Source: Felis catus (Eukaryota). Taken from it: a stretch of 64,000 nt of DNA. Position 1 is the stretch's first letter. Every line of letters starts with the position of its first letter. Made by a program: the position numbers and the translations under genes. Where the stretch lies: assembly GCF_018350175.1 (NCBI RefSeq), contig NC_058368.1, positions 74,464,001-74,528,000 of the forward strand, given 5' to 3'. This document shows positions 1-64,000 of the stretch, piece after piece. Under the pieces are notes generated by a model that was not told where the DNA came from, did not search any database, and saw nothing but the letters and a program-made list of their open reading frames with translations.

Positions 1-360
1 TTCTTCTTTTATTCTACTGCCTTCTTTTTGATTAATTAAATGTTTCTTATGATTTTATTTTATTCCTTTCTTTAGGTTTTAACTATAACTCTGTTTTGTT
101 GTTTCAGTGGCTGCTATTTAGGGTTTATAGTACACACTTTTAACTTGTCACACCTTACTTTCCAGTGATTTTATAACCACTTTATATCTTAAAATAACCT
201 TGTTATCAAATATATCTCTTTTCCTCGACTTTGTGCTATTAAAGTCATACCTTTAATTTTGTACATCATAAACTCTACATTACATTGCAATTATTTTTAT
301 TAAAATCGTCAATTATCTTGTTAAGAGATTTAAATAATAAAAAAAATCTTAAATATTTAC
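1..360 (-). mobile_element. Old L1 fragment
   Basis: T-rich antisense L1M-like sequence. Confidence 0.55.
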
Positions 361-730
361 CCAAGTGGCGATTTCCTAGGTCCAGGATGAGGGTGATTCA
401 CCCAAGAGTCATTTGCACAAGGAACAAGATTTAGCAGGGACGCCAAAGAGAATTAGGAAGACAGGTAATATTTAATGAAATAAAATATTTAATGTTAAAT
501 TAAAGAAAAATATTCTTGATAAACACAATATCAACAGTTTAAATAAAATCAAAATATGACTCTGTACATTCATGACCCAAGACTCACACATGCAGTGTGG
601 AGGCACACAGAGCAACCCAATCTCACATTTGTGTTTCCTTCAAAGAATCCTTTCTTGGTGGTGAGAGAAAGTGATAGGTTGTATACTGTTTAATTTTTTT
701 AATTAAAAATTATTTTATTTTATATTAAAA

Positions 731-945
731 AATTTTAATGTTAATTTATTTTTGAGAGAGACAGAGACAGAGACTGAGCATGAGTGGGGAACGGGCAGAG
801 AGAGCTGGAGACACAGAATCCTAAGCAGGCTCCAGGCTTTGAGCTGTCAGCACAGAGCCCGATGCAGGGCTCAAACTTACAAACTGTGAGATCATGACCC
901 GAGCCTAAGTCCAGCACTTCACTGACTGAGCCACCCAGGCACCCC
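731..945 (-). mobile_element. CanSINE nested in the tail of the next SINE
   Basis: tRNA-derived head, (CT)n, A tail. Confidence 0.95.
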
Positions 946-954
946 ATTAAAAAT

Positions 955-961
955 TTTTATT

Positions 962-1006
<45 letters not shown>

Positions 1007-1173
1007 ACAAGCAAGGAAGAGCATAGAGAAAGAGGGAGACACAGAGTCTGAAGCAGGCTCGAGGCTCTGAGCTGTCAGCACAGTGCCTGACTCAGGGCTC
1101 AAACCCATGAATTCCAAGATCATGACCTTAGCTGAAGTCTGATGCTTAACCAGCTGAGCCATCCAGGTGCCCC
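955..1173 (-). mobile_element. CanSINE
   Basis: Long (GA)n; degenerate TSD ggttgt..tgttt. Confidence 0.95.
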
Positions 1174-1689
1174 GGTTGTGTATGTTGTTTATAGAGGTTA
1201 TCCACAGTACTTATTGGTAAGAGAGAGAGTTTTTATTTTATTACAAATACATATTTATGTGAGTTAAAATATAGGAGAATGTTGCTAAGTAATTTAAAAC
1301 TGATTTATTAATATATTTGGCTTTTCATAAATAAAACTTGATTTAATAACAAACATTTCCTGAAAAAACATTTTAGTCATGAAAATAAAATTATCAAGAG
1401 TATGTACACTCACTGACCTAAAAGGGTAATAAATATCTCCCTTCCATTCACTTCTTTATATTTAAACAAATATTTTTCACTAATGTTTTTTTCATTAATT
1501 ATGCCTGGAAACTCTATGTATAATTTTCAACTATTTTTAACTACCATTTTTAGTGATTTCATAAAAGTTTTCTATGTACCTATGTGTTATGTATTATAAC
1601 TTGTATGAAATAACTTAATATGTTAATATATTGATTGTATAGTATGCTTACTGTAATTTAATGTGCATTAATTGAAATAGATATGCTTT

Positions 1690-1899
1690 GAGGTGCCTGG
1701 GTGGCTCAGTTTGTTAAGTGTCAGACTTTTACTCAGGTCATGATTTCAGGGCTCATGGGTTCCAGCCCCGCATGGGGCTCTTTGCTGACAGTAGAGCCTG
1801 GAGCCTGCTTTGTATTCTGTCTCTGTCTCTCTCTGCCCCCCATTGCTCATGCTCTCTCTCTCTCTCTCTCAAATATAAACATTAAAAAAAATAAAATAG
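1690..1899 (+). mobile_element. CanSINE
   Basis: TSD aatagata.g.ttt. Confidence 0.95.
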
Positions 1900-1963
1900 A
1901 ATAGATACGTTTTAAATCTGTACTAAAATTAGTCTATAAGTATAGCATTTAAAAAGCCAAGTA

Positions 1964-2208
1964 GGGGCACCTGGCTGGCTCACGTTTAAGCATCCAGTTT
2001 TGGCTCAGGTCATGATCTCTGGGTCCATTAGTTCGAACCCCACATCGGGCTCTGTGATGACAGCTCAGAGCCTGGAGTCTGTTTCAGATTCTCATTCTGT
2101 CTCTTTGTCTCTCTGCCCCTCCCTTGCTTGCTTTCTGTCTCTGTCTCGCTCATTCTCTCAAAAATAAACAAACATGACAAAAAATAAATCAATAAAAATA
2201 AAAACATA
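1964..2208 (+). mobile_element. CanSINE
   Basis: TSD aaaagccaagta. Confidence 0.95.
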
Positions 2209-2581
2209 AAAAGCCAAGTAGTCAGCATTCAGGAAAAGAAGGAAAACTGGTACAGAAGGGGATCAGAATTATAAAAGATAATAATTTAGCCAGAAAAACA
2301 CAGTATGCCTTCTACTGTGATAAAAGTGATCTGAAATGCATGAGTTTCTAACACTGAGATTATTAATATAGGATTATTACATTCATAATTAAGGAATTAT
2401 GATTCATTAATTAATGAGTCAATTATTAAAGATTTTCTTTGCAGTCAAAGAATTTTCTTTGAAGTGTAAAAAAAGAATTCCAGAAAATAAAATGTGAGGA
2501 ACTATAGAAACTAGTGAGTATGTAGGTGAGCGAGAAAATAAGAACATACCTTTGAAATACATTTCATTAATCCTCTAATTT

Positions 2582-2791
2582 GGGGCGCCTGGGTGGCGCA
2601 GTTGGTTAAGCGTCCGACTTCAGCCAGGTCACGATCTCGCGGTCCGTGAGTTCGAGCCCCGCGTCAGGCTCTGGGCTGATGGCTCAGAGCCTGGAGCCTG
2701 TTTCCGATTCTGTGTCTCCCTCTCTCTCTGCCCCTCCCCCGTTCATGCTCTGTCTCTCTCTGTCCCAAAAATAAATAAACGTTGAAAAAAA
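2582..2791 (+). mobile_element. Young SINEC_Fc
   Basis: CpG-rich; TSD aatcctctaattt. Confidence 0.97.
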
Positions 2792-3444
2792 AATCCTCTA
2801 ATTTGGCCACTTATTACCTATTTCACATATAAAAGATTTTAATAGACCATGGACATGGCCAAAGACAAGATACAATTTTAGATAATATATATAATAGATG
2901 AAGCTTTTTAAAAGACTCTTAAAATATAAATTATAATAATGAGTTGATTCATTGGAACTGGCTTATTTATTCCAGAGAATTCTCTTCATTTGTTTTCTTT
3001 TCTTTTTTTTTTTAATCAATTTTAAGTTTTTATTTTAATTCCAGTTAGTTACCATGCAGTGTTGTATTGGTTTCAGATGTGCAATAGAGGGATTTCTCTG
3101 TTTGTTTTCAGTGCATGCTTTTTTGCAGAAATGAAAGATAAAGTATTAACAACTAAAGAAAGAAAGTGTTAAATATTGGAAAAATTAAGATTTGAGACTA
3201 CAAAAATTAAGATCTCTGTATTTTATGTGTTTATTTATGTCTTTATTTATTTATGTGTTTATGTATTTATTTATTGCTTTGTCAAATGAAAGTATTTTTT
3301 AACTGATAGTCCAATAGATAGTACTTTGCAGACGGCAATAAAATTGGAGAAACAAATGGGACAGAGTATTTTGTGAGTGATTTTAAATACTATGTTTTGT
3401 GCAAATAATAAGTTACTGCTAATAACAAACAATCTCCACATTTC

Positions 3445-3646
3445 TTTTAATGTTTATTTATTTTTGAGAGAGGGAGATAGAGAGCGAGCAGGGGAGGGGC
3501 AGAGAGACAGGGAGACAGGATCCCAAGCAGGCTCCGTGCTGTCAGCACAGAGCCTGGTGCGGGGTTCAAACCCATGAACCGTGAGATCGTGACCTGAGCT
3601 AAAATCAAGAGTCAGATGCTTAACCAACTGAGCCACCCAGGTGCCC
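3445..3646 (-). mobile_element. CanSINE
   Basis: Head, body and tail recognisable. Confidence 0.95.
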
Positions 3647-4309
3647 GGTATTCTCTACATTTTCATACAAAGTGTCCACATTGAATGATATTTTGGAGCA
3701 TGTGGGAAATGTTAATAAAGATTGTCCCCAAAAAAATTCCCAAAATATGAATATATATAAAGCTGCATGATTAATGGAAGACTTGACACTTTACGTGCAA
3801 CAAATGAGGGAAAGTGGCTTTGAAAGCACATTTGACAAATGTAAAGCTTTAGCAAGAGACATAAATAATGCTACCTGAATTTGCAAAAAAGTGAAAACGA
3901 AAATAAACGAATAGAATTGTGTAATATGCCAAATCAGAATCAAACAGGGTGGTAAAATCCTATGTCAAGTACAAATTAGGGAGATTATAGATTTTATTAT
4001 TATCTAATTAATGGATAGAATAATTATTGTAGATGACAATAATATCGGTCATTTGTCATTTAGAATCCAAATTGTGTCTGCATCTTCTACAACTTATTCA
4101 TGACATCTTCTTAGTGAAATCTTATCCACATTTCAAAGCACTTGAGAATATTTTTTAACAGCTGGTCACAGAAGCATCCTGTGATAGAAGTTGCATTAAG
4201 GTGAAGTTAATTAACATTTATTTAAGTCATCATTTAGTTAAGAGAAATTGGCAAATATGGCAATTCTGTCCTTTGCAAATGAGATAATCAAACCAGTAGA
4301 TGTTTTAAC

Positions 4310-5900
4310 AGATGAATTGAGGTATAACTGATCTACAAAATTACCGCACATATTTAATGCATACAATCCTGATGATTTTGGGCATCTGCATAGGTTAGTG
4401 AAACCATCATGCACAATCAAGGCCATAAAATATAATGGATGGGTTTACTCTAGCTACTTTTAATATTTCTGGTAGTATAGGTCAGCTGATGATGGATCAT
4501 TTCAAGTTTTGTAGGTCTTAAAATGAAAGGTCTTTATTTCACCACGTTTTTTGTAAGATGGTATTTTTTCTGGGTATAGAGTGCTCAGTAATAGCTCTTT
4601 CTTTCTGTACTTTAAAAACGGTGCCCCACTGTCTTCTTGTGTTTTTTTTCCAAGGAGAAATTGATTATCATCCGAATTTTTCCTTTGCATATCATATGCA
4701 CCTCCACCTACCAGTTGCCTTTCACATTTTGTCTTTATATATTTGGTTTTTAGTAACTTGATTATGGGGTGCCTGGATATCATTTTCTACATTTTTCTTG
4801 ATTGGCTGTTCACAGAGTCTCCCAGATTTGTGGCTTCAGAGCCTTTTCGTGTGAAAAACTTTCAGTCACTATTACTTCAAACAGTTTTCCATCCTCCCTT
4901 CCCATTTTCTTCTTTAAAGACTCAATTTACAAGTGTTTTAGGACACTTGAAGTCATTCCACTGCTTGGGTTCCCCATATAGTTTATCCAATTCTTTTCTT
5001 TCTGTCTCATTTTATTTCATTTTGCTGCAATATCTTCAAATTCCCTTAAATTTTTATCCCTAATATCTAACCTGACATACTTGAATATATACATTATATA
5101 TATTTATATATATTTAATAGGTATTAGAATATCTTTATATATACATATATATATCAGACAATAAAGTATGTATTATAGTATATAGTAAAGTATATTATAT
5201 ATATAATCTCAGACATTAACATTTTGCTTCTAAGTTTTCTGTCTTGTTGATATCTTCTATGACTTTACTTAATTTTTTTGAACATATACAATACAGTTAC
5301 AATAGCTATCTCAATGCACTTGCCTGCTAATCCCTACATCTCTGGAAGCTTGGGATTGGTATAGAATGATTGATATTTTGTTCTTATTATGGGGTAGATT
5401 TTCCTGCCCCCTTTCTTGATGGCAATTTTGGACTGAGTGTCAGATATGGTGCATTTAATCTCGTTGAAGGCTACCTACCTTTGTATTCTTCTAACTTAAT
5501 ATTCTTCTATTCTTAGACTCTGTTCTGGGGTCTTGTTTTTATAAACAGATGTATCTGTGTGTTTCTCGCTTTTGACATATTATACTAGGAGGAGAGCTTG
5601 CTCTTGCTAAGTGTATGTAGCTGCCAGTGTTGAGGCAAGACCCTGGGTCCTTCATCCAATGCCCAAGGGGTCATGAGGTTTTCCTGCCTGTGTCCTTGTG
5701 AATAATAGACACTTTTCTTCTTAAGAATTTTCGGGAGGTCCTATCCCTACTTTCATCACGTTCTCAGTTTGATGGCACAACGGGGCTCTCTGCATATCTC
5801 CAGAGTTCTGTCTCTGTGTGGCAATGTCCTGGCCTGTGCTCTGTCCTGTAACCTCTAGTGTCCTTGGTGTGTGAGTCTCGACGCCATCTTCGATTTTGTT
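4310..5900 (-). mobile_element. Old L1 fragments (3' end piece, then ORF1/5' region)
   Basis: ttgaggtataa..L1 3' motif; minus ORF 4502-4783 with HIIIKLLK-like and LYP.K+ ORF1 motifs. Confidence 0.65.
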
Positions 5901-6041
5901 GGTCTGTGTCAGGAGACTCAGGCTGTTAGAGTGCCTGCCATTGCCAACAGGTGGATTCCAAAGTCACTGTGGACATTGGCATCCAGATGGCAGATAGAAG
6001 ATTATGGAGAGCCCACTGGCTTCTAAAATACTGTGGCCTTT

Positions 6042-6263
6042 GGGGCACCTGGGTGGCTTAGTCGGTTGAGTGTCCAACTTCAGCTCAGGTCATGATCTCA
6101 CGGTTTGTGAGTTCAAGCCCCGTGTGGGACTCCGTGCTGACAGCTCAGAGCCTGGAGCCTGCTTCCGATTCTGTGTCTCCCTCTCTCTCTGCCCCTCCCC
6201 CATTCATGCTCTGTCTCTCTCTGTCCCAGAAATAAATAAACCTTATTATTATTATTTTTTTTT
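6042..6263 (+). mobile_element. CanSINE
   Basis: TSD aatactgtggcct. Confidence 0.95.
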
Positions 6264-6276
6264 AATACTGTGGCCT

Positions 6277-6517
6277 GAGGCATCTGGGTGGCTCAGTGGG
6301 TGAAGCTTCCTACTCTTGATTTTGTCTCAGGGCATGATCTCAGGATTCATGAGATCAAGCCCCACATGGGGCTCTGTGCTGACAGTTTGGAGTCAGCTTG
6401 GGATTCTGTTTCTCCCCCCCTCTCTCTGCCCCTCTACCCTGCTTTCACTCGTGTGCACAATCTCTCTCTTTCTCAAAAGAAAGAAATAAACATGCAAGAA
6501 AGAAAGAAAAGAAAGAA

Positions 6518-6565
<48 letters not shown>

Positions 6566-6566
6566 A

Positions 6567-6614
<48 letters not shown>

Positions 6615-6655
6615 GGGAGGGAAGGAAGGAGGGAGGGAGGGAGGGAGGAAGAAAG
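6277..6655 (+). mobile_element. CanSINE with expanded (GAAA)n(GGAG)n tail
   Basis: Microsatellite about 6497-6655. Confidence 0.95.
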
Positions 6656-7126
6656 ATATGCTGGGGTCTGGAGTTGATACACATCAGTTCTATTTCCATT
6701 GGTGAGAAGTAGTCATACAGACTCAAGTCAGATAAGGATAGTCAATGACATTCTTAGTGGGGGAGCCATTTTCCAGCAACAACTATATTATGAAATGGAA
6801 ACTAGCACATTGTTCAGTGAATCATTTTGTGCCTAATACTTAGAGGACAAAAACTTTAATTTTTATGGGAAAACATGGTATTATTAAAAAAAAAAAAGAT
6901 TTGCTATCTTTGCATCTTTTTTTCCCCAAAACTAAATCCACTCTTGCCTTTGCTTCCTTGAAATGACACTGAGGTTGTCTTCCAGAAATTAACCAGTCAA
7001 GCCAAATTGATTTCATTGCCTAAGTGCTACTACATTGGAGGGTGTTGCAAAAGGGAGTGTTAACCAAGGAAACCAGCCACAGTTATGCTTTCTAGATGTT
7101 GTTGCCTCTTAAAAGGATTAGCTTTC

Positions 7127-7352
7127 GGGGCACCTTGGGGGCTCAGTCGGTTGAGCATCTGACTCTTGATTTTGTCTCAGGTCTCGATCTCACAGTCCTG
7201 AGATCAGATCATGGAGCCGCTGTGGGGTTCTCCCCTGAGTGTGGAACTTGCTTGGGATTCTCTCTCTGCCTCTCTCTCTCTATCGCACCCCCCGCTTCAT
7301 CACGCGCTTACATGCACACCCTCTCTCTCTCAAAACAAACATTAAAAAAAAA
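7127..7352 (+). mobile_element. CanSINE, older subfamily
   Basis: Diverged head, body and tail. Confidence 0.9.
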
Positions 7353-8097
7353 TTTGTAAAAAGTCTCAGCTTCCATTAGCTGTAGAAAATATATTTCTTG
7401 CATATTGTCTGAGCAGAAACATCCCAACCTTGTAAAATAGTTGGGATAATTTTAAAGCACATTATTATTATTTTTAATTTGTTAGACGTGTTATTTTAAA
7501 TAGAGTAGAAAAAATAAATATAGTGGAACAAGTTTAAAGAATATTTGCCTTGGTACAGTTAAATCTCACATATCTTTACAATAAAAGAAAGCTTCACCTT
7601 CTATGTTCAAATCTTTTAACATAGTTTTAAATTTTACTTTTATATATTAAGGGGAATTAACAGTGTGTGCTTCATGCTGTCTAAAAACTAAAAATGTCTC
7701 ATATTTAGCACATTTAATGGCTCTTGTCATTTATGTTAGTTCAAGACAATGTTAAGAATACTCATGTTGTAATTTGCTGAATTACAGGAAAAAATTATTG
7801 ATCTTTTCTTATAAAAATAACATTGCTGCTATAAAAATCGCATATTCACACAAACTCGAATATTTTATATAAAATTTAACCCTGTGAAGCAATTAAGGAT
7901 ATATTTTAATAGCTACTAGGTGGCGATCTGATTTCATAGTAAAATCAATTTACTGTATTCATGTTTATTTAAAATTTTTAAATTATTCTTTTGTTACATC
8001 CTTTATTTGTCTTTGCCATTTGTGTCTTGATTCAGAAGCCACTTGCAAGGTGACCTATCATCTCTCGTGCCTCTAAAGTTCTGTCAGTAATATTTCT

Positions 8098-8329
8098 TTT
8101 TTATTTTTTTAATTTAATTTTTTTTTCAACGTTTATTTATTTTTGGGACAGAGAGAGACAGAGCATGAACAGGGGAAGGGCAGAGAGAGAGGGAGACACA
8201 GAATCGGAAACAGGCTCCAGGCTCTGAGCCATCAGCCCAGAGCCTGACGCGGGGCTCGAACTCACGGATCGCGAGATCGTGACCTGGCTGAAATCGGACG
8301 CTTAACCGACTGCGCCACCCAGGCGCCCC
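8098..8329 (-). mobile_element. Young SINEC_Fc
   Basis: TSD tgtcagtaatatttct. Confidence 0.97.
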
Positions 8330-8639
8330 TGTGTCAGTAATATTTCTAAGGAGCATCATGATGAGTGGTAGATCAGAATCATCTTACTAATCAGTAAAAT
8401 GTTCTCATTTTTCCTACTGGTTGTCAAAAGAGATTTCGTATTTCTGCAAGCGTGCACCTATTCTCATTCTGTTACTTATGACTAGTTAAACCTACTGTGG
8501 TTTCTACTGCTTTCCTAAACCACTTGAATATATTTTCTGCAGATTCAGAAAGAAAATGCAGATAAGTCAGAATACAACAAATGCAAAAAAAAAAATTAAA
8601 TGTACAACCAGGTAAAGCAAAAGCATTTGCAATAAAATT

Positions 8640-8749
8640 TTAACGCTTTATTGCTTTCTCCGAATTTGCAGCGCCCATAACACCCACCAACAGCACAGAT
8701 TCAGAGAAGCCTGGCTGCCAGACTTCCAGTCAAAATTGCATTTATTTTA
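8640..8749 (-). pseudogene. ZP pseudogene: terminal TM-like exon
   Basis: ccttttag acceptor; KINAILTGSLAA(fs)SVLLVGVMGAA..KAIKR*: hydrophobic run then basic residues. Confidence 0.45.
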
Positions 8750-8759
8750 CTAAAAGGTG

Positions 8760-9750
8760 CAGGTTTTCCACTTCGAAAATCTTAATAAGGTGTAGTAGTA
8801 ACTGATCATTATACTCTGCATTCCCTTCATGAATAATGATCTTCAGCTTATGTGCACATTATTTTGGTGAAGCTTCTGTTCAAGTCTTTTGCTTGTTTTT
8901 AATTGGATTGTTCACGTTGTTAATGCTGAGTATTGAGAGTTCTTCATAAATTCTGGACGGAATTCCTGCTCAGATATGTGGTATGCAAATATTATCTCTC
9001 TGTGTGCAGCTTAGTTTTTCATTTCTTAACAATGTCTTTCTCGAAAACAAAAGCTCTCCTTTTATTCTATCAAATTTATCATTTTGCTTATTGTGTTGTA
9101 TCCAAGAACCCCTTGCCCTAACCACAGTTGACAAGTATTTTATTGTATGTTATCTTCTATAAGTTTGATGTTTCACATTTAGATTCACATTCCACTTGGA
9201 GCTTACTTTGTGTATGATGTGAAGTTCAAGTACAGATTCATTTTTTTTTTTTTTTTTAATGTGTGGCTCTCCCAACACTATTTGCTGAAAAGGCTATCCT
9301 TCCCCCATTGAATCAGTTTTGCCCCTCTGCCGAGAAATCAATTCTTCACATTTGTTTGGATATCTCGTTCCCTTGATGTAGTTGTCTGGCTTCACTGAAA
9401 CAGCACAGTGCTTTGGTTACTGTAACTTTTTAATAAGTTTTAAAATTGCCTAGCATAATTTCTTCAAGTTTTTGGTACCCAATTTTTTTTTTTAAGTTTA
9501 ATTAATTATTTATTTATTTTTCCAAAGAGAGAGAGCAAACATTAAAGGGGGAGGGCAAAGAGACTGGGAGACAGGGAATGCCAAGCAGGCTCCATGCTGC
9601 CAGTGCAGAGCCCAAAGTGGGTCTCGAACCCATGAACCGTGAGATCATGACCTGAGCCGAAATCAAGAGTCCGATGCTTAACTGACTGAGCCGCTCAGGT
9701 GCCCCAGTATCCAAATTGTTTTAGTTCTTCTTGTTCCTTTACTTTTCCAT
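8760..9750 (-). mobile_element. Old L1 ORF2 fragment
   Basis: cccaacactatttgctgaaaaggctatcctttccccattg-type antisense ORF2 sequence. Confidence 0.7.
9483..9705 (-). mobile_element. CanSINE
   Basis: Within L1. Confidence 0.95.
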
Positions 9751-10092
9751 TCACAGGATGGACCGATCATGTTGAGAACAAGCCACTTTTGTTCCCCTTG
9801 CCAGTATTCTCTTGTTTACTTACACTATGTTTCTCGTGAACATTAGGGGAAAAGAAAAGGCACTGTTGTGCACTGGAAGTTTTCATATTTGCAGCTAAGT
9901 GAGGAGAAACCACAGAGCCACCCTTTCAGATCACCTGGGTATTTTTTTTTCTTTTTTCTTTTTTTTTTTTTTTTTTTTTTTTACTATTTATAGAGTTGTT
10001 TGTCTGTTTTTAAGTTAATACTATTATAGTGTTATATATGGTAGCTACTCATGTGAACACAGCATAAAGAACAGAGTTATTGAATCACTTTG

Positions 10093-10307
10093 TTTTAATT
10101 TTTTTAAGCGTTTATTTTTGAGAGACAGAGAGAGACAGAGGAGGAGTGGGGGAAGGGCAGAGAGATGGGGAGACGCAGAATTCGAAGCAGGCTCCAGGCT
10201 CCGAGCTGTCAGCACAGAGCCCATCGCGGGGCTCGAACCCACAAACGGTGAGATCATGACCTGAGCCGAAGTTGGATGCTTAGCCGACTGAGCCACCCAG
10301 GCACCCC
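10093..10307 (-). mobile_element. CanSINE inside an L1 3' fragment
   Basis: TSD aatcact..gttt. Confidence 0.95.
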
Positions 10308-10716
10308 AAATCACTGTTTTACACCTGAAACTACTGTAACATTGTGTGTCAACTATAGGCACACACACACACACACACAAAGATATATAATAAAACAAAA
10401 AAATAAAATAAAAATAAAAATAAGTCGATACTATTGCCCAGGCTTGAATCCCAATCAATAAAAACTACATCCCTATGGATGGGAACTGGGCATCTGGACC
10501 TTTTAACATCTTCCGAGGCGATTCGGATGTGAAGTGTGCGGGGAAGCACTCTTCGAGAAGGAAGTCTGAAGAAAAGACAGAGGCCACTGGGTCTTCCAAA
10601 GAACATTTCTGACGAGCACTGTCCAGATCAGCAGGGCTCATGCTTGCCAGTGATGCACAGCGTCACAGTGTCTCTGTCACCGGGTTCCGCCACGCACAGG
10701 TCTTTCCTCCTCTTAC

Positions 10717-10891
10717 TTGCCTCCAGGAGCAATTATCTCAACTGTCAGAGGTTCACAAAAGAATTTTCCTTAAAAGCGCTTCAGAAGGCTTTTTCCTTTC
10801 TCAATCATTACCTTAACGGACAATTTTATTCACAAGCAAATCATCTGACAGGGATATCTTCAGATAAGTTTTTGGTTCGACACGCCGATGC
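10717..10891 (-). pseudogene. ZP pseudogene: two small post-ZP2 exons (10812-10891 and 10717-10741)
   Basis: Both AG/GT-bounded; ASACRTK../DDLLVNKIV parallels DKCKT../DFLGAEKVL of module 1. Confidence 0.45.
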
Positions 10892-10979
10892 CTTTCAGTA
10901 AAATGAAAGGACATGGAAACATAATGACAAGGAGAAAATATAAAGCTTTATAAAGGTATCTCAAAATTGCCCAGCTTAC

Positions 10980-11160
10980 CATGAACTTCCACAGACTTGC
11001 TCTGTTCTAGCAGGAATGGAAGTTTTGTTTCATTTATAATTGCAATAGTATATATTCCAGAGTCAGAATAAACAGAATCAACTCATCCCCCATCGAAAAG
11101 TCAGAAGGGAAATCTTTTCGTGTCTAGTTCTAATATTTTCAAGCCATTCTTGGTTCACAG
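10980..11160 (-). pseudogene. ZP pseudogene: ZP-C2 end
   Basis: tttacttag acceptor, TG|gtaagc donor; KNGLK..TKRFPF*LF..*VDSVYSD..(fs)YYC resembles uromodulin-type [25 protein letters not shown]. Confidence 0.62.
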
Positions 11161-11222
11161 CTAAGTAAATCACGGTGAACAAGATGTTTTGCTTACTGTC
11201 TGGTTAAATGCTTTGTTTTGAA

Positions 11223-11401
11223 ATTTTTTTTTAAGTTTATTTATTTATTTTGAGACAGAGAGAGAGAGAGAGAGAGAGAGCGCGCATGAACGGTGCTCAG
11301 CATGGAGCCCCACGTGGGTCTCGAAACTAGGAAACTGAGATCATGACCTGAGCCAAAATCAAGAGTCAGTCACTTAATGGACTGAGCCACCTAGGTGCCC
11401 C
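11223..11401 (-). mobile_element. CanSINE, internally deleted
   Basis: Head, (GA)n and tail. Confidence 0.9.
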
Positions 11402-11520
11402 AAATGTTATTTTTAATCAGACAAACTTTAATTCATATTATACTAACACACTTTAGTTACCAATATAAATCTTGACTATTCTCCTGCTTCCTCCTAAATG
11501 CTCTTAAGAAGGAAAAGCCT

Positions 11521-11700
11521 GGGGACTGACTTCAGCTCAGGTCATGATCTCATGGTCATGGGACTGAGCCCCGCGTCCAGTTCTGTGCTGACAGTGCAGA
11601 GCCTGCTTGGGATTCTCTCTCCGTCTCTCTCTTTCTATCTGTGCCCCTCTCCTACTCATGCTTTCTCTGTCTCTCTCAAAATAAATAAACATTAAAAAAA
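11521..11700 (+). mobile_element. CanSINE, head deleted
   Basis: TSD aagaaggaaaa.cct. Confidence 0.92.
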
Positions 11701-11820
11701 AGAAGGAAAACCCTGAGCCTATAATTTATTGTATTTGTTTTTGTCTTTTTTATTTTTTTCAGTTGGAAACCACTGGGATTCAACAAACATTTACTCCATA
11801 AATAGAAATTCATTATTCAA

Positions 11821-12040
11821 GGGGTGCCTGGGTGGCTCAGTCAGTTAAGCATCCGACTTTTGCTCAGGTCATGATCTCACAGTCTGTGAGTTCGAGCCTC
11901 GCATCAGGCTCTGTGCTGACCGCTCAGAGACTGGAGCCTGCTTCGGATTCTGTGTCTCCCTCTCTCTCTCTGCCCATCCACCGCTCATGCTCTGTCTCTC
12001 TCTGTCTCTCAAAAATAAATATGCATTAAAATAAAGAGAA
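11821..12040 (+). mobile_element. CanSINE
   Basis: TSD ttcattattca. Confidence 0.95.
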
Positions 12041-12215
12041 AGAAGTTCATTATTCAGAAAGATCTCTTTGAAACCTCCTGGGTGAAACTTATTATCCTAA
12101 AGTCTTTCTCTTGTTGGTGGCAAATATGTTTTCACAGACAACGTATTAAATGTGGCAGTAATTTCACTATAAAAAGTTATACTACTGCATGATTATGGAA
12201 CACAAAATGAATTAC

Positions 12216-12358
12216 CTGGGCTTTTTTGTAAAGGAGTGTGAACACATTCTATTTCAAACATTGTATACCTTTTGTTCATAAAAGCACTATTTGGGTGTTG
12301 ATCATTAAAGACGCCATAGTTGTAAAGGGAGACATATTTGCCAAAAGAATAAAGCAGA
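12216..12358 (-). pseudogene. ZP pseudogene: ZP-C2 middle
   Basis: Phase-2 join to previous exon stays open: SLLYSFGKYVSL...MFEIECVHTPLQKSP, similar to 'L.LE.C.ATP'; donor CAG|gtaatt. Confidence 0.62.
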
Positions 12359-12422
12359 CTTTAGATAGTTTTGCTCATAAACTTTGTCACCTAGATTTAT
12401 GTAAATTCACTGAACTCATCAC

Positions 12423-12654
12423 CTTGTAAAAGTATATGGCTTATAGTTTCCGTAAGAATATGACTTGTCTTTGTACAGCAGAAAAATGGCAGTGGACAGC
12501 ACGAGGCTGATATCACCCGTCGTAGATGGGTCCCCATCTTCAAAGAAATAAAGTGCTTGGAAGTGTAGTATCTCATACATTTTGTCAAATACGCAATGTT
12601 CTTGCAAAGAAAAAAGTCCGTTTGCCCAATTTATTGAAAGAAAGTAACAAAGGC
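12423..12654 (-). pseudogene. ZP pseudogene: ZP-N2 end and ZP-C2 start
   Basis: catctccag acceptor, AAG|gtgatg donor; open frame FSLQEHCVFD...YFFEDGDPSTTGDISLVLSTAIFLLYKDKSYSY; LYKD.SY is typical of the ZP-C start. Confidence 0.7.
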
Positions 12655-12729
12655 CTGGAGATGTTAAGTGACAAAATAGGAGTTGGAATTTGAGGGCAGA
12701 GCCAACCGAGGCTCAGGGTTCCTTCTTAA

Positions 12730-12927
12730 GTTTTTAATTTTAAACACATGGATTTTTAGGAAGTTGCAAAGTGATCTAGATGGTGGTCCCACATATCCTC
12801 CTCTCCGTTTCCTTCAGTAGTAATATGCTGCCTAACCATTGGATAATACCGAAACCTACAAATTGACCCTGGTACAGTATACCCAGCTTATTCAGATTTT
12901 GTCTGTTATGTATGTACTCGCTTGGGT

Positions 12928-12968
<41 letters not shown>

Positions 12969-13450
12969 TTAGTTCCGTGACATTTTATCACATGTATATT
13001 CATGTAACATCACTACAGTCAAGGCATAAAACTGTCCCTTCCCATAAAACTCCCTCCATCACCATGCTTCAGCCTCTGGCAGCCAGTAATCTGATCTCCA
13101 TCTCTATAATTTTGTCATTTAGAGAATATTATAGAAGTGCAGTCATATGAGATGATTCATATTTTTTGAGATTACCTTTTCACACTCAGCATAATGTGCT
13201 TGAAAGAGCCAATGCCCTTGTTACGTGCATCAATAGTTTACTCATTTTGATTGCCATTTTCCATGGTACACATGTGTCATGCCAGCTTCTTTGGCCACTC
13301 ACCTGTTGAGAGAAGTTTTGGTTGGTCTCAATGTTTAACTATTATACGCAAAGCTGGTAAGCACAAGATTTTGTGTAACCATTAGTTTCCATTGCCGTGA
13401 GATAAATGCAAAAGTTCATTGGCTCAGTTGTGTGGCGAAAAATGGCTGGA
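12730..13450 (-). mobile_element. L1MC-like 3' fragment with (TG)n
   Basis: Typical antisense L1 3'UTR/ORF2-end motifs. Confidence 0.65.
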
Positions 13451-13459
13451 GCCTTTATG

Positions 13460-13710
13460 CAAGAGAATAGAAGGAGACAGAGCTGAGTGGGGCAAAATAG
13501 TATATGGGTAAGGATATGTTCTCTGAGACCAGCGTATCTTGGTTTTATGTACAAGCTTCGTGTGATCCGTTGATAAAGTGGAAATTATAATGATGATGAC
13601 GACGCTATTTCACAAGGATTACCGTGATGACTGAATTAGTTGATTCATGCCAAGTTCTTAGAACCATGTCTGACACCCAATATCCTCTCAATTAGTGTCA
13701 GCTATTATGA
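13460..13710 (+). mobile_element. MIR SINE
   Basis: Core-like ...tttcacaaggatt..gtgatgactgaattag.. Confidence 0.5.
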
Positions 13711-13955
13711 TAATCTGCATGACTTTGATTACTAGCAAGATTAAACAGTTTGTTAAGATGTTGGATTTCTTCTCTTGTGGATTAAATAGTAATGCTTTAA
13801 TACGCTAATATTATCTAATACTTTTTCTTATTGATTTGTTTTGTTTTTATAACCCTTGGGGCCCAAATACAATCAAATATTCAAATTCATATTTAAAATA
13901 GATAATTTTTTCCTAATAATCAACAATAAAATTTAGAGGTTCTTGAGGATCTTAC

Positions 13956-14292
13956 CTATTATAAAATTCACTAACTTTATGTTCAGAAATGCTACATATT
14001 AGGGGGTGCTTTAATGAGCCCACAGATATGGGGATGAAAAGTGTGGTCCCTAATTTTCCTTATATCTGCACAATTTAATGGCAATCTCTAAAAATTGGCC
14101 AAACCTTTTTCTATTCAATACACTGGTGGTATTCAAATAATTTAAATAATGGTTCCAAATAGAATATAAAAGTGTGTTGAATATAAAGAGAAGGGAAACC
14201 TCAAAACCACCTTCAAAACATATTGAAACTTTCAAACATTGCTGAACTTTTAAAGGGTCCCAAGAGCAGAGAACAAAGTCTGGGGATAGTGT
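13956..14292 (-). pseudogene. ZP pseudogene: ZP-N2 first part
   Basis: atttcaag acceptor, AG|gtaaga donor; KVSICFEGGFEVSL...YLNTT...HICG...EFYN. Confidence 0.58.
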
Positions 14293-14544
14293 CTTGAAAT
14301 GAACAGACAAGAGCGTTCTCTGACCATAATCCTTCAGGCCAAATATACTATGTGATTTGGCCTACAGCACTCTTCCATTTTCTATTTTGCTTAACACCAG
14401 AATGTTTAACAAAATGCAGTAAAGAATAAATATTTGCATTGGTGAGCTTATTTTTCTGACAGTTGCCTGTCTTATTCAGCTTGTGTATACATGCTAGAAG
14501 CTTTGTGATTATCATAAAATTGTTATAAATTTGAGGTGTCTTTT

Positions 14545-14900
14545 TCATTCATTTAATACATATTGTGAATGCCTACTATATGGAAGGCACTGATCTGGCC
14601 ATTAGAGTCACAAGGTTGACCAAGAGACAAAAAGACTATTTCATGAGACTATTCCACTTGGGGAGATGGGCGAGGACATGAGTAGGAGGTGAAATTTCAG
14701 GTAACAATATGGCTCCTAGAGAATGAAACAAGGCAGGCAGGAGTGATGAGGATCCACTGCTATACAAAGTGATCAGGGATGGCCCCTGTGACCAAGTAAG
14801 GAGAAAGAAGCCCAGGTAAACAAGGAAATAAGGTTGCAATCATGTACGGAGGAGTTTTTCAACCAAGGAGCAGAAAGTTCTGAGACCCTGAAGTAAGATG
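14545..14900 (-). mobile_element. L2 fragment
   Basis: ttcattcatttaatacatatt..gcctactatatggaaggcact L2 3' end. Confidence 0.6.
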
Positions 14901-14907
14901 AATGAGT

Positions 14908-15275
14908 GCTCTGTTTTAATGTGTTCAGGCTGCTCCAACAAAATTGCCATAGGCAGGGTAACTTACAAAAAACAGAAATGTGTCGCACCGTTTTGGGGGC
15001 TGGGAAGTCCCAGGCACTGGCAGATTTGGTATGTGTTGAGGACCTTCCTCCTCATTCGTAGAAGGCCATCTTCTTGTTGTAACCTCACACGCTTGTAGAG
15101 GTGAGGCAGCTCTCTGGAACCACATTTATAAGGACACGGATCCTGTTCATAAGGATTCTGCCCTCATGATCTAATCACCTCCCAAAGAGCTCATTTCCAA
15201 ATATCACCACACCGGTGAGGGGTGGGGGGTAGGTTTCAACATATGAATTCTAGAAGACACAACATTCACTCTCTT
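14908..15275 (-). mobile_element. MaLR LTR (MLT1A-like)
   Basis: ctgccctcatgatctaatcacctcccaaag; tttcaacatatgaatt. Confidence 0.75.
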
Positions 15276-16954
15276 CAGTAGGTTTAAGGCCACATGAAAA
15301 ACCCAGAGTTCTACCAAGAACAATTTTGTAAAGCCTCTCAGAACCTTTTATAAGGTCCCAATTGTCTGCAGATCTCATAGCACTAAAGGTCAAAGCATTG
15401 AGAGCTACTGTAATCAGTGCTTATGTGTCTATCTTTCCACCTCACATGTGTACTCCTCAAAGTGAAAAGTGGTGTCTTACTTACCTCTGAGTCCAAAAGA
15501 TCCTAGACTCTATAGGATAGGTCAGACATAAAGCCAATAGTTGACAGAACATTTAAAACTCCCTGAGATTAATTTTGTTCCAAAGAACATGGCAGAGTTT
15601 GTGTTTTAGCTAATTGTTATATATAGAACACCTGGCCACTGTAAGAAAGAAACAAATTATAATTGTTACAGATTTTTCTCATCTATTTCTCCTCTATGAC
15701 CATATTAACTGCCATGAAACCATATAAACCGATGTTCTGATTTTGTTTACCTGAGATTGGGAAAGAAGAGAAAAGATTTACCTGTTGGTACTGTTCAATT
15801 CTATATGATGACACTACTTAATGAAGTCATGGTATTTCCTAAGTGATCTTTAAACTCTACCTATTGGGTGCCTACAAAGTCCCGAGCAATGTCAAAGTAC
15901 TAGGGATGTGCAGTGATGATGACAACGTTTCTGAAACTTAAGTCTAGTAGAATGAATTAAATGATGAACGGAAATATTTAATGACGTATCAGATGGCATC
16001 AGGAAGGAAAATTATGTACGATAAAAGGATAGTTACAAGAGATTGAACTGCTTGTGTGGATACATATTTTATTTGAATAAGATTTTATTAAGTCCAGATG
16101 CACATAGACACCTTAGAGTGACCATTAAAAGAACAATTATAGAATGTATAACCTTTGGATAGTGGTGGCATTAAAAGGAAATAAGTGAAAATTGGTCGAC
16201 TCAATAGAAAACAGATGGTGACCAAAAAAAAAAAAAAACCACATAAAGTAAGGATGTTAAGTAGAAAATGCAAAATAATATAATTAACTATAACTCAAAT
16301 GCATCAATCATCCAATGGATAAAACACACTTCAGAAGACCCACGTATTCAGATTGAATTATAGTAAAATCTGGATTGTTTAAAAAGGAATACAATAAATA
16401 GAAAAATAGAAAAATGTTCAAATAAAAAGAACCAAAATATTATTCTAGGAAAATAAATAAATTTGGCACTGCAATGCCAATATTAGACATAAGTATACTT
16501 TAAGGAAAAAAAGTAATCTGAGGAAAATGAGAGATATTACATATTAGTGCAGTGAAAACTACAAGGGCTGAAGACCACAGCGCTTTGTGCACAGTTACTA
16601 GTACCTATCAGAGAGGTCACTGAGCAGAGAAGGGGCGGCATGTTGGAGGAGATGTACAGGCAGTGGGGGGGGGGAATAAGCGGGGGCATATATTGATATT
16701 ATATGATATTATATAATATTATATATATTGATCAGTATCAATAACAAACTCTTTTCACACAGTATGTTTATGAAAGGTTCACGAAGTTGAAAGGTTTGAG
16801 TAAATATTGGAGCACTGAACTACAATGATGGAAATTTCATTTAATGAATTTCTCTGATATTTCTCACGACAAAGTCACAAAACCCAAATAGAGCAAATAG
16901 AGATCTATTGAATGTTCACGTGTTCTGGTTGCTCTCTTTTAAAATAAAAGATAG

Positions 16955-17340
16955 TGATGCCTGTGTGGCTCAGTCCCTTGAGTGTCGACGTTTTTTTTCT
17001 TTTTTTTTTTAATATTGTATTTATTTTTGAGAGAGAGAGTGGGAGAGGGGCAGAGAGACAGGGAGACAGAGGATCTGAAGGAGGCTTCACCCCAAGAGCA
17101 GAGGGCCCAACATGGGGCTCAAACCCACCAACCGGACATCATGACCTGAGCCAAAACCAAGAGTCAGACACTTAACCGGCTGAGCCACCCAGGTGCCCCA
17201 GTGCCCAACTCTTGATTTCCACTCAGGTCTTGATCTCAGGGTCCTAGGATTGAGCTCCATGTTGGGTTCTGCGCTGAGGGCGGAGCCTGCTTAAGATTCT
17301 CTCTCTGCCCCTCCCCCACTCTCTCTTTCAAAATAAAATA
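16955..17340 (+). mobile_element. CanSINE with an antisense CanSINE nested at 16991-17199
   Basis: Outer head is interrupted and resumes at actcttgattt. Confidence 0.9.
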
Positions 17341-18799
17341 GAAGAGGTTGTCCTTGATGATAGACCTTATTATTATTTTTAATCAGGACTTTGGAATTTC
17401 ATTTATTCATTAAACCGGTATATCTTGAGTGCCTTCTAGATTCTCGGCAAAAACAGAGATACCTGGGAGACACTAGTAGGGAAAACAAGTACCCTCTTTA
17501 CCCTCGTACATTCATAGTGTAGTAGATTTATCTACTGATATCCGCGAACTCATGTAACTCTGCACACCTACTAAGTAATACAGCCCAAAGTTCAATTTTT
17601 GTGGCATTCTCTTTCAGCTTTTATGTTTGCTCATTTTCAAAGTACTTCCAATGTATTTGCTCTTTTTTTCTTAATGAAGGAAAAAAATACTGAAATGTTG
17701 ATTCAGTTTTGTCTCATAAACTAATATAAATGAGTCAGAGTTGGAAATTATTAGTCATGCTAATGCAGGGAATCTTTAATCTCAATTGGATGCTCAATGA
17801 CCATAAGCCAATAAATCGTGTGCCTAATTATGAAGAAGAACAAACTTACAGAACATGAAAAAAGTGTCAGGAGAATTCTGTCACTTCATGTGTCACAGGG
17901 AATTGGACTTTTGGCTTTATGTAGATAAGATCATCCTTATACCATGCAATATATTTTCTATTTCACTTACTTTTAAATTTTTCTCAGGAACTCACTAGAT
18001 TGTATGTGACTCATCCAAATGAAACTGTATGAAAGAAACCAAAATTCCCATTTCCATGGCTTGCTTGCAGTGACTAGCAGGGATTCCTGTGGTGTCCTAA
18101 GCTCCACCTTCTTTCAGATGCCTGATTTTTTCCATCTGGTAGCTTGATATCCAGGGCAGCATGAAGCCACCTGTCTATAAAAGGAACTGCCCAGTAGAAG
18201 TGAGGCACGGGCTGCTTATGGAAGTGTTAATAGACCAGCAAGCTCAAACTTTCCCAGAAGTCCATAGAAAAATTCTGCTTGCTCTCATTGGTCTGAATGA
18301 AGATATATGCCTTGAAGCATTCACTCTTAAAAGTGCTATAATTACCCTTAGATCTTGGGTGATTTGCATTTCTGGGGCCAGGGGTGAAATCTGGACCCAA
18401 AGAGCAGATATTTTGAAATCAGGCACCCTTAGGTGAGATGAAGGAAGGAGTGGGTTGTGAGCACCGACAAAGAACATCTTCCACAGTAGAAGAGACTACT
18501 GCACCTGTTATATTCATTCAAACATCAGGCTTTGACATTGTTTTCAGTGGTGTCAATAATTAAATTTCTAAAAAGATGGACAGTGAATTCTCAAACCTAG
18601 AAATGTTTAAGAATAGTGTTGAGGAGATTTACACCAAAAATTAGAAGGCAAAATATGATCTTTGACCCCACCAATCCTGAGCTTCTGTAAAGTCTATGGT
18701 AATTATTATGTTTGTTTTGATGGTATTTAAAAATTTTACAAACTGAACACCTCTGAGATACTGCTTTTGTTACCATAATTTAACTGTATGATTTGTTTC

Positions 18800-19090
18800 C
18801 ATTTTTTCTTTCTTCTTCTTTTCTTTTTTCTTTTCTCTCCTTCCTTCCTTCCTTCCTTCCTTCCTTCCTTCCTTCCTTCCTCCTTCCTTCCTTCTTTCCT
18901 TCCTCTTTCTTTCTTTTTCTCCTTATCTTCTCCCCTCTTCCCTTCCTTTCCGTTCCCTTCCCTCCCCTCCCTTCTCCTCCCTTCCCCTCCCCTCCCCTCC
19001 CCTCCCCTCCCCTCCCCTCTTCTCTTCTCTTCTCTTCTCTTCTCTTCTCTTCTCTTCTCTCTCTTCTCTTCTTCTTTTTTTTTTCTCCTT
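18800..19090. repeat. Compound polypyrimidine microsatellite (TTCC)n/(CCCCT)n/(TCTCT)n
   Basis: Directly visible. Confidence 0.97.
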
Positions 19091-19491
19091 AGAATATAGA
19101 TTAAACAAGTGACATAGAGGTGAAGGTTATGTGGAAGTTATCACCTGGCATATCTTTAAAGGAAGAAAGTGCGAGAGTGGTACTATAGAGATGGCCCTTC
19201 TACCAAATGGTCACTTGGAAATCATCAGGTGAGCTCTGGAATTCTGCTCATCAGACTGGAGTATTGGGCTTCTCATTTGCACAATAGTATCTATGGAATC
19301 TCAAAACTATATAGAATATTGTCATCACAATTAATGTGCGTAAACATCAATCTTTAAGCTTCTATTGATGGGTTCAAGCAAATTCAAAATTTATGTACAT
19401 CTAGAAAGAATTCTAAAACTTTAGAACAAAGGAGGGCACAAACTGAACCAGCAATCTGCCAATGTTAGCTTTTTAAAAAATATGTATCTCT

Positions 19492-19730
19492 GGGGCTCCT
19501 GGGTGGCTCAGTCGGTTGAGCGGCTGAATTTGGCTCAGGTTATGACCTCCGTGTCTGTGAGTTCGAGTCCCGTGTCGGGCTCTGTGCTGACAGCTCAGAG
19601 CCTGGAGCTTGCAGCCTGCTTCAGATTCTGTGTCTCCCTCTCTCTCCGCCCCTCCCCTGTTTGTGCTCTGTTTCTCTCTCTCCTTCTGTCTCAAAAATAA
19701 ATAAACATTAATTAAAAAAATTAACAAATA
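19492..19730 (+). mobile_element. CanSINE
   Basis: TSD aaaaatatgt.tctct. Confidence 0.95.
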
Positions 19731-20316
19731 AAAAATATGTGTCTCTGAAATAAATTGCACAGAAAGATATTTAATATTAAAATTAAATATTTGTAAGGTT
19801 ACAATGATAAAACAAATGCTTCAAAAAGGTGGATGTTACACCAATATTAAGAAAACAAAGGAAGTGAGGACTGCATTGTCTACCCCCTCCTCTAGATGTA
19901 AGTGCCATGTTTTCCTAAAGTCTCAGTCACCAAATGTCACCCAAGGGTAGAGTCTCTATGTCACACTAGACCTTGTGGCCAACGTCTGTATCACTTTCAG
20001 TTTCTAGACCTTGTGGCCAACATCTGTATCAGATTTCAGGTTTGTTGATCTCCACCATCCACTGCCCCTGTAGGTTTTCCATGAAATCATAATTTTGTAC
20101 ATTTGTAAACTTCCGTTCAGCAAATGTTTTTTAGCTCTCCATCACACAGAACTCAGAATGCTAATCATACTGTATTGGAAGGGCTGACTAAACCCGAGTG
20201 TGACTTTTTCCAGCAGTTTCCTCATCTGCTAAGTAAGGATATTCCTTACATGATTGTGTGGTTCAGATTCAAATGCACAGGGTCAAGCAAGCATTCTGTA
20301 AACAACACTTACTCTT

Positions 20317-21613
20317 TTTTTTTATATAAAATTTATTGACAAATTGGTTTCCATACAACACCCAGTGCTCATCCCAAAAGGTGCCCTCCTCAATACCCAT
20401 CACCCACCCTCTCCTCCCTCCCACCCCCCATCAACCTTCAGTTTGTTCTCAGTTTTTAAGAGTCTCTTATGCTTTGGCTCTCTCCCACTCTAACCTGTTT
20501 TGTTTTTTTTTTTCCTTCCCCTCCCCCATGGGTTCCTGTTAAGTTTCTCAGGATCCACATAAGAGTGAAACCATATGGTATCTGTCTTTCTCTGTATGGC
20601 TTACTTCACTTAGCATCACACTGTCCAGTTCCATCCACGTTGCTACAAAAGGCCATATTTCATTTTTTCTCATTGCCACGTAATATTCCATTGTGTATAT
20701 AAACCACAATTTCTTTATCCATTCATCAGTTGATGGACATTTAGGCTCTTTCCATAATTTGGCTATTGTTGAGAGTGCTGCTATGAACATTGGGGTACAA
20801 GTGGCCCTATGCATCAGTACTCCTGTATCCCTTGGATAAATTCCTAGCAGTGCTATTGCTGGGTCATAGGGTAGGTCTATTTTTAATTTTCTGAGGAACC
20901 TCCACACTGCTTTCCAGAGCGGCTGCACCAATTTGCATTCCCACCAACAGTGCAAGAGGGTTCCCGTTTCTCCACATCCTCTCCAGCATCTATAGTCTCC
21001 TGATTTGTTCATTTTGGCCACTCTGACTGGCATGAGGTGATACCTGAGTGTGGTTTTGGTTTGTATTTCCCTGATAAGGAGCAACGCTGAACATCTTTTC
21101 ATGTGCCTGTTGGCCATCCGGATGTCTTCTTTAGAGAAGTGTCTATTCATGTTTTCTGCCCATTTCTTCACTGGGTTATTTGTTTTTTGGGTGTGGAGTT
21201 TGGTGAGCTCTTTATAGATTTTGGATACTAGCCCTTTGTCCGATATGTCATTTGCGAATATCTTTTCCCATTCCGTTGGTTGCCTTTTAGTTTTGTTGGT
21301 TGTTTCCTTTGCTGTGCAGAAGCTTTTTATCTTCATAAGGTCCCAGTAGTTCACTTTTGCTTTTAATTCCCTTGCCTTTGGGGATGTGTCGAGTAAGAGA
21401 TTGCTACGGCTGAGGTCAGAGAGGTCTTTTCCTGCTTTCTCCTCTAAGGTTTTGATGGTTTCCTGTCTCACATTTAGGTCCTTTATCCATTTTGAGTTTA
21501 TTTTTGTGAATGGTGTGAGAAAGTGGCCTAGTTTCAACCTTCTGCATGTTGTTGTCCAGTTCTCCCAGCACCATTTGTTAAAGAGGCTGTCTTTTTTCCA
21601 TTGGATGTTCTTT
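20317..21613 (-). mobile_element. Young 5'-truncated L1 (L1_Fc type) with open ORF2 C-terminus
   Basis: 357-aa ORF with [18 protein letters not shown] zinc knuckle; poly-A; perfect TSD aacaacacttactctt (20301-16 and 21614-29). Confidence 0.97.
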
Positions 21614-21664
21614 AACAACACTTACTCTTGTTACTGCTATTACAAAGTAGATGACAGGACTTAC

Positions 21665-21816
21665 CAACTAGAACAAATGAGGAGCTTTGTGATGGCAGAC
21701 TACTCCCTGGTGATGCTGGTGAGCCAAGGAGGGACCCTGGACAGCACTTTCTCAGCGCCCAGAAAATCCTGATGCTCGGGAAGGCTTTCACTCCTCATCA
21801 TTGTTTTACACTTGTC
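21665..21816 (-). pseudogene. ZP pseudogene: post-ZP1 cleavage/EHP-like exon
   Basis: Strong acceptor gtttgtttttaaccag and donor TG|gtaagt; DKCKTMMRSES...EKVLS(fs)GP resembles the external hydrophobic patch. Confidence 0.6.
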
Positions 21817-22179
21817 CTGGTTAAAAACAAACACAAAACACACAAACAAAAAATCGGTCTCTGTTGGATTAAAAATTCTGGCAGTAAGATGGAAGTTACA
21901 AGGTTAAAACAGGATTTCAGAGGAGACGATTTCACATAAAGGTCAGTAAAGTGTAGGGCGGTTTAGAAAGGTTTTTGGAAGTCAGGGTGCCCGATTTCCA
22001 TTTCCAATATATTTCATCACAGCATCCATCTGTAATTTGTTTTTAGGTGAAACCATTTCTTCCCTACTAATTATGCACTGCATCTATTCCTGCAAATTAA
22101 ATGCAATAAGAGAAACAAAAGAAGAAATAAAAGTGTCCACTACTCTGTACCTATGATTTGCGTATACTCGTATTCATGT

Positions 22180-22355
22180 GTGAGACCTCGGTTTGCAAGC
22201 ATAATTCATTTGGAAACATGCTTGTAATCCAAAGCACTTGTATATCAAAGTGAATTTCAAGAACCATTGGCTCCTTTGTGACACATGTGATCATGTGTTC
22301 CATCCTATGGAACACTGGCAGATCAAATTACCTGCAATCCAAGGTTTTACTGTAT
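22180..22355. mobile_element. Tigger-type (TcMar) MITE
   Basis: Ends ..tccaaggttttactg-ta; body typical of carnivore Tigger MITEs. Confidence 0.6.
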
Positions 22356-22639
22356 ATTTATATTCAGTTAAACCCTTAAGTTAAATGACCCTGTGCTAGA
22401 GAGAAAATGAATTTATATTAAATATGTATGTATGTATGTATGTATGTATATGTATACGTGGATAAATGGCTAAAGAACAGTTCCAGAGGAATATATTGAT
22501 TGGCTGAGCTGCGTAACAGAATACAGAATGGCATGGTCTGACTGTATGTCACAGTGGAGAAATGAAAAACAAAGAGGAAATGCTTTCAATTAATGGGAAA
22601 ATCATAGAGGCTTTAAACACTGGTAAGATATTGGGTACT

Positions 22640-22792
22640 CCCGGGATTAGCAATGTCAGTCACCAGGGAGCAGGTTGCAAAGGTAAATTCTTGTGCCTCA
22701 CCTTGGGGCAATCTGAATCAGAAGCTCTGAGGGGGGGGGCCGGGATCTTTCAACAACTGATTCTGAAGGTCACCTAGGTCAGAGGATGACTG
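22640..22792. mobile_element. MER5-like hAT MITE
   Basis: ctgaatcagaagctctg motif. Confidence 0.5.
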
Positions 22793-23361
22793 TGCCCCAA
22801 AAAACTGGGAGAGCGGCTGTGGGCAACACATCAGTGAAAGCTTTGAACTGACACCTGCTGCATCCTGTCCTTACTGGGGAGGTCCGCTCCTCACTTATGG
22901 GGTGGCGGAGGGGGGTGTTGGGTGGCTACTGAGTCTGTGCCCTTCTGCCCTCCCATCTGCATCTCTGGGTCCCCCCACCCCCAGTGATGCTCCCCGTGTT
23001 TTTGGTTTATATTTAATTCTGCATGACAAAGGAATTCTGTCACGTAGCCTTTTAATTAAAGCCAATCAGAGTCACCAAAGTGGCCTGCTTAATAAAAGAC
23101 AGCCTTCTTTCTGAGGAATTTTGCCATCCGGTTTAGATATCTGTTTTTTGGGGTTTTTTTTCCACCTCTGCTTGCCTCTATAACCCATCTGTCTACTCTA
23201 GGACAGAAACTGTTTCGGTTCAGTTTTTTAATTGTTGGGAGTCTCACAATAGTTGTGGTAGAGGAACCTTGCTGTTGAGATTACAAATTCATGCTCCAAT
23301 GATAAGGGTCTGAGATGGGAATTTGTTGTTTAGCACAAGTTTCTGATGACACTCATTTATT

Positions 23362-23525
23362 CATATATATATTATATATATTATATATATTATATATATA
23401 TTATACGTATTATATATAATACATATATAATATATATATAATATATATAATATATATATAATAACATATATATAATATATATATATATAATCTGTGAGTG
23501 TGTGTGCGTATGTGTGTGTGTGTGT
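23362..23525. repeat. (TA)-rich low-complexity tract plus (TG)n
   Basis: Directly visible. Confidence 0.95.
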
Positions 23526-25847
23526 TTAATATAGATACACCTATTCAAACACATAAGCTATAAAAATGCCACCTCCTTAGAGAAAGACTTCCTGAAGTAT
23601 TTATCTAACACAACTTATCCTGGTCTCCATAACATTTATTTTGATTTTGATTTAGATCAAGTATTTAAATCAAATATCTATTTATTCATTGGCTAGTTTT
23701 CCCTATGGGATACAAGTTCCATAACAGCATAAATGTTGCCTATATGGTTTCCAATTCTGTGCCTAAGGCCTAGAACAGTAAATAGTTAATGTTCACTATT
23801 TGTGAATGGAGACTTCATGAATGAAGTCAATAAACACATTTCTTAAGAAATAAATGAACGTTAAATAAAGCTGGCCCTATTCTGATTGTTAATACACACA
23901 TGCTCACTATTATTTTTATGTTATATTACTTGAAATGTTCTTTGGAATACTACATGCTTTATTAATTTCTAAAGAAAAACACTTTGATTCATTGGTATAA
24001 TAAACAAAATAGTCTATAACATGAGAGAATGGTACCCTCTGATTTGGAGGAGTTCAGTTGTTCAATTTTTCTCCCTTTACTTTTCTTTCTCCTGTTTTCA
24101 CTCTTTCATCCCTTGGCTTTGTCATAAGAAGTGATTAATTCTTCAGTGTTTTCAGATTTTTTTTAACACTCCTGGGCAGTAACTGTAATATTCTCCATAT
24201 TTCACATATATCTCCAATAATCATTATTATCATTTTTGACGCAGTGTTGTTACCTCCATAGTGCCTCTTCTCCATTCCTTCCGGAGAATAAACAAATTAT
24301 CATTCCCAAGGCTCAAATTACTAGGTAACCATATGTGTTGAGAATTTCATTAAAGTGGACTATTGTTATTGTTTGGAAAAGTTGAAACCTTCAGGGATTA
24401 TGGCTTCATCAGACAAGGGTTCCCACCACCTCACCAAGTGTCCAAAAGCACGAAGACTATTTACACAGAGTGACCCCCGGTCCAGGATCCTTCTTATTTC
24501 CTCCTCGGACATTCTTATGGTGATTTATGGCCACTTTGTCTTTGTGGTTGCCATATGTCCCCTCCCCCCAGCCCCCCCCCCCCCCCCCCCCCCCCCGCCA
24601 TCTCCAGGTTTCTCTCCGTATAACAGGCAGGAAAAGGGGGAAAGGACAAAAACTACAGGTGTACGCTGAGTTGTTTGTTTTCTCAAAATGCAATGACTTT
24701 ACAGTGACTCCACCTCGCTAAATTGCACTTAACATCCCTCTGGCCAGAACTGGGTCACATAATTATCCTTTGCCTTCAGCAAATCTGGGAAGAGATGTGT
24801 CATGTTTACCAGACAGAAAGTCATTTCGAATAAAACTCAGGTTCTCTTAGAAAGGAAGAATGTAGGTAACTATTTATTACCTTTAAATGTCATCGGCAAA
24901 GAGGTTCCCTTAATGTAACTAATGAGTGGTACAGGTCATTGCATTTTTCTTGAAATCCTTGTATAAATACATACCTCTCTCCTTTTAAAAATCTCCATGT
25001 AGACCACATATCCACATTTTTGCTTTATCAATATTAATGCCCTTTGCTCCAGATGAAGCTATGTGAATTTCATGAACAGAGTGCTGAGACCCCCAAATCA
25101 AAATGAAAGTCTTAAGAAGTCTCTAGGGAAGCTGAACTATTTCATCCCCTTTTCATGGTAGCGTTTCCAAATTCATGTGCCGTAACAGAAATTACAAATC
25201 CTGATTTTCCAGACTCTTGGTGTGTCTCTCATTGATAGAATTTTCAGGCAGTTTTAGGCTCTTCCGACAGACGTTCTAGGCAGCAACATGTGGACAGAGT
25301 TGAACTAGTAAGACTGCTTTCCTGAGCTGTAGCAAGTGTGTGTTTAATGTCAGTCCCATAGGTCAGTGGTGCAGGGGCAGACAATATGGCTACGGTCTCA
25401 TATTTCCAAGGTACCTTACGTTTTGACGTTGAGAAGAGTCTAATGAAACATTTGTCTAAGCCCTGGCACTTGAAGGATTTGGGAAGAGAATAAAAAGTGC
25501 CTCGCTTCTCTTCCCCAATTAAAATTAGCTTTCAGTGAAATCATTGAGTCTTCCCCAAAGCGAAATGTTTTGGTATTAACTTTGTATCTATTTCTCAGTA
25601 TAAATACATTCTCTCTTTAAATTATTTCTTATTTTTATAGACAGGCAAAAGTTCATCAAATTAAATCAGTTATTATGCTTGCAATTATTGTTATTTTAGC
25701 ATGGATGGCAATATATTTTGATCACTTAGAGAGGCTATTTACCTTTTCAATATAAAAAAATCAAAATGATTTTGACATGGAAGTTCAGCACATTACTGTT
25801 TGTTCCTTTATGATTGTCCATTTTATTTCCTTGATTTTGTTTTTTGT

Positions 25848-25965
25848 TATTTAATTTAAAATATTTAATTTAAAATAAAATATTTAATTTAAAATATTTA
25901 ATTTAAAATAAAATATTTAATTTAAAATATTTAATTTAAAATAAAATATTTAATTTAAAATATTT
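25848..25965. repeat. Pure A/T minisatellite, 33-bp unit (14+19), about 3.5 copies
   Basis: tatttaatttaaaa alternating with tatttaatttaaaataaaa. Confidence 0.92.
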
Positions 25966-25968
25966 CAT

Positions 25969-26069
25969 TTTGGGATGAGCACTGGCTGTTGTATGGAAAC
26001 CAATTTGACAATAAATTTCATATATAGAAAAACAATAAAAAAGAAAAAAGAAAAGAAATAAAATAAAAT
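25969..26069 (+). mobile_element. Very short L1 3'-terminal insertion
   Basis: tgggatgagcactgg..ggaaaccaatttgacaataaattt plus A tail; TSD aaaatatttcat. Confidence 0.85.
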
Positions 26070-26587
26070 AAAATATTTCATGCAGAATGGCCAACCGTGC
26101 ACCTAGAAAAAGAAAGTTGATGCATTTAAATGAGGTGAACTTAATATGGTAGCACCCAAATAGCCTGAAGGCCATATAAGTTTATCTGGCTGGTATGGTA
26201 ATCAATTCATAAATTATGTATGCCTAAGCCCTTTTCACCTTAGGCAGTTTCAGGATGTCCAAAAAACATCAAACTTAGTGCACTCAAATCAATGGTTTAA
26301 GTCATCCTAATGGCCAATTAAGACCACTGCAGAGATAGTCTCATCCATTATGCACAGTTGACTAACAGTGAAAAACCTTTAAGGATGTTACCCTAGATTT
26401 ATATTTCCTTGTCTTTCTAACTTTAACCTCTTACTCCCTTGCTGATATCAGTATTTTTTACCAAAGATGGGAGAGAATTCATTCTCTCAGTGTAGAGAGA
26501 AATGGTGTTTGGCCCCATAACCTGTGTACTAATAGACCGCTAGACCAGGAAAAGAGAAGGCACATTTTAAAGACACAGCAAATTTAC

Positions 26588-26716
26588 CTTTGGTGAATGG
26601 TGCTCATGAGATGATCGATAACCATAATGGTCAAAAACTTCAGTGATGTCACCTATGCTGACGGTTACACACACACAAAATCAGGAAACTTCCATACGAA
26701 ATGGGCCATCCTCCTG
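26588..26716 (-). pseudogene. ZP pseudogene: ZP-C1 end
   Basis: gccttag acceptor, AAG|gtaaat donor; MAHFVWKFPDF/SIGDITEVFDH resembles tectorin-like 'RF....F.FIGDYDEVHLHC'. Confidence 0.62.
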
Positions 26717-27254
26717 CTAAGGCATAAATACAGTGGGAAAATGATAGACTGACATCTCTTTTTCTTGACTGGGAATATTGTATAATAAAGATTGCTCAAT
26801 TTCTAATGAATTGGTCTTAGCTTTTGTACAATTCCTAGTCATTAAGAACCTTTTATTGGAAGTTACATTTTTTTCTGTTGTATGCATACCTCCTAAGGAT
26901 CATCAAGAAATGGCAAACAGCATGAATTTCTATAAAGTTAATTTTCAGTGAAAACATAAATAATGATAGAAGTGAAGAGGATCTCAGAAGAAATAAGGAA
27001 GGATATTGGAATAAACTATTGAGCAAATCAACAAATTTGTAACATTAATAACCCTCTGTGAATGAAAACTCACTGTTCTATTAAGGGAGCCTGTTATATT
27101 TCATAAACTGAAGTGTGACAAAATTCTTTGGTCATTAATTGATCCAGCAATTGTTAAGTGAACATTTACTCTGGAGTAAGTACTGAAATCTACTCTCCTT
27201 TTGATTATGAAGTTTTAGCCCTAGTCTTTTGACTATTGGAACAAAGGTGTTCCC

Positions 27255-27480
27255 GGGGCACCTGGGTGGCTCGGTTGATTAAGCATCCTATTTCGGCTCA
27301 GGTCATGATCTCACAGTTCTTGAGTTCGTGCCTCGCATCAGGCTCTGTGCTGACAGCTCAGAGCCCACTTCAGATTCTGTGTCTCCCCCTCTCTCTCTCT
27401 CTCTCTGCCCCTCCCCCACTCACACTTTGTCTCTCTGTCTCCCAAAAGTAAAATAAAACATTAAAAATTAAAAAAAAAAG
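27255..27480 (+). mobile_element. CanSINE
   Basis: TSD aacaaaggtgttcc. Confidence 0.95.
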
Positions 27481-28058
27481 AACAAAGGTGTTCCTTTGCA
27501 CAGGGTAGCCCTTAAAAACTATGTTTTCTTCTTCAAAAAGATTTTTCTTCCAAGTTCATGATTTAACGTGTTTCATTGTTTTCCTGTAAAATGTTATCTT
27601 TACTCATCAAACTCTTGTTCAAATATCAAACCCAGAATTTCAGATATACATGCTTAGCATTCCATAAAGAGATCCTTGCTTTTCACGGTTCTGTATACTC
27701 ATTTTCTACTAATGCAACATATGCTTTTGTTTTTAGCAGCCTCTTGGCACTGGTGGTGAACGTTGAGTTGTGGCCAAGTCAGATCTTGTAACCATGAACT
27801 ACTGTCTGCAGTATCCACTACTTTGCATTCCCTTTTTTTCTTTTTTTTTCTTTTAAACCCAAGGCATGACTTGAGCTTCATATTATCAAATTTCATAGTC
27901 TTGGTATTCATCCAGCATTCCAGTCTTTTTAGATAACCTGAATCTCAATCTTGTCATCGACTGTTATATTGCTTATTCCTCCCAGTTTGGTATCATCTTG
28001 AATTTGGAAAGTGACACATTCAGCATTCTTCATCATCTGCATCCTGTCTTCTCCTTAC

Positions 28059-28291
28059 AGCTGGGGCCAACTGATCCGTGTCAGTAAGCAGAGACTATTG
28101 TCCGGTTCCAAGGGCGATCTTTCCCCAACAGGAAGTATTTCAAACAGTTTTCAGTCTCACTCTTGACAGAAATCTTCCACGGTATCATGTGGATATGATA
28201 TAGACATGCACACTGAATTTTGATGTTAACATGGGGATTTTCATGTGATTTAATATCTACAGATGAATTGTAATTCATGTGATTTGAAATA
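28059..28291 (-). pseudogene. ZP pseudogene: ZP-C1 middle
   Basis: NIKIQCACL...LKYFLLGKDRPWNRTIV resembles ZP-C 'L.L..C.ATP...KYFII..GCP.D.T'; donor gtaagg; acceptor probably mutated (ccaa) or at 28256. Confidence 0.62.
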
Positions 28292-28472
28292 TTGGACAGG
28301 AAAATAAAAAGGAAGCCATGTATTTTCAGAGGGGAACGTAGATACTCAATACAAATGGCAATGGTAGATTCATTATAGTTTTTGCAGAAAACATTAACCT
28401 AAATACCTATTAGTGCATATTCTTAAACGTAAATGAAGTCCAAAGCAAAAAAACAAAACAAAACAAAACAAA

Positions 28473-28504
<32 letters not shown>

Positions 28505-29031
28505 AGAAACAAATTCTATTTAACTCTCACACTTTGCCACTCGAATTTTTCTAGAATTTAGTGAGACTATCAGACTCAAAGTAGCTCTCTGATACTCAAG
28601 GGATTAAATTACTTTAGAACATTTCATAGGCAAGCGTCAGTCCTTTCTGGCTTTGTCTATTATGGATTTGAAATAATTTCCCAGAATATTTGCAGAGTTT
28701 TGTTTTGTTTTGTTTTGCTTTCCACAACAAAAATGTGGCATCATGATTTGGACCAGATTTAAGGGAAAGGTACAGTGGTGGCAAAAACTCGAGTTATTCC
28801 CATTTCAGCTTGGGAATATTATTTGTTGTTGTTGAGGACAGTGGAGAGGGGGATGGTTCTTGTCTTTCTTATCATGAGACAAGAGCTTAGAGCGGTGTCT
28901 CCTTCATTTCTTTCTTTTCATGGGGGGATGTGATGTATGACACTGACATGTTAGAGAGGAGGCAGGGCCACGTGGCTGACTGGCTCTCTTCACCCGTGAT
29001 CATGTGCCTACCTACGGAGGGCATTTCTTAC

Positions 29032-29167
29032 TCCACTTTTCTCTCGGGTTGCTTTGAGGGGAACACCTAATTCTCAAGTGGGTATTAGCAAAGTCACCTT
29101 CTTCAACATAGACTTCTTTGGTAATGAAGGTAATGTTACATCTCCGTCTGTCTAACTCCTGGATTTT
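29032..29167 (-). pseudogene. ZP pseudogene: ZP-C1 start
   Basis: tttaattacag acceptor, gtaaga donor; (frameshift) TDGDVTL/FITKEVYVEEGDFAN parallels TGDISLVLSTAIFLLYKDKSY. Confidence 0.55.
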
Positions 29168-29189
29168 CTGTAATTAAAAAGCAAGGCTG

Positions 29190-29401
29190 GGGGCGCCTGG
29201 GTGGCTCAGTTGCTTCAGCATCTGACTCTTGATTTTGGCTCAGGTTATCATCTTACGGTTTGGGAGTTTGAGGCCCCCGTCGGGCTTTATGCTGGCAGTG
29301 GGGAGCCTGCTTGGGATTCTCTATCTCCCTGTCTCTCTGTCCCTCCCCTGCTCACTGTCTCTCTTTCTCTCAAAAACAAAACAAAACAAAACTTAAAAAA
29401 A
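29190..29401 (+). mobile_element. CanSINE
   Basis: About 20 bp from a ZP-exon acceptor. Confidence 0.93.
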
Positions 29402-29716
29402 TAACAAGGATATCATGTATTTATAACCCCAATGGCAATATTTTATTGATGAAAATAAGTAATAAAAAAATCAAGCAGATACATAGGATCTCAAAAGAAG
29501 TATAAATTTAAACAAAGGAGCAAAAAATATTAATTCTATATGTAGGATTTTTAAGTATCCTCACCATCTATCATCAATCAACTCACCAATATAACACTTT
29601 TTTTGGAGTGGGGAGTATAAAATCCAGGCATTGAACGCAAGTAATACATTTGCTTCTTTGTGGAATAGACAGACTTTTTATTCATTAATTATAGGATTTT
29701 CTGTAAGGTTCCCTTA

Positions 29717-29931
29717 TTTTTTTTAAAGTTTATTTATATATTTTGAGAGACACAGAGAAAGCACGAGCAGGGAAAGGGTAGAGAGGGAGGGACAGAGAGA
29801 GAATCCCAAGCAGGCTCCATGTTGCCAGCACAGACCCTGATGTGGGGCTCAAACTCACAAAACTGTAAGATCATGACTTAAGCCGAAATCAAGAGTTAGC
29901 CGCTCAACCGACTGAGCCATCCAGGTGCCCC
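29717..29931 (-). mobile_element. CanSINE
   Basis: TSD aaggttcccttatttt. Confidence 0.95.
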
Positions 29932-31292
29932 AAGGTTCCCTTATTTTAAGTTTTAACCTGCAAGTCACAGATCCATAGAACCGAGAGTAATGGCTTAAAG
30001 TGATCTAATTCAATAACTTCTTGTTCACAGGTAGACATTCAATGATATTTGCATCCAACAGTTGTCTTATGTTGATAGATTCTAAAACAGTATTAATTTT
30101 ATTGATCTCAAGATAATACTAGGTTAGTTTTATCTAATATACACTTACACCTTAACATAATGTCAGGTTTTTAAAAGTGATGAGAGGGTATTGCAAATAC
30201 CTGTGACCAGTGAGCTCTTATAAATAACCAGATGAATAATTTTAGAGCTAAAGATAGAAATTTGAGGCACACTGGATAGCCCATTCTAATATTCAACAAA
30301 TAAATGTTAGTAAATTTTCTCTACACGCTATATTTAGCCTCAAATGTAGAAAATTCTATATTAATTTTTTTTAATCTTTTCCCCAGGGCCCTGGCACAAA
30401 GTGAGATTAGGGATCCAAAGACCCAGTAGAATTTTGTTTCTACTTCTGTCATTGTCAGCACATGAGTCTCCAAAATATTAGACTGTCCATATGCTATTTA
30501 ATGGTGTAGATAGCAGAAATTATGATCAGATCTTTAAAAAGCATTTAGTTAACCTAGAACAAACTGCCTTTCTCATCATTTTAAAACAGCAATGATATGT
30601 CTAATCTTCATATATCATGAAGTATTTGACATCACAATTACATTTATATTTCCTAAATTAAGTTATAGCCTGTGTCCTTGGAGAAACATATTTGTTAAAG
30701 GATCTTGGGCAATGGTGATATTTGTCACACTGACTTTTTAAAAGATGATTGTCAAATCATTCAAATGCTTAATAGTTGATTACCAGTGATCTTTAAAAAT
30801 ATTCTTAACTTTTTTTTAAATATTGATTTGATTTTTGGGGTTTTTTAAATATCAATACTAGTGCCATGGTGTTGAAGTATAGAAGAAAATTTTTGAAATG
30901 TCAAACTGAAACTCCATAATCAAACTACTCTATAAGCAAAATGCATACATGCAGGTGCATGAGAGAGTGAAGAGTGCCAACATATTTATTAAAAATAACA
31001 TTGGAAAGCATCCAAAACATCAAGACTAATTTTTTTCCTAAAGAAAAATAAAATAAACATTCACCTCTAGGAGCTGTGCTCTGCAATTATTCTAGCAAAA
31101 TAGATCTTTCTGTGAACATACTCTGAGTTAAATAGCTCTTAATTAAACAAATAGTGGGGTGCACACTTCACTTTTGCCTCTTAACAACTAATTTCTTTGT
31201 TAATAGTGACCTCTTTCATTTTCATATAAGTAAAATACATTATTTATAAAAGGCTGCCATGCCACAAAAGAAAAAAAAAACATTGGTTTTAC

Positions 31293-31484
31293 CTTAAAAA
31301 AATAAACAGAGAGGAGAATCTTTTACTTCCACACTATGGATGTCATTTCAACGCAGGGAAGGAAGAAGGAGAATACACTAAAGGTTTTCATTGTTGGGTC
31401 ATAAATGGAATAATTATGAATGCTTTCTACGAAGACGTCAGCCCACTGGAGAAGTTATCAAGTGACTTAACATGCAGGTGATTT
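31293..31484 (-). pseudogene. ZP pseudogene: ZP-N1 second half
   Basis: cttcccag acceptor, AAG|gtaaaa donor; FSFFLPCVEMTSIVWK*KILLSVYFFK parallels the module-2 exon at 12423-12654. Confidence 0.6.
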
Positions 31485-32222
31485 CTGGGAAGCAGGTAAA
31501 ATGAGATTTACATCTTTTTGTTTGCACAGGAACGTCAAACCTGCAACACGACTAGTTAGAAGGATGAGCCACCTGAGGGCTAAGGATGGTGTCAGTGGGA
31601 AGGATCGAGAAATGAACATCCACCTCCTTTCTGGGTGGTCTGCTGGAACCTTCCAGCCATTAAGCTGCTCTTAATACTAGCGAGCACACGTTCCCCAGGA
31701 ATTACCCTGGGAAGGAAGACAGGAGGCTTCCCTTCTGCAAATCCACATCAGGCAGGGTGCCAGGCTATGCCCCGCTGTAGAGAATGACAAGGCCCACAGC
31801 TATGACAGTGGTGATGGTAAACAATGACAGTTCTGTCAGGAGCCTGAGAGGCTTTTCATACTTCTGCATGTGCCGAACAAAAAAGCAGTTATTTTATTTG
31901 TGGAACAGAAAAATGACGGCATGAACTCTTCACCCCTTTTGTTCCCCTTTAAACAGATCAGAATGGGAAGAGTGTTGGCAGCTTTGTGATGGTGGGGATG
32001 AAAACAGGTAGCGGTAAGAATTTGAAAATGAGGACTTTTTATTTTTCTCCCTTCAGTAAAAGTATAATCACATATTGGCTAAATTTTGTTTTAATTTGAA
32101 TGATCTTAGATTTGCGATGATCTCACCATGAAGCTCTCAGTGATTCTTAAAGGCGTGTTCATGGAGCTAGAGAGGGCACAGAACTAATAGGCACAGGCCA
32201 GAGGATGTGGGGGGTGAGGCAC

Positions 32223-32466
32223 CCAGTGCAAACTGAGACGATGCGTATGCTGACACGGGTTCTCGAGAAGAGAGGAAGTCGTGATCACTGCATCACCTGC
32301 AATGCCACATACACCATATTTCCCCCTGAGCTTATTCAAAAGTTTATCATGTATCTCAAGTATGTAAAGCGTTGCCCCAACTCTCTTGCGAGATAAAAGG
32401 GATGCAGTAAAAGTCATTGCTTCTGGGCAGCTGGCCATTTTTCAAGGAGAGAGATGGACATGGGCG
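32223..32466 (-). pseudogene. ZP pseudogene: ZP-N1 first half
   Basis: ctgtgcag acceptor; ASCPEAMTF...LEIHD...SLLENPCQHT resembles ZP-N 'C....M.V...L.L.D...CGT'; donor uncertain. Confidence 0.55.
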
Positions 32467-32875
32467 CTGCACAGTTTACGAGAAACCAAAGTACAAATCA
32501 GGAGCCCTGTAGCCAGTGGCTGCCTTGTGCAGGCCTCGTGTTAGGTGTTGTGGGGATAAGAAGATAAAAAAAGATATGGACCCTGACTCCAAGAAGCTCA
32601 TAGTGTAACAAAAGAAGTAAGAAAAAGCCCAGTCCGATCGATGACCCATCGAGAGGAAGAGAAGTAGCGATACTGACATCAGTCACAACAAACGTGCTTA
32701 AACTGTGTTGTGGAAGAAGTTATCTCATATGTGCAAGTGGCATATTTTACAGCTAAAGCTTAGAGAGGTAGCTGGCGACTCAGAGAGTGAAGATTCAAAC
32801 ACAAAGCGCCAGCAGCTCTTTTCATTTTGTTTGTCCAAAATTCCGTTCTCACTTTCTGGTGAGAGCCTCCCTTAC

Positions 32876-32978
32876 GGTGGGCCTGGCGGAGACCAGTTGT
32901 GGTCCTTCTAGAAACAAGGCTGCAAATATGACTCGGGCCTCTCAAACCGCCATAATTAGCCCAGAAGGATACAGAAGG
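32876..32978 (-). pseudogene. ZP pseudogene: signal-peptide exon
   Basis: tttgcctttag acceptor; Kozak-like ATTATGG at 32953; MAV*EARVIFAALFLEGPQLVSARPT; donor gtaagg. Confidence 0.55.
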
Positions 32979-34228
32979 CTAAAGGCAAATCAGTAAAATT
33001 CCTTGTTTATGGCTTTGTGTATAAATATTGGGAGAAGGATCTTTTCTCCTGGATTTCTGGTTGCCACAACATAAACTGTAACCTCTTGAAGACATGACTG
33101 TCCTCTACTTGCTACATAAAAGAGGAGGTCACCGCTGGAGGGAGAGAAGCCTAGCTCGGGGATATGGAGCCCTCAACCCAACGCACTCCTGCCCGAGTCT
33201 CCATTCGACTCAGGACTCCTGAGTAAAGTGATCTCATTGGGCTTTTCTGAGTTCTCCTGTCATTTGCAACCTAAAGAGACCCCCCCCTAATGCACTTAAT
33301 GCTTGGAGGATGAAAAAATACAAGGGAAGTTACATTTATGCTAGGATTTAAAATATAGTGTTTCAGTGAGGATCTGTTCCCAGGGAAGGATGGATACATT
33401 GTCCACAAGTAGAAAACTACAAAGCAAGATAAAGATTTCGCGTCAGGTTGACTATACATTCCAGCGTGTATGGGCTCAGTTTGATTTAAGCTTGTCATCC
33501 CTGCGTTCTACCTCCAGTTTTTCTCAACAGTTTCTTAGTTTTTATAATAAACTGGATAGTGTAGTCACTCTACTTATACATGCAAACTGCGGCCAAGGAT
33601 GCATACACAATATGTGTAATTTAGAATTTAGGTTGGAACCAGATTATAAAGCCTTAAGGCATTATAGTAAAGATTTAGATACTACATTAAAGATCTAAGT
33701 AGTGGTGTGGATCAGAGGAGGGGCATGGTCACAACCTCCACACACTATTGTAGCTAACAATGTCAAATTTGGATTGGGTAAGGTATGGAATTAAGAAACT
33801 GTTCTTATAGTCTATGTAAGAGATGTTTAAGCTCTGAGAAGAACATAAAAAGAAAAATCGTGGTGGTGACTTTTGAATTCAGCGAGTTAAACAGCATGGG
33901 CTATTTGGATTAGAATGCCAATAGCAAGTAATATATAGAATAGACTAAAACTATCTCTTTCTCCAGTGTGGAGAGCACATTGAAAGAGATGGAAAGATGG
34001 AAAGAGGTTTGGAGCTTTGATTAAATGGTCCTGTATAAAATTAGATTTATATTCAGTGAATTGAAGTATACTTTCTATAAAAAAAAAGTGTGTGCATACC
34101 CATAAGAGTTAGTGAAGGCCATGGGTTTCTGATGAGTAGGTTAGTTTTGAGACACCTTATGCTCTTAGCCTATGAGACTATAACTAGTTTGCAAATGCAC
34201 TAGCTCTCATATTTAATCTTACTGCCTA

Positions 34229-34453
34229 TTTTTTTTTAATTTTTTTCAACGTTTTTTTATTTATTTTTGGGACAGAGAGAGACAGAGCATGAACGGGAGA
34301 GGGGCAGAGAGAGAGGGAGACACAGAATCGGAAACAGGCTCCAGGCTCTGAGCCATCAGCCCAGAGCCCGACACGGGGCTCGAACTCACGGACCGCGAGA
34401 TCGTGACCTGGCTGAAGTCGGACGCTTAACCGACTGCGCCACCCAGGCGCCCC
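34229..34453 (-). mobile_element. Young SINEC_Fc
   Basis: TSD tcttactgcctatttt. Confidence 0.97.
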
Positions 34454-35355
34454 TCTTACTGCCTATTTTAATCCAAATTGTCTCAAGGTCTGAGTATGGC
34501 TATCACCAGTGCCTTGTCTGGGTGTGGTTGGAGAAAGCAGAAACTGACATGGTAAGAGACAATATGGAAGTGAAATTCATGGGATATTGGCCATCGATGG
34601 TGCATAGAGCTCAAAAGAGAAGTTGAAGTAAGTAATTCAAGCTTTAAAGTCTAGATGAATGGATGCACATTAATTCTTTCAAAACAGATGGGAAATGAGA
34701 ACCTATAGGCTTAGTGTCAGACATAGGAGTTTGAGGTAATGGCCAATCATTCTAGAGGAGTTTTTCACTATTTATTTTATAGGCAGATATCAAACTCAAG
34801 AGAATGAGGCTATATGCTAAACAAAGGACATAGATTATTTTTGTAAAGAAAGAGAGAAAAGAAAGTTAACATCAGGTCTGTATTGAAAGACCTGCATTTC
34901 TGCATTGAAAGGACAGAGAGTGACTTTAAGTTTGCCTTGTTACTGAAGCTGGAAATGTCTTTAAGGAAGAAGGTGCTTGAAAAGGTCAACTGATCTTGCA
35001 AGGTATGGAGGATGAAATCGATTTGGTAATTATGGCATAATGTTTGAATAAAAGCAATGTCAGTAAAATAAATATACCAATAATAAAACATTGAGACATT
35101 AAACGGGTTGGGGATTGGGTGACATTGAAAACAGTAATCTACCATAGGAAGAGTCTGATGATGAAAGAGAAGGAGAGTATGATAGCAGCTTGAGGCAATG
35201 AAAAGGAAGAATTTGTAGAGTGCATTCATCTCCATGGCTTAAATTATGCTGCACTATGAATTTAATCAATGAATCACAGAAGTTTAACATAGTTATTACT
35301 GGTTCATGTGAAGTCTGAGGGAACCTGGGTAACTCCCCAGGGAAGCTCGACTCTA

Positions 35356-35405
35356 TGACGTCACTTAGCAATGGCCTTCCAATTCTCTCTACCATATCAC
35401 GTGAC
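35356..35405. promoter_or_regulatory. Clustered CRE (TGACGTCA), X-box-like GTCACTTAGCAAT and E-box TCACGTGAC
   Basis: Motifs at 35356-63, 35360-72 and 35397-405, between the divergent pseudogenes; function untested. Confidence 0.35.
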
Positions 35406-35822
35406 TTCCAAAGTCACCATATCAGGACAACTGGGCTCAAGGAATGTGTAGCCTGCTCTTCTCTGTTTTAGCTTAGAAACGATAGAAGTCTCTCATTTAT
35501 CACTTATTTGCTTGAATTAAGTGGCTACATTCACATTTGAAAGCCAAAATTAGAATGAGAGAAGAGTAGCTCCAGACCCAAGAACAAATACAACTTAAGT
35601 GCTATTTCTTTAAGAAATGAGGGCATTTTTACACAAAATATCTGATTCAAGTTACAGATTATTTACATGTCAAACTCCACTGCTCAACACAAAATCAGTC
35701 ACTTCCTCTCATCTCATATAGTAGATGCCTCTTCTATAAAATTCCACTGTAAAATTCTATAATTCAAAGACATTAATGACATGAGACTGATCAAATATTG
35801 TTGTATCTTTAATAACCATTTA

Positions 35823-36045
35823 GGGGGAGCCTGGGTGGCTCAGTCAGTTGAGCATCCGACTTATGCTCAGGTCATGATCTCGCAGTCTGTGAGCTCGAGC
35901 CCCGCGTCGGGCTCTGTGCTAACAGCTCGGAGCCTGGAGCCTGCTTTGGATTCCGTGTCTCCCTCTCTCTCTGCCCCTCTCCTGATCATTCTCTGTCTCT
36001 GTCTGTCTCAAAAATAAAATACAAACATTTGAAAAAATTAAAAAA
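35823..36045 (+). mobile_element. CanSINE
   Basis: TSD aataaccatttag. Confidence 0.95.
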
Positions 36046-36611
36046 ATAACCATTTAGTATTCAAATAATTGTTTACCTCTACATTTACTCAGGGACTATG
36101 TGAGCTCTATAGAAATTGGAGCACAACATTAATTATGAGAAAATATATGGATCCTGTCAGCTTTATTCTTTACTAAATGCCTATGAATGTCAATGCAGGC
36201 ATTTTCATTGCCTTATATGCAATGGTATTGCCACTTAGCCCTGTCTACAAATTCTACAGGTAGCGATTGGGTTTTCATGTTTGTTTTTACTCTCAAAATA
36301 ACTTACGACTTTCATTTCTGAAGAGACTGACAATAAAATAGGCAAAGTAGGAAAGAGAATCATCTGGTAACAAAGCAGATGAGGCAATGGACACTTGAGC
36401 ATTTACTTTCTATGGCCCAGTTAACTTCACTGGATTTACATAGCTTCCAGAGTTTGACCTCTTTTACTGCTGATGGGAAATGCAATTTATTCTGTAAACT
36501 ACATAATTGATCATTTAAAAAAAAAACAGGGAGAAAAGACAGCAAGACTTGATCTGATCCCAGTGTATATGATGCTTGTACTGAATTTGTAAGTATGAAA
36601 AAACCAAGTCT

Positions 36612-36810
36612 GGGTGCCTGGGTAGCTCAGTCAATTAAGCTTCTGATTCTTGGTTGCAGCTCAGGTCATGATCTCATGGTTCATGGGTGTGAACCCTGCA
36701 TTAGACCATGCTCACAGCCCTGAAGCCTGTTTAGAATTGTCTCTCTCCCTCTCTCTCTGCCCCTCCTCTCCACTCCCCTCCCTTCAAAATAAATAAACTT
36801 AAAAAAAAAA
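36612..36810 (+). mobile_element. CanSINE
   Basis: Diverged copy. Confidence 0.9.
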
Positions 36811-37180
36811 GTCAAAAATCCCCATTCTTGTGGGAACATCGAATAAATCCAGATTGCGAAAATTATTACCTGGAAGAGAAAAACATTTCAGTCAGAACAA
36901 CAAAATAATTTACTTGTCCTTGTGGGATGAAATTTGAGTGAGAAAAAACAACAAACTACTTCATCAGAGGAGTAAAAACTTCAAGTGGCTCAAAATTGCA
37001 ACTTAAAAAAAAAAGTTTTTCATTAGGAAGCCTTAAAGGGTAGACATTTTGTGAGTCTAAGGGTAAATAATATTCATTTCAGAAACCTACAGATGAGTTT
37101 CGAGTCAGTCAGCATGTGTCATATTTTGTTTGTGTGTTCTTTAAATCGGATATCAAAGTAAAGGAAATAAGTATCATAAT

Positions 37181-37689
37181 ATTACCAGGGACTCGCTCAC
37201 AAGCCACAATAACCCAGTTTTCTAGCCCTGCTTATAAGTTCATCTGCCAGGCCAGATGCCAGAAGACACAAGCTCCAAACAAGCCCCTGCAACCCAGTTT
37301 TGACCAGTTTGATCCAGTTCATAGTGCTGACTGTCCAGATGACCTCCTGATACAGATCATCTAATTGTAATAACAAAACCACACCAACCAGCACCTGGAG
37401 ACAGCCATCTGTGCCCATGTAAGGGAAGAAAAAATGTGGCGCTCGGATTCCCAGCAGCCACCTCTCCCCAGAAAAACCACTCGTCAACTTGCTTACTGGC
37501 CCTGTAATTACCCTAGCCCCATAAAGCCCTGACAATGAGACCTAATCCAGGAGAAGGTGCCTTTGGTTAGAGCATGAACTCCCCTTCTCCATTTTCTGGC
37601 CTTTGAATGAATGACCTTCTGGCCATCAAATAACTGCTTTGCTATTTGATTATTTGGCAAAGAGTGAAAAACCTACTACTCAGGAAACA
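37181..37689 (+). mobile_element. Probable solo ERV LTR
   Basis: GC-richer 500-bp block ending ..aaaca with TATA-like cataaa; family not recognised. Confidence 0.5.
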
Positions 37690-37797
37690 AAAACATGGTG
37701 TAGACAGTTTTAATTTATACAAAGCATTGCTGACCTTTGGCTATTACTGAATATGTAATCAGAGCTTGGTATAAAGATAGGTTCTTTGTGATAATAG

Positions 37798-38012
37798 GTT
37801 TAAGGTGGAATGTGACAAGTTTGCTCTGTAAGTTCAATTCTGGACGAATGAAATACGTTGGTCACTGCTATCATGACACTATGTCGAACAACTAAATATC
37901 ATAATTAATACTCTTTTTAGTTTTGTTCTTGAATAGCATTTGTAGGACTGTGGAGTTGGATATGAACATTTTAAAGATTTTTAAAAAGTTTATAGTGAAT
38001 GCAGAAATGAAG
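37798..38012 (+). pseudogene. RhoGEF pseudogene: DH CR1 exons (to 37827; 37937-38012)
   Basis: CT|gtaagt, gaatag|C and AAG|gtaatc sites; phase-compatible KVECDKFAL-ICRTVELDMNILKIFKKF, similar to 'R.+..E+..TE..Y+..L.++...F'. Confidence 0.58.
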
Positions 38013-38127
38013 GTAATCCATACAGGAAAAGAATTACGCACATCATTGGTTACCTTTTTTGGTTGTTGGTGTTTTGTTTTGTCACTTTCGGAAGCATCAA
38101 TATAAACCAAAACACGGCCTTTCCTAG

Positions 38128-38337
38128 CTCCTACTGGTTTGCATAAACCTTTTGCTTTGGGGACAAAACTACCTGTGGGCAGCTTTTGATCAGCTGATTT
38201 TTCAATACAGTGTCAGTAATGAATCTTAAATTTTTGTTTGAGTGACTCTTACAATTGGAGAATTGGAATTTGAATTGGAGATAGAGCGTAGGAAAGTTTA
38301 GACCTGAATGATGTCAGTTAGATCATTTAAAGTTCTG
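38128..38337 (+). pseudogene. RhoGEF pseudogene: DH CR2 exon
   Basis: FDQLIF..(fs)MNLKFLFE*LLQLENWN....SVGKF resembles DH 'IF.N....FL.EL..RLE.W....IG.+F'; donor gtaaat. Confidence 0.62.
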
Positions 38338-38651
38338 GTAAATGGAAAGACTATTCTTGATGGACTTTTGCAAACACTATTTTTCACTTACTTTATTCTT
38401 TTTTATTATTATATGAAGCATTGCTATAGGAATTCTTTGCGTGGATTCTTTCCCCAGAACAAGATGAGATCTGTTTCCTGCGTTGTATAACCCTTCCTAC
38501 TGTAATTACACGTTAAAAAACACCAGACATGGAATGTTCCTATATAGTACTGTTTTTGTCCGATAATCCTATCAAAATGGTTCTAACAGCCAACAGAGAC
38601 AGCTGTACATTTTCTTGTTTTTATAAATCTTAACCCAAACAATAATCCTAG

Positions 38652-39257
38652 GTTAAACTCCATCTCTATCATCTAATGGATGATAAAATATAGGAATGAA
38701 TTTTATGACAGATTAGCGCCTTTACTGCCTCGGAAGAGAATGGCCTCGATTGTCAGTACAGAGCATTTTAACAGCTGAGTTATAAGCATGTCAGGTTAGT
38801 ATTTGTGTTTCTAATGGAGGAAAAATTACTGCAGTGATAAGTACTTATCTAAATTTTGGCCCTCTTTTCCACCTAATTCTGAGTTTCTGAAAACTCATTT
38901 CCTAACACATGAATTAAAGGCAGTGATTATTATACATAGGCAGGTTGTTAGTATTTAGGTAAATTATTTTGGCCTGAGAGTTTATTTTAGTTATGTTACC
39001 ATAATGCATCAGATAATCATTGCATTTACTTATGCTGTGCTGGCATTTTTAAATGTGACTTAAGGTTTTGTTTGTAGGGTAATTTATTGCATCACATAGC
39101 AGATTCTGAGACTCACTGGAACATTATAAACAATTTTAGTAAGCTTCGTCCTTTATACGTTTTAAATGAGGACTGGTCTTATTTTGTTCAGGAGAAAACA
39201 TTACAATTGTCTAGAAGGATTATAATAAAGTGAAATAAGCGTTAGATTTAAGATGTG
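38652..39257 (+). pseudogene. RhoGEF pseudogene: DH C-terminal exons, including 39078-39138
   Basis: tttgtag|GNLLHHIADSETHWNII|gtaagc resembles 'LLKHTP.SHPD...L'; neighbouring segments weaker. Confidence 0.5.
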
Positions 39258-40244
39258 GTTGGGATAACCCACATGGATGTTTCTCCTAGGTTTGGTTAGT
39301 GGTAGTCATTTAAATATGTATGCACCACATGGAAACTGAGTTTCAGTCTCTCCAAAGATTCAAGATGGTGCCCTTAGATAAGAAGCTAAATTTACTCTGA
39401 ATCTCAAAAGTCAATTTATCTACTTTTGACCAGTTAAACTTTTGACCACATACAAAGGACTGCTTTTTTACTTTCTTTATGATTATGTCTTAAACTTGAG
39501 TTATTTCTCTTACTTGACTCATAAACTACGGATTAATAACAAAGGAGAGAGAAAAGAGAAATTGAGACTTTCCCTCCTTTATCTTATCCTTGTGATCTTT
39601 TAAGTATTGTAAACTTGGAGAAAAAGTCATTTGTTGAAAACTTTCAACTCAGATTTATACAAATTATAATGTGGTCAGGGTCAAAAATTTAATCACACAA
39701 ATCTAATATACAAAGTCAACTTAAAAAAAATCTAGAAGTCATTTAATCTTCCTTATAAGTCCCCAGTCCACTTAGTAGATGAAAAATTTAGATTTATCCT
39801 TTACTTTTACCTTGATTTTATCTTGTTTAAAATGTTTCCTTTGGTCAAATTTCCAGTTCATTCTAAGTCCAACTAAATTTTTACATTTTTTTATGCTCAA
39901 GGTAAAGACTGATTACATGTCTCAGTAAAAAGGTAAGGGTAGGTTGTCTTAGTGCTATCCTATGTGATTGGTCTTTAGCATTGGATGTTGTGCTTGGTTT
40001 CTTTAATGGATGTTGTGCTTGGTTTACTTTATACTCTTAATATTACATAGTAACCACTGCCGTTGATGGTTGGCCATGTGCAATCCCATCCTAGGTCTCT
40101 GCCGGCTAAGTGAATCTTTCAGCATCTACTGTGCCCTGGTCAGGGCACACAGAAAGTTCTTGATTTCTTGAATGTCAAGACCAAGTGGCAGGGTGTTCTC
40201 ACCATCACTTACCTGGCAAAGTCTCTCCCTTGCTGTGTTATCAG

Positions 40245-40697
40245 ACAGCATGTTGGACAATGCTCCGTAGGAGACTTTAGCTGGAGGCAGATAAAATAAG
40301 AAAAGCTTTCTTGGTTTGTCTCATGATTATCTGTAAGTTTCTATTTCTATCAACTCCTCAACTTACCCAGTCACATTTCAACTCAACAGACCCCAAAGGA
40401 GCATGTTTTCTGCCTTTTCCTCCTTATCTTAACAGGCCTTCCTTTTTGTGATACCTTAATTATTCTTTGAGTCACCAAGCATCCAGACTTGGCCTAGTGA
40501 TATAAGGATAATCTTTAATAACCTATAAAAGAGTTTCTGTGAGCTAAGGACACACAGTCGGCTGACGACACAGGAAAGTCAATACAACCCGGACCCATGG
40601 ATCCTATGAACTGAAATGAATATATTTAAAAAAAATTCTCCCAACGTTAACCATTTTGCAGAAACTTGAAGGAAATATTCTGACTCTTTTTCATTAG
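40245..40697 (+). pseudogene. RhoGEF pseudogene: PH exons (40245-40332; 40436-40697)
   Basis: cttaacag|AFLF(1-nt deletion)CDTLII matches the PH 'FLF.D.L++' motif; GSYELK*IYL; donors gtaagt and gtgagt. Confidence 0.62.
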
Positions 40698-41265
40698 GTG
40701 AGTGGATGTATATCTGATTAATTTAAGCCATGTAGAAAGCTACAAGGTTAAACCATAGGAAATTGCCATTGTTGTGTGTTGAAAGCAGTCAAATATTGTC
40801 AACGCAGGTCCGATTATTTCAAATCTTTCAACACCTTGTTTCTGTGATAACTAATTTGGGGAATCTCCAACCCAATGAAGGCACACAGGTACACACACAC
40901 ATACACGCATGCACAGACACAGGCACACACACACACAGGGACATCATTCTCTTTGTTAGTCTGGTGTTTAGAACAAGGTTGACTTACTGTAACATTTTAT
41001 GAACTTCCAACTCGATAGACAAATGATATACTTAACTAATTACAGTGTAATGTCTCTCTCCTCATGTTGTAATTAAAGCAGTAAAAACACACCTTTGTTT
41101 ACAAAGATGAATATATATATTCACATAATACCGCATGAATTCCGTTCAAGGCATAGTCAAAAAGTATAGTAGGATTACACTTGATTTCTTGCTGTGCATT
41201 TTTTTCTGAGAGTTTTTATTTGCTCTTTGCTTTGTTCTTTTAACTATCAAACCATTCGATTTCAA

Positions 41266-41500
41266 CTTTTTATGTTTTTAATAAACTTTTTTTAATGTTT
41301 ATTTATTTTTAAGAGAGAGAGAGAGAGACAGAGCGCAAGCAGGGGAGGGACAGAGTGAGAGGGAGACACAGAATCCGAAGCAGTCTCCAGGCTCTGAGAT
41401 ATCAACATAGAGCCTGCTGTGGAGCTTGAACTCATGAACCATGAGATCATGACCTGAGCCGATGTTGGACTCTTAATCGACTGAGACACCCAGGTGCCCC
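41266..41500 (-). mobile_element. CanSINE
   Basis: TSD atttcaacttttt. Confidence 0.95.
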
Positions 41501-41759
41501 TCAATTTCAACTTTTTAAAAACACTTCAAACCTACGAAAACATCTATTTTTTCCCAAGAGACTTTCATTCAGATGGTCTCTTTCCTTTTAAATCTAGACT
41601 AGCTGCTTTCTAAATCTGTATACAATTGTCCTTGTGAGATTTCTCAACATTTGCTTCCTCGATATGGTATGTTATTTTCTAGACATCATATTTCCCCTTT
41701 CATGATTTAATTCTTCACTTCTCTGAAGTATATCCTCAAGTAAGAAATAGTATAGAGGG

Positions 41760-41970
41760 GGGGTGCCTGGGTGGCGCAGTCGGTTAAGCGTCCGACTTCA
41801 GCCAGGTCACGATCTCGCGGTCCGTGAGTTCGAGCCCCGCGTCAGGCTCTGGGCTGATGGCTCAGAGCCTGGAGCCTGTTTCCGATTCTGTGTCTCCCTC
41901 TCTCTCTGCCCCTCTCCCGTTCATGCTCTGTCTCTCTCTGTCCCAAAAATAAATAAACGTTGAAAAAAAA
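41760..41970 (+). mobile_element. Young SINEC_Fc
   Basis: TSD aagaaatagtatagaggg. Confidence 0.97.
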
Positions 41971-42200
41971 AAGAAATAGTATAGAGGGTTAAATTTACTA
42001 ATCTCTGATTTTCTAAAAATACTCTTCTTCTGTCTGACTTAATTTGTCTCGCTGCAGAATTCTTGGTAGAAAAATGGTCAGAATTTGAAGACATTTTCTC
42101 TTTGTATCACACCATCCAATATTGCTGAATAAAAGACCAATTCCAGTTTTATTGTCTGTCTTTTTGAGATTGCCTCATTTCCCACCTCTTGACACCTTGT

Positions 42201-42827
42201 GTATGAGTTTCCTAGGGCTGTTGTAACAACATACCACAGAGTGACTTAAAACAAGAGAAATGTGTTCTGGAGACAAGAAAGTCTGAAATCAAGGTGTTAG
42301 TAGGGCTGTGCTTCCTCTGCAGTTTCAAGGGAACCATCCTTCACCAGTTCTTCCATCCTATGGTGCTGCCTGCAACCTTAATGTCATTTGGCTCCTAGCT
42401 GCATCACTCTGATGTTAGAGGATAGTCTCCTTATGTGTCTGTGTCTCTGTGTTCAAATCTCCCTCTCCTTACGAAGAAACTAGGGGCACCTGGGTGGCTC
42501 AGTTAGTTAAGCATCCGACTCTTGGTTTCGGCTCAGGTCATGATCTCATGGTTCCTTGGTTCATGCCCTGTGTTGGGCTCTGTGTTGATACTGAGGATCC
42601 TGCTTGGGATTCTCTTTCCCTCTCTCTCTGCCCGCCCCCCCCCCTCAAAATAAATAAATAAACTTAAAAAAAAGAAACTAGTCATTAGGTTAGGGCCCAC
42701 CCTAATTTAGTAAGACCTCATCTTAACCTAATTAAGACCCTATTTCCAAATAAGGTCATTTTCTTAAGTGTGGGAATTAAGATTTGAAAAAAAAAATCTT
42801 TTTGGGGAGTGCAGTTCAACCCACAGC
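42201..42827 (-). mobile_element. MaLR LTR (MLT1B/C-like) interrupted by a SINE
   Basis: tgtatgagtttcctagggctgttgtaaca...agaccctatttccaaataaggtca...ttcaacccaca. Confidence 0.85.
42483..42672 (+). mobile_element. CanSINE in MLT1
   Basis: TSD aagaaactag. Confidence 0.95.
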
Positions 42828-43417
42828 GCCCTGAATTAGAAGAAAAATTTCTTTTTTACTCCTGGGTATGCTGATATTTTCAAATGATGAATCTAAATCT
42901 GGCTTTCTTTATAATTTTATTTAGTAAACTTTATGTAGTTTGAAAATATCTATGCCATTTAAGTCAGAGAAATTTTCTTCTCATATCTCTGATATTTTTG
43001 TCTCTATTTTTGCTATTTATTCTTCCAGAACTCATATTTTAATTGGACCATCGATTTCTTGGTTTTATAACCTATATCACTTATCTTTTTACCCATATTT
43101 TATGTAAATCTATCATTGAAAAAAATCAAACAATCTCTCTCAACTTTATATACCAGAGTTTGCTTTGAAATTATGAATGTATAAGCTTATCTCTAGTTCT
43201 CAAGAGTTCTTGTGTTTTTCCTTTTTTATACCATTCTGGTGTTAATTTATGAATATGTGATCTACATGGTTTTCATAAGACTCTACTTTGGACGATTTTG
43301 TTTTAATTTCTGTATCTTTTCCTAAATTATGTTCCTGGATATTTTTTTAAGACTTATTCTTTCTTATTTCAGGCTTTCCTTAAATGTATAACCAAATTTG
43401 CTTTCCCATAGATATTA

Positions 43418-43636
43418 TTTTTTTTATTTTTTTTAACGTTTATTTATTTTTGAGACAGAGAGAGACAGAGCATGAACGGGGGAGGGTCAGAGAGAGAGGG
43501 AGACACAGAATCCGAAGCAGCTCCAGGCTCTGAGCCGTCAGCCCAGAGCCCGATGCAGGGCTCGAACTCACAGACCGCGAGATCGTGACCTGAGTTGAAG
43601 TCTGATGCTTAACCGACTGAGCCACCCAGGTGCCCC
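43418..43636 (-). mobile_element. CanSINE
   Basis: TSD catagatatt. Confidence 0.95.
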
Positions 43637-44411
43637 TCTCATAGATATTTTTAAATGTGGCCACTGATTATTGTAAACTACGTGCTCTGTAAATGTGGAC
43701 AAGGCTCATCATCTATTCACACTTGCTTTAGAATAGAGCCAGACATTCACTGAAGACCACTCGTACGCAAGCATGGAAATGCTTCGCTGTGGGTGTCCAA
43801 CTAGGCACTAGAGTTTTCTCTTGACATTTTCTTCGGTTTGTTTGGAAGGCAAGCCTCCCTTTTTGCCTTGGGTGTGATCATCTGGGTTATTACTTCTGCT
43901 TAGTAACATACAATCAGATTTGACGTGATAAATGTTCTGCGTACAGTCCTTCACTTACATCTTATATGTTGGCCCACAGCTCTGTGGGGGTCTGTCACCT
44001 GTGCTGAGAACCCTTACATCACGTCAAGCTCAGCTTAACCTCATTAATCAATGGTTACCCGTCAGCTTTTCAGCTTGACTTCTTACTGAAACTTTAGAAA
44101 TCTCTCTGTTGCTGAAGTCTTCTCCATTCTTTTGCTGTTATGAGATTACAGGTTTCATTTTTTTTTTAATTTTAACTTGTTTTCAGGAAGGGACATTGTA
44201 AATGTCTGCGGCAAATCTGCCATCTGTCTTCTAAGTAGTTTTGTTGTTGTTGTTGTTGTTGTTTATTTCCACTGGGACGGCCTGATCTTGAAGAGCTGTT
44301 GCAGGGAATTGGTTTCTAGGTGAAAATATTCAAAGAAGACAGTTACTCAGAAAAAGTAAAACACAAAACCGAACCAAAAAAATGAACCAACAAAATTCTT
44401 GTTTCACCATC

Positions 44412-44530
44412 GTACACAAGATTCTCTGTGGAACTAAGAAGCTGTGGCCACAAAGCAAAGAAGGAATTAGAAAAAAGTTTCATGAATCATATTTCCAGAC
44501 AACTGTCTGAGGAAACCAAAAGACAAATAT
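44412..44530 (+). pseudogene. RhoGEF pseudogene: PH C-terminal strand/helix exon
   Basis: RFSVELRSCGHKAKKELEKSFMNHISRQL fits 'L.A.S...K..W...+...I' apart from the Trp; splice sites degraded. Confidence 0.42.
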
Positions 44531-45149
44531 ATTTTATTTTACTCCCATTTTTCCTTTACTTTTTCTGTTTTTTCATGTCCTATCCTTCCTCCCTTCTTTC
44601 TTTCCTCTGTCTCTCCCAGTCACCTCCAGCATGCTGTCAACCATGCTCACTTTGCCCTTCACCTTACTTCTCCCACAGAGACCAGAGGGCAAGATGTTGC
44701 TGTTGTTGAGTGGCCACAACCTTTCCCAGTGAAAATAGAGTGACGGCAACCTTGCCCAGTGAAAACGGTATGGCGGTGTTTGGCGCCTCCACCTGGGCCT
44801 TCCATGTCCCTGCCTTGTGTTAACGACTAAAAACAAAATCTGCCTGAAATATCGTCATGACACATACTTATAACACCTGAAGAATCCACAAACATTTCAA
44901 TAATTATACAACTAGTGTTTGATTGATTTACAGACAGGCAACCTTAAGCATTTACAAATATTGAAGTAGAATGTACGTGAAAGAAATACATGTATTTGTG
45001 GCCTCTGAAGCACTGTTTGTTCATCCGGCTTGTTTACGTTCCCATTTTTTCACATTCCACTTTCCGTTTTCCTGTTACACCATTTTTAAGTTTTCATCTT
45101 TATGATCTATGTGCTTCTTTGTAAGCTGCAACAAATATTACCTGGGGGT

Positions 45150-45595
45150 TGTATCAGGGTTCTTCAGAGGAAAAAAAGTCAGTAGGGCATATAGGAGGGG
45201 AATTGTTACAGGAATTGGCTCATGATGATGGGGGCCAAGCAATACTACCATGTGCCCTCTGTAAGCAAAACACCAGGTAAGCTGGTGGTATGGTTCAGGC
45301 TCAGTCTTACGACCTGAGAATTGGAGGATTGGCGGTATGAGACGCAACCATGAGGGCCTACATCTGAGGGTAGGAGAAAATGGGTATCCCTGCTCAGTTC
45401 GCTCATCCTCTGCCATTTTGCTCTCTTCAGGTCCTTGATGTATTGGATGATGCCCACCCAGAGGTGTAGGCGATCTTTACCCAGCCTGCTGATCCAAATG
45501 CTCGTATCTTCCACCTAGACACAGAAATACTGTTTTACCAACTACTTGCGTATTATTTAGCCCAATCAAACTGACAAATAAAATTAAGCATCACA
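45150..45595 (-). mobile_element. ERVL solo LTR (MLT2-like)
   Basis: TG..CA ends, tgtatcagggttct...aaattaagcatcaca, 5-bp TSD ggggt. Confidence 0.88.
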
Positions 45596-45633
45596 GGGGT
45601 TCAGGCATAAAATAGATAAAAGTATATATAATC

Positions 45634-45852
45634 TTTTTTTTTAATTTTTGTTAACATTTTATTTCTGAGACAGAGAGAGACAGAGCATGAGTGGGGGAGG
45701 GGCAGAAAGAGAGGGAGACACAGAATCTGAAGCAGGTTCCAGGCTCTGAGCGGCCAGCACAGAGCCTGATGCAGGGCTCGAACTCACAAACCATGAGATC
45801 ATGACCTGAGCCGAAGTCGGTCACTCAATCGACTGAGCCACCCAGGCGCCCC
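45634..45852 (-). mobile_element. CanSINE
   Basis: TSD tatatataatctt. Confidence 0.95.
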
Positions 45853-46531
45853 AAAATATATATAATCTTGAAGAAGTATTTGTTGTGTGATTACTGTGGA
45901 GTAGAAGCTATTTAAGTTCTAAGGACAAAATGACTAATAGGTCATTTTTTTTCTGCATAAATAAGTAGCTCACTTAGTAAGGAAGATGGGAGTAAACGAC
46001 CAACAGGAACAGTATATGTTAATGCCCAGGGTAGTTGTATTTACATATTACCAGGAGGAAACATGTTCTTCTAAGACAGCTCACCTTCCCTAAACCAAAG
46101 ATATGGAGGGGTGAGAGAGTAGGTGGGGACGAGAGATAGAGCATCCCTTCTGATGTTCTTTCAAAGAATTTAAACAGTCAGATTTAGTTTCCCTGTCTGA
46201 ATGTGCTCCCACTTGTCCACACTCAGTCAGCTAACCCTGCTTTCTGGCACGAGCACCAGCACCCACACTGGCATATTCACACCTCTTTGCTGCCACCACC
46301 AACATCCCTATGACCCCCTCCTTTAGGCTTGAAAACATTCTCCATTCTGCCACGAAGGTGGAATATTTTCTTGACTATGTAACACATATCTGTTGATAGT
46401 CTTGTTTATTTCTTTACACCGCAAAAGACATTGTGTATCATTGTATTGTAGGCAAGCCATAGCACATGGTCGGTGTACGAAGTATAGTTCTCCATTGAAT
46501 CATTTTCCCCTGTTTATATAAAAGCTAAATA

Positions 46532-46689
46532 GGGGCGCCTGGGTGGCACAGGCAGTTGAGTGTCCGACTTCGGCTCAGGTCATGATCTCATAGTTTGTGA
46601 GTTCCAGCCCCGCATCGGGCTCTGTGCTGATGGCTCGGAGCCTGGAGCCTGCTTTGATTCTGTGTCTCCCTCTCTCTCTGCCCCTCTGC

Positions 46690-46726
<37 letters not shown>

Positions 46727-46742
46727 AAATAAATAAACATTA
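46532..46742 (+). mobile_element. CanSINE
   Basis: TSD aaaagctaaata. Confidence 0.95.
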
Positions 46743-48163
46743 AAAGCTAAATAAACTTTCACAAAAGAGGTGGAGTGCTCCTTTGCCAAGGAATGCAATG
46801 TGGAGGGAAACAAACCGGACACATCTTAAAATAGCTGTCTGCTTTGTATTATAATTTATACATGGCATTCGATTTATATTAGCACTGGAATATTGACCTA
46901 TTAATGACATATTATTCTTTCATGGTAATTCATTATAAGAATACTGCATTCTTCTTATTAAGTGATTAATATTTCGCGAATGTTACATCAGCACTGTGGA
47001 AATGGGGAAATTCAGAAAACTTTTGATGCATAATTGAGATTTGATTTATTTTTATTATTATTTTTTTAGCCTAGAAGATCCATAACTAGTAGTAGTCAAA
47101 AAATAGCACGTCTGAATATAAGCTTCACTTTCTAGGCAGTCATTTCTCATTGAAACCCACACACATCAACATACATATATAGCCATTTGCTTATAACAAA
47201 TAATTTCCAATATTCTTCATATGACTTACAATTTCCTGGATTTGAGAACTAATGAGGAAACTTCACAATGCTCAAATTCTGTGAGACTTATTATTCCTTA
47301 CATATGTTAGATTACATACTTTCATCTATAGGGGAAGCACATGACTAATGCATGGTTTAAATGTATATCATTTAGACAAATGACATGTTGCTAGATAAAT
47401 CTTGCAGGTGCCAAGAATTTAAACAGGGACTTTAGAGGAAAACCAACTAACCGTTGGATTTTTCAAATCCCTTTGGGAACATCTGCGGAAAGAAATATTG
47501 AGACTTTTAACGAAATAGTATGAGTATACATGAAAGACTCAGCGGGCTGAGATGATGGGAGACTACTCCCCCCCCCCCCCCCCCCCCAGCAAAGGAAAAC
47601 GAATGAGCAGACACTTTCTGTAACCCACCCACCGAGCTGGCAGTGCCCACGACTCCCAGGAACCTCTGTTTGACTTGTCACTTGCAAGACAAATTTGCTC
47701 ATATATCATGACTGTCAGAATACCTTTTCGGCGACTGTATCAGTAATTAGCTATGCCTTGTTAGTGCTCAAGGCGTGTGTATCTGTCACGTTGATAAAAA
47801 GATCTTTTCTTTCTCTTCCATTTCAACTCACATGTTAGCCTCTCAGCATTATAATGCCAGCAAAGAGCCACAGTAGTGATCAAACCCTCACTGAACGCCC
47901 TTTAAAAACACTTACGTTGTTTGAGAAAAATAAGAACCAGTATGCTATGCCAGCCTATGGGGTATTCAAAGTTGAGAGGAAAAGTAAATCCTGAAGTTAA
48001 CATTCCGAATAATTTGGAAATGTATTCCTGAGTTCTTTAGATAAGTTTTCTGACTGGGCCTAGCAATGTGAACTGTTTTCTGTAGAATCTCCTGAAAATT
48101 TTCAGTTGATAAAAATTTTTCATACATTGTTTATTATCACACACTAAGAGATAATTACAAGAG

Positions 48164-48383
48164 TTTTTTTTAATTTTTTTTAATGTTTATTTATTTTTGA
48201 GACAGAGAGAGATAGAGCTGAATGGGGAAGGGTCACAGAGAGAGGGAGACACAGAATCTGAAACAGGCTCCAGGCTCTGAGCTGTCAGCACAGAGCCCGA
48301 CGCGGGGCTCGAACCCTCGGACCGTGAGATCATGACCTGAGCCGAAATCGGACACTTAACCGACCGAGCCACCCAGGCACCCC
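48164..48383 (-). mobile_element. CanSINE
   Basis: TSD ataattacaagagtttt. Confidence 0.95.
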
Positions 48384-48539
48384 AAATAATTACAAGAGTT
48401 TTAGTTCCACTGGGGGATATAATCAGATGTATATTTGTGTTTATAACAAATAAAAAGGCAGATAGAATTATATAAATCAGAGATTCTCAAGTTTGGATCA
48501 TCAACAAAATCAAATGTGATTTTTTTTAAGATAAAAATT

Positions 48540-49500
48540 CTCAGACCAAAATTTGCTGAAACAAACTATCTTAACTGAAAAAAAGTAGCATAAGGTGAAA
48601 AGGCAAAAAACTAGTCTCAGATAAACTATTTAAAAAAATTACATGAGTGGTGTTATCATTAACATTTCAGAAATATTTAATTGAAACAAAAAACATAATA
48701 GATCTGCTTCAAATCAATGAGGCCAAATTAAAAGCGAGCATGATATACGAACAGGAAGTTTAGAAAGAAATAAAAATGGCTAATAAATACATAAAATGAT
48801 GTTGAACCCCATTTATGATCAAGAGAAATTGAAATAAAATGATAACAATGCTTCTCTCTTTACCCAACAGATTTGCAAGATTAAATGAGAAATTAAAAAA
48901 AAAATAATGTTTACTTTTTTTTATTGTTGAGAGAGAGACAGAGTACAAGAGGGGGAGAGGCAGAGAGAGAGGGAGACACAGAATCTGAAGCAGGCTCCAG
49001 GCTCTGAGCTGTCAGCACAGAGCCTGACCCGGGGCTTGAACTCATAGACCAGACCATGAGATCATGACCTGAGCCGAAGTTGGACGCTCAACTGACTGAG
49101 CCACCCAGGCACCCCAAAATGAGACATTTTAAAAGATCGTCACTAGTAATGACGATGGTCTAAAAGATTTAAAAGTATCATCAACTGTGGGTGAGAGTGT
49201 TCATTTTATCAACTTTGAGGAGAGCCATAAAAGCACCTGCCTGCAAATATAGTGTCATCATAAAGCCAACGTCTCCACCACGGCTTCTCGTGGATCCTCG
49301 AACCATCCAGAAGAGTGACTAACTAGCACATGGTTGGTTCTCAAATTTGATCGATTCAATTAATTATTAATTGTGAACATTCTCTGACTCATTTATCTCA
49401 CTTGCAAAGTCAGTCTTACAGAAAACATAGTATGAGTGATTAGTACTGTACAAGGATGTTCATTGCAACTCTTGCCTCCTGCAGAAAGAAAGGCCATCTT
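48540..49500 (+). mobile_element. Old L1ME-like 3' fragment
   Basis: aaatggctaataaatacata..; caaggatgttcattgca. Confidence 0.55.
48915..49115 (-). mobile_element. CanSINE
   Basis: Within L1. Confidence 0.95.
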
Positions 49501-49726
49501 AATGTGAATCAATGAACAAGAACATGAAAGAACGAGATCTCAGATGCTTTGGAAAGATATCTCAGATGACAAGTTAAAAAAACAAAGCAAAATTTAAATG
49601 CAAATATAGTGTTGTCATGTATTCTCTAGAATGTTTAATTGCTTGGGGAAAATAGCCCAGAGTTTGACAGATCCATTGTTGTATTCTAGAATTTGGAGGG
49701 AAAGAACTAAAATCAGGCACGTAAGA

Positions 49727-49930
49727 GGGGCGCCTGGGTGGATCAGTCGGTTAAATCTCCAACTTTGGCTCAGGGTGTGATCTCACAGTTCGTGAGTTCG
49801 AGCCCGGCCTTGGGCTCTGTGCTGATAGCTCAGAGCCTGGAGGCCCGCTTGGGATTCTGTGTCTCCCTCTCTCTCCCCACGTCACGCTCTGTCTCCCTTT
49901 CTCTAAAAAATATGTAAGAATTACATTTTT
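49727..49930 (+). mobile_element. CanSINE
   Basis: Head, body and tail recognisable. Confidence 0.93.
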
Positions 49931-50695
49931 TTAAAAAAATCAGACACACAGAATACCAATCAAATGGAAACACATGAATGGATTATTAAATGTGGAAAAG
50001 CTTACAAAAAGGAACATCATCATCATCATACATTTGAATCAGCAGTGAAAATATTCAAGTCGCCATAAGACAGAAGTATTTACTTTTTATACAAAGTTTT
50101 GGTTTCTTTAAAACAGGTTAATCTAGGCATAGTGTGGGGGATGTGGAAGACACTGAGATCTCAGCCACTAGAACAGGTAGTGAAAAGCTCTTGTCTGCAA
50201 CTATTGAATCAAAAACTTGCTACCTAAGTATTATTATGAAAAATGCAACCAAATACCAGAGGAAACACCTAAAAGAAGAGCCAAGCTCCATAAAGACAGA
50301 AGAGTCTGGACAGGTTGTAGCTAATGCTGATTTCAAGTTTAAGTCTCCAGTCCAACCATTTTCAGAGTGTTTTCAGTTTGAAAAATAAGTAAGATTTTGT
50401 TTCTGTATTTAGTTTTGTTTGTTTGCTCACTTGCTTTCCAATATTTCCAGATTTCCAAATCCAGATTTCCAATATTTCATTAGGAGATCCAAATTACCCA
50501 CTACCTTGTCTCTAATTCCTACATTTGGAAAAAGTTGTTGGTGGATGTGGGGGGATGTGGAGAGATGCATGAAGGAAAAGATTATAGAAAGATTATATAT
50601 TTCTGTATATCAGAAAATAACAGAGTGAGTAATTTCGCCTTTGAAGTCAGAGCAAATATCAATTTTAATGCCTGGCAATGTCAAATATAATATTT

Positions 50696-51247
50696 TATAG
50701 ATAAGATTTCAGAAAAGAAGTGGTTCGATTTGTCCTATACATTTTGTTCTTCTGTGATATCAAATTAATGCTAGCAAGAGTTTTGTTACTAAGTTCTCAT
50801 TCTCTTACTGTTTGCAAAGTAACAAGTTATCTCTTTTGGTTCAGCATCGCGAGAACGTTTTCTGAGCCAAGATATCTTTGACTTAAGGGAAATTACACTT
50901 TCAGCCAGAATACATTTAATACCAACTGACGAGTAAGGTTACTGTTAGCATGCAATTTATGAATAATTCCTTGTGAACTATATAAACTTGGGTGATTTTG
51001 CTAATCAGTGTGAACCTCAATTAAATGCCTGAAAAATGGGAATTTCACAAAGAAAATTTGAATTGATTCTTTCCATTTGAGTTTATCATTTCATCATAAA
51101 TTAACACACAAATATATCCAGATATATAAGTACTATGTCACTGATGCATTAAAAATAACAAAATTATGATTTGGCTTTGTCACTGGGAGATAAAATCAAC
51201 TTTTAAAAAATTATGAATAACAATCTAAAACAATGATCTTCATTTGC
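50696..51247 (-). pseudogene. PI3K pseudogene: C-terminal exon
   Basis: RF....VYIVHKELFINCM...(D)ISWLRKR...EITCYF resembles p110 'RF....AY...HANLFINLF...DDIAYIRKTL....EALEYF'. Confidence 0.68.
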
Positions 51248-51899
51248 CTGGTAACATTAGCCACACAAAAAAACCCTCAATTATTTATTCTCTAAGGCAT
51301 TTATACGATACTATTTTTCTTTTTGTTTCAGATGGAAAGAACCAAAAAGACCATCACACCCAAATCATAATCAATTTGCACTGACAGGGTGACATCAACA
51401 TTAGCCATGCCATATGCCTGACTATAAAATGGAATGATTAGTATGTGCCCCCTGAACAGTAGATTGCTAATTTACTATGAATGTATTAAAGCACATTAAT
51501 GGGGAACCACAGAAATCTGCAAATGCATGCATCCATTTTTTTGAACGACCGTATCCATCATGTCCAATGGCTTTCTCATACCCTTTTGTAATTCTGCAAA
51601 TGCCTGGCCACCCAGCCTTCCTTAGTCATTTATTTTCATTCTTCCGTGTGGCTTTGTTTGTATTTTCTAGAGTTTTATATAAATGGGATCATACAATATA
51701 CATTCTTACTTTTGGCTTCTTTCCTTCAGCATAATCATTTAGAGATTTGTCCATGTTATGTGTATCATAGTTCATCTTTTATTACTGAGTGGTATTCAAT
51801 CCTATCACATTTTCCAATTCACCTGATCGCAGATATATAATACTAATTATAGCTGCTAGGAACATCGATGAACAAGTCTTTACCTCAACATAAGTTTTT

Positions 51900-52135
51900 G
51901 GGGTGCCTGGGTGGCACAGTCGGTTAAGCGTCCGACTTCAGCCAGGTCAGGATCTCGCGGTCCGGGAGTTCGAGCCCCCGCGTCAGGCTCTGGGCTGATG
52001 GCTCAGAGCCTGGAGCCTGTTTCTGATTCTGTGTCTCCCTCTCTCTCTTCCCCTCCCCCGTTCATGCTCTGTCTCTCTCTGTCCCAAAAATAAATAAACG
52101 TTGAAAAAAAATATTAAAAAAAAAACAAAAAAAAA
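51900..52135 (+). mobile_element. Young SINEC_Fc
   Basis: TSD cataagttttt. Confidence 0.96.
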
Positions 52136-52494
52136 CTCATAAGTTTTTATCTTAGGTAAATCCCTAGACGTGAAATGATTGCATCGTGTGGCAGAATGAT
52201 GTTTAATTTGTTTAAAAAAAAAAAAAAAGAAACCTAAAAACTGTGAAACTATATTCCGTACTGGTTCTACCATTTTATGTTCTCATCAGTTGTTATGTGA
52301 AAGTTTCAGTTACTCAAGAGCAGGACAAAAACTTAATGCGGCCAGTCTTTTTAATATAAAGATATTCCAATCAGTGGTCCAATAGGTATCTCACTGTGGT
52401 ATTGATATATTTGCAGATCATTACAGAGTAATCATATCGGGCATCTTCTCATATGCTTATTATTCTTTGGTTAAATATCTGTTGGCTCCTTTGT

Positions 52495-52711
52495 TTATGT
52501 TTTTATTTTATTTTTTAAGTTTATATATTTTTGAGAGACAGAGATAGTGTGAGTGGGGTAGGGGCAGAGAGAGGGAGGAGAGAGAGAATCCCAAGCAGGC
52601 TCCATGCCACCAGCACAGAGTCCGATGTGGGACTGGAACTCACGGAATGGTGAGATCATGACTGAGCTGAAACCAAGTGTTGGACACCTAACTGAATGAG
52701 CCACCCAGGCG
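52495..52711 (-). mobile_element. CanSINE
   Basis: Within L1. Confidence 0.93.
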
Positions 52712-55056
52712 CTTAATTGGATATCTCATTTTATCATTGGGCTCGTGAGTTCTTTATATACTCTGGGTGTGTAAGTTGCAAATATCTTACCCTAGTAAAC
52801 AGTTTACTCAGCCTCTTCAACTGTCTTTCAAAGGGCAGAAATTCTTAATTTTGATAAAGTCCAAAGTAAATAAAGCATACTGAATATGACGTAGGTACTT
52901 TTAAATATATTGAAACTAGTTTTCTATCTTACCACACATCTTATCTTCTTATATATACTTTATTAGCTGGAAAATGTGCAATCTGACTTGCTGCCTTGAC
53001 TGTCTCTATACGTGCCAATTAAGTTATATTAGTTGAGAGTATTTTCAGACTTTTCTGTGGTTAACGATTTGTTGTCTGCTTCACCTACCAGTTATTGTGA
53101 GGGAATGTTAAAACCTTTAAGAATAATTGGCAATTTTTCGACTTCTGCATTCAGTGTTCTCAGTTTTTACTTCATGTGTTTTAACAGCTTTATTATGATA
53201 TAATTCACGTATCATAAAATTCACCCATGTAAAGTGTAAATTGCTGTGTTTAGTACATTCACAGAGTTGTACAACTATTATCGCACTCTCATTTTGGTAC
53301 ATTTTCTTCACTGTGGAAGAGGCTTTACAAACATTAGCGGTCACTTCACTCCCCTTGCCCCGCTCCCCATGTCTGTAACCGATAATCTACTGTCTCCCTA
53401 GCTTTGCATGTTCTGACATTTTCTAAAAATGGGTCATACGGTACACGGTCTTTGAGATCGCCTTCTTTACCTCTGCAAGGTGTTCTCAAGGTTCATGCTT
53501 GCTGTCGCAAGCATCTGTGCTTCATTGCTTTTTGTTGTTGAATTATATTCTATGGTATGGATATGTCACATTTTGTTTATCCTCTTGCAAGTTAATAGAT
53601 ACCTGAGTTGTTTCCACTTTGGGATTATTTTGAATAATGCCACTGTGAGCATTCTTAATATACACTTTTGTGTGGGCATTTACTGTCACTGATAGATAAC
53701 GAGGGTAACTGCCTGCTACCATTGTTAACAATGTCTGTCGTTCTGAGAAACTTCTAGTTGCTTTGCAAAGTAGCTTCAACATTTTACATTCTCAACAGTA
53801 TTGTATAAGCTTTTAAATTTCTCCACGTCTTAGTCAACACCAGTTCTTGTCCACCTTAATTTTAGCCATCTTGCTGGATAGAGAGTGAAATCTCATTGAG
53901 GCTTTGATTTACATTTTTGTATTACCTAATGATGTCGAGCGTATTTTCATGCACCTAACAGCCATTTGGATATCATCTTTGGAGAAATGTCTATTCAAAT
54001 ATTTTACCCCTATTTAAATTGGGTTATTTATTGTTGTGTTGACGACGATGATGATGATGTTCTAAAAGTTTTTATAACTTTTTATATCTGACCAGGGACT
54101 TATATCCCTTATCAGATATATGATTTGAAAATATTTCTCTATGCTAAATGGATCGCTTCATGCTTTTGATGTTTACATTTATAATATAAAAGTTTTTAAT
54201 TTTGATGAAACCTTATTTATCAATATCATCTTCAGATGCTTGTGCTTTTGGCATAATACCTGAGAAAATATTGCCTAACCAAGGTCATGAATATTTATTC
54301 CAACGTTTTCTTCTAAGAGTTCTTGAGCTTCAGTTTATACATCTAGATTTTTAATCAGTTTTGAGTTAAATGTGTTTACTATGTAACACAGGGGTCAAAT
54401 TTCATTATTTATTTATTTATTTATTTGTTTTTGCGTGTGGATACCCAGTTGTCCAGTATCATTTTTTAAAAAGTGTATTCTTTCAATTGAATTTTCTTAT
54501 GTCCTTGTAAAAATCAATTGGCCATACACACAGTGCTTTATTACAGTACTTTCAATCCCATCACATTGATCTATATGCTTAACATACATCAGTAACACAT
54601 AGTTTTGATTACTGTAGTTATGTATTAAGTTTAAAATCAGAAAATAAAAGTTCTACAAATTTGTTCCTTTTCAAAATCATTTAACCATTTGGGTCACTTG
54701 TAGTTCTTTGTATTTTAAGATTAACTAGTCAGTTTCTGCAAAAGAACAAGCTGGAATTTTGAAAGGAGTTGTGTTTAATCCAAAGATGAATTTGGGGGAG
54801 GGTTGTCATCTTGACAATATTAAGTTTTCCTATCCATAAACAAGAAATATCTTTCCACATATAAAGATATTTAATATTTTTCAAGAATATTTTGTGGATT
54901 TCAGGGTAGAAGCCTTATACTTCTTTATTCAATTTGACCCTAGGTATTTTATTCTTTTTGATGTTGTAGTAAATGAAATGGTCTTCTTAATTTTATTTTG
55001 AAATACTTTACATGCAATGTACAGAAATACAATTGCTTTTTTGAAATGTTAATCTT

Positions 55057-55282
55057 GGGGCTCCTGGGTGCCTCAGTCGGTTCTCGGTCTGACTTCAGCT
55101 CAGGTCAGGATCTACTGGTTCGTGAGTTCGAGCCCTGCATCAGGCTCTGTGCTGACAGCTCAGAGCCTAGAGCCTGCTTCAGATTCTATGTCTCCTTGTG
55201 TCTCTTTTCCTTCTCTGCCTGTACTCTGTTTCTCTCTCAAAGATATATAAAGATTAAAAACAAATTAAAAAATAAATAAAAA
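55057..55282 (+). mobile_element. CanSINE
   Basis: TSD gaaatgttaatcttg. Confidence 0.95.
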
Positions 55283-55699
55283 TGAAATGTTAATCTTGAA
55301 TCTTGCAACCTCCCTGAACTTACTACTAAGATCTAATAGTTTCTTTGTTTTTGTTTTGTTTTGTTTTGTTTTTTTTAGTGGATTCCTTATGATTATCTTT
55401 ATGCAGGATTATGTCCTATGTAAATACAGGTAGTTTTACTTACCTTTCCCTCCAATCTGGATGATTTCTATTTTTCTTTCTTGCTCGATTTCCTTGGTTA
55501 GAACCTCCAGTACAATGTTGAATAAAAGTCTTGAGAGTGGATATTCTTGTCTTGCTCTTGATTTTAGCGGAAAAGCTTTAAGATTTTCACCATTAGGGAG
55601 TTGATCATTGATGCCTTTTATCAGGTTGAGGAAATTCCCTTTTATTCCTTTTTTTATGGAAGCCAAAAAATCCAAAGTATAAAGTCTTTGTTTGAGCCT

Positions 55700-58050
55700 T
55701 TCAAAAACATGATATCTTGCAATAAGAATTAACTATTTAAAGACATAAAAGAGTGTGTATATGTATTATGTAAAATATGCATATGTATAAACACACTATA
55801 TATAATATTTGTGTATATCATTTATATAGGAACAGTACCAAAAAAAGATCAATCTAATTTTTGGAGTTCATAAAACTAAAATCACTAAATTAGCATGCAT
55901 AATTTAGTGAATACAATAAGTGCCATGAAAATAAATCAAATTTATTGATTTATTTATTTTAATTTTTTTAATGTTTATCTATTTTTGAGAGAGAGAAAGA
56001 CAGAATACAAGTGGGGGCGGGGCAGAGAGAGAGGGAGACACAGAATCTGAAGCAGGCTCCAGGCTCTGAGCTGCCAGCACAGAGCCCAACACGGGGCTTG
56101 AACTCACAAATCATGAGATTATGACCTGAGCCAAAGTTGGACGCTTAACCAACTAAGCCACCCAGGTGCCCCTAAATCAAATTTAAATCTATTTGGAAAT
56201 AAGGCAGTACAATAGTTTGAATCTAAAATTCATACACAAATGCAAAAGGTCAAAACTGCCACAGAAATCCTGAAGGGAACACAAAGCTGTAATATGTACA
56301 TTTCCAGATATTAAAAAATTACTATAAATTTATAATTATTAAAGCAATGTTTATACACATTGTATAACACAATGTATACACAAGTATAAAAGTTATCTAT
56401 GTAAAATAGAGAGACCAGACTCAATTTATTCATATATAATATTTATAAATATTTGCCTGGATTCTATATAAGTTTAACACTTCAATACAGTGGGAATAAT
56501 AACATTTCAATACAGTGTCTTTTATATAAATGGTACTGAGTCAGTCAGATATACCTCAATCATACCAAAGATCACTTCCAGATGGCATGCAGATATTAAT
56601 GTAAAAGGTAAAGCCAAAAAGACAAAAATGTGAAACATCCTCCAATCTCAAAGTTGGCAAAGATTTCTTTAATAAAACTCAAAATCACTTACTGTAAAGG
56701 AAAATATGATGAACTGAATTATATTAAAATTCAAATTTTCTATTCATTTGAAATCACCAACAGGAGATTGAAAAAGCAACCCACAGTGAAAAAAAAACAT
56801 TTCCAATGCATTTATTCAACAAATCTACATGCCTAGAATATATAGTAAAATTCTACAAATCAATAAGGGCAGACAACCATATGGAAAATTATCAAAGACG
56901 TAAGCAGACATGTTGTACAAGATAGCCATATGATTAATAAATATGAAAATGGATTCTTGGTTTTTAAAACCACTTTACTAAAGTGTGATTGACATACAAA
57001 AAGCTGTACATATTTAATGTATACAAGTTGATGAGTTTGGAGCTAAGTGTACATCCATGAAACCATCACCACAGTCTATTTCACAAACATATCCATCAGC
57101 TTGTGGTGAAACATAAAATGGAATAATTCTTAGTCTTTAAAAAAAGAAGGGAAGCCTGCCATTTACAACAACATTGATGGACCTAGAGAACAGTATGCTA
57201 AGTGAAATAAGGCAGACACAGAAAGACAAATACTACGTCATGCTACTTGTCTGAAGAACTTAAATAGCCCAAACTCATAGAAGCAGAGGATAGACTGGCA
57301 GTTTTCAGGAGCCGGGGGGGGGGGGGGGAAACAGGGAGGTATTAGTCAAAATAAGCTATTATTCATCAGTGAAATGCAAACTATAACCAGAATACAATTA
57401 TGCCATGTACTATCAAATGGCTTTTAAAAAAGAAGCAACAATAAACAGAACCAAGAAAATAGAATCATACAAAATGTTAGCAAGACTGTGGACCAACTGA
57501 AAGTCTCTGGCACTGCTCTCAGAAATATTAATTGGTAAAAACCCCTGTGAACCACTTTGGAAAACTCTGGCAATGTCTGCTAAAGCTTCTGTCATGTTCT
57601 AGCAATTCCGCTCCTGGATACAGACCCACAGAAACGCATACGTCCGTGTACCAAAGACGCGTACTAGAACGTTCACAATGGCGATTCTTGTGACATTGAC
57701 AAGCTGCAAGCCCATCACCAGTGTAATGGTGTATTTATACCATGGCGCCATGGCCGTGCAATCCACAGCTTTCTGAACCAACGTGAATGAAGCCACAGAG
57801 AAAGGAACAAATATTGTATGACTTGATTTACCTACATACATTGATGTAAACCAAGCAAAACTACTGTCCACTGGTAAATGTCAGGGGGAGAGATAGTGAT
57901 TGGAAGAGAGCACCAAAGAAGCATCTGAATATCGGACCTATTCTTGTTCTTGATCTTCTGGAGATGGTTATACAGGTGAACTCACTTTGTGAGCATTCAT
58001 CAAGATACACAGATGTAATATGTACTATTTTCTGTATTTAATTGAATAAA
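55700..58050 (+). mobile_element. Old L1 3' part with nested L1 pieces
   Basis: accactttggaaaac.., atgctaagtgaaataag..cagaaagacaaatact, A-rich end. Confidence 0.7.
55946..56172 (-). mobile_element. CanSINE
   Basis: TSD taaatcaaattta. Confidence 0.95.
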
Positions 58051-58247
58051 AATTAATGAAAAAAAAAGAATACGGCCAGGAAAGTATTACTATGGGTAAT
58101 GCACAAGACAATAATCCTCACCCCTCCCCAACTGTATTTAATTGCTCAAAAGACTATTCATGCTGCTTTTTCCTAGCCTTTTTCTTGGAACATTCTGAGA
58201 CAGATATCACCATACCTCTCAGTAAGTCTTGTGGTCCCCTGACTTAC

Positions 58248-58600
58248 CCGATTTTGTGTTTTATTTTTTTTTTATTTTTTTTTCAACGTTTATTTATTTT
58301 TGGGACAGAGAGAGACAGAGCATGAACAAGGGAGGGGCAGAGAGAGAGAGGGAGACACAGAATCGGAAACAGGCTCCAGGCTCCGAGCCATCAGCCCAGA
58401 GCCTGACGCGGGGCTCGAACTCACGGACCGCGAGATAGTGACCTGGCTGAAGTCGGACGCTTAACCGACTGCGCCACCCAGGCGCCCCCCTGATTTTGTG
58501 TTTTAAAACAATGTAGTCCATTTGTCACTGGCTTGGGTTTGTTTCAAGGTCTTCATTTTGAGTGAGAAAGATAACTCTTCTTTTATGTAATACTAGGGTT
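58248..58600 (-). pseudogene. PI3K pseudogene: catalytic-loop exon split by a young SINE
   Basis: gcttag acceptor, G|gtaagt donor; EELSFSL...ASDK(fs)DYIVL(fs)TKSG resembles 'F..S.....GDRH.DNI++.K.G'. Confidence 0.55.
58263..58490 (-). mobile_element. Young SINEC_Fc inside a PI3K pseudo-exon
   Basis: TSD gattttgtgtttt. Confidence 0.97.
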
Positions 58601-58918
58601 CTAAGCATTAACCAAGATTTTAAATTTGGGGGGCAAGGGGTTTAATTCTCTTTATGTAGGAAACAGATTGCATCCATCACTCTTCCTGAACTTACCCTTT
58701 GGTTCTCAATTTTTAAAAGAAAAGATGAAAAAAAGTAGATAATATGATAAATGAAAATAAAGGGGGTAATAAAAGAGAACCTTCTACAAGTGTCACTCGA
58801 GATTACTTATCTGATTTATATCTCAGTGAAAGCATGGAAGGAATAGCAAACATGAAGATATTGTTGATTAAGATGAGGATTTGGATAGAATCACTTTAAG
58901 ACTAAAACAGAATTACCA

Positions 58919-59125
58919 GGGCGCTTGGGTGACTCAGCCGGCTAAGCGTCCAACTTTGGCTGAGGTCGTGATCTCACAGTTCGCAGTTCAAGCCCAGCAT
59001 CTGGCACTGTGGTGACAGCTCGGTACCTGGAGCCTGCTTCCGATTCTGTGTCTCCCTCTCTCTTGGCCCCTTCCCCACTCATGCTCTGTCTCTGTCTCTC
59101 TCAAAAATAAATAAAAACATTAAAA
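58919..59125 (+). mobile_element. CanSINE
   Basis: Head, body and tail recognisable. Confidence 0.93.
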
Positions 59126-59323
59126 AAATTTTTTTAACAGAACTACTGCTGAGAATTCTCAGACTGTGTTCCTGATCATATAATTCTCCAATAATGTCAG
59201 AGTCTCAGAGATTCCAGTCACTTCCAGTCGAAGCTGAATCTTGGTAATCAGACTCAAGACTAGGTGGGTCGCTCTGTGCGGGCCACGACTCTGAACAATG
59301 CACACAATCTTCCAAGTATATTC

Positions 59324-59539
59324 TTTTGTTTTTAAAGAGTTTTAAATATTATTTTTATTGATTTTGAGAGAGAGAGAAACAACATGAGTGGGGGAAGACC
59401 AGAGAGAGAGAGAATCCCAAGCAGGTTCCATGCTGTCAGCACAGAGCCTGACTCGGGGCTCAATCTCATGACCGAGAGATTATGATCTGAGTCAAAATCA
59501 AGAGTCTGACACTTAACCAACTGAGCCACCCAGGCGCCC
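59324..59539 (-). mobile_element. CanSINE
   Basis: TSD caagtatattcttt. Confidence 0.95.
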
Positions 59540-59544
59540 TGCTC

Positions 59545-59850
59545 ACAAGTATATTCTTTATAAACATGGTGTGAGGGCCTTCTGGATAAGTCTAACCAAA
59601 CCAACCTCTCTTCTTTTGATTTTGGAAAACAGACGTCTCAACCTAAAGGCGTAGTAGCATTTGGAGGTTAATAATCATTTATGTACTTGTCTTAAAGAAC
59701 CTGTTTATCTAAAACCCATTCTACATGCTAGCATTTCCTCAAATTACAGCTTTTGCATCCTTGGCAAGGAATTCAGCTCATTTGCTTTTGTAAAAAAAAA
59801 AAAAATATGATTGTTTAGAAATAGATGAATGATTTCTTGGCTTATGATAT
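59545..59850 (-). pseudogene. PI3K pseudogene: kinase region after the catalytic Lys
   Basis: IISQEIIHLF resembles 'DML.LQII.+'; TSVFQNQKKRGWFG resembles 'TIMQIQ.KGGLKG'. Confidence 0.58.
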
Positions 59851-59944
59851 TTGGTGAAATAATAGGAAAGAAAACAAATAAAACTATACATATATACACA
59901 CACACACATTTGTATTTGTCTATGTGTGTATATATTGACATATA

Positions 59945-60477
59945 GATGTCAAGACCAAATTAAATTGCTCATGCTGTCCACTATTTATTGCTTCCCCAAA
60001 ATGGCCTCATTCGGGAAAGATGAGGACAGTGAGGGGCCATTTTAGACCGTATGGAGCTGCATAATTTATCAGGGAGGCTGCCAGATTCAAGGAAAGTAAG
60101 TGATTGTGTTTCACAACCTGGAGAGTCCCTTTCCAGATAGGATCCCAGAATGATTATATGCATCTTCAGATGGTTCTGAGGGTTTTCACTGGATTGATAT
60201 AAAATGGCAGCACAGGACGATGATGACAATTTGTCTTCAAAGTCTTACATACTGTCGTGCTGCCTTTTTACTGCTGATTCAAGGAAAGCTTGTTTTGCCA
60301 GACTGTGAGCGGTTTCCACTTGGTTGAGTCAATAAGGACATTGCAATTTTTTTTTCCACGGTGATGTTTTTCATAATTTCCAAACTTCATTTCCCGAGGC
60401 AAGTTATTTCTTTGATGAGTTGATTTTCAAGTCAGGCATGAGCAAAAAAAAAATAAATAAATAAATAAATACTTATC
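59945..60477 (-). pseudogene. PI3K pseudogene: kinase N-lobe
   Basis: GSLPDKLCSSIRSKMAP resembles the P-loop 'G.L..E.C..M.SK..PL'; internal exon structure unclear. Confidence 0.58.
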
Positions 60478-60546
60478 CTGAGACACACCAAATGCTTTTC
60501 GACTTATTTCTTTCATGGGCTTTGCCATTTTATTTTTCTTACAAAC

Positions 60547-60820
60547 TGTCACGGATGGAATGGTATCTCCCCCAATTCAGCCCTAACCCCAACTACTTCA
60601 GAATGTGACTGTTTTTGAAGATGGGGGCTTTAAAGAGGTAATTCAGTTACAATGAGGCTGTTAGGCTGGGCTCTAATCCAATCTGACTGGTGTGCTTCTA
60701 AAAGAAGAAATTTGGACAGAGAGACATCCGGGATGCACATACACAGAGGAAAAACCATGTGAGGACACGGCAAGAAGGTGGACATCTAAAAGGCACGGAG
60801 AAAGGCCTCAGCAAAACAAA
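60547..60820 (+). mobile_element. MaLR LTR (MLT1B-like), 3' truncated
   Basis: cagaatgtgactgt..ctaatccaatctgactggtgt..ccatgtgaggacac. Confidence 0.8.
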
Positions 60821-61089
60821 CCCTCTTCCCCTCGCTCTCTCTCGCACTTGCTCTCTGTCTCTCAAACAGACCCACTTAAAAAGAAAAACTTTAAAGAGAA
60901 AGTTGAAAATGAATACTCACGGGCTAGCTCTGTTGATACAGAGCCTTTTGGATGTCGATGGGGAATACCTTCCCTCTTGTTTTGATGTCCCTGTCCCCCT
61001 GATCAGCAGCCTCCAAATCAGCAAGAGCCCCTCTTTGCCCAAATGCTCAGGCTGCACCTAGATTCTCAACGCTCCAGAAAGTCTCTCAC

Positions 61090-61340
61090 TGGAAATGACA
61101 GTTGCACTCCCTGATTTGAAGCCGTAAAATCATAGCTCTCAATGCTTCACTGTTTCTAACAGCCAATAAAGTTCTCGAAAGCCTTCTACCCGCTTCAGAT
61201 TAAACGCAGTATCTTGGGAAAGACTGATAGCTTGTTCAGTCTGCCATTATTATGGATTTTCTGTGGATGTCCATCATCTGATTGCAGTTTCTGACTAGTT
61301 GATGTTGTATGACTCTCTCAGTGAATGATTAAGGAAGAAA
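61090..61340 (-). pseudogene. PI3K pseudogene: helical domain end
   Basis: tttcactag acceptor; FFLNHSLRE...GFRELYWLL resembles 'FLL.RAL.....H.LYWLL'. Confidence 0.6.
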
Positions 61341-62337
61341 CTAGTGAAACAAACATTTGCGTTGGGTTTTATATTTTACAGAATGTTCTCTATTCAAGTT
61401 GTTTTATTTTATCCTCTATCAACTCCAGTGAGATAAGATCGTATTCACACAGGATCATAAACTCAGATTATTCCTTATTGTAGCATCCGATTTGTAATGA
61501 TCAACAATGATTTCATATACCACAGTATCTAGCAACCATTACTCTTCAAAGATATGGATCTCAAGGGGAATTTTTTACAACTCTATATTGTTCAAATTTT
61601 ATGGAATGGTTTTATTAAAACTTAAGGAAAAGATGCTGTCCTCCTGAGTATTATAGGAATTTTGAATGAATCGATGAAAGAATGAGTGAAAAAATACAGA
61701 GCTGTGTTTCTATGCCAGTCATTGTGGTCAGTGCTTTCTTGCTGATTTATGTCTTTGATGCTCCCAGGGTGGGAAGTTGCCTGGATGGACGCCAGGAAAA
61801 CATAACAGAAAGCAGAGGAAACCTCTCTCTAAGAGTCCTTCACATCTCTTTATGCTTCTGTCTGTTCCCCCAAATCTCTTATAAGAAGTAATAGAGAATA
61901 AAACACTTCTTCTCTCTTTAGGGCCAGAAAGAGAAAAATAGAAGATCAGTTGTACTTTTATCCAGACTCCCAGCTCTCAATTTTGCAGAAAAACAAAAAT
62001 GATGAAACAAACCTTCGAAAGCTTTATTCGCTGGCAACTAAACCTAAGTGATTCTCTTTATTTACTCAAACATGACATACTTGATTCAAGTGGATTTTAA
62101 TGAGAATCTCCTTTAATTTTGTTATTAGCATGATGCTTCTATTAATAGAATCGGACTTGGACATTATTATTTGCATATAATAAAGCGATTACACATGAAA
62201 AAGCAGACAAGTCCTGACTTTACTGGATGACTAATAGAAAAGTTATCAAGATCCAGAAATAAAGAAAAGCTTTAATGTAACTATTTCCTTATAGGTAGAT
62301 CTCCAGTTTTTCAGTTCTGGAAGCTCAAATATCTCAC

Positions 62338-62521
62338 CTTTTCCCCATGTCTTCATCCAACACTAACTTGTTTGCTATTTAAGGGAAATCGTCAACTTGA
62401 AGATATCATGGGTGTATCTTAGCTGTTTGGGTTCATGTTTAGTAAAGTGGCCTCTGTTACAAACCTTATTTACCTGCTAATGTTCAACGGAAATTTAGTA
62501 TTTGTTGGACTAAAATATCAT
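62338..62521 (-). pseudogene. PI3K pseudogene: helical domain exon
   Basis: ttttctag acceptor, AAG|gtgaga donor; DILVQQIL..IRFV..L..IFKLTISLK* resembles 'A++LL....VR.FAV..L....QLVQVLKYE'. Confidence 0.6.
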
Positions 62522-63067
62522 CTAGAAAATACTCTAGCTTTAACTTCCCAACTGTTTTTTTATATTTTTACTATTTTTTTTTATTTAAAAAAGTAAATGC
62601 AGTGATACGGTTGAGTAAACTCAGAGAGGAAAAAGAATTATTCTATTTTGAAAATAAAAAGAAGCAGTTTGCCTTAAAACACAATACCTTCAATGTATGA
62701 CCTTTTTAGTTCATTACTTATATCAGCGGCTATAGGATGTAATAGCTCCGAGGAAACTTAGAAGCAGTCACTCCTATCTTTTCATGTTAAATATAAAGCA
62801 GTGCTAATGTCCTTTTGTATATTTGGATGAAATTGTATTAAGTAAGTTTAGCAATCACAATGTAATGAAAACTTAGAATTAATATTTATACATTTTTAAG
62901 TGGATTTCCATATAGATGACATTTTCTTCCAGCATTTTTTATTGTTAGTAAAAGAACCAAAATATGTGCTACCTAATTCACTATAATAATGAAACATACA
63001 CATTGAGACACCTTTCAAACAACAAAATTTGCTTATGTTCTCAAGTTTTCATGCAGAAGCTCCCTAC

Positions 63068-63291
63068 CAACCTCCTCTCTCTGATGGAAAGATATCTGGA
63101 GCTCATTCATTAGCTCCTGGTCATTTGATAATGAAAATGCTCTTTTCTGGTGGAAGTAAAAAAATAAATAAATAAAAAGGCCATGGGTTAAAAAATTTCC
63201 TGAATTAAAATAAAGTAAATCTCCATATGGTTTTTCAAAGACACCAAAGATGCTCCTTTTCATATCTTGTCAGAGAATAATGCTTCTTCTT
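63068..63291 (-). pseudogene. PI3K pseudogene: helical (PIK) domain start
   Basis: HYSLTRYEKEHLWCL* matches PIK 'L..LT..EK..LW..R'; then KRAFSLSNDQELMNELQ; (TTTA)n expansion inside. Confidence 0.68.
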
Positions 63292-63785
63292 CTAACATGA
63301 AAATTATAAATATATTATTTACCCTATATATAGACGATATATTTAATACATAAGATGTAATGTAAGTCTTCATATATGTGTGCACACACACACACACACA
63401 CACACTCACATATGCTTTGGCCAATTACATTTTTACAGTTTAACATTTAATGAACCCAAATGTTAATTCCTTTTTCCCTTTTCTTTTCTTTGTATACATC
63501 CAAAAATGCTCATAAATTTTTCTTAAATAGTTTTCTTCTGAGCTCTTAGTTTTGATAGTCTTCTTTTTATTACAATTTAAATCCATGGAATATCCTATGT
63601 TAACAACACTAGGTTGTTATTGTTATTGAACACATTATTGTCCTAAGATATTTAAAATTCCACCAGACTATTTAATTTAAAAACGTACAAAGCTATACTC
63701 ACAAGAGCATTTGTTTGTTTGTTTGTTTCCGATTTCAAATAATTAAGAGCTAGTTTCTTGATGTTGAAATTATGTTGCATAATAC

Positions 63786-64000
63786 CGGTAAAGGTATTCA
63801 TGAAAAAAATTATCTTCATTACCGCTTGGAAAGAGTGTATATGAGAAATACAGGCACACTCTAAACATTAAAAAAGATCAGGTTGCCTTTGGTTGTATGG
63901 CACATTTTTGTTATCAACAGATATTACACAGAATAGACTTACCAATAGAATTGATTTCTAAGTTTATTCCTGTAATAGGTTCTGAGATAAAGAGCTTACA
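63786..64000 (-). pseudogene. PI3K pseudogene: C2-end exons (63943 to window end; 63786-63860)
   Basis: ATTG|gtaagt and aatgtttag|; EPITGINLEINSI / VCLYFSYTLFP resembles class I 'P.G.TG.NP..E...+.+.F....FP'. Confidence 0.5.

Follow-up and report, generated by a model that had tools for sequence, protein, structure and literature searches.

A Tentative Fossil of a DH-PH RhoGEF Gene in Felis catus, with Ordered Motif Traces Barely above Chance

Guanine-nucleotide exchange factors (GEFs) of the Dbl family use their DH domain to make a Rho GTPase release GDP, and their PH domain aids placement at membranes. The closest described systems are Dbl-family DH-PH RhoGEFs (PF00621 plus PH) of the small, DH-PH-only type, such as insect ARHGEF39-like and FGD4-like (P0008, P0041). 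As far as the accessible part of Fort and Blangy (2017, PMC5499878) extends, the Dbl RhoGEF catalogue comprises 72 genes, marsupials and fish retain a GEF64C-like RhoGEF (opossum XP_007493817 and devil XP_012399997, each of ~1,020 aa) that placentals have lost, and GEF64C is the sole Dbl member reported as a placental loss, named as such with no locus given.

A 64,000-nucleotide stretch of Felis catus DNA, the window, contains on its plus strand a chain of seven candidate exons (37798-40538), all bounded by AG and GT, in which look-alikes of DH motifs are followed by look-alikes of PH motifs. The DNA there is gene-free. We tentatively read the region, from its sequence, as the remnant of a long-dead DH-PH RhoGEF gene, with confidence a little short of even; the ordered DH-PH traces are faint, barely above chance. 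Fossil gene or chance assembly, the locus is unable to encode a protein, and no GEF-capable open frame exists because the segments carry 20 stops in 288 codons in addition to phase breaks. The ancestor would have been a compact, multi-exon Dbl-family (DH-PH) Rho guanine-nucleotide exchange factor gene, which may have been dead for a very long time, probably since before placentals radiated, and the sequence between segments C and D would since have been lost. In the living protein, DH would have caused a Rho GTPase to release its GDP, and PH would have helped with placement at membranes. The present-day locus, with SINEs inside, is inert as a protein gene.

The DH-like part of the chain comprises five segments. 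Candidate exon B (37798-38012, plus strand; 5 stops in 71 codons) has AG/GT edges, is in frame with C and holds a DH CR1-like stretch at 37877-37921. This stretch, HYVEQLNIIINTLFS at 37877, is the top local DH-profile match within 37-46 kb and ranks first among 107,468 positions, a rank to be read with the fact that the segment had been fitted to the same match. The original prediction of a CR1-like segment stands in part: the second half of the CR1 helix (E..TE..YV..L) matches well, but the ELxxTE half is unreadable in frame. The anchored path skips exon B, and 29 of 280 controls score at least as high. Candidate exon C (38211-38337, plus strand; 3 stops in 41 codons) carries the FL.E..LENW...VGKF stretch of the DH domain. 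The predicted motif FL.E...LENW...VG.F is indeed present, read in a single frame at 38231-38299 (plus strand) as FLFE*LLQLENWNLNWR*SVGKF, and the LENW segment, also a selected one, ranks second among the 107,468 positions. The CR1 match lies upstream of the LENW match, 350 nt away and in the same frame. Candidate exon D (38712-38794, plus strand) has a donor in the top 0.7%, is out of phase with C and offers a poor CR3-like stretch, with SVQSI for PVQRI, that 139 of 107,468 positions equal in score. The CR3 motif (P.QR..RY.LLL), the most conserved in DH, was not recovered in an anchored test from C to E, where 190 of 276 controls scored at or above the locus. Candidate exon E (39078-39138, plus strand; 0 stops in 20 codons) bears the GNLLHH..SETH stretch of the C-terminal part of DH; NLLHHIADSETH lies at 39081, bearing out the predicted NLLHH..SE.H on the plus strand. 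A 53-nt intron precedes candidate exon E2 (39192-39257, plus strand), the last DH helix, whose acceptor is in the top 1.2% and which an anchored search between E and G recovered in phase. None of the motifs quoted in the original prediction belongs to E2.

The DH-PH linker and look-alikes of PH beta-1/2 follow the DH-like segments in order, with no Pfam PH match. Candidate exon F (40095-40332, plus strand), in frame with E2, is assigned to the linker and the beginning of PH over its first ~25 codons only, the remainder carrying no assignment. It is the sixth-best six-frame profile match in the window (i-E 1.8), and the anchored search from E to G picked a different segment in its place. Candidate exon G (40436-40538, plus strand) is PH beta-2-like and has an acceptor in the top 1.0%, exactly where AFLF starts. 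Both halves of the proposed AFLFCDTLII exist, AFLF at 40436 and CDTLII at 40447, but they sit in two frames one base apart, and a continuous reading therefore requires the one-base deletion that had been named with the motif. Within the supposed last intron, a self-BLAST of the window identified four SINE-type repeat copies (41259-41523, 41758-41987, 42476-42676 and 43407-43655, strand unassigned), which we take to be the carnivore SINE. One or more last exons may lie at 44187-44530 (plus strand), weakly supported by an acceptor at 44187 (top 1.5%) and a stretch near 44424-44505 that resembles the PH terminal helix. That helix had also been predicted; a weak match exists, but 728 of 107,468 positions equal it and a frameshift is needed. 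An anchored search from G gave a score equal to the best of 47 controls, yet left the helix unreached.

The case for DH-PH ancestry comes from the way these pieces join. The DH-PH profile used was home-made from 47 environmental DH-PH sequences, and all four members scanned were Pfam RhoGEF. Across AG/GT junctions and with no repair, B and C read in one frame, as do D, E, E2 and F, and the joined D-E-E2-F translation scores 9.1 bits on this profile (E 3.4e-5 for a single trial). Within it, E, E2 and the start of F align gap-free over ~55 residues to the end of DH and the start of PH. Among 2,187 frame choices, the best scores 7.7 bits and has E, E2 and F in phase-consistent frames, the best on the reverse strand being -1.4, and the same exon geometry slid elsewhere attains the score at 8 of 537 places. 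When E and G were fixed, the intervening DNA was equalled or beaten by 7, 1, 10 and 2 of 170 control tiles, and by none of 170 in a further anchored test. The predicted 'plus-strand exons, several phase-compatible' thus hold as to edges and to the B-C and D-E-E2-F runs, but the chain breaks at C-D, a phase-incompatible junction, and at F-G AFLF is reached only through a frame different from the DH-PH-like frame of F.

The strongest rival is that no gene ever existed here and that motifs were picked by chance, AT-rich neutral intergenic DNA and old repeats supplying both the AG/GT pairs and the look-alikes. We regard this as a serious possibility, itself not far below even. Every selection-aware test is at noise level. 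All 14 segment edges are AG/GT, each within the top 25% of its class, and 58 of 59 control tiles contain a better seven-exon splice chain than the candidate locus. Residual coding signal, whether stop depletion or GC raised above the flanks, is absent from the candidate segments. Stops occupy 6.9% of their codons and are not rarer than in the background (5.8%), whereas simulated neutral decay that keeps the frame gave 1.8-4.3%; the GC contrast of exons with introns is ordinary, being equalled in 22% of 517 slid geometries. The animal-weighted profile gives a mere 1.9 bits at the locus. An unspliced collinear chain scores 54.3 against tile medians of 50-51, and 4 of 19 plus-strand tiles are higher. 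When the search was anchored on C, 10-12 of the 79 other best C-like sites equalled the locus, and the path omitted B, E, E2 and F and did not use D as proposed. In one set of blind spliced searches, the locus was equalled by 31%, 19% and 74% of 144 tiles. In another blind spliced search it reached 20.9 bits, where the best of 72 control tiles had 23.3. This second search recovered 42-92% of simulated dead genes, with 37, 31 and 17 of 40 simulated DH-PH genes exceeding 25 bits at 0.2, 0.3 and 0.4 substitutions per site, respectively. Its silence is therefore moderate evidence only, since 23 of 40 were missed at 0.4 substitutions per site. Chance also accounts less readily for CR1 and LENW matches that are the top two positions, ordered and in frame, for AFLF beginning precisely at a top-1% acceptor and for the in-phase recovery of E2 from the E anchor. 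The claim of a decayed DH-PH gene accordingly keeps its ordered motifs, its in-frame run over three junctions and the anchored E-G test, but it is opposed by the blind and selection-aware tests, and the searches retrieved no orthologue; that the motif chain exceeds chance is not established.

An unlikely alternative is that the exons are real and decayed but belonged to another helical protein, or to a DH fragment, with the PH and helix pieces added by chance. In its favour are the patchiness of the support, which comes from B/C and E/E2 but not from D, the last exon or the end of F, and the phase incompatibility of C-D and F-G in the DH-PH frames. Against it, the signal that exists runs in DH-PH order, and the segments have no meaningful Pfam match to another family. 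Pfam searches of segments and frames taken singly, and of open frames, returned no RhoGEF, PH or PI3K family; the check proposed with PF00621 and PF00169 came out negative on single segments and frames, with DH below the Pfam cut-off and no PH match. PDB sequence searches with read-through frames yielded no RhoGEF, only kinesin and designed-protein noise or nothing. Three protein-library searches gave no vertebrate relative and no orthologue, although such searches depend on exact 5-residue words or ~40 bits and have little power with so decayed a query. Exon C had no relative in the Pfam, PDB or protein-library searches; two protein-library matches to it were rejected as repeat-rich junk. When two scaffolds were aligned together with four window pieces, the resulting search retrieved 44 DH proteins, none of them labelled as vertebrate, and pairwise comparison with the DH-PH protein set gave nothing significant (best E 0.047). 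Two open frames outside the candidate chain had no usable match in the ESM Atlas. The literature search found no published PI3K or RhoGEF fossil at the present locus, and no row of Table S1 of PMC10416458 could be placed there. A word search of the PMC5577775 supplement returned no PI3K or RhoGEF names, which carries little weight if its tables use identifiers only. Among sequencing runs containing the stretch are five RNA-labelled rows, mostly metatranscriptomes, possibly with host DNA.

The original prediction further suggested a functional link to a neighbouring PI3K. This is unsupported, because neither an intact nor a decayed PI3K exon could be confirmed in the window and the locus is non-coding; adjacency alone would not demonstrate such a link even were both genes real. 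Pfam detected no PI3K family in the longest 140 of the 233 listed open frames or in 21 candidate frames (three sub-threshold, unrelated matches were disregarded). Profiles for class I PI3Ks (gamma, gamma-like, beta and alpha-like) gave control-level scores; the gamma-like profile scored 42.9 against 31.2-43.4 for controls, where dead class I genes made by simulation score 44-634. For a sturgeon-family PI3K-gamma-like paralogue, the C2 part matched best on the minus strand at 12-24 kb (27.5-28.1 bits), the top of 28 tiles with a median of ~19, a hint that the PIK3CG, alpha-like and beta profiles lack. PI3K exons placed by eye on the minus strand (33.6, 29.1, 23, 18, 15.6, 13.4, 12.6 and 11 kb) were mutually inconsistent and unsupported, and those on the plus strand (3.9, 18 and 33 kb) were inconsistent among themselves and with the minus-strand set, and equally unsupported. 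That several incompatible placements, on both strands and none passing a test, arose by eye in the same window indicates how easily chains of look-alikes arise, a further point for chance. A live or recently live RhoGEF acting with a neighbouring PI3K is highly improbable: the C2 match is a weak hint of it, but the stops in the candidate segments, together with frameshifts, refute a live gene, and no PI3K catalytic motif occurs in the six frames of the window.

Should the fossil be real, a GEF64C-type RhoGEF is a candidate ancestor because GEF64C is reported, in the accessible part of PMC5499878, as lost in placentals; nothing ties it to this locus, and its length would predict many more exons than are seen. 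A bolder conjecture, which we consider improbable, is that a Dbl RhoGEF (the GEF64C orthologue or an uncatalogued member) was lost on the placental stem together with an adjacent PI3K-gamma-like paralogue, now equally decayed beside it, of which the C2 match on the minus strand at 12-24 kb would be a weak hint. Zebrafish si:rp71-17i16.5 and.6 may be an adjacent PI3K-gamma-like and GEF pair; the papers that mention them assign neither function nor position.

A real fossil would map a RhoGEF lost by placentals and make the loss datable. A chance origin would mean that ordered motifs with AG/GT edges are insufficient grounds, in AT-rich mammalian DNA, for calling a fossil gene. Either way, the locus adds no function to the cat. 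The tentative DH-PH remnant would be of the same kind as the unitary pseudogenes, or genes with lost coding potential, described for mammals in the accessible part of PMC5577775, that is, fossil exons of a gene that non-mammals retain; unlike those, it comes with no demonstrated orthologue. Set against the Dbl family, the locus has no open frame, an unrecognisable CR3 and no Pfam match, whereas its order is that of the family: CR1, FL..L...W..VG.F, the C-terminal helices, the linker and the PH beta-1/2 look-alikes.

A compact, long-dead DH-PH RhoGEF gene of the Dbl family is tentatively the most likely history of the plus-strand stretch from 37798 to 40538, and the DH-PH reading of the locus is plausible but unproven. 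The proposed gene consists of seven candidate exons, all with AG/GT edges: B (37798-38012), C (38211-38337), D (38712-38794), E (39078-39138), E2 (39192-39257), F (40095-40332), and G (40436-40538). The motifs named in the original prediction are present, with FLFE*LLQLENW...SVGKF at 38231-38299 in exon C, NLLHHIADSETH at 39081, and the PH β2-like AFLF and CDTLII of exon G at 40436 and 40447, but these last two are split over different frames. Several exons had also been described as phase-compatible, which proves true of part of the chain: once spliced, B-C share one frame without repair, as do D-E-E2-F, but the C-D junction is out of frame, and so is F-G in the DH-PH-like frame of F.

Profiles for the DH-PH region were built from 47, later 83, sequences. 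The probes came from 120 environmental loci with the conserved CR3 motif of the DH domain, and Pfam RhoGEF was confirmed in all four environmental DH loci scanned. These are distant probes, because most of their members come from protists, fungi, and invertebrates. The spliced translation scores 9.1 bits against the 47-sequence profile (E 3.4e-5 for one trial), and E-E2-F align without a gap along some 55 residues that run from the final DH helices to the beginning of the PH domain. Among 2,187 possible frame combinations, the top-scoring one places E, E2, and F in phase-consistent frames; the reverse strand reaches at best −1.4 under the same scoring. A stretch resembling CR1, another DH motif, at 37877 is the top local profile match in 37-46 kb and lies upstream of C, in frame with it. 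CR1 and C rank first and second of 107,468 positions, each for its own segment, the CR1 segment having been fitted to the match and C pre-picked by eye. When E and G serve as anchors, the 1.27 kb between them is equalled or beaten by 7, 1, 10, and 2 of 170 control tiles, and by none of 170 in a second run. The anchored path from E to G recovers E2 in phase but uses a different segment instead of F. Slid along the window with its geometry unchanged, the exon set, itself pre-chosen, reaches its score in 8 of 537 places.

The chance assembly of motifs is nearly as likely as a dead DH-PH gene. No segment matches Pfam RhoGEF (PF00621) or PH (PF00169), and the PDB gives no RhoGEF match. A blind, spliced, frameshift-aware profile search likewise stays at control level, with 31%, 19%, and 74% of 144 tiles scoring as well under three settings and the locus, at 20.9 bits, below the highest of 72 control tiles (23.3). 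When dead genes were simulated from eight held-out DH-PH proteins, 25 bits was exceeded in 37 of 40 runs at 0.2 substitutions per site, in 31 at 0.3, and in 17 at 0.4; all of these genes have a canonical CR3, which favours detection. The C-to-E anchored test, where the strongest CR3 signal is expected, is matched by 190 of 276 controls. As a free anchor, C is matched by 10-12 of 79 other best C-like sites, and the path from it departs from the proposed exons. The best seven-exon chain of splice sites is better in 58 of 59 tiles, the GC contrast of the segments is ordinary, and the stop rate is 6.9% against a background of 5.8%, frame-keeping decay giving 1.8-4.3%. An animal-weighted profile yields 1.9 bits only, and searches of protein libraries, which have little power for a query this decayed, found no vertebrate relative. 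The locus came out negative in the DH, CR3, and open-frame tests of Dbl-family membership and is therefore classed as resembling a dead Dbl gene rather than as a family member.

The prediction of a decayed RhoGEF is favoured by the ordered motifs, the E-E2-F profile match, and the anchored tests, and opposed by Pfam, the blind search, CR3, and the stop rate. A partial or different fossil is an improbable third reading. The locus does not work as a gene today, and a live GEF linked to PI3K is scarcely credible, since 20 stops in 288 codons of the proposed frames mean that no protein can be made. Under the dead-gene reading, a compact DH-PH RhoGEF gene would have died long ago, the sequence between C and D being lost or scrambled and SINEs entering the last intron. 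Decay this deep would place the loss before the placental radiation. In Dbl proteins the DH domain activates a Rho GTPase and the PH domain helps to position the protein at membranes, and the ancestor would have done the same.

The surrounding window is AT-rich mammalian DNA (GC 30-42%) with about 40 copies of one kind of SINE-type repeat and no intact protein-coding exon found. Of 233 open frames listed outside repeats, the 140 longest give nothing relevant in Pfam, and neither do three read-through frames at 22.0-33.7 kb on the minus strand. Two open frames overlap on opposite strands at 18143-18433 (plus, 97 codons) and 18247-18495 (minus, 83 codons), neither with a Pfam match; the former is AG/GT-bounded and present in Atlas, without a credible family there. 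A 357-codon minus-strand frame at 20551-21621, without a Pfam match at E 0.001, presumably resembles the C-terminal part of LINE-1 ORF2. The GC-richer block at 37180-37660, a short way upstream of B, has by eye the look of what we take to be a solitary retroviral LTR, and a decayed plus-strand stretch at 3700-4100 is presumably a hAT/Charlie-type transposase remnant, judged by eye.

The suggested functional link to a neighbouring PI3K finds no support: the catalytic motif is absent from all six frames of the window, and TBLASTN with PI3K proteins gives noise only. The set of 120 proteins included reptile and teleost PIK3CG and, separately, a sturgeon-family gamma-like paralogue, which in the sturgeon and paddlefish (P0152, P0166) forms a long branch apart from reptile/teleost PIK3CG in the tree. 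PIK3CG, beta, alpha-like, and pooled PI3K profiles are all at control level, and the gamma-like profile, at 42.9 for the minus strand of 1-38 kb, lies within the range of its controls (33.5, 43.4, and 31.2). Simulated dead class I PI3K genes score 44-634 bits (two runs each), so a whole class I fossil is unlikely in this sequence; a handful of leftover exons, or a gene of class II or III, may be present. The one hint comes from the C2 portion of the gamma-like paralogue, which reaches 27.5-28.1 bits on minus 12-24 kb, the top of 28 tiles (next 23-24) and not significant, through segments 23348-23248 and 19243-19145 (12 of 33-34 identical). A short helical-domain look-alike lies near 13320 (minus). 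The two strongest minus-strand acceptor-donor pairs in 1-37 kb, 15638-15485 and 13482-13303, have stops in all frames and no Pfam match, and may represent exons of a gene that is dead or non-coding. By-eye PI3K exon placements are mutually contradictory, which makes motif reading in this window less trustworthy. Elsewhere, a 272-kb viral contig (L126 3084-5408, minus) encodes a PI3K of 774 aa that contains kinase and PIK domains; among named proteins it is closest to class I PI3Ks of amoebae and animals, with about 40% identity.

No description of a PI3K or RhoGEF fossil at this locus was found in the literature, and searches of the supplements of PMC5577775 and PMC10416458 gave no row for it; the locus is at best a new unitary pseudogene. 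Fort and Blangy (PMC5499878) count 72 vertebrate Dbl members and report that GEF64C is retained by marsupials and fish but was lost in placentals. This RhoGEF is a candidate ancestor of the putative fossil. At about 1,020 aa, however, GEF64C would need many more exons than the locus shows.
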